In this document: positions 1-64,000 of the stretch, piece after piece
Layout of the letters: the number at the start of each line of letters is the position of its first letter
How positions within the stretch are numbered: the first letter of the stretch is position 1
IMG/VR virus record: IMGVR_UViG_3300044723_003200
Length of the DNA: 64,000 nucleotides
Direction: 5' to 3' (one strand)
From: an uncultured virus (IMG/VR IMGVR_UViG_3300044723_003200)
Taxonomy: Duplodnaviria; Heunggongvirae; Uroviricota; Caudoviricetes
Notes under the pieces: generated by a model
Database searches by the model: none
What the model was told of the DNA's origin: nothing
What the model saw: the letters and a program-made list of their open reading frames with translations, nothing else
Program-made: the position numbers and the translations under genes

Positions 1-1
1 G

Positions 2-118
2 GAGATGATGAATAACTTCACCACTGTCGAATTTGGCTGGCCGGACATCGTGAGATCCGATTTTGTCCGAGACTATATAATGACTAAGGAGATTGTAGAA
101 AGAGGACAAATCCCATGA
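2..118 (+). CDS. phoH: PhoH-like protein, C-terminal fragment (5' truncated by window)
   Basis: Frame 2 reads ...VEFGWPDIVRSDFVRDYIMTKE...*, matching the PhoH C-terminal DIVRS motif; stop overlaps the next ATG (ATGA). Confidence 0.8.
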   Translation, partial: EMMNNFTTVEFGWPDIVRSDFVRDYIMTKEIVERGQIP

Positions 119-579
119 CAAGACTAAGCCAAAACTTTACGTTACAAGAGTACACCAAGTCCCAGACAGCAACCCGTCTGGGGATCGACAATAGTCCAAA
201 CCTAGAACATCTGGCAAACGCTAAGGAATTATTCACATACGTGGTACAACCCGTAAGGGAACACTTTGGAGTCACCCGTATCACATCGGGATATCGTTCT
301 CCCGCACTCAATGAGGCAATCGGAGGATCGTCAAGGTCACAACACTCCAAGGGCCAGGCGGTTGATTTCGAGTGTTCCGGTACAGACAATCTTACGGTGG
401 CCAAGTGGATCAGGGACAATCTAGAGTTCGATCAGTTGATCTCAGAGTTCTATGTTCCGGGCGATCCAACATCTGGTTGGATTCATGTGAGTTGGTCAGG
501 TGAGGACAATCGAAACCAATGTCTAACCGCATCTAGGGTTGATGGTAAAACTCAGTACACTACAGGGTTACCTGAGTGA
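115..579 (+). CDS. Peptidase M15A family (Zn D-Ala-D-Ala peptidase / endolysin-like)
   Basis: LSxNFTL, ITSGYRS, SQHxxGxAVD and WIHVS motifs. Confidence 0.88.
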   Translation: MTRLSQNFTLQEYTKSQTATRLGIDNSPNLEHLANAKELFTYVVQPVREHFGVTRITSGYRSPALNEAIGGSSRSQHSKGQAVDFECSGTDNLTVAKWIRDNLEFDQLISEFYVPGDPTSGWIHVSWSGEDNRNQCLTASRVDGKTQYTTGLPE

Positions 580-1448
580 AGAACATAATCTTTCAATACA
601 TGATCACCAACGAGGACACAGCCTCGCGAGGTAAGGTTCCAGAATACAAAGCTGGGAACGGCGACAGGGTGGAATTGTATCGAAAGACAGCAGACTTATC
701 AGCTGAATCCTTTCGCATCTATGCGGAAAAGATTGGTGCAACTCATCACTACTCTAAGAAGCAGGTATACACAGCAGGTAAATCCGGTAACACGGTTCTG
801 TTGTTTGAATGTCTGAGGTGCATCTACGACGAGATGTACGATGAGTTCGATCAACTCTTGTTTGTCGATACTGACATCATCGCCAATACCGAAGAGAACA
901 TCTTTGAACTTGCGGGTGACTATGATGTCTGTGGTGTCTATGAGTCAGACATAGTCGCTGACAAACAAGGTGGGTACAATACGTGGGACTACAATGATGA
1001 TACCCGCAAGTTGATCGAAGAGAAGTATGCTCGCCATGATATCCCCATTGTGGCGACCAAACCCCCACAGAGACCTTCATGTATCGCTACACTCAACACT
1101 GGGGTTCTGATATGGTCTAGGGAAGCACGACTCAAAGCACGAGAGGTGTTCGATCCTTGGTATGACTATGTCTTGGACGGCATTGAACATAACGATCCGT
1201 TCTGGCTGAACAATGACCAACCTTGGATCTCTGGTCAACTGGTCAAACACGGGTTTTCGGTTCTGGGTCTTGATCAGACATGGAATGACACCCCCACCCA
1301 CTATCGTGACTGGCATGGGGACTATGGCGAAAATGCACAGAGTGCCTATGACAAGTGGAGGAACAAGAACTTCCTTCATTATACTGGTGGTGGGAACAAG
1401 GTTGAGATGTTGAGGCATCATCAAATGGATCTATTTAAGTACGTATAA
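576..1448 (+). CDS. GT-A fold glycosyltransferase (GT8-like)
   Basis: LFVDTD DxD motif, LNTGV, NDQ, WN, FLHY. Confidence 0.75.
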   Translation: MKNIIFQYMITNEDTASRGKVPEYKAGNGDRVELYRKTADLSAESFRIYAEKIGATHHYSKKQVYTAGKSGNTVLLFECLRCIYDEMYDEFDQLLFVDTDIIANTEENIFELAGDYDVCGVYESDIVADKQGGYNTWDYNDDTRKLIEEKYARHDIPIVATKPPQRPSCIATLNTGVLIWSREARLKAREVFDPWYDYVLDGIEHNDPFWLNNDQPWISGQLVKHGFSVLGLDQTWNDTPTHYRDWHGDYGENAQSAYDKWRNKNFLHYTGGGNKVEMLRHHQMDLFKYV

Positions 1449-1452
1449 TCTC

Positions 1453-1481
1453 TTGACAAATCCTGTTCCTACTGTTATAAT
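1453..1481 (+). promoter_or_regulatory. sigma70-type early promoter
   Basis: TTGACA-17 nt-TATAAT, intergenic, upstream of AAGGAG RBS and GTG at 1512. Confidence 0.85.
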
Positions 1482-1511
1482 AGGAACATAATCAAGAAGT
1501 AAGGAGTAAAA

Positions 1512-2096
1512 GTGCTAGATCAGTACCACAAAGTCATCTTGACCGATGCGGATGGTGTACTGCTAAACTGGGGATACGCATTCGATGTCTGGATGACAGA
1601 GAAAGGTTACAAGGTTGTCAACAAGAACGCATACGGTATCCACGAAATTTTTGATGGACTCAGCAAGCCAGAGTCCAAGAGACTGATTCGAGAGTTTAAC
1701 GAGAGTGCAGCAGTCGGTTTCATCCCACCACTACGAGACGCAATCCAATACGTGAGGAAACTTCACGAAGAACACGGATACGTCTTTCACCTTATCACAA
1801 GTCTGAGTAAGAACGAGAACGCACAGAAGTTACGAACCATGAACATCAAGAAGTTGTTCGGTGAGACTGCGTTTGAGAAGTTCATCTACCTTGATACGGG
1901 TGCTGACAAGGACGAAGTCCTGAAGCAGTACGAAGGTACGGGATATACTTGGGTCGAAGACAAGGTTGAGAACGCAGACGCTGGAGACCAGTTCGGTCTG
2001 GACTCTATTGTCATGGAACACGGTTACAACATGGACTGTGAGAAATACCCTTTGATGAAGGGCTGGAAAGATGTCTACGAATACCTAGTTGGTTGA
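1512..2096 (+). CDS. HAD-superfamily hydrolase (5'-nucleotidase-like)
   Basis: ILTDADGVLLNW motif I, ITS motif II, WVEDK motif IV. Confidence 0.8.
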   Translation: MLDQYHKVILTDADGVLLNWGYAFDVWMTEKGYKVVNKNAYGIHEIFDGLSKPESKRLIREFNESAAVGFIPPLRDAIQYVRKLHEEHGYVFHLITSLSKNENAQKLRTMNIKKLFGETAFEKFIYLDTGADKDEVLKQYEGTGYTWVEDKVENADAGDQFGLDSIVMEHGYNMDCEKYPLMKGWKDVYEYLVG

Positions 2097-2111
2097 TGTA
2101 TACATACTTAC

Positions 2112-3629
2112 ATGAGATATGTAGGTTTTTCAGAGTTTTTTCATGACGCGAGTCTTGCCATCGTCAATCAAGACGGTTCGGTAGAATTTGCGTCCCAAGC
2201 AGAACGGTACAGTGGTCTGAAGATGGATCACTTGATACCCCCAGAGATGTGGTCGTTTGTAAATAAAGACGATCATGTCACCTATTACGAGGACGCAGAT
2301 CTTCGTAGGGAAAAGATGGGTGGTATGCGTACCTTCCAAAATAATCCAGATGTTGCTAGAAAGGCAAAACGAGGTTGGATTGATACCGCATATCCCATGC
2401 GGAACTCCCTTACCTTTGATACCTTTAACGAACATCACGAGAGTCACTGCGCCCTAGCATTTCTGACTCGTCCGTGGGAATCAAAAGAAGACACTGTCAT
2501 GGTGTCTGTTGACGGTTCTGGTGAACTAGAGTCTTTGGTCATCAAAGACCACAACTTCAAGACGATCAAACAAATACTGTGGCCTCAATCCTTGGGGTCT
2601 ATGTACGGGACAGTAACATCTGCTCTAGGATTCAAGGCATTAAGAGACGAATATATTGTCATGGGTCTGGCATCATATGGTCAAGTAGATAAGACTCTCT
2701 ATGACATCCTTCACAATATGTACTATTGGTTTGAAAGCGAGCATGGTCGTAATGTGAGGCAGATAGTAGACTTCGAGGGACACTGTATCGCGGAGAGTGC
2801 CTTGTCTGCAAAGTATGTTGACTATGAGAACAAGATTCTGAAACGAATCAAGGGTATCTCAGAAGAAGATGCCAGTGCAACTATACAGAAGTTCTTTGAG
2901 GTTGAAGTACTCAAGGTGATGAAGGAAGCGCGTAAGTACGGTTCCAAACTCGTCTACAGTGGCGGTTGTGCACAGAACGTGACCGCGAACTCTAAGATCT
3001 ACGAACTGTTCGATGACATGCATATCGCCATTGCACCAAATGATGCGGGTAACGCACTAGGGTGTGCCCTGTACTCGTGGCACAAGGCCACAGGCGGGGA
3101 CAATGTAAAGTGTACTCCATACCTTGGTCACAACATTGATCGTCCCATAGACCCCAAGGCAGTCGCTCAATACCTTGTTGATGTGAAAATATGTGGTGTT
3201 GCGAATGGTCGTGCTGAGTATGGGCCTCGCGCACTTGGTAATCGTTCTCTGTTGGCGGATGTACGGTATGATGTAAAAGACACCGTCAATATGATCAAAC
3301 GTAGACATAAGTTTAGACCCTTTGCACCCGCTATCCTTTCTGAGTACGCTGACGAGTATTTTGAAGGGCCTATGAACGAGTATATGCAGTATACTGCAAA
3401 GGCAAAACATGACTACTCATCGGTCACCCATGTAGACGGTACAGCGAGAGTGCAGTTGGTCAAACCCGATTGTGAGTCCGTCTTACGTCAAATTCTAGAG
3501 GAGTACTACGAGTTGACGGGTGTTCCTATGTTGTTGAACACATCTCTGAACATACGCAACAGACCGATGGTGAACACCATAGAAGATGCCGAAGAGTGGG
3601 AACGCAAGTATAACGTAAAGGTATTCTGA
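2112..3629 (+). CDS. Carbamoyltransferase (NodU/CmcH family)
   Basis: HDAS, ERYS, HHESH, VDGSGE, SGGCAQN, EYGPRALGNRS, FRPFAP, THVDGTARVQ, LLNTSLN. Confidence 0.93.
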   Translation: MRYVGFSEFFHDASLAIVNQDGSVEFASQAERYSGLKMDHLIPPEMWSFVNKDDHVTYYEDADLRREKMGGMRTFQNNPDVARKAKRGWIDTAYPMRNSLTFDTFNEHHESHCALAFLTRPWESKEDTVMVSVDGSGELESLVIKDHNFKTIKQILWPQSLGSMYGTVTSALGFKALRDEYIVMGLASYGQVDKTLYDILHNMYYWFESEHGRNVRQIVDFEGHCIAESALSAKYVDYENKILKRIKGISEEDASATIQKFFEVEVLKVMKEARKYGSKLVYSGGCAQNVTANSKIYELFDDMHIAIAPNDAGNALGCALYSWHKATGGDNVKCTPYLGHNIDRPIDPKAVAQYLVDVKICGVANGRAEYGPRALGNRSLLADVRYDVKDTVNMIKRRHKFRPFAPAILSEYADEYFEGPMNEYMQYTAKAKHDYSSVTHVDGTARVQLVKPDCESVLRQILEEYYELTGVPMLLNTSLNIRNRPMVNTIEDAEEWERKYNVKVF

Positions 3630-4141
3630 TGGCTGAGTGGGTAAAGACCTATGATCTGCGAGGAGAACGATTTGAAAAAGACCGAGTGGAGATTCTTGGT
3701 CACGTAGATCAAATCAAACGCAACAACGATACTCGCTTCGCGAAGATGTCTAATTCTGATTACAAGTTACACAGGGATGTCAGTCGAACAACTTATGAAC
3801 CCATCGTAACTAGAATGGTGAAACCCGCATTAGAAAACTACATGCGTCAATACCACTGTGAGCTCTTGGATATAAAACGAGTGTGGTTTGCCGAGTATTT
3901 CAATGGGGCAGACTTTGGATGGCATACACATGAAGGGTGTAACTTATCTGCTGTCCTACATATAGTATGTGAAGAAGAATACGCCACAGAGTTACTTGGG
4001 TATAGACATAAAATGGGTGAAGGGGATTTCATAGTCTTTCCTGCTATGTTACCCCACAGAGGAAAACCCGTCCACCGAGGACGCAAACTTGTGATAGGTT
4101 TTAATATCGATATGGCAGGAAGCACACTAAACGGAGAATAA
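3629..4141 (+). CDS. Putative 2OG-Fe(II) oxygenase
   Basis: WHTH...LSAV, EGDFIVFPAMLPH, terminal IGFN typical of phage 2OG oxygenases. Confidence 0.7.
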   Translation: MAEWVKTYDLRGERFEKDRVEILGHVDQIKRNNDTRFAKMSNSDYKLHRDVSRTTYEPIVTRMVKPALENYMRQYHCELLDIKRVWFAEYFNGADFGWHTHEGCNLSAVLHIVCEEEYATELLGYRHKMGEGDFIVFPAMLPHRGKPVHRGRKLVIGFNIDMAGSTLNGE

Positions 4142-4142
4142 A

Positions 4143-4469
4143 ATGGGCGAAGATATTGCAAAGACAGGACATCACCCAGCCGATACAAACGGTGATGGTA
4201 AAGTAACAGCAGAAGAACAAGAGATGTATCTTGAGTTCAAACGCAAAGAACTTGAAGATGCGGATGCAATGCGTGACGCACAACGGAAGATGGCATGGTT
4301 CTCTCTATTGGGTATGTTGAACTATCCTTTAGGTGTGTTCTTGACTGTCCTGTTTGGATTAGATAAAGCTGCTGAGATCATTGGGGATATTGCGTCAGTT
4401 TACTTTGTATCCGTTGCTGCCATCGTCGCAGCCTTCTTTGGTGCACAGGCATACCAGAAACCTAAGTAA
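4143..4469 (+). CDS. Small membrane protein with an EF-hand-like loop
   Basis: DTNGDGKVTAEE loop followed by two hydrophobic helices. Confidence 0.6.
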   Translation: MGEDIAKTGHHPADTNGDGKVTAEEQEMYLEFKRKELEDADAMRDAQRKMAWFSLLGMLNYPLGVFLTVLFGLDKAAEIIGDIASVYFVSVAAIVAAFFGAQAYQKPK

Positions 4470-5266
4470 TGGAAAAGGTTCGGTGGCGTGGAACATGGGG
4501 TGTCGGTGATGCTATGCACGCCCTCAATGTCTGTCACAACTATTCTTTTGTAAACAAGACAAAGGTTCATCTTGAAATGCACTGGGAGCATGGTGAGGAC
4601 TATCTTCACCACCCAAAAGATCCTGAGACTATCATCCAGCGCATGGAGTGGATTCATAATCAATACCATCGTCAAGATGAGGTTACACTCACCCATGTCT
4701 ATGAGTCAGATCTATTTGAACACGGGAACGTAAACCCCAACAAGAAGAAACACCGCTTCTACTTTGATTCCAACGCATGGAAACCAACTGACGCACCACA
4801 CAATGACTGGATCTTCAAGCCTGAGGTCTTTGTTCCGAAGAAAAAGAAAATCGTAGTGTGGACGCCAACCTACAACAGTGAGCCGCCAAGAAAATGGAAA
4901 AGGTTCTTGACAAAAGATGATTGGTATGATATAATAAGCTTGCTGCGCTGGGAGGGTTGGATACTAGTTGAATTAACCTACAGAACACCTATCAAAGATG
5001 CCTTCAAGCAGATACAAGAAGCAGACTTCATTGTTTGTTACGATGGAATGTGGCACTACATCGCAAGGAATTTTGCAAAACCAATATTCATTCCTTCATG
5101 GGAAGGTATCACAAGCTATCATACTCCGCAAGTAGTGCAGAGACCTAATCGTCATCAGACATTAGAGTTCTTTGCTGATGGTGGTGAATCGTTCACACCC
5201 AACCTAACTGAAATGAAAGTCAGAGCAAAAGAATATATAGACCTATTACAACGGCGGTATTATTGA
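4469..5266 (+). CDS. Putative GT-B glycosyltransferase (GT9-like)
   Basis: N-terminal GVGDAM, C-terminal IQEADFIVCYDGMWHYIA resembling the GT9 DSGxxHxA region. Confidence 0.55.
   Translation: MEKVRWRGTWGVGDAMHALNVCHNYSFVNKTKVHLEMHWEHGEDYLHHPKDPETIIQRMEWIHNQYHRQDEVTLTHVYESDLFEHGNVNPNKKKHRFYFDSNAWKPTDAPHNDWIFKPEVFVPKKKKIVVWTPTYNSEPPRKWKRFLTKDDWYDIISLLRWEGWILVELTYRTPIKDAFKQIQEADFIVCYDGMWHYIARNFAKPIFIPSWEGITSYHTPQVVQRPNRHQTLEFFADGGESFTPNLTEMKVRAKEYIDLLQRRYY
4907..4935 (+). promoter_or_regulatory. Intragenic consensus sigma70 promoter
   Basis: TTGACA-17-TATAAT with extended TG. Confidence 0.55.
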
Positions 5267-5297
5267 TGAAGAAATTGGAAGACGTAACAGTCATGGA

Positions 5298-6275
5298 ATG
5301 GGTCATTTTTCTATGAACATAGACCGTGCGGTCATTGAGATCAATGGTGGATGCAACTACTCGTGTACTATGTGTCCCCAAGATATGCGTACCGGAGGTA
5401 GACACAAAGACTTCCTCGCAAAGATGTCACTCGAAGAGTTTGAACAAAACGTGGCTGACTGTGCACAACACGGTCTGCGTATAGTTAACCTAGAGGGAAG
5501 TGGAGAACCCACACTCAACCGTAATTTGCCTGAGTACATCAAGATCGTAAAGAAGTATGGTGCAAAGGCATTTATGTTCTCCAATGGGTTTCGTATGCGT
5601 GGTCAGTTTATGGCTGACTGTGTAGATGCGGGACTTGACTTCTATCGATTCTCGTTCATTGGGTATAACCCCGCAAAGTATGACGAGTGGATGAACAATA
5701 CTATTGGAGGCAACTTCAATAACATTGTAGAGAACATACGACAAATGAAAGCGTATGTTGATAAGACTGAGAGTGATTGTGTTGTTGCAACCTATCACTT
5801 GATTACCGACAATAACAACCTAGAATCTGAATTGAATCAATACCGTAAATTAGTCGATGACCTTGGAGTCAAGACTGAGATATGGAAAATGCATAACTGG
5901 TCTGGTGTCTACAATATAGGAGACAACCAGCGTAACGGTGAGGTAAAGACCTGTGGAAGACCTTTCAGTCCTGATGTTGTTATTCGTGCTGGTGGTAGGG
6001 ATGGTAAAAGAGGCGCTGTCGCTCCTTGTTGCCAAGTACTCGGACAAGACGAACTGGCCGTCTTGGGACACACTAGCGAAAACACTATCGAAGAGATTTG
6101 GTACGGTGAAGAGTACACTAAGCTTCGTAATGATCACACTAGTGGAAGCTACCCCGATTATTGCCGTAGTTGCGACTTTCTTCTGGATGATCCAGAAGTC
6201 CTAGTGTACACGAATCATGAACGTGATTTGATGAAGATGCATGGTACAGAGTTTGACCTCAACGATTACCGATAA
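5298..6275 (+). CDS. Radical SAM protein with SPASM/twitch domain (start may be 5313)
   Basis: CNYSCTMC, GSGEP, SNG; C-terminal C..PF, PCC, EIW, CRSC. Confidence 0.9.
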   Translation: MGHFSMNIDRAVIEINGGCNYSCTMCPQDMRTGGRHKDFLAKMSLEEFEQNVADCAQHGLRIVNLEGSGEPTLNRNLPEYIKIVKKYGAKAFMFSNGFRMRGQFMADCVDAGLDFYRFSFIGYNPAKYDEWMNNTIGGNFNNIVENIRQMKAYVDKTESDCVVATYHLITDNNNLESELNQYRKLVDDLGVKTEIWKMHNWSGVYNIGDNQRNGEVKTCGRPFSPDVVIRAGGRDGKRGAVAPCCQVLGQDELAVLGHTSENTIEEIWYGEEYTKLRNDHTSGSYPDYCRSCDFLLDDPEVLVYTNHERDLMKMHGTEFDLNDYR

Positions 6276-6867
6276 CATATGGATGATACAGATGCCTGAC
6301 AATCAGGTATCTCAACACTATGTAAAACAGGTACTACCAAGTTGGGAATCACATGGTTTTCATGTGAATATGTTTGATGCGGTAACGCCAGAGACTCTGC
6401 ATCTGTACAACGATATACAGATCGATCAGTACCATGGGAAACGTGACTATACTCCTTCAGAAATGGGGTGTTGGTATAGTCACTATCTTCTCTGGGAGAA
6501 GTGCGTCGAGGAGGACAAGCCTATCACGGTGATCGAACATGACACCGAGTGCCTGACCTCCGAGATGCCTATCATTGCTCCTTACTTCTCTATCTGTCAG
6601 TTTCAAAACGACGATGAGTTTCACAACTACTGTGATAGGTTCAGGGGTCACCCATACTGGTGGGATCTGAAACTCTGCCCCATAACGTCAGCATACTACA
6701 TCGAGCCTGATGTGGCAGAGGAGTTGCTTCTCGAATGTGTGACTGAAGTCCACACTAGATACATTGATGATATAATGTTTGACAAACTGGACAGAGACTT
6801 GAACCTGATTACAAAGTATTGCAGACCAGTCTACGATCAGACCATTGGTGGCACGGTAGGTCACTGA
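6241..6867 (+). CDS. Glycosyltransferase family 25-like (start uncertain)
   Basis: FDAV, EMGCWYSHYLLW, VIEHD, AYYI. Confidence 0.75.
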   Translation: MVQSLTSTITDNIWMIQMPDNQVSQHYVKQVLPSWESHGFHVNMFDAVTPETLHLYNDIQIDQYHGKRDYTPSEMGCWYSHYLLWEKCVEEDKPITVIEHDTECLTSEMPIIAPYFSICQFQNDDEFHNYCDRFRGHPYWWDLKLCPITSAYYIEPDVAEELLLECVTEVHTRYIDDIMFDKLDRDLNLITKYCRPVYDQTIGGTVGH

Positions 6868-7736
6868 TGCGTATCGCTGTGCTCGTGAATGGGATATATC
6901 CTTCGGAGATACCTCCATGGATGTTGATGGAATGTCATCACAGACTACAACGAGCCTTCGAGGGATGTGACTTCTATTATCAGATGTGGGACACCGACGA
7001 AAATAGACTCAAAATCAATACTTCGGGATTCCCTTACGCAGATAGAATTTTTTGGACAATACAACCGAGAATTGGTTACAACCCATATGTGTTGGCTATA
7101 GAGGATAATATTCTACCGGACAAGTTCGCAGATCAATACAATAAATATATGAATACACGTTTGAGTACTTACCTCAATCGCACAGCCCAACACTTGGGGT
7201 TCCAGAACCTTTGGCAATCTCTCACAAAAGAATATGATTACTACTATCGTGTCCGCTGGGATACTTGGATCAGTAACAAGTTTGATCTAAAAAAATCACT
7301 TGACTTAGTAGACCAAGGTGTGGTAGGATATAACATCAGTATAGAGAATGGGAGTTTATACGCTGGCCAACTTGGTATGTGGAAGATTAGATATGACCGA
7401 ACTCGTAGAATGCGTGAGATTACGAGAGACCAGTGTGAGTCCGGTGAATACACTTTGGTGGAAAACGATAACGAGGTTCTAGGATACAGGTACGACAACT
7501 TCCTATCGGATTTCTGTATAGGGTTCAAGCGCAGCGACTATGATGGTAATGCTCTCGAATTGTCATCACAGGAAAAACTATATCCATCAGAGTGGGGATG
7601 GCATCAATTGTTGGCGAATAAACGGAGACACATAAATGTTAACGGTCTTGCTGCAATTGTTCGTATCATAGATCCATCCCTACGAACATTTCTGAACGTA
7701 ACAAAACAAAAAGTGGATTTCCAATGGAACGAATGA
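6867..7736 (+). CDS. Hypothetical glycan-related protein (paralog-like of 14680-15513)
   Basis: TGATG overlap start; MRIAVLVNG and YDYYYRVRWD motifs shared with 14680 (MKVALCLSG, YDMIIRTRFD). Confidence 0.55.
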   Translation: MRIAVLVNGIYPSEIPPWMLMECHHRLQRAFEGCDFYYQMWDTDENRLKINTSGFPYADRIFWTIQPRIGYNPYVLAIEDNILPDKFADQYNKYMNTRLSTYLNRTAQHLGFQNLWQSLTKEYDYYYRVRWDTWISNKFDLKKSLDLVDQGVVGYNISIENGSLYAGQLGMWKIRYDRTRRMREITRDQCESGEYTLVENDNEVLGYRYDNFLSDFCIGFKRSDYDGNALELSSQEKLYPSEWGWHQLLANKRRHINVNGLAAIVRIIDPSLRTFLNVTKQKVDFQWNE

Positions 7737-8515
7737 TATTCCAAGTGGCGGTAGGCAAACCGTCCAAACTATACGATCACTGCATTGAGTCAGTATCGGA
7801 CTACTGTGACAAATATGATATCAAGCATATCGTATTGTCTCAACCTAAGCTGCGAATCAAACCTGATCTCTTTTCCAGTGGCCGTAGTGAAGAGTCTTAT
7901 ATGAAGTATGGAGGATACCTTCCTATCTACGAGAAGGAGAATGCGTTTGAGTTTCTAGATGACTATGATCAGATTGCAATCGTGGATGCAGACATCTATA
8001 TCCGTCCAGACGCACCAAACATCTTTGAGGAGTTTGGAACGGATCATGCCTTTGGTGCAGTGGCTGAACGCGAGATGGATTGTGAAGCGTGGTATGTCAA
8101 AAAGATTAAGAACTACTCCCGTATGCAGTATCAAGGACTACACTCTTCTGGTATTGATTTCAAACCAAGTGGTACTCATGGGTATGAGTTTTTTAACATG
8201 GGTCTGATACTGCTGAACAGCAAGTTATTCAAACCCTATCTAAAGGGACAGACTCCTCATGACTTTCTGATGCGTGTAGAGTTCAAGGACTTTGTTGATG
8301 GTGTTGGCACCTACAAGTGGAGTACGGATCAGACTCTCCTGAACTACTTTCTGAAGAAGTATAAGATCCCAACCAAACACATGAGTAATAGATGGAATGG
8401 CCTGTTCAGTGCCGTACAGAACCTCAAGGACTGTCACTTTGTGCACTTCTTTCTGAAAGACAAACTACCGGCTCGAGGGGAAAATGTCAAGGAGTTGATG
8501 AAACAAATCGTATAA
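7724..8515 (+). CDS. GT-A fold glycosyltransferase (GT8-like)
   Basis: IVDADI, FFNMG, DQTLLN, WN, FVHF. Confidence 0.8.
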   Translation: MERMIFQVAVGKPSKLYDHCIESVSDYCDKYDIKHIVLSQPKLRIKPDLFSSGRSEESYMKYGGYLPIYEKENAFEFLDDYDQIAIVDADIYIRPDAPNIFEEFGTDHAFGAVAEREMDCEAWYVKKIKNYSRMQYQGLHSSGIDFKPSGTHGYEFFNMGLILLNSKLFKPYLKGQTPHDFLMRVEFKDFVDGVGTYKWSTDQTLLNYFLKKYKIPTKHMSNRWNGLFSAVQNLKDCHFVHFFLKDKLPARGENVKELMKQIV

Positions 8516-8518
8516 ATA
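8511..8518 (+). promoter_or_regulatory. T4-type late promoter
   Basis: TATAAATA upstream of GGAG RBS and ATG 8556. Confidence 0.75.
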
Positions 8519-8555
8519 AATATGGTTATATCAATAGAGTGAATAGGAGAAACCT

Positions 8556-9254
8556 ATGTTAGACCCAAAAGAGTTTGTAAAGAATATCCGTGAGGATAAT
8601 GAAGCACTGTTTGAAGCATCCAAGATGAATGTCAGGGCATACTTCGAGGGTGACCTCTCTGAAGAAGAGATGGTAGATCACTTCGTTGGCCGTATGGTCA
8701 ATGAACGTATGAACATGACCGAGATCTCTCAGCGTGTTGCCAATGCACCCGATGACATGTCAGCAAAGGAACTTATGTTGTTGACCCGTCAGGCAAACGA
8801 TGAGGCAAAACACTTCCGTATGGTGAAGGAAGTCATCGAACACATCTCTGGTGAAGAGGTAGACGTAGAGGCAGAACTTGCCCGTGAACGTAAACTCAAC
8901 ACCGCGAAGGGTGCTGTACTGTTGGAGGAACTCAACTGTGCAGAAGACGAAGCCGCACTGGCAGCATACCAACTGGTCGCTGAAGGTCGCGCTGAGGCAG
9001 TCTGGGATCAGATGGCAGATACCATTAAGGACAACTTTATCTCTACTCGTTATCGAACCATTGCGCGAGATGAAGGGTTCCATTCCAGTATCGGTGGTTG
9101 GAAACTAGAACAGTTAGCAACGACTAAAGCTGTACAGGATCGTGTCATGGAATTGGTCGAAAAGATCCGTCACGACATGTTTGAGATCAACTGTCGAAAC
9201 ACGACTGACACTCCTGCTGCACGACAACTCGTGCACGAGGCATACGGCTGGTAA
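8556..9254 (+). CDS. Ferritin-like di-iron protein
   Basis: Paired E...DEAKH and E...DEGFH (ExxH) motifs in a helical protein. Confidence 0.75.
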   Translation: MLDPKEFVKNIREDNEALFEASKMNVRAYFEGDLSEEEMVDHFVGRMVNERMNMTEISQRVANAPDDMSAKELMLLTRQANDEAKHFRMVKEVIEHISGEEVDVEAELARERKLNTAKGAVLLEELNCAEDEAALAAYQLVAEGRAEAVWDQMADTIKDNFISTRYRTIARDEGFHSSIGGWKLEQLATTKAVQDRVMELVEKIRHDMFEINCRNTTDTPAARQLVHEAYGW

Positions 9255-9812
9255 ATGAAGATTGGACTCTCTCAACGAGTCCTCACGCACAACGGAATAG
9301 TTCATGACTCACTGGAACGGAACTGGTATCGGTTCTTGTCGGGTCATGAACTCCTTCCTATCCCAAACTGTCGTGAAGACTTAGATTATGAAACTCTCGC
9401 AGATTCCCTAGACCTTCTCATTCTTACTGGTGGCGGCAACGAAGAGATTCGTGTCACCACAGAGATCTATCTTGCTACTGAGATGGTCAAGCTCGGGAAA
9501 CCTATTCTTGGTGTGTGTCACGGGGCATTCCTACTTACGGAAATCCTTGGTGGTCGCACCGGAGAAAAACAAAACCACATGATGGTTGATCATCTCGTGT
9601 ACAATAACGGATCACCCCATACGGTGAACAGTTATCATAATATTTTTGTTGCCAAACCACCCCCAGATAGTGTAGTATTATGTACTGATGAAGATGGAGA
9701 TGTTGAAGCGTGGTATAAAGGCAACATCTGCGCTATTGTTTGGCATCCCGAAAGAATGTCGATGCCGTATGTGCCCAGTGAAATTTTGGAGGCGACTTGC
9801 CTAATAAACTAG
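9255..9812 (+). CDS. Class I glutamine amidotransferase (peptidase C26-like)
   Basis: LTGG, PILGVCHG nucleophile elbow, VNSYH, WHPE. Confidence 0.88.
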   Translation: MKIGLSQRVLTHNGIVHDSLERNWYRFLSGHELLPIPNCREDLDYETLADSLDLLILTGGGNEEIRVTTEIYLATEMVKLGKPILGVCHGAFLLTEILGGRTGEKQNHMMVDHLVYNNGSPHTVNSYHNIFVAKPPPDSVVLCTDEDGDVEAWYKGNICAIVWHPERMSMPYVPSEILEATCLIN

Positions 9813-10444
9813 TTATTTTGACCGGCCCACAAGGGTCAGGTAATCACTTATTCAGTAAGATCTTTGGTTACCATCCAGATGTACATGGATGGGACTTCGG
9901 TGAGAAGTACTGGATACCCAGTGACGAAGAACCCTTTGCTGAGTGCTGGGTCAATCCTGAGAAGACATCGGAGATGCTGACTGAGAATCTCATGGTCGCG
10001 AATGTCAGTGTCCCGTTTGTCTATGATGGTGTTAAACAAGTACCCAAGATACAAGAAGTGATCTACGAGGCGCAGGATGCTGGGTATATCGTCACGGTCT
10101 GTGTTGTGGTGCGAGAACAGAATATCAACATGGAACAGCAGAAACGAGTGAGAAAGGAGATAACTCTCCCGACTGCACTTGAGTATTATCAGAATCTTAA
10201 ACCAAGATGGGCCCGTGCCAATCAGTGGAATCTTGAGTTTGTCTCGCACGAATCTCTGTACCTATACAAAGGTATGTACTTGAAGTGGTTGTCCGAAAAA
10301 ATAGGGTTCCCTATCGCCTATGACGATCCACGAGTAGAAAGAGACTTGTCGGATAATCAGAATGCCAAGTACGTGAATCACGTACAGCAACACTGGTTGG
10401 ATCAACAGGTATGGAACGGACTGAGGCCTAAAAGTGAAAGGTAA
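9797..10444 (+). CDS. P-loop / sulfotransferase-like protein
   Basis: VILTGPQGSGNHL resembles the sulfotransferase PAPS loop; VVVRE. Confidence 0.5.
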   Translation: MPNKLVILTGPQGSGNHLFSKIFGYHPDVHGWDFGEKYWIPSDEEPFAECWVNPEKTSEMLTENLMVANVSVPFVYDGVKQVPKIQEVIYEAQDAGYIVTVCVVVREQNINMEQQKRVRKEITLPTALEYYQNLKPRWARANQWNLEFVSHESLYLYKGMYLKWLSEKIGFPIAYDDPRVERDLSDNQNAKYVNHVQQHWLDQQVWNGLRPKSER

Positions 10445-11009
10445 ATATTTACTCATGACAGGTGCGCCAGGCAGTCGATGGTCTGGTGTCGCAAATAACA
10501 TATGGAAGTCTTTTGACATTGACCAGAGCGACTATTCTCCTGAGAGAACTTACTCTCATAACAAGACTCGGTTACATAGTGGCGCATACTTCGACCCTAT
10601 GATGGAGTTTGAGTTCGAGACCTCGAACTGGGACAAGCCATTTGATGATAGTGTGCCCCAAGGTGTTCGTCTGATCAAGTCTCACACTCTTGCTACCCAA
10701 CTGGAAAACTACAAGAAGTATCCCATCATCATGGTCTATCGTAATGATTATGAGTGTTGGGAATGGTGGAACGAGTGTGGTGGGTTTGATATTCCGTATC
10801 CCAAGTACGACTGGTATAAGAATCAGGACAACATGTTCGCACAGATTCAGAGACAGAATCAAGGGATAATGACTTTCATCTATAAGAATAAAGACAGAGT
10901 CACAAGGTGTGACAATAATATCGGTGTGCTTGAATTGTTAAAATTGGATTGTTCTGTTGACATAGATAACTATGCAAGCAAGGATGTGAGTGTGTATGTT
11001 TACTTATGA
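10434..11009 (+). CDS. P-loop / sulfotransferase-like hypothetical protein
   Basis: LLMTGAPGSRWS, LIKSH, IMVYRN. Confidence 0.5.
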   Translation: MKGKYLLMTGAPGSRWSGVANNIWKSFDIDQSDYSPERTYSHNKTRLHSGAYFDPMMEFEFETSNWDKPFDDSVPQGVRLIKSHTLATQLENYKKYPIIMVYRNDYECWEWWNECGGFDIPYPKYDWYKNQDNMFAQIQRQNQGIMTFIYKNKDRVTRCDNNIGVLELLKLDCSVDIDNYASKDVSVYVYL

Positions 11010-11556
11010 TAGAGAGTGGTTGCACGACTACTTTACCTACGACTGGCCGTCATCTAGGACGGCAGGATTTGACCGATACTACTGGACTGGGTTCCGACTG
11101 ATCGAAGAGATTCGAGAAGGTGAGACGGTTCTTGATGTTGGATGTGGTATCAACCCATTGAAGCGACACATACCTAATCTGCACGGTATCGACATCACCA
11201 ATATTGGGAGTGACGAACAAGTTGCGATTGAAGACTTCGAGACTGATGAGAAGTATGATGTTGCGCTGGCTCTAGGATCACTGAATTTTGGTGACTACAA
11301 TGTGATCGAAACACAAGTTGAGTCTATGGTGAATGCACTCAAACCGGAGTCCCGTATCTACTGGAGGTGCAATCCGGGCCACAGAGATCATGGTAATAAT
11401 AATGTCGGTAAAGTGCCATTTTTTAATTGGACATTGAAAAATCACCTTGACTTATCTGAACAATTCGGGTATAATATAACAGAATTCATGCCTGATCAAA
11501 ATAGATTTTACGTAAAATGGGAAAGAAAAGATGAAGATATTCGTTCACATCCCTAA
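10990..11556 (+). CDS. Class I SAM-dependent methyltransferase
   Basis: VLDVGCG, GID, YDVALALGS. Confidence 0.85.
   Translation: MCMFTYDREWLHDYFTYDWPSSRTAGFDRYYWTGFRLIEEIREGETVLDVGCGINPLKRHIPNLHGIDITNIGSDEQVAIEDFETDEKYDVALALGSLNFGDYNVIETQVESMVNALKPESRIYWRCNPGHRDHGNNNVGKVPFFNWTLKNHLDLSEQFGYNITEFMPDQNRFYVKWERKDEDIRSHP
11447..11475 (+). promoter_or_regulatory. Intragenic sigma70-like promoter
   Basis: TTGACT-17-TATAAT, 55 nt before ATG 11531. Confidence 0.5.
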
Positions 11557-12214
11557 GAATGGTGGGATGACTATCAGGCGTAATCCAGAATTACGCAAGA
11601 AGTGCTTGATTGCGACACCGGACAATCACATCAGCCCTCGCTACACCAAAGAAATGCATCAGGTCATGAAAGAGAATGGTGAACACGAGGGCAATGAACA
11701 TGCACGGTGGAGAGACTGGAACAAGGACATTCGAGAAAACAATCGTGCGTTTGCTATTGTTCGCAACCCGTGGAGTCGGGTGGTGTCCCGATATGAGTTT
11801 GCGAGAAAAGTAATCTATAGGGAGAAAGAGTCTGATCATTACGGTGAAGAAGACTACATCGATTGTTCATCCTTCGAGGCCTTCCTTGAGACTCGACATG
11901 AGTGGGGTGGTAAGGAGTTCTTCTGGCACCGTGCAATCCGTGGTTGGTATCCTGCCTTCGATTATGTCTCAGATGAGGATGGTAAGGTGAGGTGTGATAT
12001 CCTTCGCTTTGAACACTATAGTGATGATATCAAACTGTATCTGGGCGTACTCTTCAATCCACAACCTCGAAACGTGACGGGTTATAAACAGTCTACATAT
12101 AAAGACTATTATACGGATAAGACAACCCAAATTGTCGCTGACTGGTATCAGAAAGATATTGATCATTGGGGGTTTGATTTTGATACAGAAGCGAAGAGGA
12201 ACTACTGGAAATGA
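11531..12214 (+). CDS. Sulfotransferase (Sulfotransfer_2-like)
   Basis: FVHIPKNGG (5'-PSB), IVRNPWSRVVS (3'-PB), LRFE, YxKD..WGF. Confidence 0.88.
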   Translation: MKIFVHIPKNGGMTIRRNPELRKKCLIATPDNHISPRYTKEMHQVMKENGEHEGNEHARWRDWNKDIRENNRAFAIVRNPWSRVVSRYEFARKVIYREKESDHYGEEDYIDCSSFEAFLETRHEWGGKEFFWHRAIRGWYPAFDYVSDEDGKVRCDILRFEHYSDDIKLYLGVLFNPQPRNVTGYKQSTYKDYYTDKTTQIVADWYQKDIDHWGFDFDTEAKRNYWK

Positions 12215-12810
12215 TGGGGACACAAGTCAATCGGGACGCTCGAAACATCATGGGTCTAATCAAAAAAGACTCTGTTGGAGCTGAAATCGGAGTTTGGTAC
12301 GGGAACTCCTCCAAAGGATTTTTGAAACGGGGCGTGAAGGAACTTCATCTAATTGACGCATGGAGTATTGAACCGTATAAAGAATCCGACGAACACGGCA
12401 CATACGAGAACTATCTTGAACGATACTCAAAGATGTGTGGTGGTGGCACGGAGAAAGACTTTCAACAATATTATGACAATGTCTATGAGGAAGTCAGAAC
12501 TGGTGTCGGAGCAGATAAACGAGTCACTATTCACCGGATGAGTTCCGATCAGTGGTTCGATACTTTCACTGAAAGAAAGTTCGACTGGATCTATGTTGAT
12601 GGTGATCACTCGTATGACGGGTGCTTGCGCGACTTGCGTAATGCACTGAAGGTCGTGAAGTGGGGCGGACTCATACTTGGAGATGACTACAAGTGGGGCG
12701 ATACACGTTGGGGCAAAGACGGTGTGACTCGAGCTGTGGATGAGTTCTGTAGAACTGAAGGTCTATTCAAGAAGCGTCACGGCGACATTCAATTTAGTAT
12801 AGGGGTCTGA
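12211..12810 (+). CDS. Class I SAM methyltransferase (Methyltransf_24-like)
   Basis: AEIGVWYG, IDAW, DWIYVDGDHSY, GGLILGDDY. Confidence 0.88.
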   Translation: MMGTQVNRDARNIMGLIKKDSVGAEIGVWYGNSSKGFLKRGVKELHLIDAWSIEPYKESDEHGTYENYLERYSKMCGGGTEKDFQQYYDNVYEEVRTGVGADKRVTIHRMSSDQWFDTFTERKFDWIYVDGDHSYDGCLRDLRNALKVVKWGGLILGDDYKWGDTRWGKDGVTRAVDEFCRTEGLFKKRHGDIQFSIGV

Positions 12811-12811
12811 T

Positions 12812-13339
12812 GTGCATCCATCGTCAATAGCAAACATGAAGAAGTGTCGAGAACATTTGAAGTTCGAGACCAATGACAATCTCAAGATTCTTGATGTTGG
12901 CGGCCGCGCCTTGACTTTCGAGAAGGACAGGTCTTACCGCCCTATCTGGCAGGACATTGCATCAGAGTATCTAATCGCGGATCTGGAAGCGGGGGTCAAT
13001 GTAGATCTGCCGATGCCAGGCCCATACACAATCCCATTGGAAGATGAGTCTGTTGATTTGGTTGTAAGTGGACAGACTCTTGAACATGTAAAGAATCCTT
13101 TCCGCAGTGTGGCTGAGATGACGCGAGTTCTCAAGACGGGTTGTCATATCATTCTGATTGCACCGTCTACTGGCCCGAGACATGACAGTATCGACTGCTG
13201 GAGGTTCATGGATGACTCCTTCAAAGCAATCGCAGAGGAGTGTGATCTGAAGGTAGTACTGGATTACATAGATAATGGTAATTGGGAACAACGATCCGCA
13301 CGGTGGAAGGATCATGTGTTTATTGGTAAGAAACGATGA
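12812..13339 (+). CDS. Class I SAM methyltransferase (Methyltransf_11-like)
   Basis: ILDVGG, DLVVSGQTLEHV, RVLK.G, DCWRF. Confidence 0.88.
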   Translation: MHPSSIANMKKCREHLKFETNDNLKILDVGGRALTFEKDRSYRPIWQDIASEYLIADLEAGVNVDLPMPGPYTIPLEDESVDLVVSGQTLEHVKNPFRSVAEMTRVLKTGCHIILIAPSTGPRHDSIDCWRFMDDSFKAIAEECDLKVVLDYIDNGNWEQRSARWKDHVFIGKKR

Positions 13340-14676
13340 TTAAACTGGTTCTGTTTGATTTGGACGGTGTTCTGGTTGATACCAAGAAAATTCATTTCGA
13401 GTCATTGAACCACGCATTGGTTGAAAATGGTTATAGTGAACTGGGTGAACACGAACATACCATCAAGTATGACGGTCTGACTACTAAGCGGAAGTTGGAT
13501 ATGATGGGTATTCCAGACGAGTTGCAAGACAAGATCTTCACTGATAAGCAAAACTATACTTGGGTTTCATTGCGTTATGTGAAGCGTAATGAGGATATCT
13601 TAGATCTGTTTTTGCAGTTGAAAGAAGAAGGATATAAGATTGGGGTGTGTTCAAATGCCATCGAAAAGACTGTTGACCATGTACTAGATCGAATGTTATT
13701 GACTCCTTATTTGTCTGTAAAATTGTCAAGTGCTGATGTGTCTAACCCCAAACCTCACCCAGAGATCTACTGGGAAGCGATGTCTAGAGCCGGGGTTCTA
13801 CCTGAAGAGACGGTCATCATCGAAGACTCGCCAACAGGTCTGGAGTCTGCATATCTCTCTGGTGCAAATGTCATCCGAGTATCATCGCCCGAAGAAGTTG
13901 ACATCTTTCTGGTAGATAAGATCAAGGCGGATCGAATCATCAAACCAAAATGGAAGGACGAGAAACTAAATGTCTTGATTCCTATGGCGGGTGCGGGTAG
14001 TCGGTTTGCTGATGCGGGATATACCTTTCCCAAACCACTGATTGATGTCAACGGTAAGCCTATGATTCAGACAGTGGTTGATAACATCGGTATGGATGCC
14101 AACTACATCTTTGTAGTACAGAAGGAACACCGTGAGAAGTACAACCTAGATTCCATGTTGGGATTGATCGCACCCAACTGTAAACTCGTAGAGGTTGATG
14201 GTGTCACAGAAGGGGCTGCATGTACGACTCTGCTTGCAGAAGAGTATATCAACAATGATAACCCGTTGTTCATCGCCAACTCTGATCAGTATGCTGATTG
14301 GAGTTCTCTGGATTTCATGTATAAGATGAACGAATACAATGCTGACGGTGGCATTGTTACTTTCAAAGCAACACATCCCAAGTGGTCGTATGCAAAGGCT
14401 GACGATCAAGGATTGGTTACTAAGGTCGCAGAGAAAAATCCTATCAGCGACAATGCGACTGTGGGGTTCTACTATTGGAAACGTGGAAGTGACTATGTGA
14501 AGTATGCGAACCAGATGATTGAATCTGATGAGAGGGTCAACGGTGAGTTCTATGTCTGTCCCGTATTCAATCAGGCCATTGAAGACAACAAGAAAATTCA
14601 TATGTATGAAGCGGAACAGATGTGGGGATTAGGGACTCCTGAAGATCTGGAAAGATACCTATTCTCTACTGGATAG
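13336..14676 (+). CDS. HAD phosphatase fused to sugar-phosphate nucleotidyltransferase
   Basis: N-term FDLDGVL, KPHPEIY, IEDS; C-term LIPMAGAGSRF..GY..PKPLI, EK, GLGTPEDL. Confidence 0.88.
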   Translation: MIKLVLFDLDGVLVDTKKIHFESLNHALVENGYSELGEHEHTIKYDGLTTKRKLDMMGIPDELQDKIFTDKQNYTWVSLRYVKRNEDILDLFLQLKEEGYKIGVCSNAIEKTVDHVLDRMLLTPYLSVKLSSADVSNPKPHPEIYWEAMSRAGVLPEETVIIEDSPTGLESAYLSGANVIRVSSPEEVDIFLVDKIKADRIIKPKWKDEKLNVLIPMAGAGSRFADAGYTFPKPLIDVNGKPMIQTVVDNIGMDANYIFVVQKEHREKYNLDSMLGLIAPNCKLVEVDGVTEGAACTTLLAEEYINNDNPLFIANSDQYADWSSLDFMYKMNEYNADGGIVTFKATHPKWSYAKADDQGLVTKVAEKNPISDNATVGFYYWKRGSDYVKYANQMIESDERVNGEFYVCPVFNQAIEDNKKIHMYEAEQMWGLGTPEDLERYLFSTG

Positions 14677-14679
14677 TAT

Positions 14680-15513
14680 ATGAAGGTTGCACTATGTTTA
14701 TCTGGTAGGTGGAACGAACACTGCCATCCCAAGTGGATAGAGCGTACTCAGAAACATGTGCCTCACGACAAGACTTACACCGGAACGTGGAGTAATCAAA
14801 TATATGGTCTCTATGGTGAGGTAAACATGAAACAGGTCGGGTTCTCACCCGACTTCTACTTTGATGAACCCAAGAATGAGTATCATCCTGTCTTTGATAC
14901 TGAAGCCTATCCTGATTCTGCTAGTGAGTTACGACGAGATATTTTTCCTCATATGTTGGAGAGGGAGAGAATATCTAAGATGCGGTATGCTGTCGGACTG
15001 GATGATACCGTATATACCAACAGTCAACTAGTACACGCACACGCATGTGCGAACTGGCACAAACAACTCTTGATCCATAACGAGATGATGAAGTCTATAC
15101 CTGATGAGTATGACATGATCATCCGTACTCGTTTTGATGTGGTGGTCTCAGATCAGATTCCGTGGGGTGAATTGATCCAAGAATCATATGATAAAGATAT
15201 GCCTATTGGATTCAACTGCATGAACTACTATGGCACCCACAAGTTTAACGAACTAAAACCGATGGGTAAGGAAACCACCTACTACATCAATGATGCCCTG
15301 ATCATCCACCCCAGAGATTGCTGGGATACCGATTTAGTGGATTCTCTATATAAGAACAAAGAACTAAAGAGTGCAGAAGAGGGTTGGTATCAAATACTAT
15401 CTGAGCCCTTTGGATATTATCATAAGAGTTATCATGGTGGTTGTTATTTGTCTGCTCGATGGGAGTATGTGAAAGATGTTGACCAAAGCCTTCATAATCA
15501 GTCTAGTAAATAA
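14680..15513 (+). CDS. Hypothetical glycan-related protein
   Basis: MKVALCLSG, YDMIIRTRFD, IND; shares motifs with 6867-7736. Confidence 0.55.
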   Translation: MKVALCLSGRWNEHCHPKWIERTQKHVPHDKTYTGTWSNQIYGLYGEVNMKQVGFSPDFYFDEPKNEYHPVFDTEAYPDSASELRRDIFPHMLERERISKMRYAVGLDDTVYTNSQLVHAHACANWHKQLLIHNEMMKSIPDEYDMIIRTRFDVVVSDQIPWGELIQESYDKDMPIGFNCMNYYGTHKFNELKPMGKETTYYINDALIIHPRDCWDTDLVDSLYKNKELKSAEEGWYQILSEPFGYYHKSYHGGCYLSARWEYVKDVDQSLHNQSSK

Positions 15514-16195
15514 TCACGAGGCGACTGTCGCCACACGGATGGTTATTGAGTCTATCAAAAAGACCAAGTCTGAACTAGAACCGATCATACTACCCGCGAC
15601 TATCCCCTCGACTATTGATGAGGGTCTGAAGTGTCTGGATATGCCCGAGACGAGGTGGACGTACCCGATCAAGCCAGAACAAGACGGTCTTGATCTCAAC
15701 ACGGGTCTACATCTTCGTCATTATGAAACTAAGAATCATGCCAATCGTGTGGCGTGTATGATCTCCCACATGAGATGCTGGAAGATGTGTGCTGAGGGCA
15801 ATGATCCAATTGTTGTCCTAGAACATGACGCCTTGTTCACTAGAAAGTTTGCGACAAGTGACTTGACAGATCAATGGAAGGGTGGTATAATAGGTCTCAA
15901 TGATCCACGAGGTGCAACTCGAAGATCGGATGTATTTCATAACAAGGTGAGCTCTCAGATGGGAGTTCAGCCTGTACCGGATGTTGATACGTGGGAGGTT
16001 CCCCAAGGATTGGCAGGTAACTCTGCATATCTGATATCACCCAATGCGGCAAAGAAATTACTAAATAAGGTCAAAGAGATTGGCATGTGGCCTAACGATG
16101 CACTGATGTGTAAACAACTGTTTCCTTGGTTACGAGTAGTTTACCCATACTACACCACAATACAACGAGGGTTGAAATCAACCACAACGAAATGA
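15476..16195 (+). CDS. Glycosyltransferase family 25-like
   Basis: AFIISL, ACMISH..W, VLEHDA, AYLISP.AAKKLL. Confidence 0.82.
   Translation: MLTKAFIISLVNNHEATVATRMVIESIKKTKSELEPIILPATIPSTIDEGLKCLDMPETRWTYPIKPEQDGLDLNTGLHLRHYETKNHANRVACMISHMRCWKMCAEGNDPIVVLEHDALFTRKFATSDLTDQWKGGIIGLNDPRGATRRSDVFHNKVSSQMGVQPVPDVDTWEVPQGLAGNSAYLISPNAAKKLLNKVKEIGMWPNDALMCKQLFPWLRVVYPYYTTIQRGLKSTTTK
15863..15891 (+). promoter_or_regulatory. Intragenic consensus sigma70 promoter
   Basis: TTGACA-17-TATAAT with extended TG. Confidence 0.55.
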
Positions 16196-16392
16196 TAGAA
16201 AATAATAACACAATACCTCCGGTATCACATCTGCCCCGTATGTCAGATCAGACATATACGGTTGAACGGGTAAATCGTGCGCCTGACGGACAACACAAGA
16301 TTCAACAAACGACTTATACCGTGACTACATATGATCATAACGGGAAAATAACCACCACCACAAATTCGAGTCAAGTAAACTTTTTGGTATGA
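16192..16392 (+). CDS. Small hypothetical protein (66 aa)
   Basis: ATGA overlaps at both ends, fills the gap between two GT25 genes. Confidence 0.65.
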   Translation: MIENNNTIPPVSHLPRMSDQTYTVERVNRAPDGQHKIQQTTYTVTTYDHNGKITTTTNSSQVNFLV

Positions 16393-17036
16393 AAGCGTTT
16401 GTAATCGGTATAGCAGATAATGAAAAATCTCTACGTGCAGCGGAGAGATGTATGTGGAGTGGTGATCGTGTCGGCGCAAAGATCCGAATGTTCAATGCCG
16501 TTACTCCCAAGAATGATCCGGTATCGATGTTGGAGAAAGAGGGTATCGATCCCGATAGATTTGACGAGGTATACTCTCGCAACCTAAACTGTATGGCTGC
16601 ATTCCTCTCGCACTACACTCTGTGGAAACAGTGTGCCGAGGGAACGGATACCTTTGCCATCTTTGAACATGATGCCATCTTGGATAATCCGATTCCTAGT
16701 GTTCACTTCCGATACGTGATGAACATTGGTGCGCCGTCATATGGTAAGTGGAATACTCCTAGTCTCATGGGGGTCAATCCTCTCACCACCAAGAGATACT
16801 TTCCGGGCGCTCATGCGTACATGGTCACTCCGGCTGGTGCCCAACTATTGGTAGAGAATGCTGGTCTGTATGCGAAACCAACTGATGTGTACATGCATCT
16901 AGATACCTTCCCTTGGTTACAAGAGTATTATCCCTTTGTTGCTCGTGCAGATGATAGTTTCACCACGATCCAAGTAGAACGAGGATGCCTCGCCAAACAC
17001 AACTATAAAGATGGGTATGCGATAATCGATGTCTAA
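16389..17036 (+). CDS. Glycosyltransferase family 25-like
   Basis: FNAV, FLSHYTLW, IFEHDA, GAHAYMVTP.GA..L. Confidence 0.82.
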   Translation: MKAFVIGIADNEKSLRAAERCMWSGDRVGAKIRMFNAVTPKNDPVSMLEKEGIDPDRFDEVYSRNLNCMAAFLSHYTLWKQCAEGTDTFAIFEHDAILDNPIPSVHFRYVMNIGAPSYGKWNTPSLMGVNPLTTKRYFPGAHAYMVTPAGAQLLVENAGLYAKPTDVYMHLDTFPWLQEYYPFVARADDSFTTIQVERGCLAKHNYKDGYAIIDV

Positions 17037-17682
17037 TATATTTCTGACAGGTTGTGATGTCAATACTGAGTGGCAGTTACCTTGGTTCATTGAGAAGTAC
17101 AAGGCTCATAACAGTACTCCAATAGTATGTGCTGACTTCGGTATGAGTAGTGAAGGCCTTGAGTTCGCGGAGAGCAATTTCAATCTAGTGATTGAGGTCA
17201 AGAGTACAGCAAAAGGATGGTTCAAGAAACCTCGTGCTATCCTAGATGCCTCCAGACTTGATGGTGTAGAGAAGACCTGTTGGATTGATACCGACTGTGA
17301 GGTAACATCGGACATCTCTGAGATATTCAAGTTATCGGATCAAGGTCGATTGGGTATGGTCAAAGACAGACCATGGTCTGCTCGCAGAAACGATCTGGGT
17401 GACTGGTATAACTCTGGTGTGGTATTGGTTGAGGATACACCGAACATACTACGAGCATGGGCTGACGAGTGTATTCGTGATCCTGTACAGGGAGACCAAG
17501 AAGTATTGTATCTAATGATGGGTGGTGATGAGTTGAAGAAATTGACATGTATCAATCCTCTTCCGCACACATATAATACCTTACGACTAGACTACATAGA
17601 TGGTATAGATGTAAAGAATCCTAAGATCATACATCATACTGGGATGAAGGGAAAGAAAACCATAAGGAAACAAATGACATGA
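17029..17682 (+). CDS. GT-A fold glycosyltransferase (GT8-like)
   Basis: WFKKP, WIDTD, YNSGV, GDQEVL, YN, IIHHTG. Confidence 0.78.
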   Translation: MSNIFLTGCDVNTEWQLPWFIEKYKAHNSTPIVCADFGMSSEGLEFAESNFNLVIEVKSTAKGWFKKPRAILDASRLDGVEKTCWIDTDCEVTSDISEIFKLSDQGRLGMVKDRPWSARRNDLGDWYNSGVVLVEDTPNILRAWADECIRDPVQGDQEVLYLMMGGDELKKLTCINPLPHTYNTLRLDYIDGIDVKNPKIIHHTGMKGKKTIRKQMT

Positions 17683-17876
17683 ATTTTTTACTGGCAGCAC
17701 TTGAGAAGAAACTTGAAGGTGAAGTTGCGATGGCAAAGGCGAACATTCAAGTGTATATACAGAACGCAGCTGGTATTGGGGAACACCCTGATATCGTAGA
17801 GGCTGTGGAGACTCAGGTGGCGAAGATTGCTGAGGCAGAGGATAAACTTGGTGTTATTAGGGTGTTAGATGTTTGA
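17679..17876 (+). CDS. Small conserved phage protein
   Basis: GIGEHPDIVE motif recalled from T4-like marine phages; coupled overlaps. Confidence 0.65.
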   Translation: MNFLLAALEKKLEGEVAMAKANIQVYIQNAAGIGEHPDIVEAVETQVAKIAEAEDKLGVIRVLDV

Positions 17877-18279
17877 GTATCGTTGCATTGTTCGTAGAGT
17901 CGTTGACGGTGACACAGTAGACGTTGACATCGACTTAGGATTTGGTGTGTGGATGCAAAACCAACGTATTCGTATGTATGGTATCGACACGCCGGAATCT
18001 CGTACTCGTGATCTTGAAGAAAAGAAGTATGGTCTGGCTGCAAAGGACTTTTTGATTGGACTGTTAGATGATCCTAACGGGATCACGTTGAAGACCCATA
18101 AAGACGGTAAGGGTAAGTTTGGTCGTATCCTTGGTGAACTCTGGCGAACCACAAACTACGCTGACAAGTCCGTCAATGAGTACATGATTGAGAAACACCA
18201 TGCGGTGCGTTACATGGGTCAATCTAAGGATGACATCGAAGAACAACATCTTGAGAATAGGGAACTTGTGCAGTTATGA
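17869..18279 (+). CDS. Thermonuclease (SNase-like)
   Basis: VVDGDTV, RIRMYGIDTPES, GKFGRIL. Confidence 0.88.
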   Translation: MFEYRCIVRRVVDGDTVDVDIDLGFGVWMQNQRIRMYGIDTPESRTRDLEEKKYGLAAKDFLIGLLDDPNGITLKTHKDGKGKFGRILGELWRTTNYADKSVNEYMIEKHHAVRYMGQSKDDIEEQHLENRELVQL

Positions 18280-18908
18280 GAGTGAATGTTCTGGGTAACG
18301 GTCACAATGCTGGTATCTTCAAGCGAGGCACGGCCGGTAAACTATTAATTTGCAATATGCCTCCTTTTGCCATTCCAAGGAACGAAGTCTATGCTACTTG
18401 CATGGTAGACTTCAAGATGATGAAGGCATTGCAGGAAGGACATATTCAACTAGACATGTATGACTGGATTCTAGGCACCAGACCCAAGGTCTGGATGGAA
18501 AAGTCTGGAACATTCTACATGAGGTATTCGCATCTGATCAAGGGATTCTATGAATACATCCCCAAGTACGCAGCGGTGAATGGTGATGTGCGTATGGCTG
18601 CGACCAACTTCAACTGTGGTCACATGGCAGTTCATTATGCGTGTAACAAGATGAAGGCCGAAGAAGTTCACATCTATGGATTCGACAGCATCTTTGATAT
18701 GAACCTAGAGAGTTTTACCGATCTATTGTTAGAGAGTGATCGGTCTACACCAAACACGGTGAGACTGGCAAACAATTGGAGACCTATCTGGACTAATATG
18801 TTCAATGAGTTTCCGAACACAAAGTTTGTCTTACATCACTCTCATGACAATATCAAGATTGAGATCCCCGAAAATGTCGAGATCTCAGTAGCCCGTAAAG
18901 TTGCATAG
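18276..18908 (+). CDS. Hypothetical protein, possible sialyltransferase/Maf-like fold
   Basis: VLGNG, ICN, N.G..A, EVHIYGFD. Confidence 0.5.
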   Translation: MRVNVLGNGHNAGIFKRGTAGKLLICNMPPFAIPRNEVYATCMVDFKMMKALQEGHIQLDMYDWILGTRPKVWMEKSGTFYMRYSHLIKGFYEYIPKYAAVNGDVRMAATNFNCGHMAVHYACNKMKAEEVHIYGFDSIFDMNLESFTDLLLESDRSTPNTVRLANNWRPIWTNMFNEFPNTKFVLHHSHDNIKIEIPENVEISVARKVA

Positions 18909-18916
18909 GAGGAGTT

Positions 18917-19117
18917 ATGGACTGGAAACTAAAACTTAGAGTACTGTGGGACAGTTTCTTGGATTTTTGGGACGGTTGGAAATATGAACTGGGGTTGATC
19001 CTCGGCGCATTTGAAGTCGTGATTGGTGTCTACTACAATGCGCCTTTCAGTTTCTTGGCAGGAGCAGTTCTCATGTTTCTGACGGCCAATACCGTCTGGG
19101 AAAAACGAGATATGTAA
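18917..19117 (+). CDS. Small membrane protein
   Basis: AGGAGG RBS; two hydrophobic segments. Confidence 0.6.
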   Translation: MDWKLKLRVLWDSFLDFWDGWKYELGLILGAFEVVIGVYYNAPFSFLAGAVLMFLTANTVWEKRDM

Positions 19118-19124
19118 AAGGAAC

Positions 19125-19153
19125 GAGGAGAGCTAGTCTCTCCTCTTCTTTTC
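19125..19153 (+). terminator. Hairpin terminator at convergent gene junction
   Basis: GAGGAGAG-CTAGT-CTCTCCTC stem followed by a T-rich tract. Confidence 0.55.
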
Positions 19154-19813
19154 CCTTTCCTTCTTGATCCATGCCTTCGCTTTGGCATTTTCTGGTTCTT
19201 TGTCTAAGAACTTCTTGATGTCACGATATGCGCGTAGTGTCTCTTTCTGGTAGTCTTTACCATTTGAGTTATCTACGATCAACATGTTCTTCTTTCCAAA
19301 CATGGTCTGGAATGCACCAATATTTCGTTGAACTTCTTTCCAGTACTTGGTTACTTCTTTCTCACCGATAGTACGGTCACGTGCCTTATCTCGTGCGATG
19401 GCAGTATCAAGGTCGGTGTTTACGAAGATCATTGCGACATCGTAACCTAGTGCCTTCATCGACTCGGTTTGCTTCTTGACCTTAGCAAAGTCTTTACCAG
19501 TACCATCAATAACAACACCGAGCCTACCCATGAGGTATCGTGCTTGTCTTTTACCAGTGAGAGCCTTTGCTTTACCACGGATGTCTTGACCTTGAACAGA
19601 GAAGATATTCTCAGGAGACATTTCCATTCCCGCTTTCTTCATAGCGGCTTCATACGCATCGTCAGAGTTGACCACCTTTAATCCAAGAGCAGGCAGACCC
19701 GTCTTACCGACAATGAAAGATTTGCCAGATCCAGGCCCACCCGCAAGGAATACTGCCTTGAAGATTGCGGGGTCATCTACACCCTCGACCATGAATTTCT
19801 TGAACTTAATCAT
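19133..19813 (-). CDS. P-loop kinase (zeta-toxin/AAA_33-like)
   Basis: KAVFLAGGPGSGKS, VNSDD, VIDGTG, R..R.R, IVDN. Confidence 0.8.
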   Translation of the reverse strand: MIKFKKFMVEGVDDPAIFKAVFLAGGPGSGKSFIVGKTGLPALGLKVVNSDDAYEAAMKKAGMEMSPENIFSVQGQDIRGKAKALTGKRQARYLMGRLGVVIDGTGKDFAKVKKQTESMKALGYDVAMIFVNTDLDTAIARDKARDRTIGEKEVTKYWKEVQRNIGAFQTMFGKKNMLIVDNSNGKDYQKETLRAYRDIKKFLDKEPENAKAKAWIKKEREKKRRD

Positions 19814-19814
19814 C

Positions 19815-20660
19815 TTAATATACCTTGTATGATTTTTGAAAGTGGGGTAACATTTTACGACCAGTGAACATTTTGGTCAACAGTTCGTCGTTATGAAAAT
19901 CGGGTCTCAATGTATTTTCTAATACATACGAGAACACATCGGTCATGTCCTTTGTCTCGCCCACTATTCTAGGTGGAGCTTCAACATCATCCAGATAAGG
20001 ATTTCCTCTATTGTATTCTTCTTTATATAATGAGCGTCTACGCACATCGTGTAGATCAAAGTCTGGCGTGCAGATCGCAGCAAAGTCATTCTTGATATCT
20101 TCGGCATTAAAGTATGTGTCTTCCGAAGGCATGGGGTGTCCTGCCAGATACACGCAGTCAAACTCTACTCCGTCAGGAGCCGTGACTTCATAGTTTGAAT
20201 CTCCCATGGTGTACATTCCATTGGACATACAAAAATTTACACCAAATCCATCCATCAGATCATGGTACAAACTTGTGTGGCCGTCTGGATATGCAACCCA
20301 AATGTTTGGAGGTAGTTCGTAATACTTGTTGGTGCACGGCATCATGTGGTAGTTTACATTCGGAACATTCAGAATGTACGACTCGTCAAGCAGCCTAGGA
20401 AACAAAGCATTCCGAAATGATGGGACAAACAAAACATTCTGATACTGTTTGGCGCTCAAGATGTTATTGAGTAGGATTGATTGTGGAATGTGTCGCTCAG
20501 TCCCAAGAATCTTGTCTGTCAGGAGTTCGTCTGTATATGACGTTATTCGATCACGGACAAGGCGTCTGAACACATAGTCGTTTTCTTCGGGGATCAGTGA
20601 AACCTGATACGAACCATTGTCATTTACTCCGGTGATAATGCTGTACATTGTATCGTACAT
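19815..20660 (-). CDS. Hypothetical protein (paralog of 20660-21463)
   Basis: Long ORF; FDCVYLAG...DIKNDFAAICTPDFDLHDV shared with neighbour. Confidence 0.65.
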   Translation of the reverse strand: MYDTMYSIITGVNDNGSYQVSLIPEENDYVFRRLVRDRITSYTDELLTDKILGTERHIPQSILLNNILSAKQYQNVLFVPSFRNALFPRLLDESYILNVPNVNYHMMPCTNKYYELPPNIWVAYPDGHTSLYHDLMDGFGVNFCMSNGMYTMGDSNYEVTAPDGVEFDCVYLAGHPMPSEDTYFNAEDIKNDFAAICTPDFDLHDVRRRSLYKEEYNRGNPYLDDVEAPPRIVGETKDMTDVFSYVLENTLRPDFHNDELLTKMFTGRKMLPHFQKSYKVY

Positions 20661-21463
20661 TAGTATACCCTATACCACTTATCAATATCGATGACATTGA
20701 CCGCAAGTCTGTTATATAAAATAATGCTTCTCATATTAGGCATTTCAAGTTCATCTCGAACTTGGTTGCGAGTAGTCTTATCTATAATTTTCTTAGGAGT
20801 GTTGACTGACTGAAACATCGACGCAGCAATCGTAGTGTTGTTTTTTCGTCTACCGGAAAGCTTTCTGTTGTCGTTGCCGTGTCGATACACATCAATCATA
20901 TCAAACTCTGGAGTGCAATATCGAGCGAACTTGCTCTTGACATCAGCTACTTGGAACTTGCCCTTCTTATATGCATCACACCCCAACAGAACTACAGCAT
21001 CAAATTTAATGTCGGTCTTGATTTTGAAATCACCGTCTAATTTGAATGGTGCGTCAACGTCTAATGTCTTGACGCCAGTTGACTCGTATATTGAGTCGAA
21101 CCAATTCACAGAATTCTTTACCTTGGTCACATACATGTTGCTTTTGGCTTGCACTATCTCATGAACTATCGGTAAGAGATGGTCGCCCGCACTCTTGTGA
21201 GGTCGGTGATTCTTCACAACATTTTCGTAGTCTTTATCAACGAATGAGGTTACCACAAGGACATTTTCGTATCCTGATAAAGATATCAAACCAGCAAGCA
21301 CTGATGCATCGGTTATCAGAGATGTATGATCGTTTGGATGCAAACTCTTCTTCTTATAACTAGACAGACCTTCCGAGACGGCATTGAACAGTTGTCTCTT
21401 CCTGCCAAGATTCACGATGAGGTTCTGATCAGAACTGATTGGTTGACATCTGTATAGTAACAT
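20660..21463 (-). CDS. Hypothetical protein (paralog of 19815-20660)
   Basis: FDAVVLLG...DVKSKFARYCTPEFDMIDV. Confidence 0.65.
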   Translation of the reverse strand: MLLYRCQPISSDQNLIVNLGRKRQLFNAVSEGLSSYKKKSLHPNDHTSLITDASVLAGLISLSGYENVLVVTSFVDKDYENVVKNHRPHKSAGDHLLPIVHEIVQAKSNMYVTKVKNSVNWFDSIYESTGVKTLDVDAPFKLDGDFKIKTDIKFDAVVLLGCDAYKKGKFQVADVKSKFARYCTPEFDMIDVYRHGNDNRKLSGRRKNNTTIAASMFQSVNTPKKIIDKTTRNQVRDELEMPNMRSIILYNRLAVNVIDIDKWYRVY

Positions 21464-21729
21464 TACTGTCCCTTGTAGATATTCTGTATGTAGTCCTCAA
21501 ACTGCTCGATCTTTTCGAGTCGATTGGGCCACAGAATATACTCCTTCTCAGGATTCTGTTTGAGATTGTTCAGCAATGGTTGGATCGCATTGAACAGACT
21601 GTCTAATTTATCTTGGGTCTCTGACACCGAGTCGGACACAGACGCAACTTTAGACTGCGCCTGTTGCACAGCCTCCAGTTCATCTTCGTCTACTAGGGTA
21701 AACCCGAAATCGAATAGTTTTTCGCTCAT
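21463..21729 (-). CDS. Conserved hypothetical phage protein
   Basis: FDFGFT, PLL.NL..NP.KEYI.WPNR; late promoter upstream. Confidence 0.7.
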   Translation of the reverse strand: MSEKLFDFGFTLVDEDELEAVQQAQSKVASVSDSVSETQDKLDSLFNAIQPLLNNLKQNPEKEYILWPNRLEKIEQFEDYIQNIYKGQ

Positions 21730-21734
21730 ACGTT

Positions 21735-21742
21735 TATTTATA
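21735..21742 (-). promoter_or_regulatory. T4-type late promoter
   Basis: TATAAATA on minus strand, 5 nt before ATG 21729. Confidence 0.75.
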
Positions 21743-21753
21743 CAAAAAAAGAC

Positions 21754-21782
21754 TTGACAAAAGATGTTTTTGTCTGTATCAT
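21754..21782 (+). promoter_or_regulatory. sigma70-type early promoter
   Basis: TTGACA-17-TATCAT, followed by AGGAGG. Confidence 0.7.
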
Positions 21783-21808
21783 ATTCTTATCTAGTCAGGA
21801 GGTATGTG

Positions 21809-22105
21809 ATGCAATCATTCCACGGATCTATGAGGTACGATCAATCTGGTCGTAAGCGCAAGACCAAAGCATGGTCTACTCGAAAGCGAACCCCCGAATT
21901 CAAACCGATGCAGTCCTACAGTGTGGGCCCTGATTGGAGGCGCGAGACTCCTAAGTACGAGTCTGCTCCACTGACACCGTACAGTCCCGACAAGGACACC
22001 ACGTTCAAGTTGGAGGAGTCCAAGAACTTCACTGTCGCGCCAGCATACAACAAGGGTGCTTATCAGGTTATTCCAAAAAGTGATATAAAACACATTGGTA
22101 AGTAG
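21809..22105 (+). CDS. Conserved hypothetical T4-like protein
   Basis: APAYNKGAYQ motif; AGGAGG RBS. Confidence 0.7.
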   Translation: MQSFHGSMRYDQSGRKRKTKAWSTRKRTPEFKPMQSYSVGPDWRRETPKYESAPLTPYSPDKDTTFKLEESKNFTVAPAYNKGAYQVIPKSDIKHIGK

Positions 22106-22115
22106 AAAATAGTAT

Positions 22116-22169
22116 TTGACTTTTCTTGTGATATCGACTATAATACTTGTATTGAAAATGAGAAAGGAA
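22116..22169 (+). promoter_or_regulatory. Early promoter plus leader cassette, copy 1
   Basis: TTGACT-17-TATAAT then ACTTGTATTGAAAATGAGAAAGGAA. Confidence 0.85.
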
Positions 22170-22174
22170 ACGAG

Positions 22175-22465
22175 ATGACCCCATTTGTTAAAGAAGAGTT
22201 TGTTTGGGACGGTATGTATCTTATGTATCGTGGGCGTCACACCAAGAGTGTGAACATGGAAGTCGCGAAACCTGGCTGCCATCCTTCTTGGGTCGGTAAA
22301 CCAAAACCTGAGTTTATCGCTCGATTCAAGTATGGTCGTAAGCCATGGAAAGCGTGGGTTAACTTCCTCGTGAAGAACAACGTGTCTGTTGAGAAATATT
22401 TGGAACTTGCGGAGGAATTTTATCCTAAACCCGCAATGGCGATACTCGGTTACAAAGGTAAGTAA
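22175..22465 (+). CDS. Hypothetical early protein
   Basis: ORF directly behind promoter and RBS; FIARFKY. Confidence 0.7.
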   Translation: MTPFVKEEFVWDGMYLMYRGRHTKSVNMEVAKPGCHPSWVGKPKPEFIARFKYGRKPWKAWVNFLVKNNVSVEKYLELAEEFYPKPAMAILGYKGK

Positions 22466-22474
22466 GGAACTGTT

Positions 22475-23008
22475 ATGTCTAAGTTAGTAATCACCACCCA
22501 ATACCTAGAGAACTACTCGTTTGACGTAGACGGGTTTCCTTCAACGGAACCCGATGCCTACTTCAAACCAAAGGGTGGCACCACCTATGTCATGGAGAAT
22601 CTCTCTTCTAGGGATCTCAACGAGATTGCTCACGGCACCTTCATGCCTGTGATTCAGGATCTCGTGTCTTACAACAACGAGGTTGCTCGTGAGTATGTCA
22701 TTAGTTGGGACATTGTCGAGGATGACGCTAAGGTCGGTGAATCTTGGGAAGCCCCTATCTTTATCACTCTTGTCGGTGGTCGTTGGAAGGCAACTCGTAC
22801 TACCGTGAATGACGAGTACCGGAACCTAGTTCCTGTCATTCGTAGTTACACTGAGTCGTGGCTCATGTCCTCTGATGCCGAGAAGGAATTCGGCACCTAC
22901 ACAAAGGACTATGTAGTCCGTGTCGATGGTGAGGAGCGTATTGCCAAAGAGAACGAGGTTCTCGAACTCATCGAAGAATTCTATGCAAAAAAGAGGGAGA
23001 CCGCATGA
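22475..23008 (+). CDS. Hypothetical early protein
   Basis: KLVITTQYLENY, KPKGG.TY; AAGGA RBS. Confidence 0.7.
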   Translation: MSKLVITTQYLENYSFDVDGFPSTEPDAYFKPKGGTTYVMENLSSRDLNEIAHGTFMPVIQDLVSYNNEVAREYVISWDIVEDDAKVGESWEAPIFITLVGGRWKATRTTVNDEYRNLVPVIRSYTESWLMSSDAEKEFGTYTKDYVVRVDGEERIAKENEVLELIEEFYAKKRETA

Positions 23009-23274
23009 CACAGTATGACCGAGCTGTTGAGAAACAACGACTGAGACTTGAGATGGAGGAATGGGCTAAGGGTGTACAACACGTTCATTCACATGGGATC
23101 TCTTCCATGTGGTATGATGATCGCCCAGAAGATACCGCTGGCGGTAAGGTCGTGACAGATATCCTGTATAACGATGGTCTTGTTAAACGGACTCTAGAGT
23201 CTGGTGAAGTGATCCTCATGGGAACCCCGTTGACTGGAGAACAATTAGTCAAAGAATTTGAAAAAAAGTGTTGA
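23005..23274 (+). CDS. Hypothetical early protein
   Basis: GGAG RBS, ATGA overlap. Confidence 0.65.
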   Translation: MTQYDRAVEKQRLRLEMEEWAKGVQHVHSHGISSMWYDDRPEDTAGGKVVTDILYNDGLVKRTLESGEVILMGTPLTGEQLVKEFEKKC

Positions 23275-23324
23275 CAAAAGTTGCTGCATCGCTTATAATA
23301 CTTGTATTGAGAATGAGAAAGGAA
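23271..23324 (+). promoter_or_regulatory. Early promoter plus leader cassette, copy 2
   Basis: TTGACA-17-TATAAT then ACTTGTATTGAGAATGAGAAAGGAA. Confidence 0.85.
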
Positions 23325-23331
23325 CTGAAGA

Positions 23332-23526
23332 ATGTACCACGAATGTGAAGCTGCTGAAGAAATCACTGTTGTCCTGACCAAGAAAGAACTTCATGTCTTG
23401 CGAATGGCAGCGATGCGAACTGCAAACGTGATGGCAGAGAAGAAGACTCCTACTGCCCAGAAGCGAGTCGAGTTGATTGATCTTGCTACCGAGAAACTAG
23501 AACGAGCCTTTTACGGAGTAAAGTAA
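23332..23526 (+). CDS. Hypothetical early protein
   Basis: ORF behind promoter and RBS. Confidence 0.6.
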   Translation: MYHECEAAEEITVVLTKKELHVLRMAAMRTANVMAEKKTPTAQKRVELIDLATEKLERAFYGVK

Positions 23527-23723
23527 TGAAATATATTGTCAAGTCACAAATTGGTGAGGTCGTTGCGGGTCTCTATGCCCCAATCTCTACTTTTGAGTCT
23601 GCGGCCTCATACGCCAATGCTGTTGTGTTCAGCGCACAGTTTCCTGACATCACTGAAGCAACTGTCGTTGAGGTCGATGCCTATGGCAACGAGCGCACGG
23701 TTTACACGAGGGAGGCCGCATAG
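23526..23723 (+). CDS. Hypothetical early protein
   Basis: TAATG overlap, GGAG RBS. Confidence 0.6.
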   Translation: MKYIVKSQIGEVVAGLYAPISTFESAASYANAVVFSAQFPDITEATVVEVDAYGNERTVYTREAA

Positions 23724-23975
23724 ATGGCAATGACATTTGTTGCAGAGGAGCGATATCAACTCCTACGTGAAAAGTTTGATGTTCTCACTGAGGGCATGGA
23801 AGATTGGAAGATGCCAATCAAAGCCGTTGTTCCGATTCGTGAACTTGATGACTATCGCGATGCGTGTGAATTTATGACCGGATCTACACTCTATGTGGTT
23901 AGACAGGTCAACGAACCTAATTTTGGTGATATGCTCGTGCGAGCGGAGGGATACTATAATGCTATCGGATCTTAA
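23724..23975 (+). CDS. Hypothetical early protein
   Basis: GGAGG RBS; WKMPI...A.EF.TG...A.GYY. Confidence 0.65.
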   Translation: MAMTFVAEERYQLLREKFDVLTEGMEDWKMPIKAVVPIRELDDYRDACEFMTGSTLYVVRQVNEPNFGDMLVRAEGYYNAIGS

Positions 23976-24222
23976 TATTGTTGGTGTGATCAAAGGAGGT
24001 TTCACTGTAGAGATGAGAGGCGCTACCGAACTGTCGTTTATGGAACTGAAGTACAAGTTTGAAAACGGTTATGGTGCGGAAGTAGTCAAGATCAAAAACC
24101 CTGATGACGAGACGAGCTTCAATGTCACTCTGTTAAACACAGATGGTGACCCACTAGATCTTTCAACGAATCTGACCAGCGCCATGTTGTCAGATAAGAT
24201 TGGTGAGATCTCTCACCTATGA
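23959..24222 (+). CDS. Hypothetical protein
   Basis: GGAGGG RBS before ATG 23959; YKFENGYGA. Confidence 0.55.
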   Translation: MLSDLNIVGVIKGGFTVEMRGATELSFMELKYKFENGYGAEVVKIKNPDDETSFNVTLLNTDGDPLDLSTNLTSAMLSDKIGEISHL

Positions 24223-24773
24223 ATGTCTTTCACCTCTCAACCAACCCAGTGAAAGCTGCGCGTATGCATTTGGATAAACACGTGGTCAAGATGATCATCG
24301 AATACGCTCAGCTGATGAGCACTGCTCATCGGGTTCTTGATGGTGAAGAGTACTACGATAAGACTGCGATTGGTCGTAGGATCAAACGCTGGAAACATCC
24401 GAACTCTAATCTGGAGAACACACTCTACAAGGCGTCCCACGTGAATCATCCTAGTGGTGTGTGGACTCGCAAGACATCCGCAAACTATCTGTACCTGCAC
24501 CAGATGTGGGAAGAACTTTGCAAAGAGTATACCTACCGATACGGAAAAAAACACTTGACAGAAAGCAAGTTATCTGGTATACTGTCCTACATTCCTGAAA
24601 ACATACCTGATGGTGGGTTGACGGAATTCGCGCAAGCAATGCCTGAGTATTGCAAACGTGAAGATCCTGTAGAGGCTTATCGCTTCTACTACATCAACGA
24701 GAAGAGGAGATTTGCGAACTGGACTCATCGCGAAATGCCGCGATGGTATCAACAAGCAGTCGGAGGATTCTAA
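24219..24773 (+). CDS. Pyrimidine-dimer DNA glycosylase / endonuclease V-like
   Basis: MNVF.L, H.DKHVVKMIIEYAQLMSTAH, H.NHP, EYT.RYGK.H, FAQAMP, AYR.YY. Confidence 0.75.
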   Translation: MNVFHLSTNPVKAARMHLDKHVVKMIIEYAQLMSTAHRVLDGEEYYDKTAIGRRIKRWKHPNSNLENTLYKASHVNHPSGVWTRKTSANYLYLHQMWEELCKEYTYRYGKKHLTESKLSGILSYIPENIPDGGLTEFAQAMPEYCKREDPVEAYRFYYINEKRRFANWTHREMPRWYQQAVGGF

Positions 24774-24775
24774 AC

Positions 24776-25081
24776 ATGGAGAAGTCATTGACCTATCAAG
24801 AAATCGTTGACACCTTACGTGAAGGTGTGGTAAACTTGTCTTTCACGAAAGTGAAGGATGGTGAAGTACGCAACATGAAGGCAACCCTAGTCTCGGATCT
24901 GATTCCGGCTGACAAGATGCCAAAGACCGATGCGAATGCAAATACTGAAAAGAATCAACTTGCGGTACGTGTATTTGATCTTGACTTGGCGGACTGGCGT
25001 TCGTTTCGTGTAGACTCGCTGTTGTCTTTTGACACGGAGAGTGCGTACCCGTCTGGTCACAACTTTATCACCGGAGCATAG
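24776..25081 (+). CDS. WYL_2 / SH3-like beta-barrel protein
   Basis: F.K..GE.R.M.ATL, VFDL....WRSFR. Confidence 0.75.
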   Translation: MEKSLTYQEIVDTLREGVVNLSFTKVKDGEVRNMKATLVSDLIPADKMPKTDANANTEKNQLAVRVFDLDLADWRSFRVDSLLSFDTESAYPSGHNFITGA

Positions 25082-25094
25082 ACTAAATAACCAT

Positions 25095-25724
25095 ATGGCA
25101 AAGAAACTCACACCAGCAGAGAAAGCAAGGAAGACTAGGGAGGCGAAGAACAAACGCGCTCTAGAGGAACTTGGTCTTGACACCTCACGTAAGAAAGTGA
25201 AGCGTAAACGCAAACCTATGACTGCGGAGCAGAAGAAGGCAGCGTCAGAACGTCTCGCAAAGGCGCGTGAGGCACGTGGTGCAAATGGCAGTAAGTCTGT
25301 CCACGAGGACATTCGAGATCTGCCAGAGGATCACTTCCTGCATTGGAAGAAGGTCAAACAATGGTTGAAATCAAATCAAGAGGAACTCAAAGGGATGCGG
25401 AGTTTCAAGAACTCCAAGGCAGCCAAAGAGAGATCCGAATACATTGCTCTTGAAGTCTATATCGATAACATGAAACGATACCTTGCAAACGGTGTCTGGC
25501 TTGATTATCGATACGGTGAACAACGCGAAGGTCGTATACAGTATAAGGTCGAAGCAATGGCTTATTATGCTGATGGTACACCCAAGCGAACCTATGGTGC
25601 ATGGTATCCCGACATCCGGCAGACTTGGACTCCAGAACTGGAGGAAGAGTTTGCTAAGGATGAGGAATACGCCTTGCAATTCAATTCTACTCAGAGTATA
25701 AATACTGATGAGGAGGAAGAATGA
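25095..25724 (+). CDS. Basic hypothetical protein
   Basis: K/R-rich N-terminus (ERLAKAREAR); ACTAAATA 5 nt before ATG. Confidence 0.65.
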   Translation: MAKKLTPAEKARKTREAKNKRALEELGLDTSRKKVKRKRKPMTAEQKKAASERLAKAREARGANGSKSVHEDIRDLPEDHFLHWKKVKQWLKSNQEELKGMRSFKNSKAAKERSEYIALEVYIDNMKRYLANGVWLDYRYGEQREGRIQYKVEAMAYYADGTPKRTYGAWYPDIRQTWTPELEEEFAKDEEYALQFNSTQSINTDEEEE

Positions 25725-25987
25725 AGGTTGATTTCCAAATTGGTGGAGTAGACTCGTCCGACGATTCTAACTTCATGAACAAGAAACGATTCACCAAGAT
25801 GACCGAGGATGCGGTCAGAAACAAATCAATGTCCTACATGGACGCTGTGGTTTATCTGTGTGATCAGAATAACCTAGACATTGAGGATGTCAAGAAATAT
25901 ATCGCGACATCTATCAAAGAGAAGATTGAGGTTGAAGCAATGAACCTTAACTTTCTTGAAAAGAGTGCTGACCTTACTCTAAAATAA
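25721..25987 (+). CDS. gp33: Late promoter transcription co-activator gp33
   Basis: F...E......SYMDAV...C....DIE.V.K.I...KEKIE.EA..LNFL; adjacent to gp32. Confidence 0.82.
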   Translation: MKVDFQIGGVDSSDDSNFMNKKRFTKMTEDAVRNKSMSYMDAVVYLCDQNNLDIEDVKKYIATSIKEKIEVEAMNLNFLEKSADLTLK

Positions 25988-25990
25988 AGG

Positions 25991-26019
25991 TTGACAAAAC
26001 GATTACATTATGGTATAGT
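25991..26019 (+). promoter_or_regulatory. sigma70-type promoter of gp32
   Basis: TTGACA-17-TATAGT with extended TG. Confidence 0.75.
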
Positions 26020-26052
26020 GGACACACAATCATACGAGGAAAATACAAACAT

Positions 26053-26973
26053 ATGTCTTTTGCAAATCTAAAAAACAATCGCACCGATATCTCTAAGCTG
26101 GCAGCAGCCGCACAAGAGATGGGTGGTGCAAAGCAAGGTAACAACAAGTACGAGGATACTCGTTTCTGGAAACCCACGGTAGATGAATCAGGTAACGGTT
26201 ACGCCGTTGTTCGTTTCCTGCCTGCGGCGGAAGGTCAAGAACTCCCTTGGGTACGTTACTTCGATCACTTCTTCAAAGGCCCGACTGGTCAATGGTACGT
26301 CGAGAAGTCTCTGACTACTCTGGGTAACAATGACCCAGTGAGTGAGTACAACTCGCGACTGTGGAACTCTGGTATCGAAGAGGACAAAGAAACCGCACGT
26401 AAACAGAAGCGCCGTCTTCACTATGTTGCGAACATCATGGTCATGAATGACCCCGCGAACCCTGCCAACGAAGGCAAGGTATTCATGTATGACTTCGGTA
26501 AGAAGATCTTTGATAAGATCATGGATAAGATGCAACCGGAATTTCCAGGCGAAGAACCGATCAATCCGTTTGACTTCTGGACTGGTGCCGACTTCCAACT
26601 GAAGATTCGTAATGTTGCGGGATATCGTAACTACGACAAGTCTGAGTTCAAGGCTTCTGCACCTCTACTGGAAGCAGATGAGACGCGACTCGAAGCAACT
26701 TACAATCAGTTGCATGACATGTCTGAGTTTACTGCTCCGTCTTCGTACAAGTCCTATGACGAACTGAAAGGTCGTTTGGAGGTTGTACTAGGTCAATCAA
26801 CGGGTGCTGGTGCAACCGTCAAGAATGACTCACTGACCGAGACTGCGGAAGTAGTATCTGCACGTGAACAGGAACCACAAGTTATCGCGTCTGCCCCTGA
26901 ACCGAACATCACGGCTGCAGCGGACGAGGACGATACCTTGAGTTACTTTGCGAAACTTGCAGCGGAAGACTAG
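26053..26973 (+). CDS. gp32: Single-stranded DNA-binding protein gp32
   Basis: MSFANLK, D.RFWKP..D.SGNGYAVVRFLP, NEGKVF, FGKKIFDKI, NPFDFW.GA.F.LKI, NYDKSEF, acidic tail LSYFAKLA. Confidence 0.96.
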   Translation: MSFANLKNNRTDISKLAAAAQEMGGAKQGNNKYEDTRFWKPTVDESGNGYAVVRFLPAAEGQELPWVRYFDHFFKGPTGQWYVEKSLTTLGNNDPVSEYNSRLWNSGIEEDKETARKQKRRLHYVANIMVMNDPANPANEGKVFMYDFGKKIFDKIMDKMQPEFPGEEPINPFDFWTGADFQLKIRNVAGYRNYDKSEFKASAPLLEADETRLEATYNQLHDMSEFTAPSSYKSYDELKGRLEVVLGQSTGAGATVKNDSLTETAEVVSAREQEPQVIASAPEPNITAAADEDDTLSYFAKLAAED

Positions 26974-26989
26974 ACTCTTCTATCCTTTG

Positions 26990-27015
26990 AGGGGCACTTC
27001 GGTGCCCCTTTTTTT
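26990..27015 (+). terminator. Rho-independent terminator with cUUCGg tetraloop
   Basis: AGGGGCAC-TTCG-GTGCCCCT-TTTTTT between convergent genes. Confidence 0.9.
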
Positions 27016-28819
27016 ATGCAATGTGAAAACCGTCAGAAACCCTGTCGAGGTCATCTGTCGCGGGTGATGGGTCACCATACACCGCAGAACTACTCTGGTT
27101 GTTATTGGTAGTGGTCTGTGGAGCAATCACCGTAGCACCGCCACCAGTGGCCTGCCTTGCTTCAAGTACCTTGATTTGTCGTTGTAGTTCTTCAACACGT
27201 TTTTGAGTTAGTGCACCTTGATTTGTGTTTAACATTTCAGGTGACATACTCGCCAATCGACCCTCATTCCGTGCTAATTGAGATCTTCGACGCGCAAGTT
27301 CATCGGGGCTTCTAAGTCCTCTTTCTCTTTCTGCGTTTGCTAAAACTGCCCTTTGTTCCATTTTCTGGAAGTCTGCGGCCGCCTTCGCCCTGTTCCTAGC
27401 AAACTCTGCTTTACCTTCTTCCGAATCAGCAAATGCAAGGAATTCCCTTGTCGCATCATTCATGGGTTTGGTCTTGAGTTCTGGTGCAGTTACCTCTCTG
27501 GTCTTGAGTTCAGGTGCAGTTACCTCTCTGGTCTTGAGTTCAGGTGCAGTTGCTTCTCTGGTCTTCAGGACTGTCTGTTGACCACTAGCGATGGATTGCA
27601 GGCGAGCACGTGTTTCTTCTTGTTTTCGTAACTTACGCTGAAAGGCGTTTTCTGGTGGTGCTTCAACTTCTTGTTGTTTTGCTTCTTGTTCCTCTTTTTC
27701 CTTCTTCTTTGCCTCTACCTTGGCAAGTGCTTCTGCCTTAAACTTTTCTGCCGAGTCAGTTGCCATTACTGGAATTTCTGGTAAGTTAACATCAAATCCA
27801 AGAAACTTACCAAACTCTGATGCGATACTTAGAACTTTATTTACTATTGAACCAAGGAAGTTTACCACTGTAGCAAACGCATCCTTTAGATGCATTGCCC
27901 CTAACATCATGACATCAAAAATACTTTCAAATCCTAGAGATTCTCTAACTTTTTCAAGACCAAGATATATTAATCCCACTGCCAAGGCTATACCAGCAGC
28001 AGCAGCAATAAAGGGTGCGAGTGCTACTACCACGGGGGCCATAGCAGTCATGGCGGATGTAAACGCACCAATCAAGCCCGGCACCAATGTTTTTAGCATG
28101 AAGATTCGGAAAACAGTAAATGCTGTTCTCAACATTGTTAATGCTTTACCTATTCTTAGGATTCGCATCACTTTCATAAGACCACCAGCAAAACTACTGA
28201 AAGCAGTTATCATTGTACTGACTGCATTGTATACTTTGATAACAACTTTTGCTCCCACGATGGCGGCAGCAATCCCTACAATACCCTTTGCAATACCTCC
28301 AAAGTTATCTACAATAAAGGGTAATGCAGTATCCCTCATGAATGTCAGAATACCGGCGGTGGCAGGAACTAGTTTTTCTTGGAAGAATGCTTTAACAGCA
28401 TCAAAGTTTTTAACTACCATCGCAAATGCGGCAGCACCAACAATACCAAAAGCAAGTTTACCAAGTTTCTGTATGAAAGAAGCCTCTTTGATTTGTTTCG
28501 GTAACTCAAAGTCTCTACCTTCTTCCTTGGCCTTTTCTTTCTTTTCACGTTTTTCTTCAAGTTTCTTTAACTTACCCGCCTTTCGCTCGGTCTGTTCAGC
28601 TTTTGCGAGTTGAACAGATTCCTTCAAGATAAAACCATATTTCTTGAATTGATCGGCGGTAGAATTATAAGACTCCTCACTATCAGCAACAGCCTGCCTG
28701 TTCTTATCAATTTTCTTTTCTACTTTTTTGGCATTCGTAGCATATGCATTGGCAGACTGACGCAATGACTTGGTCGCCGCAGTTAGTGCTTCTATTTCTT
28801 TGCTTATATCATCAGCCAT
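27014..28819 (-). CDS. Probable tape measure / baseplate hub protein (gp29-like)
   Basis: 601 aa, coiled-coil ends, Ala/Gly-rich hydrophobic core, C-terminal TVIAPQTTTNNN; downstream of gp26/gp51. Confidence 0.65.
   Translation of the reverse strand: MADDISKEIEALTAATKSLRQSANAYATNAKKVEKKIDKNRQAVADSEESYNSTADQFKKYGFILKESVQLAKAEQTERKAGKLKKLEEKREKKEKAKEEGRDFELPKQIKEASFIQKLGKLAFGIVGAAAFAMVVKNFDAVKAFFQEKLVPATAGILTFMRDTALPFIVDNFGGIAKGIVGIAAAIVGAKVVIKVYNAVSTMITAFSSFAGGLMKVMRILRIGKALTMLRTAFTVFRIFMLKTLVPGLIGAFTSAMTAMAPVVVALAPFIAAAAGIALAVGLIYLGLEKVRESLGFESIFDVMMLGAMHLKDAFATVVNFLGSIVNKVLSIASEFGKFLGFDVNLPEIPVMATDSAEKFKAEALAKVEAKKKEKEEQEAKQQEVEAPPENAFQRKLRKQEETRARLQSIASGQQTVLKTREATAPELKTREVTAPELKTREVTAPELKTKPMNDATREFLAFADSEEGKAEFARNRAKAAADFQKMEQRAVLANAERERGLRSPDELARRRSQLARNEGRLASMSPEMLNTNQGALTQKRVEELQRQIKVLEARQATGGGATVIAPQTTTNNNQSSSAVYGDPSPATDDLDRVSDGFHIA
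27469..27565. repeat. 30-bp tandem repeat (about 3.2 copies) encoding KTREVTAPEL
   Basis: GGTCTTGAGTTC(A/T)GGTGCAGTTACCTCTCT repeated. Confidence 0.9.
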
Positions 28820-28820
28820 G

Positions 28821-29018
28821 TTATCGTCTCATGTTACGTTCTTGTTCTTCGTGTCTGTCTTTCTCTTCTTCCAACCAATTGTTCAGAAGTGCCAGATAGA
28901 TCTCCCTCTCCCACGGAATCATATTTTCAAGTTCAGTCAACGAATAATTATAATTATGCATCATGAAAAAATTAGTCTTGAAATGATTCTCAAGACTGTC
29001 ATGTGAGAGGTTTAGGAA
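28821..29018 (-). CDS. gp51: gp51-like baseplate hub assembly ORF (not in ORF track; probably reached by -1 frameshift from gp26; first ATG at 28964)
   Basis: Reads FLNLSHDSLENHFKTNFFMMHNYNYSLTELENMIPWEREIYLALL...; YSLTELENMxPWERxIY is the T4-like gp51 motif. Confidence 0.75.
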   Translation of the reverse strand, partial: FLNLSHDSLENHFKTNFFMMHNYNYSLTELENMIPWEREIYLALLNNWLEEEKDRHEEQERNMRR

Positions 29019-29728
29019 AAAAAATCCTGTAACCCTCTCAGTTTGTATTGGTTTTCGTGATTACATTTTTCACAATTCCATTCAACCGATACACCTAGTT
29101 GTGGAATATCTTCAATGAATTTTCCTACCGCTTCAAATTGTTGTCTGCTCATAGACTCAATGAAATCCATGATTTCTTTTGCTGGAACTTCATTTACTAC
29201 GATTCTTTCTTCTTCAGTAATAACAGCATCTATGGACTTTGCCAGCATCTTGAAACCAAACTCAACGGTATCTTCATCGTCAGTATAGTTTTTCATTACA
29301 TCAATATATGATGGATATTTCATCTCAACACTTACTTTGTCAGTTATCTCAATGATCTTATCCGACTCGTTCATGTCAACTTTGGCTTCAGTCAGATTTA
29401 CAGTGACCGTTGATTTGTGGTCACAGTCATCACTGCTACAAGAGATAAGAACATCTGCGGTTTCTCCGACAGAACGGGCTCTGATCTGAGTGAATATATA
29501 TTCAACATCAAATGTTGCGAGAGATCTAATCTTAACATCTCCATCAACACAGGCCTGAATTGTACTTGCCATTGCGTCCATCATTTGACGTTGATCACCA
29601 GTCTCACTAGCAACCATCATCTGTTTCTCTTCTTTCACGAGATATGGTCTGTAGGAAATTTCTTCCCCTGTAGATGGTACAGTCAATCTGTATGTGTTTA
29701 TCTCATTTAACTTAGGTAATAATGCCAT
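29012..29728 (-). CDS. gp26: Baseplate hub assembly protein gp26
   Basis: LP.L, Y.L.VPSTG..I.YRPYLVKEEK, FD.EYIF..IRARSVGE, MKYPS, C..C.H, GLQDFF; GGAG RBS before ATG 29728. Confidence 0.85.
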   Translation of the reverse strand: MALLPKLNEINTYRLTVPSTGEEISYRPYLVKEEKQMMVASETGDQRQMMDAMASTIQACVDGDVKIRSLATFDVEYIFTQIRARSVGETADVLISCSSDDCDHKSTVTVNLTEAKVDMNESDKIIEITDKVSVEMKYPSYIDVMKNYTDDEDTVEFGFKMLAKSIDAVITEEERIVVNEVPAKEIMDFIESMSRQQFEAVGKFIEDIPQLGVSVEWNCEKCNHENQYKLRGLQDFFS

Positions 29729-29743
29729 AATGTGCTCCAAATA

Positions 29744-30445
29744 TTATAAAAACTTCCTGATCAGTTCGCCGGCGACACCTTCAATGAAACCACCGCCGCC
29801 TGCGTCACCGCTTTTGCTCTTCCAGTTCTTGTAAGATAGTTGTACTGTTACCTCCAGCAACTGTCCATCGTCACTCAACTCAATCGCATTCAATGTAGTT
29901 GGGTATGCTTTATCTAGGAGTAAAGTATAGGTGATATCGTCACCGAATACTGCGTCCAGATCAAACTCGCCTTGTGCGAGGTCGAGTGGCCCTAGTCTTG
30001 GTAATCGTCCCCTGATAGAAGATGGGATCTTACCTGCGTCAAATAGTTCTCTCTTGAATATAGGAAACGAGGTTCCCTTCTTGATGTGTTGGATGATGAC
30101 CGGATGGGTGTAGTCATTGTAGTATCCAACCTCTAGTGTCTCTTGGTTGACTGCAAGGTTCTGCCACGTTTCAAAGTAGTTTCGTACTGCCATATCGTTC
30201 ATGCAGTGGAAAGTCAGGGTGACATCGTCTACTGCGTATCCGTATGCCTGTTTGGTCAACTGTAGACCAATCTGATTTTCGGACGATAGGATCTGACGGC
30301 CAGGCAATGACGTTGCCTTACACAACAGGTTCATCTTTCGTGCATCACCGTTAATGGGTGGCAGAAAAACCTTGTACAGATTCCCCATGGCGAATCCACC
30401 ACCCTCACCTACCTGCGCCTTGAAATCATCGATGCGGAATGCCAT
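29744..30445 (-). CDS. Tail tube initiator (gp54/gp19-like)
   Basis: N.Y.V, LC....LPGR, F..W, Y.DY, AYP, V.LSY..W tube-fold motifs. Confidence 0.72.
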   Translation of the reverse strand: MAFRIDDFKAQVGEGGGFAMGNLYKVFLPPINGDARKMNLLCKATSLPGRQILSSENQIGLQLTKQAYGYAVDDVTLTFHCMNDMAVRNYFETWQNLAVNQETLEVGYYNDYTHPVIIQHIKKGTSFPIFKRELFDAGKIPSSIRGRLPRLGPLDLAQGEFDLDAVFGDDITYTLLLDKAYPTTLNAIELSDDGQLLEVTVQLSYKNWKSKSGDAGGGGFIEGVAGELIRKFL

Positions 30446-31038
30446 TAATCTTTACCTATCATCTGTCTTGAATCGTAGAACACCTTCTGAGAGTTTGACT
30501 TTCTCCAACTTGCGGTTGGCAAGAATGTTGCGATCTCCCACTCAGGGGCTGGGACTTCTGCAAACTTACTCTGTACGTGTTTGGTCAAGTAGTGTTTGAA
30601 ACATGGTTTGTAGTATCGCAACTTAGAGATACTCTGTAGTCGTTTGTATGTGATGTTGAACTTCGCATCATCACTGGTCTTGCTGGAGGCAACCTCCATC
30701 AATGAATCCAACATCTTGGCGCGTAACAAGGGTGGCAGATAGTGTAGGTTCAAACCATAGAACCCACCTTCTGCTGGGCCCACAACTACCACCAAGGGGA
30801 ACGTGTCATAGTATGGGAGAGTGTCTTTGCCCTTCGGATCATAGAAGAACATCTGCATCGTACCAATAACACCTCGTTGGGCTCTGGTCTTCAGGGGTTC
30901 CTCTTTCATCAACTCTTGTCGGTTGATGGAACGCATGTTGGATGCTTTCTTTCTGAACCATTCACGCGATTCCTCGGTGCGAGGAGTAACCCCAGCACGG
31001 AATGCCTGTAGTTCGAGTCTGTTGAATATGTTCGACAT
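30445..31038 (-). CDS. gp2: DNA end protector protein gp2
   Basis: S..WF, FFYDPK.K..LPYYD.FPLV, GLNLHYLP, K.YL..HV.S, EW..A..LP. Confidence 0.9.
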   Translation of the reverse strand: MSNIFNRLELQAFRAGVTPRTEESREWFRKKASNMRSINRQELMKEEPLKTRAQRGVIGTMQMFFYDPKGKDTLPYYDTFPLVVVVGPAEGGFYGLNLHYLPPLLRAKMLDSLMEVASSKTSDDAKFNITYKRLQSISKLRYYKPCFKHYLTKHVQSKFAEVPAPEWEIATFLPTASWRKSNSQKVFYDSRQMIGKD

Positions 31039-31043
31039 ACTCT

Positions 31044-31051
31044 TATTTATA
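31044..31051 (-). promoter_or_regulatory. T4-type late promoter
   Basis: TATAAATA on minus strand, 5 nt before gp2 ATG. Confidence 0.7.
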
Positions 31052-31052
31052 C

Positions 31053-31547
31053 TTATTTTTTACGTTTTTGAAAAGGTTTCAATGGTTTTAGAGTCTTCAT
31101 AGGTTTTGTTGATTTGGGAATAAGACTCTTCAGTGGTTCGTTCTTTTCCGTCCAGATAGCAAACCTCCACCCACGATCTGCGGCATACTCTGCTGCAGCT
31201 TCCCATTTGTTGACGTTCTTGACATAGGTCATGCTCTCAGATATAAACCTCTTGGATCTACGATTGCCTGTGGGTATGCGAGTCTCTTTGTCCGGTTTGA
31301 TCTCTACCAGCCATGTAGACCCATCCTCAAGTACCATCTTCAAGTCCATAAAATATCTGTGATAACGCTTGTCAACCTCATATAAGTATGGTATAATAAC
31401 CTCTTCGGAAGACCACCTCTTTACCTTGGGGTTAGTGTCGCACCATTTGAATGCGTGTTTCTCCCACAAGGAACGGTATACCACCTTTGTGTGGTCACCT
31501 TCATACTTCTTGATATTTTTTACCGTGTATCTTCCAGAATATGCCAT
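31053..31547 (-). CDS. gp4: Head completion nuclease gp4
   Basis: MAYSG, KY.GD, YRSLWE, WSSEE..IPY, HRYF.D, VEIKP, N..KW.AA. Confidence 0.92.
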   Translation of the reverse strand: MAYSGRYTVKNIKKYEGDHTKVVYRSLWEKHAFKWCDTNPKVKRWSSEEVIIPYLYEVDKRYHRYFMDLKMVLEDGSTWLVEIKPDKETRIPTGNRRSKRFISESMTYVKNVNKWEAAAEYAADRGWRFAIWTEKNEPLKSLIPKSTKPMKTLKPLKPFQKRKK

Positions 31548-31555
31548 GGAAACCT

Positions 31556-31590
31556 TATAAATAAAGACAATAGTTTTTAACTTATTTATC
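31556..31590. promoter_or_regulatory. Late promoters for the divergent gp4 and gp48 genes
   Basis: TATAAATA (+, 31556-31563) and GATAAATA (-, 31583-31590). Confidence 0.7.
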
Positions 31591-31601
31591 GGATTAGTAA
31601 A

Positions 31602-32594
31602 ATGGCAGAACCGAATGAAGTTCAGGGTATTGCAGCGGCAAAGGAAACAAAAGACCTAGAATACCCGTTAAACAATCCTGACGAATACAAAGGTAGACTT
31701 GTATTCAATGTTATGGAAGAACCTGAGACTGATTTGGGCAATCTAGCTGAAGCAGCAACTAATCTCGCAAAGTCTGGTATCCAAGAAGCAGGTGAAGCAA
31801 TAGGTCTATCCAAACCAGCGGATATTAAAAAAGCAGAAGACGGTCACAAAAACGGGCCCCAACAAAGTGTTCCGATCATAAGAGAAAGACCTCTAATTGC
31901 AACGGGTAGACAGGTATCCTTGTATCTACCTGCGGGTTTGCAATTTCGTGACAATGTTCAATATGAGAACTTTGATCTTGGTGGCGCTGGTGCGGGTGCA
32001 GAAGCAGCATTGAAGAGCGGGTCGGGAGCACTCGCTGGTCTAGTTGAAGGTGGTTTGTCAACTTTAAGTGCGGGACTGAAAGGAACTGCAAACAAGGATC
32101 TCGCTAAACTGGGTGCGGTTAAACTCGCAATGAAAGGCCCTGATGAAGTAGCGGGAGCATTCAGATCTGCGGGTGGAGTTACTACAAACCCCAACACTCG
32201 TGTGTTGTTCAAGTCTGTAGCACTACGAGAGTTTGGTTTTGCATTCAAGTTTCTCGCTACCTCCGCACGAGAAGCGGAGGAAATAAAGGAGATCATCAAA
32301 CTTTTCCGAACCGAGTTGTATCCGTCTACAATTGATATTCCGGTTGCTGAAGGTACGAGTAAGATCTCTGTAGGGTATCGATTCCCAAACAAGTTTCAGA
32401 TCACGGTTGAGTATGACGGTGAAGAGATTGCTACTCGTATCAAGCCATGTTTCTTGCGGGATGTGAGTGTAACGTATAACAACACATCGATGTCGATGCA
32501 CGGAGACGGTAACTTTACTGAAATTGAGATGTCTCTGTCATTCCAAGAAACCAGAACGCTCAGTAGGAAAGATGTTGAAGAGGATGGATTCTAA
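31602..32594 (+). CDS. gp48: Baseplate tail tube cap gp48
   Basis: L.YP, LYLP, NPN...LF....LR.F.F.F.F, EA..I..II..FR, P..F, CFL..V.V.Y, L.F.E. Confidence 0.82.
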   Translation: MAEPNEVQGIAAAKETKDLEYPLNNPDEYKGRLVFNVMEEPETDLGNLAEAATNLAKSGIQEAGEAIGLSKPADIKKAEDGHKNGPQQSVPIIRERPLIATGRQVSLYLPAGLQFRDNVQYENFDLGGAGAGAEAALKSGSGALAGLVEGGLSTLSAGLKGTANKDLAKLGAVKLAMKGPDEVAGAFRSAGGVTTNPNTRVLFKSVALREFGFAFKFLATSAREAEEIKEIIKLFRTELYPSTIDIPVAEGTSKISVGYRFPNKFQITVEYDGEEIATRIKPCFLRDVSVTYNNTSMSMHGDGNFTEIEMSLSFQETRTLSRKDVEEDGF

Positions 32595-33343
32595 TGACAA
32601 CAAAATACTTCAAGCCATTTGATATTGTTGCCTATCGATTTGGTGACAATGAATCTCCGGTCTTCTTTGACAATCTGGGTCAGTATGTGGATCTCATTGA
32701 CGGACTGAAAGATAATGTGTCTTTCTATAATCAGTATACCATCACTAGTGGAGAGAGGCCTGATACACTCTCGTACAAACTCTATGGGACTACGGATTAT
32801 TACTGGACATTCTTTTTGATGAATGATCACCTTCGCCAGTCTGGTTGGCCAGTTGCAACATATGACATCTTGAATCAGGCAAAGTCCAAGTATCCTTACA
32901 GAACAGTCACCACAAATGATGACATATCAAACTCATTCCCTACTGGTCAGACTCTATCAGGCAACACCAGTGGTACAACCGGAACTGTGATAAAACGGGA
33001 TCTGAATATGGGTCAGATCATCATTGATACGGTGGACAATAATAACTTCAATGTGGGTGAGACCATATCTTACATCAGTGCCGAAGGTGAGGTATTTACA
33101 GCGGTCGTTGTAAAAGAGTCTCTCCAGTACAATGCAGTTCACCACTATGAAGATGCTAATGGTGTACATCAAGATCTTACATTGTTTGCTTTTGATAGTC
33201 CATCTTCTTCTTGGACGCCCGTCACGTTTCGAGATCGATTAGAGAGACGTAACGACGAGTTAAAAGAAATCAATGTCCTGAGACCTGATACGGTAGATCA
33301 GGTTGTCAACGAGTTCAATAGCTTCCATAGACAGAAGGTATAA
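32594..33343 (+). CDS. gp53: Baseplate wedge protein gp53
   Basis: YF..F, Y.I..GERPD.LSY.LYG...YYW...MN, WP, HHYE, N...K.I.VL. Confidence 0.88.
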   Translation: MTTKYFKPFDIVAYRFGDNESPVFFDNLGQYVDLIDGLKDNVSFYNQYTITSGERPDTLSYKLYGTTDYYWTFFLMNDHLRQSGWPVATYDILNQAKSKYPYRTVTTNDDISNSFPTGQTLSGNTSGTTGTVIKRDLNMGQIIIDTVDNNNFNVGETISYISAEGEVFTAVVVKESLQYNAVHHYEDANGVHQDLTLFAFDSPSSSWTPVTFRDRLERRNDELKEINVLRPDTVDQVVNEFNSFHRQKV

Positions 33344-34704
33344 TGGCGTCTAAACTAAACACATCACAACAGTTCAAAATCACCGAGGCTGCCATCAGTG
33401 CAGACCGTATGGGTGGATTTGATGCTTCTTTCTTTGATGTTCGTACATCTATTGCTGAGTTGAACATATTTGAAAGTCTGGACAAACCTTACTTGACCGG
33501 AACTGTGGTGATTCTTGATGACAAGGCACTGTTCGACAAGATTGATTTCCAAGGTACCGAGAGATTTTCGATCCGGTTGTCCTCCGCTGAGAATGATCTA
33601 GACCCAGTCTTTGAAAGGGTCTTTATGATGACCGGAGTGGAACGGTCTGTCAAGTCTACGGACAACGGTAAGTCCAGCATGTATGTGTTTACTCTGTTGG
33701 ACGAACATGCGTTTCTGGCACAGATGAAGAAGATAAGTAGATCCTTCAATGGTAGGATCGATGACATCTTGGTCAAACTACTTGCCACAGAAATGAATAT
33801 GAATATAGATCTATCCTATCTGTTTATTGATGGCGCTAAAAGTGATCCTGTTCAGACCAATATCAAGGGAATCATTCCAAACCTAAACCCACTACAAGCA
33901 ATCAAATGGTTGACTAGCCGAGCCACGACTGTAACAGGTTCTCCGTTCTTTACCTATGCGTCCATGCACGACGATAATCTGCGTCTGGGTAATCTAGACT
34001 CCATGTTATCACAACAAGCATTCAACTCAAGGTTACCATATACGTACAATCCCGCCAACGTATCTACGGCGGAATCGCAAACTGAATTAGAAAAAACCTT
34101 CACAATCAAAGCGATGAAGGTATCAAAACAATCGAACACTCTCAAACTAGTTCAAGAGGGTGCACTGTCAGCCGCATACTGTAACACGAATCTGAATACT
34201 GGTCAGATCTTTTCTCAACACCACACCATACGGAACACCTTCAATAATCTAAATCAACAAGGTGTCATTGGTGAAAACCAGAATGTCTTTGATCCTCAGT
34301 TCACAATGGACGAGACTCTTGCTGATGTATTTGAACCCAGAATATTCCATACCGTGACATCTAGTGGCACATATGGTAGGTTCAAGAGTTATCATGATGA
34401 GTTTGATGCCACCAAGTTCAAGAAGAAACTTGAACGACGAGGTATTCTAAACCACCTCTACAAGAACATGTTGAACGTAGTCATAGAAGGTGCGGGTTTC
34501 ATTATTTCAAAAGCAAGTGTGGGTGACATTGTCAACCTCAAGGTAGTTAATGATAATACCGAACAGTCTTTGTTTGCTAGTGAAGATGAGTTAATAGATA
34601 AGGGTAAGTCTGGCGACTTTATTATCTACGATACTCGTCATACCTTCTCAGGTACACAACACACGGTGTCAATGAATGTCTGTAAGTTGGAGAGACTGCC
34701 GTGA
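33343..34704 (+). CDS. Probable baseplate hub protein (gp27-like position)
   Basis: I.E....PYLTG, G.E; lies between gp53 and gp5. Confidence 0.55.
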   Translation: MASKLNTSQQFKITEAAISADRMGGFDASFFDVRTSIAELNIFESLDKPYLTGTVVILDDKALFDKIDFQGTERFSIRLSSAENDLDPVFERVFMMTGVERSVKSTDNGKSSMYVFTLLDEHAFLAQMKKISRSFNGRIDDILVKLLATEMNMNIDLSYLFIDGAKSDPVQTNIKGIIPNLNPLQAIKWLTSRATTVTGSPFFTYASMHDDNLRLGNLDSMLSQQAFNSRLPYTYNPANVSTAESQTELEKTFTIKAMKVSKQSNTLKLVQEGALSAAYCNTNLNTGQIFSQHHTIRNTFNNLNQQGVIGENQNVFDPQFTMDETLADVFEPRIFHTVTSSGTYGRFKSYHDEFDATKFKKKLERRGILNHLYKNMLNVVIEGAGFIISKASVGDIVNLKVVNDNTEQSLFASEDELIDKGKSGDFIIYDTRHTFSGTQHTVSMNVCKLERLP

Positions 34705-35567
34705 GTAGTATTCTAAGCGAGTTTTATGGAGATAGCACTAGATGGTTTATCGCGACTGTTATAGACGCCTCACCTCCATATGGATTTGAGGGTCGTGTAA
34801 AGATCCGTGTGCACGGATTACATACACAATCAACACAACAAATTCCTCAGAACGATCTGCCGTGGGCCCAATGTGTTACTCCTACTACTGAAGGAGGAAT
34901 ATCTGGAATCGGACGTATGCCTCAACTTCAACCTAACTCTCTGGTGTTTGGTATGTTCATGGACGGCAAGAACTCCCAGACACCCATCGTGTTGGGATCG
35001 CTTCCTCACATTGAACTACCGACTCCGGTACAGATAGGTCAAGCAGAAGAAGATATTGGCGAAGACAACAAACCCGAAGGTCTGTTTGACTCATTCATAG
35101 CTGGTTTCAAACCTAAAGATGCGGATATTCTGAACGAAGAGACCGGAGCAACCGAGGTCAGAGTACAGTCCTCACGGCAAAAAACTGCGGTACAATTCTT
35201 TTTGAACCTTGGGTATAGTGTGAAACAATCTATATCGATTGCCGCTGCTCTGACTATTGCATCCGGTATGAGAACGGGCGTGAATAAACAATCACGAGGA
35301 CTTGCCGACTTCTCTAGAGACAGGTATACTGACTTACAAAACTTCTCAAACAATTTTGGATTCTTCCTGACCCAACTGGCATTTATCGCCTATGAGTTGA
35401 GAGGCACACAAACAGGTGCCAACATCCGACTATTGCAAGCCACCAACTATGAAGGTAGGGGTGGTATTTGTGAGGTGTTTTGTAAGTACTACCTTGGAAA
35501 AAATGATGCTTCGTTTATCAAACAAGTTGAACTACAAGCAAGACGGTTGGTTGATAGGATAGTATAA
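34701..35567 (+). CDS. gp5: gp5 N-terminal OB domain plus degenerate tail-lysozyme-like domain
   Basis: WF, GRVKIRV.G.H, DLPWA, V.G.F.DG...Q.P.VLGS; C-terminal part resembles Phage_lysozyme2. Confidence 0.8.
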   Translation: MSSILSEFYGDSTRWFIATVIDASPPYGFEGRVKIRVHGLHTQSTQQIPQNDLPWAQCVTPTTEGGISGIGRMPQLQPNSLVFGMFMDGKNSQTPIVLGSLPHIELPTPVQIGQAEEDIGEDNKPEGLFDSFIAGFKPKDADILNEETGATEVRVQSSRQKTAVQFFLNLGYSVKQSISIAAALTIASGMRTGVNKQSRGLADFSRDRYTDLQNFSNNFGFFLTQLAFIAYELRGTQTGANIRLLQATNYEGRGGICEVFCKYYLGKNDASFIKQVELQARRLVDRIV

Positions 35568-37369
35568 TGGCATTGAAGAAATCAGACGTAGATACCGCTT
35601 TACAGGCAGAAAAGAACAAACTCAAAGCAAAGAATGCGAAGTTTGCCGACACTTCTGTGCAAGCAGTAGAAGAGAAGTTTGCCAAAACAACTAGTAAGAT
35701 TGGTGCGGTTGATGGTGAAACTTTGGCTGGTGTCAAGAGTCTTGGTGAGTCAGCAATCTCTCCCAATGAAGTTCTCAAGGATGGTGTGGGTAAAATCACA
35801 GACCAGATTCCCGGCCTTAGTGGGACGAAAAGTCCTTCTGCTGAATTGGAGTCTCTGGTAGGACTCCCTGCCATGACACAGTCTGGTGGAGACAAACCTT
35901 CTGCCGCCATGGCTGTGGTAGGTGGTGGTGCACCCAAGGACATCCAGCAGGCAATGGAAAAGGTAGAAACAATCTCAGGGGAATCACTATCAGACATATC
36001 TGCCTTCACCGCAACTATTGCAGACGCAGAGGAACTTTCTGCAATCAATACTGCACTTCCTGATCTCAAGATTCCTAAAATTGATGACATTGCAAAGAAA
36101 GTAACTCCTATCCCAAGTCTCAGTGGTGTTGCGAGTGATGCCAAGGACGCGGTATCGGACGCAACGGGTATCGGTGGATTGACCGCAAAACTAGATGATC
36201 CCAAGAATTCATTATCTAAGTTTGGTGATATCAAAGCACTGAGCAAGACTGTACTCAAAGATACCAATTCGGTGGTCGATAAGTTCACCTCTGAGTTGAA
36301 CAACTTTACTACTGAGTTCAATCAAAGAACAGAGGCAGGCTTGAGTGGAGTCTTGCAGAACTTGGCGGAGAAGGTAACCGGAAGTGCAAATGCATTTATT
36401 CAGAACATTGTGCCAGGCGGTATCTCTGCTACAGAGTCAGAAAGACAAAAGATCTTAGAACAGTTCTCAAGCAAAGATCCTGCGGAGAAAACAAAAGCGA
36501 TCAAGACATTGACTCTCAAGTCGCCTAACGTATCTGACAGAATGAAGAAAATTGTATCGGAACAAGAGGCTGATACTCCACAACAATTGAGCGACAAGAT
36601 TGCAGACGAAGCAAATAAACAAGGCGTCCCTGATAGTGAGGTCGAAACTACTACCAATGAGTTGATTACTATTGACAACGGACTGTCTAAACTTGACACC
36701 ACGATCAGTGGATCTGTTGTTGTGGATGCAAGCCTGTTTGATGAAGGTATTCCGGTTGATGCTAACAACCAGAAATGGAAGGGTAGAGCAACCGAGGATG
36801 ATGTCTTTACCTATATTGCTTCGGTAGAGGAACTGGACGCTGAATTCGCGGCTATCAAACGAGACATCACTGAGGTAGTCGTACATGCAACCGAGTCCTA
36901 TACAGACAAGGACATTGGTGCGATAGAACTTAACAACATTCACAATGAACTGGGACATGACGGCATTGGATATCACTATGTCATTCGTCGTGACGGTAGA
37001 CTGCAACGGGGTAGACCGATTAACCGTAACGGAGAACATGCTCCACTAAATGGTCATGATGTGTATTCTATTGGCCTTGTGTTGGTGGGGGGTCTAAATA
37101 TTTCGTCTGGTGGGGAGAATCCGATTGACTTTAGGTCTGCTCAGGCATTCACACGCGAACAATACACGACACTTGAGAAGTTCTTGAGATCATTCTACCG
37201 TAAGTATCCAGGCGGTCAGGTGTTTGGTCACAATGACATCGATGAACTGGAACTTGATCCTTATTTTGATGTGGTGGATTATATTGAGTCTGTATTCAGA
37301 AAGAGTAATATCACTACCGATCCTGCTCTCAGACAACCACTAAGTCCAGCGGAGATTGTAGTCGAATGA
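35567..37369 (+). CDS. Low-complexity helical protein with C-terminal N-acetylmuramoyl-L-alanine amidase (Amidase_2)
   Basis: VVVHAT, GIGYHYVIRRDG..Q.GRP, G.HA, SIG..LVGG, FT.EQ, VFGHND, DP.FDV. Confidence 0.85.
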   Translation: MALKKSDVDTALQAEKNKLKAKNAKFADTSVQAVEEKFAKTTSKIGAVDGETLAGVKSLGESAISPNEVLKDGVGKITDQIPGLSGTKSPSAELESLVGLPAMTQSGGDKPSAAMAVVGGGAPKDIQQAMEKVETISGESLSDISAFTATIADAEELSAINTALPDLKIPKIDDIAKKVTPIPSLSGVASDAKDAVSDATGIGGLTAKLDDPKNSLSKFGDIKALSKTVLKDTNSVVDKFTSELNNFTTEFNQRTEAGLSGVLQNLAEKVTGSANAFIQNIVPGGISATESERQKILEQFSSKDPAEKTKAIKTLTLKSPNVSDRMKKIVSEQEADTPQQLSDKIADEANKQGVPDSEVETTTNELITIDNGLSKLDTTISGSVVVDASLFDEGIPVDANNQKWKGRATEDDVFTYIASVEELDAEFAAIKRDITEVVVHATESYTDKDIGAIELNNIHNELGHDGIGYHYVIRRDGRLQRGRPINRNGEHAPLNGHDVYSIGLVLVGGLNISSGGENPIDFRSAQAFTREQYTTLEKFLRSFYRKYPGGQVFGHNDIDELELDPYFDVVDYIESVFRKSNITTDPALRQPLSPAEIVVE

Positions 37370-38817
37370 CAACTAAGAAAGACAACTATACTTTACGAGT
37401 TGATAAACTTGGTTCTGGTAATGAGGATACTCTAGGCGTACCTTATGATGGTATGCAAGATCCTACCGGAGAGTATCCTAGACGAGACTATAACTTCGGC
37501 ACTTCTGTAAACCAAGCAGCACGTGGACTGAAAATAAATGATCTGTATGTGGGTGGGGGAGACTTTGGTGTGTCTCTTGATCTACAACCACAGAGACCGT
37601 CCGAGTATCCGTTCAATGATGTAAACGAGACTCCATCGGGTCATGTCGTTGAGTATGATGATACGCCAGGCGGGGAACGAATCCTGATCAAACACCGAAG
37701 TGGGGCTGGTGTCGAGATGAGAGCAGATGGATCTGTTGTCATCTCTGCTGTCAACAACAAGGTGGAGGTCACGGGTGGTGATCAGACTGTCATTGTAGAG
37801 GGACACGGAAACCTCGTCTACAATGGCAATCTAAACCTGAAGGTAACGGGTGATTACAATATCGATGTTGGGGGCAACATGAACCTCAATGTCGCGGGTA
37901 ACAAGGTCGAAGCGATTGAACACAATCACAAGACCACTGTAACGGGTAACTCACAATATACCACCAAGAAGACTAAGACCACCAAGACGATTGGCACTCA
38001 CACTGACATCATGTTAGCAGACAACAACCAGTTTGTCAAGTTTGATCAGACAAACTATGTTGAGGGTAACATTGAGATGGCTTCTGAGGAGAACATCTTT
38101 ATATCCGGTAAGGAGTCCTTTGCAGTATCTTCCAAGAACACCAATATCACGGGTGCGAAGTATGTCTCTGTGTTGGGACAGAAAGGTGCAATCGGTGGTA
38201 AGAAGGTTGACTTTACTGGTAATGTATTCCAAGGTGGATTAGGTGCAGTTGCAGAATCTTCTGGTGCAATCTTCCACGGTACGTTCAAGGGTATTGCAGA
38301 TGAGGCGCTTCGTTCATATAATGCGAACAAGGCAGACCAAGCGAAGTCTGCATTTCAGGCACAAAAGGCTGCAACTGCGGGTTCATTAGGAGCAGCGGGC
38401 ACGGCATCCGATCCAACTGTAGATGAAGCAATCAAGACACAGGCAGACATTACAGGGGAAGACCCAATCACACCGACTCTTGTGGTCGCACATGCAACCA
38501 ATGGTTCTTATGCAATCAAGAATGTAATAGTGGATGCTGGGGACAGTTTGAAGAATAGAATCTTGTTGACGGATGACTACGAACAACAGTTCGATAAGAT
38601 TCCAACTACCCAAGAGATTCGATCAGCTTTCCGAAATCCTAGAACACGAGAGAAGGTCGGTGGTATTCTTGTTTCCGAAGAAAGACTGAACCCAGAATAC
38701 GAGTCAAAGACACCTCCCGCTATTGGTAGGACAGTAAAGAAATCTCCTTCGTCTAGATTTGGATTTGAGCCCATCGGTAATGCGATTGAAAACAGAGGAA
38801 AGAGATTTACGCCATGA
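37366..38817 (+). CDS. gp5: gp5 C-terminal beta-helix needle
   Basis: EYP.N.V.ET.SGH..EYDDTPG.ERI...H.SG followed by V.G repeats. Confidence 0.85.
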   Translation: MTTKKDNYTLRVDKLGSGNEDTLGVPYDGMQDPTGEYPRRDYNFGTSVNQAARGLKINDLYVGGGDFGVSLDLQPQRPSEYPFNDVNETPSGHVVEYDDTPGGERILIKHRSGAGVEMRADGSVVISAVNNKVEVTGGDQTVIVEGHGNLVYNGNLNLKVTGDYNIDVGGNMNLNVAGNKVEAIEHNHKTTVTGNSQYTTKKTKTTKTIGTHTDIMLADNNQFVKFDQTNYVEGNIEMASEENIFISGKESFAVSSKNTNITGAKYVSVLGQKGAIGGKKVDFTGNVFQGGLGAVAESSGAIFHGTFKGIADEALRSYNANKADQAKSAFQAQKAATAGSLGAAGTASDPTVDEAIKTQADITGEDPITPTLVVAHATNGSYAIKNVIVDAGDSLKNRILLTDDYEQQFDKIPTTQEIRSAFRNPRTREKVGGILVSEERLNPEYESKTPPAIGRTVKKSPSSRFGFEPIGNAIENRGKRFTP

Positions 38818-39407
38818 TAGTATTAGTTGATCCGGTATACAACCCAGAGTTTCGTAGTGAGATAACCTCTGCCACTAAGCTTGCGCCTGGAGTCACCATC
38901 GCAAAGTTTCTGGGTGCGTATGGTGACAGGACATCTTTCAATCATGTAGCGTCCAAGTCATCTCGACTACAGATTGCACGTAACCTGTACATGCAAGCAG
39001 AGGCAATGAGAATCATCAATGGTAACACCGAGAACTTCAATGATGTTCGACTGATTGTATCGGAAGGCATCTTTGATCTAAAGACTGGTGATCTAGGTGA
39101 TGCTGTGATGAAAAAGAAAGGTAATGGTAGTTTGGTATATTATCAAGTCGTAGACAGGGAAGGCAAAATCGATCTAGAAAAAACCTTTGATGTAGCTGAG
39201 TACTGGAAAGACTATATCAACTTTGGTACTCTCTATTTGGACTACGACATATACAATGTTGATGGTAGCCTGACCGCACAAATTGGTCTAGAGTTTCCGA
39301 ATATTCCAGCGACATTTGATGTCAACTTTGATCGTAATGTGGAAACTTATTTTAATAATGAATTGATGAGTGCTGATGAACTGATAGAAATCAAAGAAAA
39401 AGATTAA
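38814..39407 (+). CDS. Hypothetical protein, probably degenerate peptidase M15 fold
   Basis: Aligns by eye to 115-579 (TKLAPGVTIAKF/TRLSQNFTLQEY; DVAEYWKDYINFGTLYLDY/TVAKWIRDNLEFDQLISEF) without the Zn ligands. Confidence 0.55.
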   Translation: MIVLVDPVYNPEFRSEITSATKLAPGVTIAKFLGAYGDRTSFNHVASKSSRLQIARNLYMQAEAMRIINGNTENFNDVRLIVSEGIFDLKTGDLGDAVMKKKGNGSLVYYQVVDREGKIDLEKTFDVAEYWKDYINFGTLYLDYDIYNVDGSLTAQIGLEFPNIPATFDVNFDRNVETYFNNELMSADELIEIKEKD

Positions 39408-39414
39408 AAAAGGT

Positions 39415-39422
39415 TATAAATA
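39415..39422 (+). promoter_or_regulatory. T4-type late promoter
   Basis: TATAAATA, 5 nt before gp25 ATG. Confidence 0.75.
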
Positions 39423-39427
39423 GTACT

Positions 39428-39877
39428 ATGGCAATACGTAGAGCATTCGCACAAGAAGATACAGATCTCCAAACTGCCTCGATTACGACTACGAGGGAGA
39501 GGGATTATGTCGATATTGATTTGACTTTCAGAGCAAAACCTTCTAGTGGAGAGATCTTCAAGAAGAACGGAGCTGCGGCAGTCAAACAATCAATCAAGAC
39601 GTTGGTCATGACCAATCTCTTGGAGAAACCCTTTCGTCCACGATTTGGTGGTAATGTTAGGGCTCAACTGTTCGAGTTGGCGGATCGTGGCAAGTCATCG
39701 ACTTTACGTAGAAACATTATAGAGAATATCGAAGTATACGAACCAAGGGCAGAGATCCTAGATGTGATCGTTAATCTGCAACCCGACAGACATAGTTTGG
39801 ACGTAACTATTAAGTTCAAGGTAGTGAACTCACAAGAACAGGTTGAGTTTAGTACCACACTAGCAAGGTTAAGATAA
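39428..39877 (+). CDS. gp25: Baseplate wedge subunit gp25
   Basis: Y.DIDL.F, AVKQSI..LV.T...EKPF.P.FG, LFE, YEPR. Confidence 0.92.
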   Translation: MAIRRAFAQEDTDLQTASITTTRERDYVDIDLTFRAKPSSGEIFKKNGAAAVKQSIKTLVMTNLLEKPFRPRFGGNVRAQLFELADRGKSSTLRRNIIENIEVYEPRAEILDVIVNLQPDRHSLDVTIKFKVVNSQEQVEFSTTLARLR

Positions 39878-39878
39878 C

Positions 39879-41705
39879 ATGGCAACAACAATCAAATCCA
39901 CATCATTAGACTTTGATGCGATTAAGAATAATCTCAAGGTTTTCCTTGCTGACAAAGAAGAGTTTCAGGACTATAACTTTGAGGCGTCTGGTCTATCTAA
40001 TATCTTAGATGTTCTTGCATACAATACGCACTACAATGGCTTGACTGCCAACTTTGCCCTGAACGAGTCTTTCCTTGGAACAGCACAACTACGTAGTTCT
40101 ATCATTTCTCTGGCTGAGGGAATCGGTTACGTCCCTGATTCAAAGACCTCATCACAGGCAATCATTAAGATGTCACTTAACCTGAGCGGTGTGTCTGATC
40201 GTCCCAATACTGTACAACTGGACGATGGATATAAGTTCAACGCGACAGTAGACGAAACCGAATACGTATTCCAAACGATAGAAGACCTCAGCGCCACTGA
40301 TAATGGAGAGGGTCTGTATATTTTCACAGATGCTTCTGGTAGTCAGAATATCAAAGTTTATGAGGGCACTCGAAGAGTCAAGACTTTCCTTGTGGATGGA
40401 CAATCGGAGAATCCGATTTATATCATTCCTGATACTGAGATTGATATTGATACTGCGGAAGTGCGGGTATATGAGACACCGTCTTCTTCTCAATTCAGTA
40501 CATATACCAACATCCTTGAAGCAACCACTATCAGTGAGGCATCTACGTTATTCATTTTGAAAGAGTCCCCAAATGGATTCTTTGAGTTGTCTTTCGGTAA
40601 TGGTACGACTCTGGGTAAAGCTCCGGCGGCAGGTAACAAGGTGACCGTAACCTATCTAGCCGCAGCTGGCGCAGTGGCAGATACCGCAAAAACCTTTGAA
40701 CCACAATCCGCAATCACTATTGGTGGAACAGGATACAACGCATCGATCACCACGGTCTCAAATTCTGTGGGTGGTGGTGATAAAGAAACTATTGAATCTA
40801 TTCGACAAAATGCTCCCTTCCAGTACGCATCTCAGAATCGAATGGTGACGGCGGTAGATTATACCTCTTTGGTACTAAGAAACTATTCTACCTTGATTAA
40901 GGATATCACCTCTTTTGGTGGTGAGGAAGCAATTAACCCAGTCTTTGGTACTGTGTTCATGTCTATCCTATTCAACTCTGATGTTTCGGCCGAAACGATA
41001 CAGACAACAAAGGATTCTATCCTTGACCTTGCGGAACAACTGTCTGTAGCATCATTCAATGTACAGTTTGATGATCCGGTTAAAACATTTGTTGAGACTG
41101 AGTTATTCTTCCAGTTCAACCCGAACCTCACGACCCTGTCTCGCAATACAATTCAGGACAGCGTGACAACCGCGATCACAGAATATTTTGATACCAATAC
41201 TGGCAAGTTCAACCAGTCTTTCCGGCGATCAAATCTGTTGACTCTGATAGACAATGTGAGTCCTGCTATCCTATCATCTCGTGCTACTGTTCGTATGCAG
41301 AGACGATTCACTCCAACCTTGACTTTGAAACAAGATCATACGTTGAGGTATGCTGCGGGTATTGCTATACCGGATGATGTTAACCACACGATTACATCAA
41401 CAGCTTTCACCTTCCAGAACAAGACTTGTGTCTTGAGAAACAAACTAAACACCAATAAGTTAGAAGTCTTCAACCAAGATGATCGTGAAGTGATTGTGGA
41501 TAACGTGGGCGACTACACTGGCGACACAGTAAAAATCGTGGGGTTACGTGTTGATAACTTTGTGGGTGCTGATCAGTTCATCAAGGTATCAGTCACTCCA
41601 TCGAATCAGAGTGCACTGACTCCTTTGAGAAACGATGTTCTAGAGTTTGATGCTGGTCAGTCCTTCTCTCGTATCGTAGAAGTGGAGCCTGGGGTTACTA
41701 ACTAA
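39879..41705 (+). CDS. gp6: Baseplate wedge subunit gp6
   Basis: LDFD.IK..L, F.DY.FE.S.L..LD.LAYNT.Y, NE.FL.TA..R.S, GY.P, FG.G..G, GG.D.E.IESIR..AP..Y..QNR.VT..DY. Confidence 0.93.
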   Translation: MATTIKSTSLDFDAIKNNLKVFLADKEEFQDYNFEASGLSNILDVLAYNTHYNGLTANFALNESFLGTAQLRSSIISLAEGIGYVPDSKTSSQAIIKMSLNLSGVSDRPNTVQLDDGYKFNATVDETEYVFQTIEDLSATDNGEGLYIFTDASGSQNIKVYEGTRRVKTFLVDGQSENPIYIIPDTEIDIDTAEVRVYETPSSSQFSTYTNILEATTISEASTLFILKESPNGFFELSFGNGTTLGKAPAAGNKVTVTYLAAAGAVADTAKTFEPQSAITIGGTGYNASITTVSNSVGGGDKETIESIRQNAPFQYASQNRMVTAVDYTSLVLRNYSTLIKDITSFGGEEAINPVFGTVFMSILFNSDVSAETIQTTKDSILDLAEQLSVASFNVQFDDPVKTFVETELFFQFNPNLTTLSRNTIQDSVTTAITEYFDTNTGKFNQSFRRSNLLTLIDNVSPAILSSRATVRMQRRFTPTLTLKQDHTLRYAAGIAIPDDVNHTITSTAFTFQNKTCVLRNKLNTNKLEVFNQDDREVIVDNVGDYTGDTVKIVGLRVDNFVGADQFIKVSVTPSNQSALTPLRNDVLEFDAGQSFSRIVEVEPGVTN

Positions 41706-42706
41706 TGTCACACAAAACTGATGATACACTGAAGGATCTGAATCGGAGAGATATTGCCTTTCCGAAATACTATGTCGATGAGGTTCTCCCTGAGTTTTTC
41801 GCAGGCACGTATCCGAAACTTATCACACTTCTAGAAGAGTATTATCATTTTGAGGATGGAGATGATGCTCCCTCCAGGCTTGTGAATGAACTATTTTACA
41901 ACCGTGATGTCACTCAAGCGGACATTCAGTTACTCTCCTATATTGAGGACGAGTTACTTCTGGGACAGTCTTACTTTGAGGGCTTTGCAGACAAACGAGC
42001 TGCAGCAAAATTCTCGAACACTTTGTATCGTTCTAAGGGAACCAAGTTCTCTATTCAACAGTTCTTCCGAACTTTCTTTAGTATTGACCCCGAAGTGATT
42101 TATACTAAAGAACAAGTATTCAAAGTTGGAGAGGAAGCTTCTAAGGTTGGGTTCGAGTCACAGAAGTTCATTACTGACAATAAATTATATCAAACTTTTG
42201 CTATCCTTGTCAAGTCGGAACTCGCGTTTAATGAGTGGAAAGAACCCTACAAACTCTTTGTTCATCCAGCCGGAATGTTCATTGGCAGTCAGGTACAGAT
42301 TGTATCTCAGGTAACAGACACTCTGACCGCACCTCAAGTAATCGAAGCTCCTGTACCACCTTTCGTGGTGGAAGATACCGCATCATTTGGAGACTTCGCA
42401 TCGACGGATCTTACAGCACTAGTGGACGATATACATACAGATTCGGATGGCGTGTTGTTTAGAATCAACCCAGTACTAACCGACATGAGAAACTTCTCTC
42501 TACTGGATCTTCAGACTATAGAGAATCAGTATTCATCGTTGCGTGAAGCTCAGACTGCTTCGTCACCCACATTCGATGATTCGGATGAGTTTGAGACGAA
42601 TGGTATGGATATGAGTAACAACTTCTTCTTTGAAACGATGGATCAAGAGAGACACCGTTGGTACAGTGGTGATTCGGATCAGTACATGAAAAGTTTTACA
42701 CTTTAG
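41705..42706 (+). CDS. Baseplate wedge protein (gp7-like, short)
   Basis: LPEF, L..YY, Y.SKGT..S...FFR..F, YQ.F....KS, HPAG. Confidence 0.7.
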   Translation: MSHKTDDTLKDLNRRDIAFPKYYVDEVLPEFFAGTYPKLITLLEEYYHFEDGDDAPSRLVNELFYNRDVTQADIQLLSYIEDELLLGQSYFEGFADKRAAAKFSNTLYRSKGTKFSIQQFFRTFFSIDPEVIYTKEQVFKVGEEASKVGFESQKFITDNKLYQTFAILVKSELAFNEWKEPYKLFVHPAGMFIGSQVQIVSQVTDTLTAPQVIEAPVPPFVVEDTASFGDFASTDLTALVDDIHTDSDGVLFRINPVLTDMRNFSLLDLQTIENQYSSLREAQTASSPTFDDSDEFETNGMDMSNNFFFETMDQERHRWYSGDSDQYMKSFTL

Positions 42707-42717
42707 TCAATAACACT

Positions 42718-42725
42718 TATAAATA
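42718..42725 (+). promoter_or_regulatory. T4-type late promoter
   Basis: Intergenic TATAAATA. Confidence 0.75.
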
Positions 42726-42747
42726 GATAAAACAGACGGATTAAAAA

Positions 42748-43779
42748 ATGGCACGACAAACTATAAATCGTGGAACAACAGCGAATGATGGTACAGGGGA
42801 TACCCTGCGTACTGCTGCCCAGAAGATTAATGAGAACTTCACAGAACTCTATTTGTCTATTGGTGGTGATTCAGCCTCTGCGACAGTAACTTTGACCGAT
42901 CTTGGTGTCGTGTTTGAAGGTCAAACAGCGGATGACTTTGAAACTACGTTGGTTGCCGCCGAACCGACTCAAGATAACATTGTCTATGTTCCTGACGATG
43001 GTGGTACTCTGATCTTGGATTCGTGTCAACAAACGCTGACCAATAAAACTATCCTAAGTCCTACTCTAACCACTCCGTCTATCAAGGACAATGATTCAAG
43101 TCACACCTACAACATTACCGTAGGCAACTTGTCGGCCAATCGTGACATTGCGATTCCCACACTGTCATCTGATGACACCTTTGTGTTTGCCGATGCAACA
43201 CAAACTCTTACTAACAAGACCATTGATGGATTGACTGTATCAAATCCAACCTTCGGTGGTATCAGTAATGGTTCATTTATACTTGACAGTGCTGGTGAGG
43301 AGTATCTCAAGTTTGTAAATGTTTCGAGTGCGGTAAACTTTATAACGATCACTAATGCCGCAACGGGTGATGGTGCTGCAATTGATGTTGAAGGTGATGA
43401 CACAAACATCAGTCTCAAGCTTGGTGCTAAGGGAACTGGTGGTGTTGAGATCGTAAACAAACTTGTTCTTGAAAAGGGAACAGACGTTTCTTCCACTACT
43501 GCGATTGACTTGACCGAACCTTTGACGATATTTAACTCTGGTAGTTTGATTAGTCCGACTATCGGAGATGGAACTATCCAAGGAGAGATGCAAGTCCTAT
43601 CGAATGTCGGTGCTGGTGAAGTACGACTGACTCCAGCTGGTGGCACTTCAAACATTTTCGGTGTTGATTCCGGTAATGGATTTGTCGCATTTGATGAAGG
43701 TGATGGGTGTCAACTCGTTTGGAATAACACAAAAAGTAAATGGTTCTTTGTGTCTAACAACGGCACAGTAACAGGGTAA
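42748..43779 (+). CDS. Baseplate/fibre connector with gp9/gp10-type N-terminus
   Basis: Q.IN.G...NDGTGD.LR.A..KIN.NF.ELY; QTLTNKT repeats. Confidence 0.75.
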   Translation: MARQTINRGTTANDGTGDTLRTAAQKINENFTELYLSIGGDSASATVTLTDLGVVFEGQTADDFETTLVAAEPTQDNIVYVPDDGGTLILDSCQQTLTNKTILSPTLTTPSIKDNDSSHTYNITVGNLSANRDIAIPTLSSDDTFVFADATQTLTNKTIDGLTVSNPTFGGISNGSFILDSAGEEYLKFVNVSSAVNFITITNAATGDGAAIDVEGDDTNISLKLGAKGTGGVEIVNKLVLEKGTDVSSTTAIDLTEPLTIFNSGSLISPTIGDGTIQGEMQVLSNVGAGEVRLTPAGGTSNIFGVDSGNGFVAFDEGDGCQLVWNNTKSKWFFVSNNGTVTG

Positions 43780-43783
43780 CAAA

Positions 43784-45142
43784 ATGGCGATTGTAACTAA
43801 CAGATTAAAAAAACAGGTCATTAGTGATATTAAGACAGACTTTGATAGTGCTGATACGTATTACTATGCAGCAATCGGACGTTCTGAGGATTGGAATGAT
43901 TCTGATATTGCGCCTTCGGCAATTAATAGTCTGAGAGAATCTAGAAATTTCCGACTGTCTGCTCAGTCTGCAAAGAATATTATTGACCTATCCTTTGTTG
44001 TGCCACGTTACAACTGGTCATCCGGTGCAGTCTATTCAGCATATGATGATGCCAGTGGTGGTTATCCTACACAATCATATTATGTTATGAATGACAACAA
44101 CCAAGTTTACATATGCATTCAACAATCAAAGAATGCTTCTGGTCAAGCACAAGTATCTACAGTACAACCAAGTGGTAATACTACAGGTACTCCGTTTGAT
44201 ACTGCTGATGGTTATATCTGGAAGTTCTTATATTCTATCAGTGCATTGGACGCAACTAAATTTATCTCAGCCAATTACATTCCCGTTAAACTACAGGGAG
44301 CGACTAACCCAGATTCTCCTGCTCCTGACGTAGAACAACTTGCAGTACAGAATGCTGCAATCGCGGGACAGATCATAGGCTACGCTGTAGATTCCGGTGG
44401 TGCTGGGTATACGTCTACTCCTACCATCACGGTACGAGGAGACGGTACGAAAGCAAAGGCAGGAGCCACGATCTCTGGTGGACAGGTGACCAAGGTAGAA
44501 CTCATCGATAGTTCTGGTAACTATACACTTGGTTCTGGGTATCAGTTTGCCGATGTATCGGTGACTGGTGGTGGTTCTCCGACTAAACCTGCAAAGGTTC
44601 GTGCTATCTTTGGTTCTGTTTTAGGTCTGGGTGGAGATCCCAGAGACGATCTTCGTTCTACCGCCGTCATGTTCAACGTGAAACCAGAGGGTACTGTTGA
44701 CGGTGACTTTATCATCGGCAACGACTTCCGTCAAGTGGGTCTTATGAAAGAACTTAAAGACTCCGCTGACGGAACAGCCTTTACCGAAGCAAACGGTGGT
44801 ATGTTAAAAGAACTAAGACTTTCTAGCATAACAACCGGATTCACTGCGGATAACACCATTCAGGGTTCTACGTCTGGTGTTGAGGCACTGATAGATAAAG
44901 TTGATTCAGATAGCATTTTCTATCACCAGACAGAAGCGACCGGATTTGGAAACTTTGACTCTGGTGAAAATATTACTGAAACTGATGGAAATGGAGCCGG
45001 TGTATTAGATGCATCTTTCGCTCCATTTATAAAACCTGAAATTGATCCGTTTTCTGGTCAACTTCTGTACGTTGACAACCGCGCTGCGGTAACTCGTTCA
45101 GCTGACCAGACTGAAGATATTAAAATCGTAATACAAATCTAA
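43784..45142 (+). CDS. gp8: Baseplate wedge subunit gp8
   Basis: IGR...W, VVPR.NW.SG..Y..YDD, YYVMN....VY.C, ST..P, DGY.WKFLY, DFRQVGL, SG.LLY..NR....R...Q.EDIK. Confidence 0.9.
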   Translation: MAIVTNRLKKQVISDIKTDFDSADTYYYAAIGRSEDWNDSDIAPSAINSLRESRNFRLSAQSAKNIIDLSFVVPRYNWSSGAVYSAYDDASGGYPTQSYYVMNDNNQVYICIQQSKNASGQAQVSTVQPSGNTTGTPFDTADGYIWKFLYSISALDATKFISANYIPVKLQGATNPDSPAPDVEQLAVQNAAIAGQIIGYAVDSGGAGYTSTPTITVRGDGTKAKAGATISGGQVTKVELIDSSGNYTLGSGYQFADVSVTGGGSPTKPAKVRAIFGSVLGLGGDPRDDLRSTAVMFNVKPEGTVDGDFIIGNDFRQVGLMKELKDSADGTAFTEANGGMLKELRLSSITTGFTADNTIQGSTSGVEALIDKVDSDSIFYHQTEATGFGNFDSGENITETDGNGAGVLDASFAPFIKPEIDPFSGQLLYVDNRAAVTRSADQTEDIKIVIQI

Positions 45143-45154
45143 TAAGGTATAGAG

Positions 45155-48100
45155 ATGCCAAATACATTTACTTCTAACGTATTCTCGTCCACATATAAGG
45201 ATGATTTTGTTGATAGTGACAACTATCATCGAATACTGTTTAATAGTGGTCGTGCTCTACAAGCACGAGAACTTACTCAGTTACAAACAATCATCCAAGA
45301 AGAGATTGCAAGATTTGGACGAAATATCTTCACCGAAGGTGCTGCGGTAAATCCAGGCGGGCCTAGCATTACTAGCGACTACGAGTTTATCAAACTAAAC
45401 ACCGCAACTAATGTATTACCTGATGATACTGATACGTTACTGAATACAGAGTTTACTGGACAGTCTTCTGCGATCAAGGCTCGAGTTATCGAAGTGGTCG
45501 CTGCTGAAGGTAGTGATCCAGCCACTCTGTACGTACAATACACGAATACTTCCAGTGGTACTCTAGGCAGTACTCCAATTCGTATGAGTGCGGGTGAGGA
45601 CATCTCAAACGGTACGGTGACTCTTACCGTACAATCAACAAACACTGTTGCAAACCCCGCGATTGGACAAGGATGTAAAATCAGTAGTGCCGCTGGTGAT
45701 TTCTTCACTCGTGGCCACTTTGTGTTTTCTCCGCCACAGGGATTGATTCTTTCAAAGTATACTAGGTTTCCCACTGCTGTTGTTGGTTTCAAAACAACGG
45801 AAGACATTGTCACGGTATCAGACGATCAAGCACTGTACGACAATCAAGGGGCAACCCCCAACTTATCTTCGCCTGGCGCAGACCGTTATCGCATCAGACT
45901 GGAATTGACAACCGAAGATCTTATCACTGGGGACGATAACTTTCTATATTACTGTGATGTTGTAGAAGGTAATATTGTTGATCAAGTAACGGGTTTCGAT
46001 GATTATAGCGCGCCCAATGAGTTAGTAGCGCGAAGGACGTTTGAAGAGTCCGGTAACTATATTGCACAAGACTTTACTGTGAATCTTGTTGACTCTGACA
46101 CTAATATGCAAGCCAATGTATCGGACGGTGTTGCCTATATCAACGGGTATCGAGCGCACGCTGAACAACCAACCGCTCTTGTTATTGCGAAACCACGAAC
46201 CACGACCACTATTGAAAACGAGGTTGCTGGTATTACCTATGGTCAGTATCTCATTTGTGGTACGTTGGAAGGTAAGTTGGATGTAAGCACTTTTGAGACG
46301 CTCAATCTTCGTGACGCGGTAAATCATGGCGGTTCTACCATTGGTACTGCAAGGGTGCGTTACGTCGAAGAAGACGGAGCAAACTTCCGTGTATACATCT
46401 TCGACATTAGGATGAATTCTGGTCAGGTATTTCGTAATGTAAAATCTCTAGGTACTGGTACGGCCGACTTTGCCAACCCAATCTTAGAATCAGGTAAGGC
46501 GGTAATCAAAGAGGCTGGTAAGAACAATCTAGTATATCCTTTGCCTAGGTCTAGACCCCGATCTATCACCGATGTAGACTTTGAGGTTCAACGTCTTTTC
46601 ACCGGAACCACCAATGGTTCTGGTAGTCTGACACTTTCTCTGTCTACCTCTGGTGAGACTTTTTCTAATACTAGTCAATGGATGGTCACGGTAGACTCTT
46701 CTGGTGATGTGGTTAGTGCGGGATCTCCGAGTGGAGCAGGTACGGCTTCTACCACAATATCAGGTCTTCCCACCAGCAGCGCCGTTACGGTCTACGCCAA
46801 AGTAAACAAAGCATCTCCTTCTGTTCGACAGAAGACCTTGGTCGAGACCACGTATAACAACACTGGTGTAGAATCAGACGGATCTGGCACCAAGTTTGTG
46901 GATCTACACGCTACTGATGTTGCAGTAGTATTTGCTATCAAACAAACGGATTCGGACGGTGAGGATTTATCTCACTTGTTTACTGTTGACAACGGTCAAC
47001 GAGCCGGGTACTATGATAATGCTCGTCTAATCCTATCGGGTGATGCAACAGCTCCTACTGGCGGAATCTTCTGTAGATTTATGCATTTCACTCATGGTGC
47101 TGGTGATTACTTCTCAGTAAACTCCTACACGGGTCAGACTGAATATGAATTCATTCCTTCATTCCAGACAGGGCCACGATCTTCTGTGAACCTACGTGAT
47201 GTCATCGACTTCCGTTCTTCGGTTGACTCTGATGGTCTATTCTCTGGTTCTGGTGCTGCTGTAAATGAAGTACCGACTACGGGCGACATCTTCCAAGGGG
47301 ATATAGAATATTATCTGCCTCGTTCAGACAAAATTGTAATCAACGAAGCGGGAGAGGTAAAGAACATTTTGGGTCAGCCCGGATTCTCTTCTCAGATTCC
47401 GCCTACACCCGAAAACACCTTACCATTGTTTGAATTAGAACACAACGCATATGGTCTTCATGACTCAGATACCGTTGTGACTCCTATTCTTGCAAAGCGT
47501 TATACGATGAAAGACATCTCTCAACTTGAAGAACGTATCGACAAGTTGGAAGAAGTAACCTCTTTGAGTCTGCTTGAAGTTGAGACATCTACCTTATTGG
47601 TTTTGGACTCTGATGGTAACAACCGTGTCAAGTCTGGTTTCTTTGTGGATAACTTCAAGGACAGAGCATTCTCTGACGTAGAAAATAAAGAATACCGTGC
47701 AGGTATTGAACCCGCCAAGGGATTCTTGTCCACCCCAACGTGGGAAGATAATGTTGCTCTGGTGTATGATAGTGATGCGTCTTCAAATACCATTTTGAAG
47801 GGCGATACGGTATTCCTTAACTATGGTCATAAAGTTGCTATTAAGCAAAACAAGATCTCTGGTGTAGAGAATCTTAATCCATTCGCAGTTATTACTGGTG
47901 AGGGTAACATTACGCTTTCACCCGCTTCTGATGAATGGATACAAACTAAGTACAAGCCTGCAAATGTCATTTCCAAATCACAAACAGAGACTCTCACCGA
48001 TCTGAATGAGGGAACTCTCTCTGACGGTACTGCTGCAAGGAGAGGTTTCCAAGAGTTAGAAAACCGATGGGTTTGGACAGAAGGCACATATGTTCCAGTA

Positions 48101-50542
48101 CTAGGCGCTGGTAACCCTAGTTTTTCTGTGGCTGGATTGGCGGGTGTCGTTGATGTAAACCCCGGCAATGAGATGGGTCAAGGTGGTTTGGTAGGCCTTG
48201 ATCCTCTCCTGCTGACGAGAGGATCTTTTGGAATTGGTTCTGGTGGAGGCGGTGGAGCCTATCATCCGTATGCGTACCCAGAAGTGGGTGATGACTTTGC
48301 CCACGCTGGGGGTGGATATCGCACGCCAGGCACATGGAACTGGCATGGTAACGACCAACAGAGAACATCGAATGGTATCAACCAATCAAATGTAGCGATC
48401 TCACGACAAGGTGAATACACCTATGCTACTCGTAAATTCTCTCAACAAATCGTGACGGGTGATCGTACTATTCGCAAAGTAGTTGGGAATAAGAGCGTAT
48501 CGTTGACATTCTTGCCGTTCATTCGTTCAAGGGTAATTTCATTCAGAGCAGAAGGTCTGAAACCCAATACCCAATTCTTCCCATTCTTTGATGGTAAGGA
48601 TGTGAGTGCGTGGTGTCGCGAAGAAACATTTACTCGCTACGCAACGACCGTCGGTGGAGAGAATTATACGGGTAATCAGTACCGTAAATCTTTGGAACAC
48701 CCAGCTGGTAAGAGTGATCTAATCTCAAATGCCAATGGCGAGATCAGTGGTTCTTTCTTTATCCCATCAGGGCCTGCACGACGATTCCGAGCTGGTACTC
48801 GTACATTCAAGTTACTTGATATCAACCGAGACAATGATGCGGCGTCTATTTCTCGTGCTTCTGCCAACTATACTGCACAAGGCACTTTGGATACTAGACA
48901 GAAGACCGTAACATCGACTCGTGTCGTTCAAGTTAGGACTCGTAGGTGGACAGAAACTACCAAGGTCAAGAACCGTGATCCGTTGGCACAGTCATTCACT
49001 GTGACCAAACCAGCGGGTATGTATGTGACCAAGGTTCAGGCCTACTTCAAGAAGAAGGATGATATTGTTCCGGTTGAACTACAGATTCGACCCATGGTCA
49101 ACGGTGCGCCTTCAGCAACTGAAGTCATCGCTAATGCAAGTAAGTTCTTGAATCCTAGTTCAGTGAATTTGCCTGCATCTCAGACACAGGCTGCGGTACT
49201 TGCTGCACCGACTACCTTTGAGTTTGATGAACCAATCTTCTTGAACCCCAATACAGACTACTGTATTGTCTTGTTGACTGACTGCAACAACTACGAAGCA
49301 TATGTCGCAGAGACCTATTCGTTTGAACTTGGTTCTACCGAGAAGAGGATCTCTCGTCAACCGTCTCTGGGATCTCTATTCAAATCTCAAAACGGTAAGA
49401 CTTGGGAACCTGATCAAACCAAGGATCTTGCATTCCAGATCTTCCAAGCCGAGTTTGACACTACTGGTGGTTATGCGGTATTTGAAAATGGCGCGGTTGA
49501 AAAGAATGACTGTCGTAGAAATCCGTTCTATGTCTCGAATGCTGATGCGACCATAACTCTAATCATGCCGAACCACGGATATGATGTGGGTGATACGGTT
49601 ACTATTACAGGACTTGATTCAGCGGAAACCTACAATGGTATGTTAGGAACGAGTGTACTTGGTGATCGAACTGTTACTGAGGTTGATGGATTCGGATTGC
49701 GATTTGAAGCCGACTCTGCCTCTACATCAGCAGGTAGATTCGGTGGTGATAATGTTGTCGCGGATCGTCAAATTCAGTTTGATGCCATGATTCCGAACTT
49801 CACGACTTTGTTACCGGATGATACTACTGTATCGTACTCAGCTAAGTTTACGACAGGTAAGTCTCTTGCTGCAATCACTGGTGGACAGACTCGTTATCAA
49901 AAGGATGCTGACTATAGTTCTGAGATCGTAGTGGGTGGAGAGAACTACTTCTCTGCTCCGCGACTTGTTGCTAAAAGATCAAACGAAACCGCAAACCTTG
50001 GTGCTGGAGTCAAGTCTACCTCATTCAAGATAGACATGAATACAACCCGTAGTGATGTGTCTCCTATCATTGACGGTCAGAGAGCTTCGGTGACTACGAT
50101 CAATAACTTGATCGACAATCAGGCGGCCGTTGCGGCAAGTGGATTCAATGTTCCGTTGACCTTCACCGATGAGACTGCATCATTTGGTGGATCATCACTT
50201 GCGAAACATATCACTTCGGTAATTCGTCTCGAAGCAGACGCTATCGGACTGAAGGTTCTACTATCAGCAGTAAGACCTAATGGAGCAGACTTTGATCTGT
50301 ACTATCGTGTCGCTAATGATGGTGAGGATATCTTCACTAATGATTATGTGTTGCAAGAGGCAGAAAACACTGTAGCACCAGATGGATTCAACTTCCGCGA
50401 TTATCGTTATTTGATTGGTGGAGCTGAAGGATTTACAGATCAGGCATTTACTCAGTACCAACTGAAGATTGTCATGCGGTCTAATAACTCCTCGGCAGTT
50501 CCGATATTCAAAGACCTTCGTGCGATTGCTCTGGCAGTATAA
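45155..50542 (+). CDS. Large virion structural protein (VrlC/DUF4815-like)
   Basis: Y.DDF....NYHRILF..G..LQARELTQLQ, PGADR, ARRT.EESG.Y, K.GFFVDNF, DPLAQSF, GSLFKSQN..TW...Q..DL.F, P..KDLR.IALA. Confidence 0.85.
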   Translation: MPNTFTSNVFSSTYKDDFVDSDNYHRILFNSGRALQARELTQLQTIIQEEIARFGRNIFTEGAAVNPGGPSITSDYEFIKLNTATNVLPDDTDTLLNTEFTGQSSAIKARVIEVVAAEGSDPATLYVQYTNTSSGTLGSTPIRMSAGEDISNGTVTLTVQSTNTVANPAIGQGCKISSAAGDFFTRGHFVFSPPQGLILSKYTRFPTAVVGFKTTEDIVTVSDDQALYDNQGATPNLSSPGADRYRIRLELTTEDLITGDDNFLYYCDVVEGNIVDQVTGFDDYSAPNELVARRTFEESGNYIAQDFTVNLVDSDTNMQANVSDGVAYINGYRAHAEQPTALVIAKPRTTTTIENEVAGITYGQYLICGTLEGKLDVSTFETLNLRDAVNHGGSTIGTARVRYVEEDGANFRVYIFDIRMNSGQVFRNVKSLGTGTADFANPILESGKAVIKEAGKNNLVYPLPRSRPRSITDVDFEVQRLFTGTTNGSGSLTLSLSTSGETFSNTSQWMVTVDSSGDVVSAGSPSGAGTASTTISGLPTSSAVTVYAKVNKASPSVRQKTLVETTYNNTGVESDGSGTKFVDLHATDVAVVFAIKQTDSDGEDLSHLFTVDNGQRAGYYDNARLILSGDATAPTGGIFCRFMHFTHGAGDYFSVNSYTGQTEYEFIPSFQTGPRSSVNLRDVIDFRSSVDSDGLFSGSGAAVNEVPTTGDIFQGDIEYYLPRSDKIVINEAGEVKNILGQPGFSSQIPPTPENTLPLFELEHNAYGLHDSDTVVTPILAKRYTMKDISQLEERIDKLEEVTSLSLLEVETSTLLVLDSDGNNRVKSGFFVDNFKDRAFSDVENKEYRAGIEPAKGFLSTPTWEDNVALVYDSDASSNTILKGDTVFLNYGHKVAIKQNKISGVENLNPFAVITGEGNITLSPASDEWIQTKYKPANVISKSQTETLTDLNEGTLSDGTAARRGFQELENRWVWTEGTYVPVLGAGNPSFSVAGLAGVVDVNPGNEMGQGGLVGLDPLLLTRGSFGIGSGGGGGAYHPYAYPEVGDDFAHAGGGYRTPGTWNWHGNDQQRTSNGINQSNVAISRQGEYTYATRKFSQQIVTGDRTIRKVVGNKSVSLTFLPFIRSRVISFRAEGLKPNTQFFPFFDGKDVSAWCREETFTRYATTVGGENYTGNQYRKSLEHPAGKSDLISNANGEISGSFFIPSGPARRFRAGTRTFKLLDINRDNDAASISRASANYTAQGTLDTRQKTVTSTRVVQVRTRRWTETTKVKNRDPLAQSFTVTKPAGMYVTKVQAYFKKKDDIVPVELQIRPMVNGAPSATEVIANASKFLNPSSVNLPASQTQAAVLAAPTTFEFDEPIFLNPNTDYCIVLLTDCNNYEAYVAETYSFELGSTEKRISRQPSLGSLFKSQNGKTWEPDQTKDLAFQIFQAEFDTTGGYAVFENGAVEKNDCRRNPFYVSNADATITLIMPNHGYDVGDTVTITGLDSAETYNGMLGTSVLGDRTVTEVDGFGLRFEADSASTSAGRFGGDNVVADRQIQFDAMIPNFTTLLPDDTTVSYSAKFTTGKSLAAITGGQTRYQKDADYSSEIVVGGENYFSAPRLVAKRSNETANLGAGVKSTSFKIDMNTTRSDVSPIIDGQRASVTTINNLIDNQAAVAASGFNVPLTFTDETASFGGSSLAKHITSVIRLEADAIGLKVLLSAVRPNGADFDLYYRVANDGEDIFTNDYVLQEAENTVAPDGFNFRDYRYLIGGAEGFTDQAFTQYQLKIVMRSNNSSAVPIFKDLRAIALAV

Positions 50543-50754
50543 TGGCGATCAAGAAGCTGATAAGCGTTAGTGGGTCGGATGGATTGGCACGAGATCCATC
50601 CACTGGTGCTATTGTTAATATAAATAAAGAAGAGATAGTGAACGCTCGTGCGGCAAAGAAACGAAGAAAAGAAAAAGATAGAGAGTTGCAAGAGTTAAAG
50701 AATGAAGTCGGTGAGATAAAAGAACTCCTCAATAAACTAGTAGAGAAACTGTAA
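50542..50754 (+). CDS. Small coiled-coil protein
   Basis: L.RD..TGAIVN, ELKNEV.EIK.LL; recalled as usual after the VrlC-like gene. Confidence 0.7.
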   Translation: MAIKKLISVSGSDGLARDPSTGAIVNINKEEIVNARAAKKRRKEKDRELQELKNEVGEIKELLNKLVEKL

Positions 50755-52227
50755 ATGGCGACTAATCCTCCGACAAAGACAACGATTCTGGATACGTTCA
50801 CCACCTTGGTGACGAACACAAATACCGTATCGTTAGACTTGGGTGCAACAGGACGTTTGAATACAAACGAAGATTCCTCTGCGGTTGCAGCAATCAACGA
50901 GCTGGAACTGGGTATTCGAGGTACTTCCAATAACCTTGTCGCCACTGATCTTGCAGACTTCACTGCGAATAACATCGTATCTGCGCTGAATGAACTTGAC
51001 AGTGACCTCCATGGATCTGGTGGTGGTAATGCCAAGGCAGACCTCACCACGAATGCAAAAGCAATCGTGGACGGTATCAACGAACTTGAAGTAGGTATTC
51101 GAGGAACGTCGAACAATCTGGTCGCAACTGATCTTGCAACGACTGCGAATGATCTTGTAACTGCTGTTAATGAGTTGGACTCTGACATTGGTGCAAGGCC
51201 TCATACCAATCTGACAACCACCGCAAAGACTCTGACTGCTGGTGTGAATGAACTTGACTCCGATATCGGTGTAAGACCTCACACCAACTTAACGACTACT
51301 GCGAAAACATTAACTGGTGCAGTCAATGAACTTGACGCATTACAGGGCAATGTCACGATGGGTACTACTGCATCTACTATTACAGGTGCGGTAAGAGAAC
51401 ATGACCTAGAACTAGGTACGATCACTTCCGGTGCAATGGGAACAAATGCATCTACAGTATCTACTGCCATTGCAGAACTGGATAGTGACCGTGATGTTCT
51501 TATTACTTTTGTTGAACCTAAACAGGCAATCAACACTACTGCAACAACTGTTGCTGACGCAATCAACGAACATGAAGCAGACATTGGTACGGTTGGAAAC
51601 CTGACAACTACTGCAACAAATCTTACTTCTGCTGTTAACGAACTTGATGCGGAACTAGGAACAATTACTGCTGGTGCGATGGGTACTACCGCATCAACCG
51701 TATCCGGTGCAATCTCAGAACTTGAAGTAGAGATTGACACACTCAATACTTTTGTTGAACCTACTCAATCATTGACCACCACCGCGACAACTCTTGCAGA
51801 TGCAATCAATGAGCATGATGCAGAGATTGGTGCGGCTTCACTAAATACTTCAGCAACGACTCTTCGTGGTGCAATCAATGAACTGCACACTGAAGTTGGA
51901 GATGCGATCAGTGGTGATAATCTTACTACGGGTAATATTGGTTCGTCTCTTAATCTACTAGATAGTGCAGTAGGTAATTTAGATAATCTGAATACAGATG
52001 GTTCTATCTCAAACAGAACAGATATTGTAAGAGCGGTTAACTCTCTTGCAGACGATATTGTACTACTAGACTCAGATGCGACACTGAGAGATAGTAGATT
52101 AGGTTCACTAAGTAGTTTAGACGCAGCTTTTGTTGGTTCCGAAAGAGATAATTTTGTCGCTGCATTAAACGCATTGAGAGCGGACATACCACTGATCTTT
52201 GATGAGAATGGAACACAACTTAACTAA
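50755..52227 (+). CDS. Fibre/whisker-like repeat protein
   Basis: Many ~23-aa repeats LTTTAxxLxxA(V/I)NEL(D/E)xxIG. Confidence 0.7.
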   Translation: MATNPPTKTTILDTFTTLVTNTNTVSLDLGATGRLNTNEDSSAVAAINELELGIRGTSNNLVATDLADFTANNIVSALNELDSDLHGSGGGNAKADLTTNAKAIVDGINELEVGIRGTSNNLVATDLATTANDLVTAVNELDSDIGARPHTNLTTTAKTLTAGVNELDSDIGVRPHTNLTTTAKTLTGAVNELDALQGNVTMGTTASTITGAVREHDLELGTITSGAMGTNASTVSTAIAELDSDRDVLITFVEPKQAINTTATTVADAINEHEADIGTVGNLTTTATNLTSAVNELDAELGTITAGAMGTTASTVSGAISELEVEIDTLNTFVEPTQSLTTTATTLADAINEHDAEIGAASLNTSATTLRGAINELHTEVGDAISGDNLTTGNIGSSLNLLDSAVGNLDNLNTDGSISNRTDIVRAVNSLADDIVLLDSDATLRDSRLGSLSSLDAAFVGSERDNFVAALNALRADIPLIFDENGTQLN

Positions 52228-52238
52228 TCGGAGAGAAC

Positions 52239-54257
52239 GTGACTGTTCCACTAAAACTAAGAGACAGTGCTGCACCGACAGAACTTCAGGTCTTTACATC
52301 TACTGAAGAGAACTATCTTGCGTATCAGGCTGGACTCCAACTAAGCACCGGTAGTGATGTGGCGGATCTGTATCTCACCGATACAGGCACAAACTACATT
52401 ATCGGTAGTTTCACAGATACGGCATACGATCAGGCTGTTGGTACTGGTGGTAATAATGTTGCTTTGACAACAACAACTACCACGACAAATGTGCGTCAAC
52501 GCCAAGGAACCGCCAGCACAAGTGGCAGTGATTTCCGCATACCTGTAAAACAAGTAATTCAGAGTAATCAATTAAAGATCCTAGAGATGAACTCTTCCGA
52601 TAGAGACACTCTTGTTGATCGTTTGATTTCTCGTATCTTTACTTCAGATTATCCAGGCTCATACAAGCTTGCGACATCTGCTCCGAGTGGTGATTATACA
52701 GAGTATCTGTCAAATGTGATGACAGATACCCGAACTGATGGGACATCTATTCAGTACAACATCTATCGTAGGAATGCAATGACCGCACCTACGAAGGTAT
52801 TGCCTTTCTCAATCAAAAGATCCTCTGGCGCAACGGGAACCTATCAGGGTCTTCAGTTGATGTCTGACGCTCAGGTGAAATATTCTCTTGGTCAGTTAGC
52901 CAAGAATCGTATTGCGTCCTCACAAACTGGGGTAGGTAATTATCGTATCTTCAGTTCTGCTGAAGGTAACCCAGCAGCAAATGGTTTGTCTGGTACTTGG
53001 GTCTCGAAAGGCACTGCAACTGACACTCGTCAACAGATAGTTGATGCAAACTATACTAGAACTCGTTCTTCAAACTACAACAGAACACGAACTTCTACGT
53101 ATACTCGTACCTCTACCAGAACTCGTTCTAGTAACTATGCTCAGGCCTATACAAGAATTCGTTCTAGTGCTTATACCCGAACAAGGTCGAGTAACTATGC
53201 CGGTAATTTTATCGGTGATTTCTTGGGTGACTACACTAGGACATCAACACGTACTCGTACTAGTACCTATACAAGAACCAGTACGCGAACACGAGCCAGT
53301 ACCTATACTGGAACGCTGAGTTATCTTGGTGACTTCATCGGAAACTTTATTGGTGACTTCATTGGTGACTATAGTCGTACCTTTGTAGGCAACTATTCGC
53401 GACTAATTGCAACTGACTACGCTCGCAACTTTACTCGTAACTTTTTTGGTGACTTTCTGGGCAACGCTGGCGCCAGTAACGCATACAGCAGAACATCTGG
53501 TGCTGAATATTACTGGGTGGTGGTTGAGTATCAAACCCTACAAGGTGATGGGTTTACTGTAGATAGTAGTTACTCTGTAGTTTATAACTTGAACGGCACT
53601 GCACGTTTGTTGTTTAGTGGTACTCAAAACACTACCAGTGGAACCGGCATTAACAGTGATGGTTCTTCTCACAGTATTTCAAGAGGAGCTTTAGTATCAA
53701 CGGAAACTTCTGGTGATCCTTTTATCGATGGTTCTGCAACAGTTAGTCGTTACTATCGCATCACCGCATCTGGTACATTCGACTATACACGGGCCTTTTC
53801 GCAAAACTACGCTCGTAACTTTACCGGAACCCGAACTTCTACTTATACACGAAATCGTATTGCATCATACACACGCACCAGCCTTCGAGACTCACTAAGG
53901 ACTTCTACGCGAATCTCTACACGAGAAGTCAACTACTCTCGCAACTTTGCTGGAAACTTTACTGGTGACTATTCTCGAAACTTTGCCGGAGACTTCCTTG
54001 GCAACTATACGAGATTGAGGATTAATGATTCGACAAGAAACTTTGCACGGAATTTTGTGGGTAATTACTCACGAGACTTTGCTGGCAACTACGTAGGGGA
54101 CTACTCTCGCAACTTTGCTGGTGACTACCTTGGAAACTATGCACGTAACTTTGCGGGTAACTATAATCGAACCTTTACGGGTAACTATGCAGGAGACACC
54201 ATAGGCTCCGGCAACGAAAACATTGAGACTTACACTCTCTATGTCAGAACTGCATAA
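52239..54257 (+). CDS. Tetrad-repeat fibre protein A with central 106-aa tip domain
   Basis: N-domain shared with next gene; [YFRS]x[RGS][TND] repeats at 53052-53465 and 53784-54197. Confidence 0.75.
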   Translation: MTVPLKLRDSAAPTELQVFTSTEENYLAYQAGLQLSTGSDVADLYLTDTGTNYIIGSFTDTAYDQAVGTGGNNVALTTTTTTTNVRQRQGTASTSGSDFRIPVKQVIQSNQLKILEMNSSDRDTLVDRLISRIFTSDYPGSYKLATSAPSGDYTEYLSNVMTDTRTDGTSIQYNIYRRNAMTAPTKVLPFSIKRSSGATGTYQGLQLMSDAQVKYSLGQLAKNRIASSQTGVGNYRIFSSAEGNPAANGLSGTWVSKGTATDTRQQIVDANYTRTRSSNYNRTRTSTYTRTSTRTRSSNYAQAYTRIRSSAYTRTRSSNYAGNFIGDFLGDYTRTSTRTRTSTYTRTSTRTRASTYTGTLSYLGDFIGNFIGDFIGDYSRTFVGNYSRLIATDYARNFTRNFFGDFLGNAGASNAYSRTSGAEYYWVVVEYQTLQGDGFTVDSSYSVVYNLNGTARLLFSGTQNTTSGTGINSDGSSHSISRGALVSTETSGDPFIDGSATVSRYYRITASGTFDYTRAFSQNYARNFTGTRTSTYTRNRIASYTRTSLRDSLRTSTRISTREVNYSRNFAGNFTGDYSRNFAGDFLGNYTRLRINDSTRNFARNFVGNYSRDFAGNYVGDYSRNFAGDYLGNYARNFAGNYNRTFTGNYAGDTIGSGNENIETYTLYVRTA

Positions 54258-54265
54258 ATAAAGTT

Positions 54266-56671
54266 ATGGGATCTACTACACTAAAACTTGAAGGTACTAA
54301 TGGTGACCTCAAGGAGATTACAACCACAGAAGAGAACTATCTCGCGTATCAAGCGGGATTGCATCTCTCTGTCTTGGACTCTAGTGATGTCGGTACGATC
54401 ACTCAGGTCAGCACCAATAATGCCCTAGTTGGCCAGTTCGTCAACACCGCATTCGATGACGGTGTTGGTACTCACGAGTTCGCAGGTGGTAATGTGCCTG
54501 TCGTACAGACAACAACCTCTTTGTATCAAAGAGAGGGTGTCACTGACTTTGCGGGTGACTCTGCTGCATTCCGATATCCTATTGAGTTTGTGGACAATGG
54601 TGGAACACCAGAAATACACGAACTAGATTCTTCTGAGACTGATACTCTAAGTGATCGACTCATTGGTCGTATTGCAACATCTGAATATCCGGGCACATAT
54701 CGATTAGGATCGTCTTCGCCTGGCGGTACATATTCTGTATACAAGTCAAATGTCTTTGAGGATACTCTTGAGACCGGAGTATCGGGCACATCATATAATA
54801 TATACGTAAAATCATCGATGACAGCTCCCACAACGATCAGGCCAGTAGCGGTCAAACGATCTAGTGGATTGACCGGAACCTTCCAAGGTCTCCAAGAGAT
54901 GTCCGATGCCGAGATTCGTTACAGTTTTGGATCTCGTGTACAAACACGTATGATGAATGGTAGTGCTGGTGTCGGAACATATCAGTTGCGTACCAACATC
55001 CAAGGCGCCCCTACTGATGCGGGGACTTGGTCAGCACGAGGGACTGCTACCGATACTCGGCGCAATCTGGTAAACACTGACTACTCCGCCACATATACTC
55101 GAACTCGTGTAACAGACTCGACCAGAACTTCGTTAACGGACTTCTCAAGAGATGTTGATTATGTAGGTAACTACAGTCGTGACTTTGCTGGTAACTTCAT
55201 CGGTGACTTTACCGGAGATTTTACTGGTAACTTTATAGGTGACTTTACTGGAGATTATTCAAGAAGTTTTCTGGGTGACTATACTGGTAACTACTCACGA
55301 AACTTTGTCGGTGACTACGTGGGGGACTACTCAAGAAGTTTCCTTGGAAACTATGTCGGCAACTATGCACGTGCATTCTCTGCGGTATACTCAAGAACAC
55401 GAGTAACTACCTATACCGGAGATTTCATCGGTAACTATGTCGGCAACTATGCTCGCAACTTCTCGGCTGCATATACCAGAGATAGGGTCACCACCTTTAC
55501 TGGAGACTTCCTTGGCGACTATACTGGTAACTACGCCAGAGCCTTTTCTGCGAACTACCAAAGAACTCGTGCAACAGATTACACAGGTAACTTTTTAGGT
55601 GATTATACTGGTAACTATGCTCGTGCATTCGCTGCGAACTACCAACGCACCCGAGCCACAAACTACCAGAGAACTTCAACAAGGGATCGTCAGACAAACT
55701 ACGCACGTGCCTTTACTCGTTTGCGGATTGCAATATCCAACAGGCAGTATACTCGTTTACGTATTGCAATATCCAACAGGCAGTATACTCGTTTACGTAT
55801 TGCGATATCCACTAGAATCTCAACCCGAAATTCTATTAACGTCTACTCCTATATTGGTAACTTCACGGGCAACTTCACGGGTAACTATACTGGTGACTAT
55901 TTAAGAAACTTCACAGGTAACTTTGAAGGTAACTACTTAAGAAACTTCACGGGTAACTATACTGGTAACTATGCACGTAACTACCTTGGAAACTTTATCG
56001 GAAACTTTATCGGTGACTATACAGGTAACTTCCTAGGCGATTACACTGGTAACTATGCTCGTAACTTCAGCGCAAACTATCAAAGGACTCGGGCCACAGT
56101 CTTTACGGGCAACTTCCTTGGCGATTATACAGGCAACTATGCACGTAACTTCAGCGCAAACTACCAACGCACACGTGTAACCAATTTTGATGGTAACTTT
56201 ATTGGAGACTATACCGGAAACTACGCTCGTAACTTTAGTGCTGATTACACTCGTAACCGTCTCACCGATTTTGCTGGCGACTTTGCGGGGGATTACACAG
56301 GCAACTATTCTCGTGACTTTAGTGCTGATTATCAAAGGACGAGGAACTCAGCATATAGCGCAAACTATCAGAGAACACGAACCTCTATATACAGTGCGAA
56401 CTATCAGAGGACACGTATAAGTACTTATACCAGAACATCTACACGGGACTCTCTTAACAACTTTACCCGTATATCGACCCGTGATAATATTGTGGTTCGT
56501 TCAAGTGCTTACAGTAGGACGAGGGTTAGCCTTACCACATTTACCGGAGACTTTGTGGGTAACTTTGTTGGTGATTTTGTCGGTAACTACCTTGGAAACT
56601 ATGTTGGCACAACGATTGACTCAGGAACGTCAACTATAACAACCTTTACATTATATCAAAGGACAGCCTAA
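54266..56671 (+). CDS. Tetrad-repeat fibre protein B
   Basis: Paralog of previous gene (EENYLAYQAGL, YPG.Y.L, QGLQ.MSDA, GTATDTR, TLY.RTA); repeats at 55082-56611. Confidence 0.75.
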   Translation: MGSTTLKLEGTNGDLKEITTTEENYLAYQAGLHLSVLDSSDVGTITQVSTNNALVGQFVNTAFDDGVGTHEFAGGNVPVVQTTTSLYQREGVTDFAGDSAAFRYPIEFVDNGGTPEIHELDSSETDTLSDRLIGRIATSEYPGTYRLGSSSPGGTYSVYKSNVFEDTLETGVSGTSYNIYVKSSMTAPTTIRPVAVKRSSGLTGTFQGLQEMSDAEIRYSFGSRVQTRMMNGSAGVGTYQLRTNIQGAPTDAGTWSARGTATDTRRNLVNTDYSATYTRTRVTDSTRTSLTDFSRDVDYVGNYSRDFAGNFIGDFTGDFTGNFIGDFTGDYSRSFLGDYTGNYSRNFVGDYVGDYSRSFLGNYVGNYARAFSAVYSRTRVTTYTGDFIGNYVGNYARNFSAAYTRDRVTTFTGDFLGDYTGNYARAFSANYQRTRATDYTGNFLGDYTGNYARAFAANYQRTRATNYQRTSTRDRQTNYARAFTRLRIAISNRQYTRLRIAISNRQYTRLRIAISTRISTRNSINVYSYIGNFTGNFTGNYTGDYLRNFTGNFEGNYLRNFTGNYTGNYARNYLGNFIGNFIGDYTGNFLGDYTGNYARNFSANYQRTRATVFTGNFLGDYTGNYARNFSANYQRTRVTNFDGNFIGDYTGNYARNFSADYTRNRLTDFAGDFAGDYTGNYSRDFSADYQRTRNSAYSANYQRTRTSIYSANYQRTRISTYTRTSTRDSLNNFTRISTRDNIVVRSSAYSRTRVSLTTFTGDFVGNFVGDFVGNYLGNYVGTTIDSGTSTITTFTLYQRTA
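55715..55810. repeat. 36-bp tandem repeat (about 2.7 copies) encoding TRLRIAISNRQY
   Basis: ACTCGTTTACGTATTGCAATATCCAACAGGCAGTAT near-exact copies. Confidence 0.9.
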
Positions 56672-56711
56672 ACTTTGATATACATATTTGTGAATGTCGA
56701 TGGAGAATATA

Positions 56712-57164
56712 ATGGCAGACAGAAAATGGTTAGATAATGCTTTTTGGGAGACTCCTCAAAAAGAACTCTTGAATGCTATCAGTGAGACCACTGAGAACAA
56801 TCGCGAGGTTCGTCAAGTACACAAGATCCCCAAGACCAACGAAGACGGCACCGAGAACGAAATGTTCAAAGAAGTGCTTGAGTATCTTGGTGAGGATGTG
56901 ATTGATGCGTCCAGCAAGAAACGCCTGGAAAAAAAGCAGGCCGAAGCTGAGATGGAGAAGGAGAAACAACTCGAACAAGAACGAGCACGTAAACTCGAAA
57001 AACTGTTTGAGTACAAACTGGAAACCTTTGAAGTCCCAGAAATCAAGGAATCCAAGAATCGTCTGTTGAAGTCTAAACTCAGGCGTTCTAAGTCTATTCC
57101 TGAAGTCAACCTATACGCCATGCTGATCGTGAAGGACACTATTGATAATGCAGAATCAGAGTAA
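56712..57164 (+). CDS. Hypothetical charged helical protein (possible fibre chaperone)
   Basis: GGAG RBS; LF..KL..FE..EIK.S.N...K..LR.SK motif. Confidence 0.6.
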   Translation: MADRKWLDNAFWETPQKELLNAISETTENNREVRQVHKIPKTNEDGTENEMFKEVLEYLGEDVIDASSKKRLEKKQAEAEMEKEKQLEQERARKLEKLFEYKLETFEVPEIKESKNRLLKSKLRRSKSIPEVNLYAMLIVKDTIDNAESE

Positions 57165-57894
57165 AGGATTCGTAATTGTTGCATCTAACAATGTAAACTT
57201 TTACGTCTACGCAGTCAACCTCATTGAGTCCATCAAGGACTGGTATCCTGAAGCACAAATCACTCTTGTAACCGAAGAGCGTTTCATCGATGAACGTGCG
57301 GATGAGGCTGATAACATCATCTTCTGTGATAACCATTATAGGGCTAAACTCTGGGGTATGGCGCAATCTCCATATGATATCACGATGTATGTTGACGCTG
57401 ACATGGACTGTGAGCACGAAGATATTGCAAAGGTCTGGGATGAGATGAAAGACTATGATATGGTCTTTCATGAGTTGACTGAAGAGCGTGAAAAGTTCTA
57501 TGCTATCCGAGAGTTTCGATACAAGGGTAGGATGGAAAAATATACTCTGTGTGGTGGCGTTTGTTTATATCGTAGTAGTAATCCTCTGGTCATGGAATTC
57601 ATGCGAGAGTGGTTTGAACTGTTCAACAAACAAATGAACAACATATGGGAACCAGAGGGGTTTGACAAAAAGCAGTGGAACAATGATCTGAAACACTTCG
57701 ATCAGACAACGCTGTGGTGGCTGACTGAAAAGGTAGATAAATATAAAGATCTCAAGATTGGTATCTTTGAGGATGACATTCGATGGAATTACTTTACTCA
57801 ATATCAATACGAGAATCTACACTCTAAAGAAGGCAAACCACCAATCCTGAGACACTACTCTGGATCACTGCATAAGGATCGACTCTTGGTATGA
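57148..57894 (+). CDS. GT-A fold glycosyltransferase
   Basis: GFVIVAS, RAKL.....SPYD.T.YVDAD, GGV..Y, DQ..LW, RWN, I.HY. Confidence 0.78.
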   Translation: MQNQSKGFVIVASNNVNFYVYAVNLIESIKDWYPEAQITLVTEERFIDERADEADNIIFCDNHYRAKLWGMAQSPYDITMYVDADMDCEHEDIAKVWDEMKDYDMVFHELTEEREKFYAIREFRYKGRMEKYTLCGGVCLYRSSNPLVMEFMREWFELFNKQMNNIWEPEGFDKKQWNNDLKHFDQTTLWWLTEKVDKYKDLKIGIFEDDIRWNYFTQYQYENLHSKEGKPPILRHYSGSLHKDRLLV

Positions 57895-58565
57895 AAGATG
57901 TTCCGATTGAAAATAAAGATGTTCTGGTTGCACTGGACAACTTTCTTTGGTATTATGAAAACAAGGATATCGTAGCAAAGACTCTGAGACTGCATGGCGA
58001 ACCTGATAAACGGGAACACTACATATCTGCGAAATATCGGGACTCTGTCATTGCAGAAGATGAACGTCATGAGGGATTCCCCGAAGATTGCTATGCGTAT
58101 GCTTTGAAGTCAGATAGGTTGCACTTTGATGATGAACACAATACATCACCATTAGCAGCCAGTTTCTACTCACGGTACAGTCAGTACAATGAAGAATTGT
58201 GCACCCTGTTATCAACACGTAACAATGCACTGACGCAACTATACCCGCCAGGCGGATACATCTCTTGGCACAACAATGCGAATGCCTCTGCCTACAACAT
58301 CATTTTCTCATGGTCTGAGACCGGAGAAGGAAACTTTCGATATGTTGATGGACATACCGGCAGAGAAGTCGTGATGCAGGATAAGAAAGGGTGGCAGTGC
58401 AAAGCAGGATATTTCGGAGCCTATGGGGAACCTTGGTACAATAGAGTCTATCATGCTGCGGAAACTGACTGTTGGAGGATCACTGTGTCCTACATGTTTG
58501 ATCGTAGTGACATGGCCTCTGGTCTCCAAGAGGACATTATAGAGGAAATAATGTCCGATTTCTAG
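57891..58565 (+). CDS. Putative 2OG-Fe(II)/cupin-fold oxygenase
   Basis: YPPGGYISWHNN, YHAA, RITVS resemble the Hx(D/N)...H...RxS arrangement of a double-stranded beta-helix. Confidence 0.6.
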   Translation: MKDVPIENKDVLVALDNFLWYYENKDIVAKTLRLHGEPDKREHYISAKYRDSVIAEDERHEGFPEDCYAYALKSDRLHFDDEHNTSPLAASFYSRYSQYNEELCTLLSTRNNALTQLYPPGGYISWHNNANASAYNIIFSWSETGEGNFRYVDGHTGREVVMQDKKGWQCKAGYFGAYGEPWYNRVYHAAETDCWRITVSYMFDRSDMASGLQEDIIEEIMSDF

Positions 58566-58586
58566 TTCGTTCAACGACCCAATCCT

Positions 58587-58594
58587 TATAAATA
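58587..58594 (+). promoter_or_regulatory. T4-type late promoter
   Basis: Intergenic TATAAATA. Confidence 0.75.
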
Positions 58595-58633
58595 AACAAA
58601 GAAAATAAATGTTTTTTATACGGGTTATAATCG

Positions 58634-58999
58634 ATGCTACCGAACTACGAAGACATCACCATTCAGCAAGGCACAGATGTAGCAATAGAAGTACATCTGG
58701 TCACTGATAGTGACGGAGCGTTCAATCTGACCAACAGGTCAGTCGCTGCGAAGATGAAAAGAAACTACGCTGACTCTGCTGATGATCCTGATACAGTAGC
58801 CTTCAATGCAATTGTAGCTACCCCTCCCAGTGATGGTATCGTCACACTCTCTTTAACCAACACCCAAACTGATGCCTTAAAAACCCGTGGGCGATATGTA
58901 TATGATGTAGAGATATCTTATACTGACAGTGATGAAAATACTATCATTCAACGAGTCCTTGAAGGACAGATTGAAGTTTCACCGTCTGTCACGAAATAA
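58634..58999 (+). CDS. Virion structural protein (Ig-like/BppU-like adaptor)
   Basis: I.QG.D, LT......KM, G.V.LSLT..QT..L..GRYVYDVE, R.LEG...V.P.VT. Confidence 0.75.
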   Translation: MLPNYEDITIQQGTDVAIEVHLVTDSDGAFNLTNRSVAAKMKRNYADSADDPDTVAFNAIVATPPSDGIVTLSLTNTQTDALKTRGRYVYDVEISYTDSDENTIIQRVLEGQIEVSPSVTK

Positions 59000-59011
59000 A
59001 GGAAAGACCTA

Positions 59012-62000
59012 ATGGCTGAGAAGATCATTGTAAAGAAGGTAGTAGTCGGAACACCCATAAAACGGGTAACGGCAGGTGCTTTTGCTATCTCAAACTTGGG
59101 TGGTGTTGATGTAACTGCTACGGAATCCGATGGTTCTATTCTTGCTTACAATCAAGTAAGCGGAAAATACGAGGTAACTAATCTCCGCACTGATGCAAAT
59201 ATCACTGCCGAGTTTGACAGCGAACAAAATAAATATACTTTCGGCTTGACAAATACTTCTTTTACTGGTAGTATTATCCCTGATAGCAACGAAGCATACG
59301 ACCTTGGTAGTTCATCCAACAAATGGCGTGACCTCTATCTCAGTGGAGATACAATCGTCCTTGGATCAATATCCTTAAAAGACAGTGGTGGTCAATTAGT
59401 CTTTGTTGACAGTGATGGAAACAAGACAGGTCTTGGTCTAAGCCTCATAACCAACAACACCAGTATTCTATCTCTGGATAGTGACACGGGTGTATTTACA
59501 TTCAACGACTCTGACATTGCACGAACAGATGTCAACGAAGTATTTCACGCTGGCCTGACAGTCAACGGCGGCGCAACTGTCGATAGTGCGACCATCACAA
59601 CTCTCGCCAACACAACTTTAATTGGTAGTCAAGCCACTCTTGATAGTGCCAATATCGGTACGCTTCGGGTTACAGGTAATACTGTGCTTGATGGCAATCT
59701 GACTATCAGTGGTACTCAGACGATAATCAATACTGAGACTATCAATCTAGCCGACAACACGATCATTCTCAACTCTAATGCAACCGGCACTCCCACAGAA
59801 GATGCCGGTATTGAGATTGAACGGGGTGACCTCGCAAATGTATCCATTCTATGGGATGAGGGGGAGAAACACTGGACACTAGGCAGCGAAAATTTAGTAA
59901 CAACTGGTAAACTTCTCTTCGGTAATGTTTATGATTCAGAGGGGGCTCTTCCGTCCGCATCTGTCTATCATGGTATGTACGCACATGTGCACGCTACTGG
60001 TCGTGGATACTTTGCCCATGCGGGTGACTGGCACAAACTGATTGATTCGGACACCACAACAAGACAACAGGTCTATACTCTGTCCTCTGAAGTCGCTGAC
60101 ATCACCGATGGTACAATCACTACTCTTTATAACAGTAACTTATCTGGTGGTCAGGCCACGTTTGATAGTGCACACTCTACGAATCTTACGGCAGCCACGG
60201 CTACCCTAGACTCTGCAACGGCAACTAATCTTGCAAGTACTACACTTACGGGTGGCACTGCCACATTTGACTCCGCGACAGTAACAAACCTAGCAACAAC
60301 CGAACTGACTGGATCTCAAGCAACCTTTGACTCTGCGACAGTAACAAACCTAGCAACAACCGAACTGACTGGATCTCAAGCAACCTTTGACTCTGCGACG
60401 ATCACAAACATCAGATTCGACAATATTGATGCACAGACAACGGCAACGATTAGAAACATATTCAGTGCTTCGGGTGATCTGTCATATGATAGTGCAACTG
60501 GTCAGTTCTCCTTTGATGTTGAAACAGTATACACTAAGGCTAACTTCGATAGTGATTTGGGTGATGCGAATACAGGACAACTACCTGAAGGCACCAACTT
60601 ATATTATACTACCGCACGAGCAGACAGTGACTTCGATGTTAGACTTGCAACAAAAACAACATCGGATGTTGCAGAGGGCACAAATCTCTACTACACTCAG
60701 GTAAGGTTCGACTCTGCGTTTGGTGATAAGACCACTACGGACTTGACCGAAGGTACGAACCTTTACTATACCACTGCACGATTCGATGCTGCACTTGCTA
60801 CTAAAACAACAGCGGATGTTGCCGAACATAATAGTAATCTTTACTATACTACTGCACGAGCAGATAGTGACGCAAAGGCATCATTACTTGTAAACGATAC
60901 GGGTGGTGATGGGTCTCTGACCTATGACAGTGCTACAGGTGTCTTTACCTATACTGGGCCCAGTGCGGCAGAGGTAAGGGCACATTTGAGTGCTAGTGGA
61001 GATTTATCCTACAATAGTTCTACTGGTGTATTCAGTGTTGATATAGAGGATGTCTATACTCAGGCAAACTTTGATAGTGACTTCCTGAAGAGACTAGAAT
61101 CACAGATTGATAGTGCGGGTATTACCACATTAACGAATACTAATGCAACTATCACAAGCCTGACCGGAAGTCAAGCAACTTTTGACTCTGCAAACATTAC
61201 CTCTCTAGGTGCAGTAGCAGGTGTTGATGCGACAACCACATCAACAATCCGTGGATTGTTCAGTTCATCCGGTGACTTAACCTATAACAGTGGAACAGGT
61301 CAGTTCTCCTTTGATGTAGAAGATGTCTACACCAAGGCAAACTTTGACTCTGATCTGGGAGATGCCAACACAGGGCAACTACCTGAAGGGAGTAATCTCT
61401 ACTATACGGACGCAAGAGCAAGAAATGCAATCGGTCTGTCTGATGTTGGTGGGGATGGTTCACTTACATACGATTCGGCAACGGGTAGATTTACCTACAC
61501 CGGCCCGAGTGCTGCGGAAGTAAGAGCACACTTAACTGCAAACAAAGGACTCTCTGTATCTAATGGAGAGTTCAATATTGACTCAGCAAATGTCAGAGGG
61601 ATGTTCTCTGCAAGTGGAAGTCTAAGTTATAACTCATCTACAGGTGCTTTCTCCTATACGGATTCAGATAGAACGGCATCTCAGATAAAGGGATTATTCT
61701 CTGCGACTGATGCTGGTGGTGATGGAAGTTTCTCATATAGTGATGGGGTCTTTACTTACACAGGGCCTTCTGCTTCAGAAGCAAGAGCGCATTTCTCTGG
61801 TGGAACTGGCGTCACAATCACTGATGGTTCGATTGCGATTGGTCAGTCTGTTGGAACGACAGACAATGTAACCTTCGCACAAACCACCATGGATTCAGCC
61901 ATTGTTGATGGTGTTAACTTTAATGTTCTAACATCAAGACATACAAATGCTGCTGGAACATTGTATTTTGACTCTGATCATCAAAAGGGTCTATCACTTG

Positions 62001-64000
62001 TTCTTGATACTCAGAATAATCCGAATCCAGATGTAACTCTTAATATTGGTCAAGAGATATTCCTCTATGTCCATAACTTAACTGGTGCTCAGATTGACAA
62101 CGGTCAAGCAGTCTATATCTCTGGAACTGCACACGGTAAACACCCTCAAGTATCTCTTGCGAGAGCGGATGCGTCTGGAACTGCTCAACCTACTGGTCTT
62201 GCGACTATGGATATTCCAGATGGCGCACACGGTTGGGTAACTCGTTATGGTATCGTCCGTGATGTAAACACTGGTGGTCTGACTGCTGGTTCGACATTAT
62301 ATCTTTCCGCTGATTCTGCTGGTGAGTGGACAACAACAGAAGTCACTGTGGATACTGGTTATCCATATCATATTGGTCGTATTCTAACCGCTGACTCAAC
62401 CGCTGGCACAATCCTTGTAGATGGTTTCAGTGAACACTACGAATATCTGCGTATTGAAGATAGACTGAAAGTCTCCGGTAGACTTGAAGCTGATTCGGCA
62501 TCACTTCTGAATGTTCAGTTTGATATTACAACCTTTGATTCACATCAACCATATAGTGAAGGTCTGTTATATTACGATAATGCACACAAGACACTGAACT
62601 ATAATGATGACATCACTGGTATGGTTCACGAGATTGGTCTCCAAGAACACCAGCGTGTATTCAACAATAGTGGCGCAACCATTAAGAAAGGTAATGCACT
62701 ATACTTTAGTGGTAACTACACATCAGGCGATATTGACGTTCCGACTGTTGGTCTTGCAGATGCAACAGATGTAAACGCATATAACGCTCAAGGTATTGCT
62801 GCTCAAGATATTCCAAACAACTCTTATGGTCACTGTTTGATTGCTGGTCAGTTGACTAATGTTAATACTGCACACTTGAGTGACGGAACTAACTTCTTCG
62901 TGTCCGTGACTACACCTGGCTCACACCAGAATGCATCTCCGACATATCCAAACTTCCCTATGTGTTTAGGTTGGGTTGTTAAAACTGGTGATTCAGACAA
63001 TGGTATCTTACTTGTCAATCAACAGAATCACTCTGTTCGTTCTTTCCGTGTTCAAACTTCTGCACATATTGGTACAGACTTACAGGTTGATGGTAACTTA
63101 ACGATTTTAGGTAGTCAGACCACTGTAGGTACATCTAATGTAACTCAGGGTGCGCCATTCTATCGTCTTAATGAAGGTGATGCGATTGGTGAAGCAGGAA
63201 CGACATTTACTGGTTCTGGCCTTGACGATGCGTTCTTTGCTGGTCACTTTACTGGAACATCTTCACAAACCTACTATGTCAAGATTGATGGTGTAGGAAC
63301 TGGTGGTGGTGGCGTTGATACTTTTGCGGTTGCTCTTGGTAGTGATAGTGAGTTTGCATCTCCTGTTCTTACAAAACAGAATATTACAGGTGACGCACAA
63401 CTTATTCACTCTGCGGATAATATCTCCGTTGAGTTTGGTGCGACTACAGGCCACGATAGTGGTGATAGATGGTCTGGTACTGCTTCTCCTGTTAATGTAG
63501 ATACTGGTTTCTTCACAAACCGAAACACTGGAACAAGTGGTGTCGGTTATACCCATATGGGTCTATGGTTTGATGTCACTGACGAGAAATGGAAACTCGT
63601 AGACGAATATGACTCAACACCTACAGGAACAATTAACACTGCGGATTCCTCATTCAGTCTTGCGACTCTAGTTGCAGATACGTTTGAAGGTAGTCTGATT
63701 GGTGCGGTAACAGGTAATGCTCAAACTGCTTCTGCTCTTGCAAGTGGTCAAAACTTCTCCTTAACAGGTGATATCACTGCATCTGCTGTATCCTTTGATG
63801 GAACAGGTGCGGTTCAATTGACAACCGCATACAACCCTGGCTCTATTGTTAACGCAGACATCAATGCTGCTGCTGCGATTGCGGATTCTAAACTCGCAAC
63901 CATTAGTACTGCGGGTAAGGTAAACAACTCTGCGACCACTGCTACTGATGCAAATACTGGTTCTGCGATTGTAACACGTGATGCATCTGGTAACTTTGCG
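59012..64000 (+). CDS. Large tail fibre protein, 3' end beyond window (>=1663 codons; missing from ORF track)
   Basis: AAGGAAAG RBS, MAEKIIVKKVVVG...; IIPDSNEAYDLGSSSNKWRDLYL, repeated EGTNLYYT, YDSATG.F.YTGPS; frame spot-checked open at 60002, 61022, 62042, 63002 and 63962. Confidence 0.85.
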   Translation, partial: MAEKIIVKKVVVGTPIKRVTAGAFAISNLGGVDVTATESDGSILAYNQVSGKYEVTNLRTDANITAEFDSEQNKYTFGLTNTSFTGSIIPDSNEAYDLGSSSNKWRDLYLSGDTIVLGSISLKDSGGQLVFVDSDGNKTGLGLSLITNNTSILSLDSDTGVFTFNDSDIARTDVNEVFHAGLTVNGGATVDSATITTLANTTLIGSQATLDSANIGTLRVTGNTVLDGNLTISGTQTIINTETINLADNTIILNSNATGTPTEDAGIEIERGDLANVSILWDEGEKHWTLGSENLVTTGKLLFGNVYDSEGALPSASVYHGMYAHVHATGRGYFAHAGDWHKLIDSDTTTRQQVYTLSSEVADITDGTITTLYNSNLSGGQATFDSAHSTNLTAATATLDSATATNLASTTLTGGTATFDSATVTNLATTELTGSQATFDSATVTNLATTELTGSQATFDSATITNIRFDNIDAQTTATIRNIFSASGDLSYDSATGQFSFDVETVYTKANFDSDLGDANTGQLPEGTNLYYTTARADSDFDVRLATKTTSDVAEGTNLYYTQVRFDSAFGDKTTTDLTEGTNLYYTTARFDAALATKTTADVAEHNSNLYYTTARADSDAKASLLVNDTGGDGSLTYDSATGVFTYTGPSAAEVRAHLSASGDLSYNSSTGVFSVDIEDVYTQANFDSDFLKRLESQIDSAGITTLTNTNATITSLTGSQATFDSANITSLGAVAGVDATTTSTIRGLFSSSGDLTYNSGTGQFSFDVEDVYTKANFDSDLGDANTGQLPEGSNLYYTDARARNAIGLSDVGGDGSLTYDSATGRFTYTGPSAAEVRAHLTANKGLSVSNGEFNIDSANVRGMFSASGSLSYNSSTGAFSYTDSDRTASQIKGLFSATDAGGDGSFSYSDGVFTYTGPSASEARAHFSGGTGVTITDGSIAIGQSVGTTDNVTFAQTTMDSAIVDGVNFNVLTSRHTNAAGTLYFDSDHQKGLSLVLDTQNNPNPDVTLNIGQEIFLYVHNLTGAQIDNGQAVYISGTAHGKHPQVSLARADASGTAQPTGLATMDIPDGAHGWVTRYGIVRDVNTGGLTAGSTLYLSADSAGEWTTTEVTVDTGYPYHIGRILTADSTAGTILVDGFSEHYEYLRIEDRLKVSGRLEADSASLLNVQFDITTFDSHQPYSEGLLYYDNAHKTLNYNDDITGMVHEIGLQEHQRVFNNSGATIKKGNALYFSGNYTSGDIDVPTVGLADATDVNAYNAQGIAAQDIPNNSYGHCLIAGQLTNVNTAHLSDGTNFFVSVTTPGSHQNASPTYPNFPMCLGWVVKTGDSDNGILLVNQQNHSVRSFRVQTSAHIGTDLQVDGNLTILGSQTTVGTSNVTQGAPFYRLNEGDAIGEAGTTFTGSGLDDAFFAGHFTGTSSQTYYVKIDGVGTGGGGVDTFAVALGSDSEFASPVLTKQNITGDAQLIHSADNISVEFGATTGHDSGDRWSGTASPVNVDTGFFTNRNTGTSGVGYTHMGLWFDVTDEKWKLVDEYDSTPTGTINTADSSFSLATLVADTFEGSLIGAVTGNAQTASALASGQNFSLTGDITASAVSFDGTGAVQLTTAYNPGSIVNADINAAAAIADSKLATISTAGKVNNSATTATDANTGSAIVTRDASGNFA
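60266..60399. repeat. 60-bp tandem duplication encoding FDSATVTNLATTELTGSQAT
   Basis: About 2.2 near-identical copies in frame within the tail fibre. Confidence 0.9.

Follow-up and report, generated by a model that had tools for sequence, protein, structure and literature searches.

Target gene and its neighbourhood

The window analysed here is a 64,000-nt stretch of DNA from an uncultured marine T4-like myophage (IMG/VR record IMGVR_UViG_3300044723_003200). It contains an ORF of 801 aa plus stop, hereinafter designated the target, and a tandem paralog (Table 1). The target sits among fibre genes, after the baseplate hub and wedge genes. Specifically, the upstream genes encode a baseplate tube cap, a hub and lysozyme, and wedge subunits, and the neighbours of the target match tail-fibre and LtfC-like assembly PHROGs. 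This gene order is kept in 44-49 related loci, and 37 of 67 sources, counting the window and 66 related loci, carry the target and paralog genes as a tandem pair. By its location, the target belongs to a baseplate-and-fibre module, as a phage tail-fibre or whisker protein would. An identical protein is encoded on another viral contig (locus L003). No near-identical DNA to the window was found in the phage collection, and the record nearest to the window, G001, has no copy of the N-terminal domain (N-domain).

The target contains an N-domain of ~272 aa, a repeat region of 510 residues (residues 273-782; 55082-56611), and a C-terminal end of 19 aa. The repeat region is composed of 126 tetrads with the consensus [Y55 F42 R17 S11]-x-[G51 R43 A14 T10]-[N50 D33 T18], arranged as 6 tetrads, VD, 57 tetrads, YS, 57 tetrads, TT, and 6 tetrads. 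This is exactly the mirrored parse given in the initial annotation, with YS at the same position. The region is built from Y, F, G, N, D, S, T, and R, contains a single E, and lacks K, H, C, M, W, and P. Gly, Asn, and Asp occupy about half of positions 3 and 4, and a composition rich in these residues is unfavourable for β-strands. On the outgoing arm, Gly-type tetrads lie toward the base and Arg/Thr-type tetrads toward the tip. Two arrays of 3 x 3 tetrads (residues 483-518 and 537-572) occupy exactly mirrored positions. The basic unit is 4 aa, and the DNA repeat periods correspond to 12, 16, and 28 aa in different stretches.

Table 1. Predicted features of the target and its tandem paralog in the window
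Feature	Position	Strand	Basis
Putative hairpin fibre protein (target)	54266..56671	+	ORF; identical protein at L003
N-terminal globular domain, residues 1-272 (EENYLAYQAGL ... GTW..GTATDTR)	54266..55081	+	Library matches; L038 fold
Outer stem, outgoing arm, 6 tetrads, residues 273-296	55082..55153	+	Partner is the final 6 tetrads
2-aa break VD, residues 297-298, mirrored by TT	55154..55159	+	Mirrored 2-aa breaks recur in homologs
Outgoing arm, 57 tetrads, residues 299-526	55160..55843	+	Parse; pair list; de novo scan
3 x 3-tetrad array (xTRL RIAI SNRQ), residues 483-518	55712..55819	+	TRF period 36 at 55714-55811, family D6
Mirror centre YS, residues 527-528, the turn	55844..55849	+	Parse; midpoints of relatives
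Returning arm, 57 tetrads, residues 529-756	55850..56533	+	Parse; de novo scan pairs 274-521 with 533-780
3 x 3-tetrad array (FTGN YTGD YLRN ...), residues 537-572	55874..55981	+	TRF period 36 at 55871-55972
2-aa break TT, residues 757-758, mirror of VD	56534..56539	+	Parse
Outer stem, returning arm, 6 tetrads, residues 759-782	56540..56611	+	Parse; pair list
C-terminal cap, 19 aa (TIDSGTSTITTFTLYQRTA), conserved ..TYTLYxRxA	56612..56668	+	Regular expression; L038 model
Tandem paralog, 672 aa	52239..54257	+	Parse; 136/136 pairs phase-coherent at offset 0; pair potential; de novo scan
Paralog N-domain	52239..53051	+	44.5% identical to target N-domain
Paralog outgoing arm [22]-LS-[12]	53052..53465	+	
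Paralog 106-aa tip domain	53466..53783	+	
Paralog returning arm [12]-VN-[22]	53784..54197	+	
Paralog cap	54198..54254	+	

Equal arms and mirrored breaks in relatives

The family comprises 331 library clusters (50% identity) that match the N-domain at E ≤ 0.001, and all matches are labelled hypothetical. The C-terminal cap, sought with a regular expression, is present in 155 of 185 distinct sequences and absent from 30. Phage C48C1 is the sole record of the phage collection with the N-domain, and its protein is annotated as hypothetical; the literature searched contains no paper naming this phage, and no isolate with proteomics was found to carry the family. The S-RIM2 'structural protein', a tblastn match, has aromatic-free VTGN tetrads in the arrangement [11]-23-[16] with neither the mirror layout nor the N-domain, and is therefore a different thing.

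In relatives with arms of 5 to 104 tetrads, the two arms are equal and the 2-aa breaks are mirrored, so that the equality predicted by the initial annotation for homologs collected through the N-domain holds over a 20-fold range of length. Specifically, two relatives have the layouts [6]-VD-[98]-8-[98]-TT-[6] and [14]-TD-[57]-7-[57]-TT-[14], others have arms of 104/104, 66/66, 69/69, and 19/19 tetrads, and one has two mirrored breaks on each arm ([16]-VS-[11]-AS-[4]-87-[4]-LA-[11]-VA-[16]). The paralog in the window reads 22-2-12-(106 aa)-12-2-22.

The symmetry is also seen from anchors that lie outside the repeat, namely the motif at the end of the N-domain and the YTLY cap. With 161 offsets tried, the best mirror offset is exactly 0 in 45 of 125 proteins; the next most frequent best offset accounts for 5. 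The 80 two-anchor proteins that peak elsewhere, like the 78 of 103 proteins off the peak in the held-out set described below, mostly contain inserted domains or several stems, or have tetrads misparsed by the target-trained model. Phase coherence is complete in several proteins (e.g., 416/416, 440/440, and 136/136 pairs).

Pairing register

The initial annotation proposed that the arms fold back on each other antiparallel, with a residue code that sets the register. Along the anti-diagonal where i+j equals the mirror sum minus 3, our residue-pair counts gave the same numbers. The 56 inner position-3 pairs include 22 and 23 Gly on the two arms with no Gly-Gly pair (9.0 expected); the partners of Gly are R22, A13, T8, N1, and V1, while those of Arg are G, S, and R only. 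Among 57 position-1 pairs, 16 Arg face aromatic residues (13 Phe and 3 Tyr). In the target alone, Gly-Gly = 0 returns every 7 tetrads (d = 54, 55, 61, 62, 68, and 69), because a GGGRART super-repeat sits on both arms. The Gly-Gly count of the target is therefore unconvincing by itself, and the homologs make the case. Over 29 proteins at the register of the initial annotation, 25 Gly-Gly pairs are observed vs 188 expected; at far registers of the same proteins, the observed number is close to the expected one. These 29 proteins, as well as the training set of the pair potential, were picked for phase coherence at offset 0. Gly-Gly avoidance keeps a constant register in arms of 57, 62, 69, 98, and 104 tetrads, the differences between which are not all multiples of 7.

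A pair potential trained only on 18 distant family members gives the mirror register of the target a score of +76, compared with +14 for the second best of 33 tetrad-shifted registers; 30 registers are negative. With this out-of-sample potential, the mirror register is the unique peak in the target, the paralog, L012, L020, L027, and L011. When the tetrads of arm 2 are shuffled, none of 1000 shuffles matches the observed score, either for the target (z 7.4) or for the paralog (z 6.6). Thus, the mirror register alone scores best, both against all other registers and against shuffled tetrads. An anchor-free scan of the target pairs residues 274-521 with 533-780, with a score of 75.5 vs 25.9 for the runner-up. 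In the held-out set, the best of 123 offsets is -1 in 25 of 103 proteins; of the 34 proteins scoring at least 10, 23 peak at -1 and 29 within 3 of it. Four proteins are not independent held-out cases because they are close to training members: L040 and L055 are near-identical to L038, and L059 and P0006 share the L044 architecture and are 63-64% identical to L038. When large inserted domains were excised ahead of the register test, no more proteins peaked at the mirror register than with the domains in place (24 vs 25).

The anti-diagonal dependence sought in homologs is limited to offsets -7 to +1 around the mirror, with background elsewhere. Expressed per pair, it reaches 0.229 at offset -1 in the distant set, with 0.161 at -3, 0.148 at -5, and 0.128 at +1, vs 0.05-0.09 at even offsets and more than 8 residues away. 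The restriction to odd offsets arises in part because the informative positions 1 and 3 stand two residues apart, and by itself is no proof of same-face β pairing. Size complementarity and Arg-aromatic pairing, the two elements of the proposed code, are statistically present in this set: GG (21/85) and RR (18/64) are depleted and RG (128/79) is enriched, with YR at 131/72, RF at 58/25, and RY at 2/23. Between two close relatives, L028 and L029, 3 mirrored co-changes are seen where about 3 are expected, which is no excess. At the level of sequence, the analysis shows that the architecture is mirrored, that it is conserved, and that the dependence is specific to the register.

Centres and stems

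The midpoint calculated from the outer ends of the parsed tetrad tract falls on Gly-rich loops (e.g., between YAGGGKGG and NAYNYTG), and most relatives have either such a loop, 7-19 aa long, or a globular domain at their centre. The centre of the target reads SINV-YS-YIGN, with no obvious turn sequence, and some relatives have no loop at all, such as L037 with 36 unbroken tetrads. In other relatives, a single chain contains two or three stems, each with its own centre; in P0054, a stem of residues 330-378 with 387-435 is closed by 8 residues. The stems of relatives are nested and non-crossing and include three-way junctions. Because several stems with different centres share a chain, at least those stems are intrachain.

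The pairing could instead be antiparallel between chains, with two extended chains lying head to tail and arm 1 of each on arm 2 of the other, so that the 'tip' would be the midpoint of a rod of double length. Position dependence cannot separate intrachain from interchain contacts, the unobtrusive centre of the target and the loop-free relatives would suit such a rod, and a swapped base is compatible with the monomer model described below. Nevertheless, we consider this arrangement improbable. Two or three stems per chain are impossible from a single dyad between two chains, and the loops and globular domains at most centres also argue against it. In addition, phage fibres are polar objects attached at one end.

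Structure prediction and database searches

AlphaFold2 gave no usable arms for the target (16 sequences, mean pLDDT 33.8). For the short homolog L038, the arms were likewise below pLDDT 50, but the domain homologous to the target N-domain was predicted with pLDDT >90 and the strand homologous to the target cap with pLDDT 95-98. The last N-domain strand (253-271) and the C-terminal strand (438-458) both have pLDDT >90. The model, known from its secondary-structure ranges, fits an arrangement in which the C-end strand lies against the last N-domain strand, i.e., the base of a hairpin, and fits the earlier proposal that the chain leaves and re-enters a globular base. A complex prediction with three copies of residues 428-627 scored 0.00 in two runs without controls, which speaks neither for nor against a trimer.

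Foldseek found no match of the L038 model in the PDB at E ≤ 0.001. The five best structural matches all have the MABP / β-prism fold of MACPF proteins (8b6v_A, Z 8.2, rmsd 3.4, 121 aligned; 2qp2_A, Z 7.5; 3tow_A, Z 6.6; 6sb1_A, Z 5.3; 6u23_A, Z 3.9), with Z values common for unrelated models; the likeness of the N-domain to these folds is weak, with a sequence identity of 7-10%. The Pfam matches (Alpha-amy_C_pro, E 0.004, and YfkB) were all noise below the threshold, and NCBIfam gave one glycine-zipper match far under its cut-off. PHROGs gave weak matches to families of unknown function and one tail-fibre family at E 4e-4. Searches of all PDB chain sequences with the target (phmmer) and with a 135-member family profile returned nothing at E ≤ 1 and one unrelated chain at E 1.3.

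The absence of a confident fold in the arms, together with a composition resembling low-complexity, turn-rich repeats, would suit tetrads that form a parallel β-solenoid or triple β-helix, or are disordered and prion-like, in a chain running one way; known shafts are described as parallel trimers in the portion of PMC5537660 consulted. A one-way chain, however, has no need of equal halves, mirrored breaks, a loop at the centre, or anti-diagonal dependence. The DNA repeat periods give no constant coil length, and in the confident part of the L038 model the C-end appears to return to the N-domain. We therefore regard this explanation as very improbable. Least credible of all is that nothing pairs and that a tandem duplication of [2 aa + 57 tetrads] with the 7-tetrad super-repeat produced the Gly/Arg statistics through periodicity: direct DNA repeats of 60-73% identity do link the arms, their position-3 strings are identical in parallel register over tetrads 17-41, Arg stands opposite an aromatic in most registers of the target, and Gly-Gly avoidance recurs with the period, but a direct copy predicts 22-2-12 / 22-2-12 rather than the 22-2-12 / 12-2-22 of the paralog, leaves equal arms over 5-104 tetrads unexplained, and would neither hold the Gly-Gly register across arms of such different lengths nor let a potential learned on other proteins select one register of 33, and with 0 inverted DNA repeats found in the repeat region, we dropped this by-product explanation on the homolog architectures, the Gly-Gly register, and the pair potential.

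Discussion

The evidence supports the interpretation of the repeat in the initial annotation. The target is, with high probability, a protein of the tail-fibre module in which the two arms of one chain pair antiparallel into a two-stranded ribbon whose length can be tuned. In the proposed mechanism, the N-terminal domain (about 270 aa) would join with the 19 C-terminal residues in one globular base, from which the 510-residue repeat of [Y/F/R/S]-x-[G/R/A/T]-[N/D/T] tetrads would run out, turn at YS (residues 527-528), and run back. Residue i would thereby have its antiparallel partner near residue 1054-i or 1052-i (1-based numbering). This register would be encoded in the sequence. Specifically, a tetrad with Gly at position 3 would lie opposite a tetrad that has Arg, Ala, Thr, or Ser there; [R/S]xxx tetrads would lie opposite FxGx, and YxRx tetrads opposite YxGx, FxAx, or YxRx, so that small residues oppose large ones and Arg opposes an aromatic ring. 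Irregularities, whether 2-aa breaks or local tandem arrays, would be tolerated only when mirrored on the opposite arm; thus, length would change only in matched steps.

The arms probably pair as a two-stranded β-ribbon, which would measure ~84-85 nm if fully extended at 3.3 Å per residue; the same arithmetic gives ~84 nm for the target, ~46 nm for the paralog, and ~25 nm for a 19-tetrad relative of the L038 type. The target may serve in adsorption, as a fibre or whisker with a reach fixed by the number of tetrads, and the 106-aa tip domain of the paralog may be a distal binding head that the target lacks. Whether the family is a new class of fibrous protein, built like nucleic-acid secondary structure, we judge an even bet. 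In such a class, a four-residue code would zip the chain onto itself, stem length would be digital by tetrad count (~7 nm to ~0.3 micrometre if extended), hairpins would carry swappable caps, three-way junctions, and 'beads' on the returning strand, and reach would be tuned by matched expansions on both arms.

To our knowledge, the shafts of phage fibres are parallel trimers, with the exception of the short iron-bound gp37 needle. The literature searched contains no description of the family and, in agreement with the initial annotation, none of a phage appendage with such an architecture; a self-matched two-arm hairpin is described there as the building principle of no other fibre. If true, a sequence-coded fold-back ribbon of almost any length would be a new fibrous fold, and a rare example of a protein-protein interface that reveals its register in the sequence. 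Reach, tip domain, and branching become readable for a large unannotated family, and how two arms expand in step becomes an evolutionary puzzle. The pairing code also suggests a design route to rods of defined length. With no Cys, Lys, His, Met, Trp, or Pro in the arms, cross-linking and labelling would be clean.

Comparison with known systems

Among the closest parallels is the needle of T4 gp37. According to the part of PMC9659904 consulted, every chain of this needle extends to a distal head and then returns, which makes the trimer six-stranded and antiparallel. The target family shares the out-and-back antiparallel course, the head at the turn (the central tip domain of the paralog and many relatives), and the origin in a fibre of a T4-like phage; the needle is a trimer, and the course of the target family is deduced from sequence comparison. 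As described in portions of PMC6957217 and PMC3004832, Gly beside Phe is needed for core packing in gp37 (PMC6957217), and the needle is ~15 nm long (PMC3004832) and held by seven iron ions on His residues (PMC6957217). In contrast, the 510 repeat residues of the target include 0 His and have no His-x-His iron motifs, the family has arms of 20 to about 1030 residues in a strict tetrad repeat with a pairing code, and it gave no sequence match to any PDB chain.

The shafts of T4 gp5C, gp12, and gp34 are repetitive, β-rich, and punctuated by globular domains, and triple β-helix shafts are one-way chains with strands nearly perpendicular to the axis, with an octapeptide repeat in gp5C, as far as the consulted parts of PMC5537660 and PMC3004832 describe them. 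The target family is likewise repetitive and carries globular domains. It differs from parallel triple β-helix or β-spiral shafts in the mirror-matched halves of one chain, the four-residue repeat, and the anti-diagonal signal, and from β-solenoids (pentapeptide, hexapeptide, and similar), which have constant residues per coil. Finally, there is an analogy, and only an analogy, to nucleic-acid hairpins and junctions: the target is a protein, and its 'code' consists of statistical preferences, for size and for Arg-aromatic pairs, rather than of one-to-one matches, but in both cases a self-complementary sequence appears to set the register and stems are matched on both sides.

Mirrored arms in the target and its relatives

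The initial annotation described the repeat of the target, the putative hairpin fibre protein, as built from four-residue units (tetrads) in mirror order around a YS turn, and residues 273–782 parse exactly so. Among the 126 target tetrads, the leading residues are Y (55), F (42), R (17) and S (11) at position 1, G (51), R (43), A (14) and T (10) at position 3, and N (50), D (33) and T (18) at position 4. Only 14 amino acids occur in the 510 repeat residues; Glu appears once, and His, Lys, Cys, Met, Trp and Pro are absent. No inverted DNA repeat is found in this region (0), indicating that the symmetry is not that of a nucleic-acid palindrome. In the outgoing arm (arm 1), a 3-tetrad unit, xTRL RIAI SNRQ, occurs three times at residues 483–518, and residues 537–572 of the returning arm (arm 2) contain three copies of another, FTGN YTGD YLRN, with variants. 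The two stretches occupy exact mirror positions, and TRF reports both as period-36 arrays.

Features of the target, related proteins and neighbouring genes (bracketed numbers, tetrads per tract)
Feature	Position	Strand	Description
Target ORF	54266–56671	+	801 aa; contains the whole finding
Target, non-repetitive part	residues 1–272
Target, repeat	residues 273–782		6 tetrads, VD, 57 tetrads, YS (55844–55849), 57 tetrads, TT, 6 tetrads
Target, C-end	residues 783–801		TIDSGTSTITTFTLYQRTA
Paralog	52239–54257	+	672 aa; directly upstream of target; [22]-LS-[12]-(106 aa)-[12]-VN-[22]
Close relatives			[6]-VD-[98]-8-[98]-TT-[6]; [6]-VD-[104]-8-[104]-TT-[6]; [14]-TD-[57]-7-[57]-TT-[14]; [66]-8-[66]; [69]-8-[69]; [6]-VD-[62]-GN-[3]-8-[3]-LY-[62]-TT-[6]
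More distant relatives			[19]-19-[19]; [7]-RD-[5]-AD-[1]-12-[2]-AN-[5]-RN-[7]; [16]-VS-[11]-AS-[4]-87-[4]-LA-[11]-VA-[16]
Phage C48C1 giant protein	L001 8989–19032		3347 aa, hypothetical
L046 relative	L046 3154–4488		445 aa
S-RIM2 structural protein	L002 1423–7161		1912 aa; [11]-23-[16]
490-aa protein	50755–52227	+	~10 repeats around A[IV]NEL[DE]..[IL]G
Three small ORFs	56694–58565	+	156, 250, 224 aa
Giant fibre-like ORF	59012–64000	+	>1663 aa, open at the window's end; repeats DSAT.TNL, EGTNLYYT.AR

A tblastn search of 50,697 phage records with the N-domain found it in only one, Phage C48C1, at the head of its giant protein. Scanning viral contigs yielded 65 loci; in a full HMMER search, 331 clusters matched the N-domain at E ≤ 0.001. 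The viral-contig loci, C48C1 and 150 listed clusters of the 331 were parsed by a hidden Markov model of 4 phases, for which the target's tetrads served as training set. The N-domains of paralog and target are 44.5% identical. Among the parsed relatives with N-domains 73–84% identical, the arms have very different lengths and are always equal. The equal arms sought by the initial annotation in homologs collected through the N-domain are thus borne out in the close and more distant relatives listed. The repeat midpoint, located from the outer ends only, falls on loops, e.g. YAGGGKGG/NAYNYTG, VRTLGGSG/GGVYYY and RTIGSGS/GQTYNY (slash, midpoint). In the L046 protein and in L047 (436 aa), two 5-tetrad stems flank other repeats, five NYAGPT hexapeptides outward and five VNYLGExxGA decapeptides back, equal in copy number and different in unit length.

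A mirror centre independent of the repeat parser was defined by two anchors, the conserved end of the N-domain (W..G.A..TR) and YTLY in the cap, the conserved 19-aa C-end. Both are present in 125 of 185 distinct sequences, and phase-coherent pairs were scored at each of 161 offsets about the anchor-defined mirror. The best offset is exactly 0 in 45 of the 125 proteins (5 proteins at the next commonest offset), with full phase coherence in several (416/416, 440/440, 284/284, 124/124 and, for the paralog, 136/136). Most of the remaining 80 carry inserted domains, have more than one stem, or contain tetrads poorly read by the target-trained model.

Residue pairing across the mirror

The residue counts of the initial annotation, Gly never facing Gly and Arg facing aromatics, both belong to the anti-diagonal i+j = mirror sum minus 3, and both are reproduced there exactly. 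Specifically, the 56 position-3 pairs of the target include 0 Gly-Gly, the partners of Gly being R (22), A (13), T (8), N (1) and V (1), while the 16 position-1 Arg lie opposite 13 Phe and 3 Tyr. On diagonal +1 the partners of the same 16 Arg are 14 Tyr and 2 Phe, so that the preference for Phe depends on the register.

These statistics were at first suspected to be an artefact of a direct duplication and a 7-tetrad period, because the target's arms are also direct repeats (position-3 strings identical in parallel at tetrads 17–41) and because, at the tetrad level in the target alone, zero Gly-Gly recurs at 7-tetrad spacing and Arg opposite an aromatic holds across most registers. Later work overturned this suspicion. 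Direct duplication cannot yield the paralog order [22]-LS-[12]-(106 aa)-[12]-VN-[22]. Across 29 phase-coherent proteins, Gly-Gly pairs number 25 against 188 expected at the register of the initial annotation, 53 against 167 one tetrad further out and 109 against 207 at symmetric tetrad pairing, and are close to expectation at far registers. The avoidance is kept in arms of 57, 62, 69, 98 and 104 tetrads, as well as in distant members that lack the 7-tetrad period; the super-repeat thus has its phase locked to the tip.

Conditioned on tetrad phase, residue classes depend on one another only at odd offsets close to the mirror. The anti-diagonal dependence anticipated for homologs is present, with values in the distant set of 0.229 at −1, 0.161 at −3, 0.148 at −5 and 0.128 at +1, compared with 0.05–0.09 at even and far offsets. 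The pair tables (GG 21/85, RR 18/64, RG 128/79, YR 131/72, SG 76/34, RF 58/25, RY 2/23) show, at the level of sequence, size complementarity and Arg-aromatic pairing. In the target pair list, [R/S]xxx tetrads stand opposite FxGx in 24 of 28 cases, and YxRx stands opposite YxGx 13 times, FxAx or FxSx 8 times and YxRx 4 times. There are two candidate registers, mirror minus 1 (position 1 against 3) and mirror minus 3 (1 against 1, 3 against 3).

Out-of-sample test of the register

A log-odds pair potential was trained on 18 distant members only, excluding the target's close relatives and both window proteins. Over 33 tetrad-shifted registers the target scores +76 at the mirror register, followed by +14 and +11, with the rest negative; the paralog scores +60 there, with +13 next. 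Related loci L012, L020, L027 and L011 each have one positive peak, at the same register. When arm-2 tetrads are shuffled, 0 of 1000 shuffles reach the observed score (z 7.4 for the target, 6.6 for the paralog). In the register comparison proposed by the initial annotation, the mirror register thus stands alone. An anchor-free scan of all anti-diagonals pairs target residues 274–521 with 533–780 (75.5, next 25.9). Of 103 held-out proteins tried at 123 offsets, 25 score best at −1; the 34 with scores of at least 10 include 23 that peak at −1 and 29 that peak no more than 3 away from it. Four held-out proteins are too close to training members to count as independent: L040 and L055 nearly duplicate L038, and L059 and P0006 share the L044 architecture.

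Giant and possibly branched relatives

The same scan of the C48C1 protein pairs residues 864–1295 with 1371–1802 around a 72-aa domain, 580–853 with 2128–2401, and 267–330 with 3263–3326. Its tetrad tracts sum to ~1031 residues in an almost unbroken outgoing arm and ~1046 in the returning arm, where globular domains are inserted between tracts. In overall layout the protein resembles a single giant nested hairpin. Within it, a stretch of ~70 aa, RHRSYLYYSTDTSTNQQFFEPRVDD..., is duplicated exactly.

In four relatives (P0122, P0128, P0054 and P0142) the scan finds three nested, non-crossing stems with modest scores of 13–25: a base stem of the first and last ~14 tetrads, plus two branches, with recurrent linkers G, TPDx and D[TAGS]/EN. 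The likely fold of this subfamily is a three-way junction. Because several centres lie within one chain, we argue that the pairing would be intrachain. The three-stem layout also seems to apply to P0058, P0080 and the upstream genes of loci L012, L017, L020 and others, and a 90–150 aa domain sits on one hairpin branch.

Structure prediction of the base

AlphaFold2 gave no successful model of the target (pLDDT 33.8). For L038, a 460-aa relative modelled with 135 sequences, the N-domain (1–270) and C-end (438–458) are confident, with pLDDT mostly >90, and the arms are below 50. Strands 253–271 and 438–458, the last and first elements adjoining the arms, are predicted with end residues summing to 711, the register mirror minus 1. 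In a structural search the base gives middling matches to the MABP / beta-prism fold (Z 8.2, 7.5, 6.6); Foldseek returned no match for the model. For residues 41–460, each of the top five structural matches is a MABP / beta-prism domain from a MACPF-type pore former (Z 8.2–3.9), a domain known for membrane binding.

Gene neighbourhood

Upstream of the fibre pair are the baseplate genes for tube cap, for hub and lysozyme, and for wedge; genes nearby have matches to families of tail fibres and of LtfC-like assembly proteins. Identity of the wedge protein to its counterparts is 39% for C48C1, ~33% for Pelagibacter and Methylophilales myophages and ~32% for cyanophages. Counting the window together with 66 related loci, 37 of the 67 sources have paralog and target in tandem, and the genes downstream are syntenic in 44–49 loci. 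The three small ORFs have no family match and keep synteny with the fibre pair in 47–49 related loci; the first, rich in Lys and Glu, could be an assembly factor. The 490-aa protein, whose repeats are probably helical, matches tail-fibre family phrog_25848 (E 4e-14). No PHROG matches the giant fibre-like ORF at E ≤ 1e-5.

Comparison with known proteins

The family has no match in Pfam, NCBIfam or PDB sequences, and its Atlas neighbours are all viral 'hypothetical protein' entries. Literature searches gave no description of it. The S-RIM2 structural protein carries two tracts of aromatic-free [VL]TG[ND] tetrads, which were rejected as relatives, being a different four-residue repeat; repeats of this type caused the tblastn matches to 63 Synechococcus phage records.

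The other shafts compared are parallel triple beta-helices, according to PMC5537660. Of known architectures, the T4 gp37 needle comes closest. The needle is described as six antiparallel strands with the head at the distal end (PMC9659904), with His-bound iron and a Gly-Phe packing requirement (PMC6957217), and as ~150 by 25 Å in size (PMC3004832). Compared with gp37 as described there, the present family is without His and without gp37 similarity; its arms are longer by as much as 20-fold or more, and it has a tetrad code.
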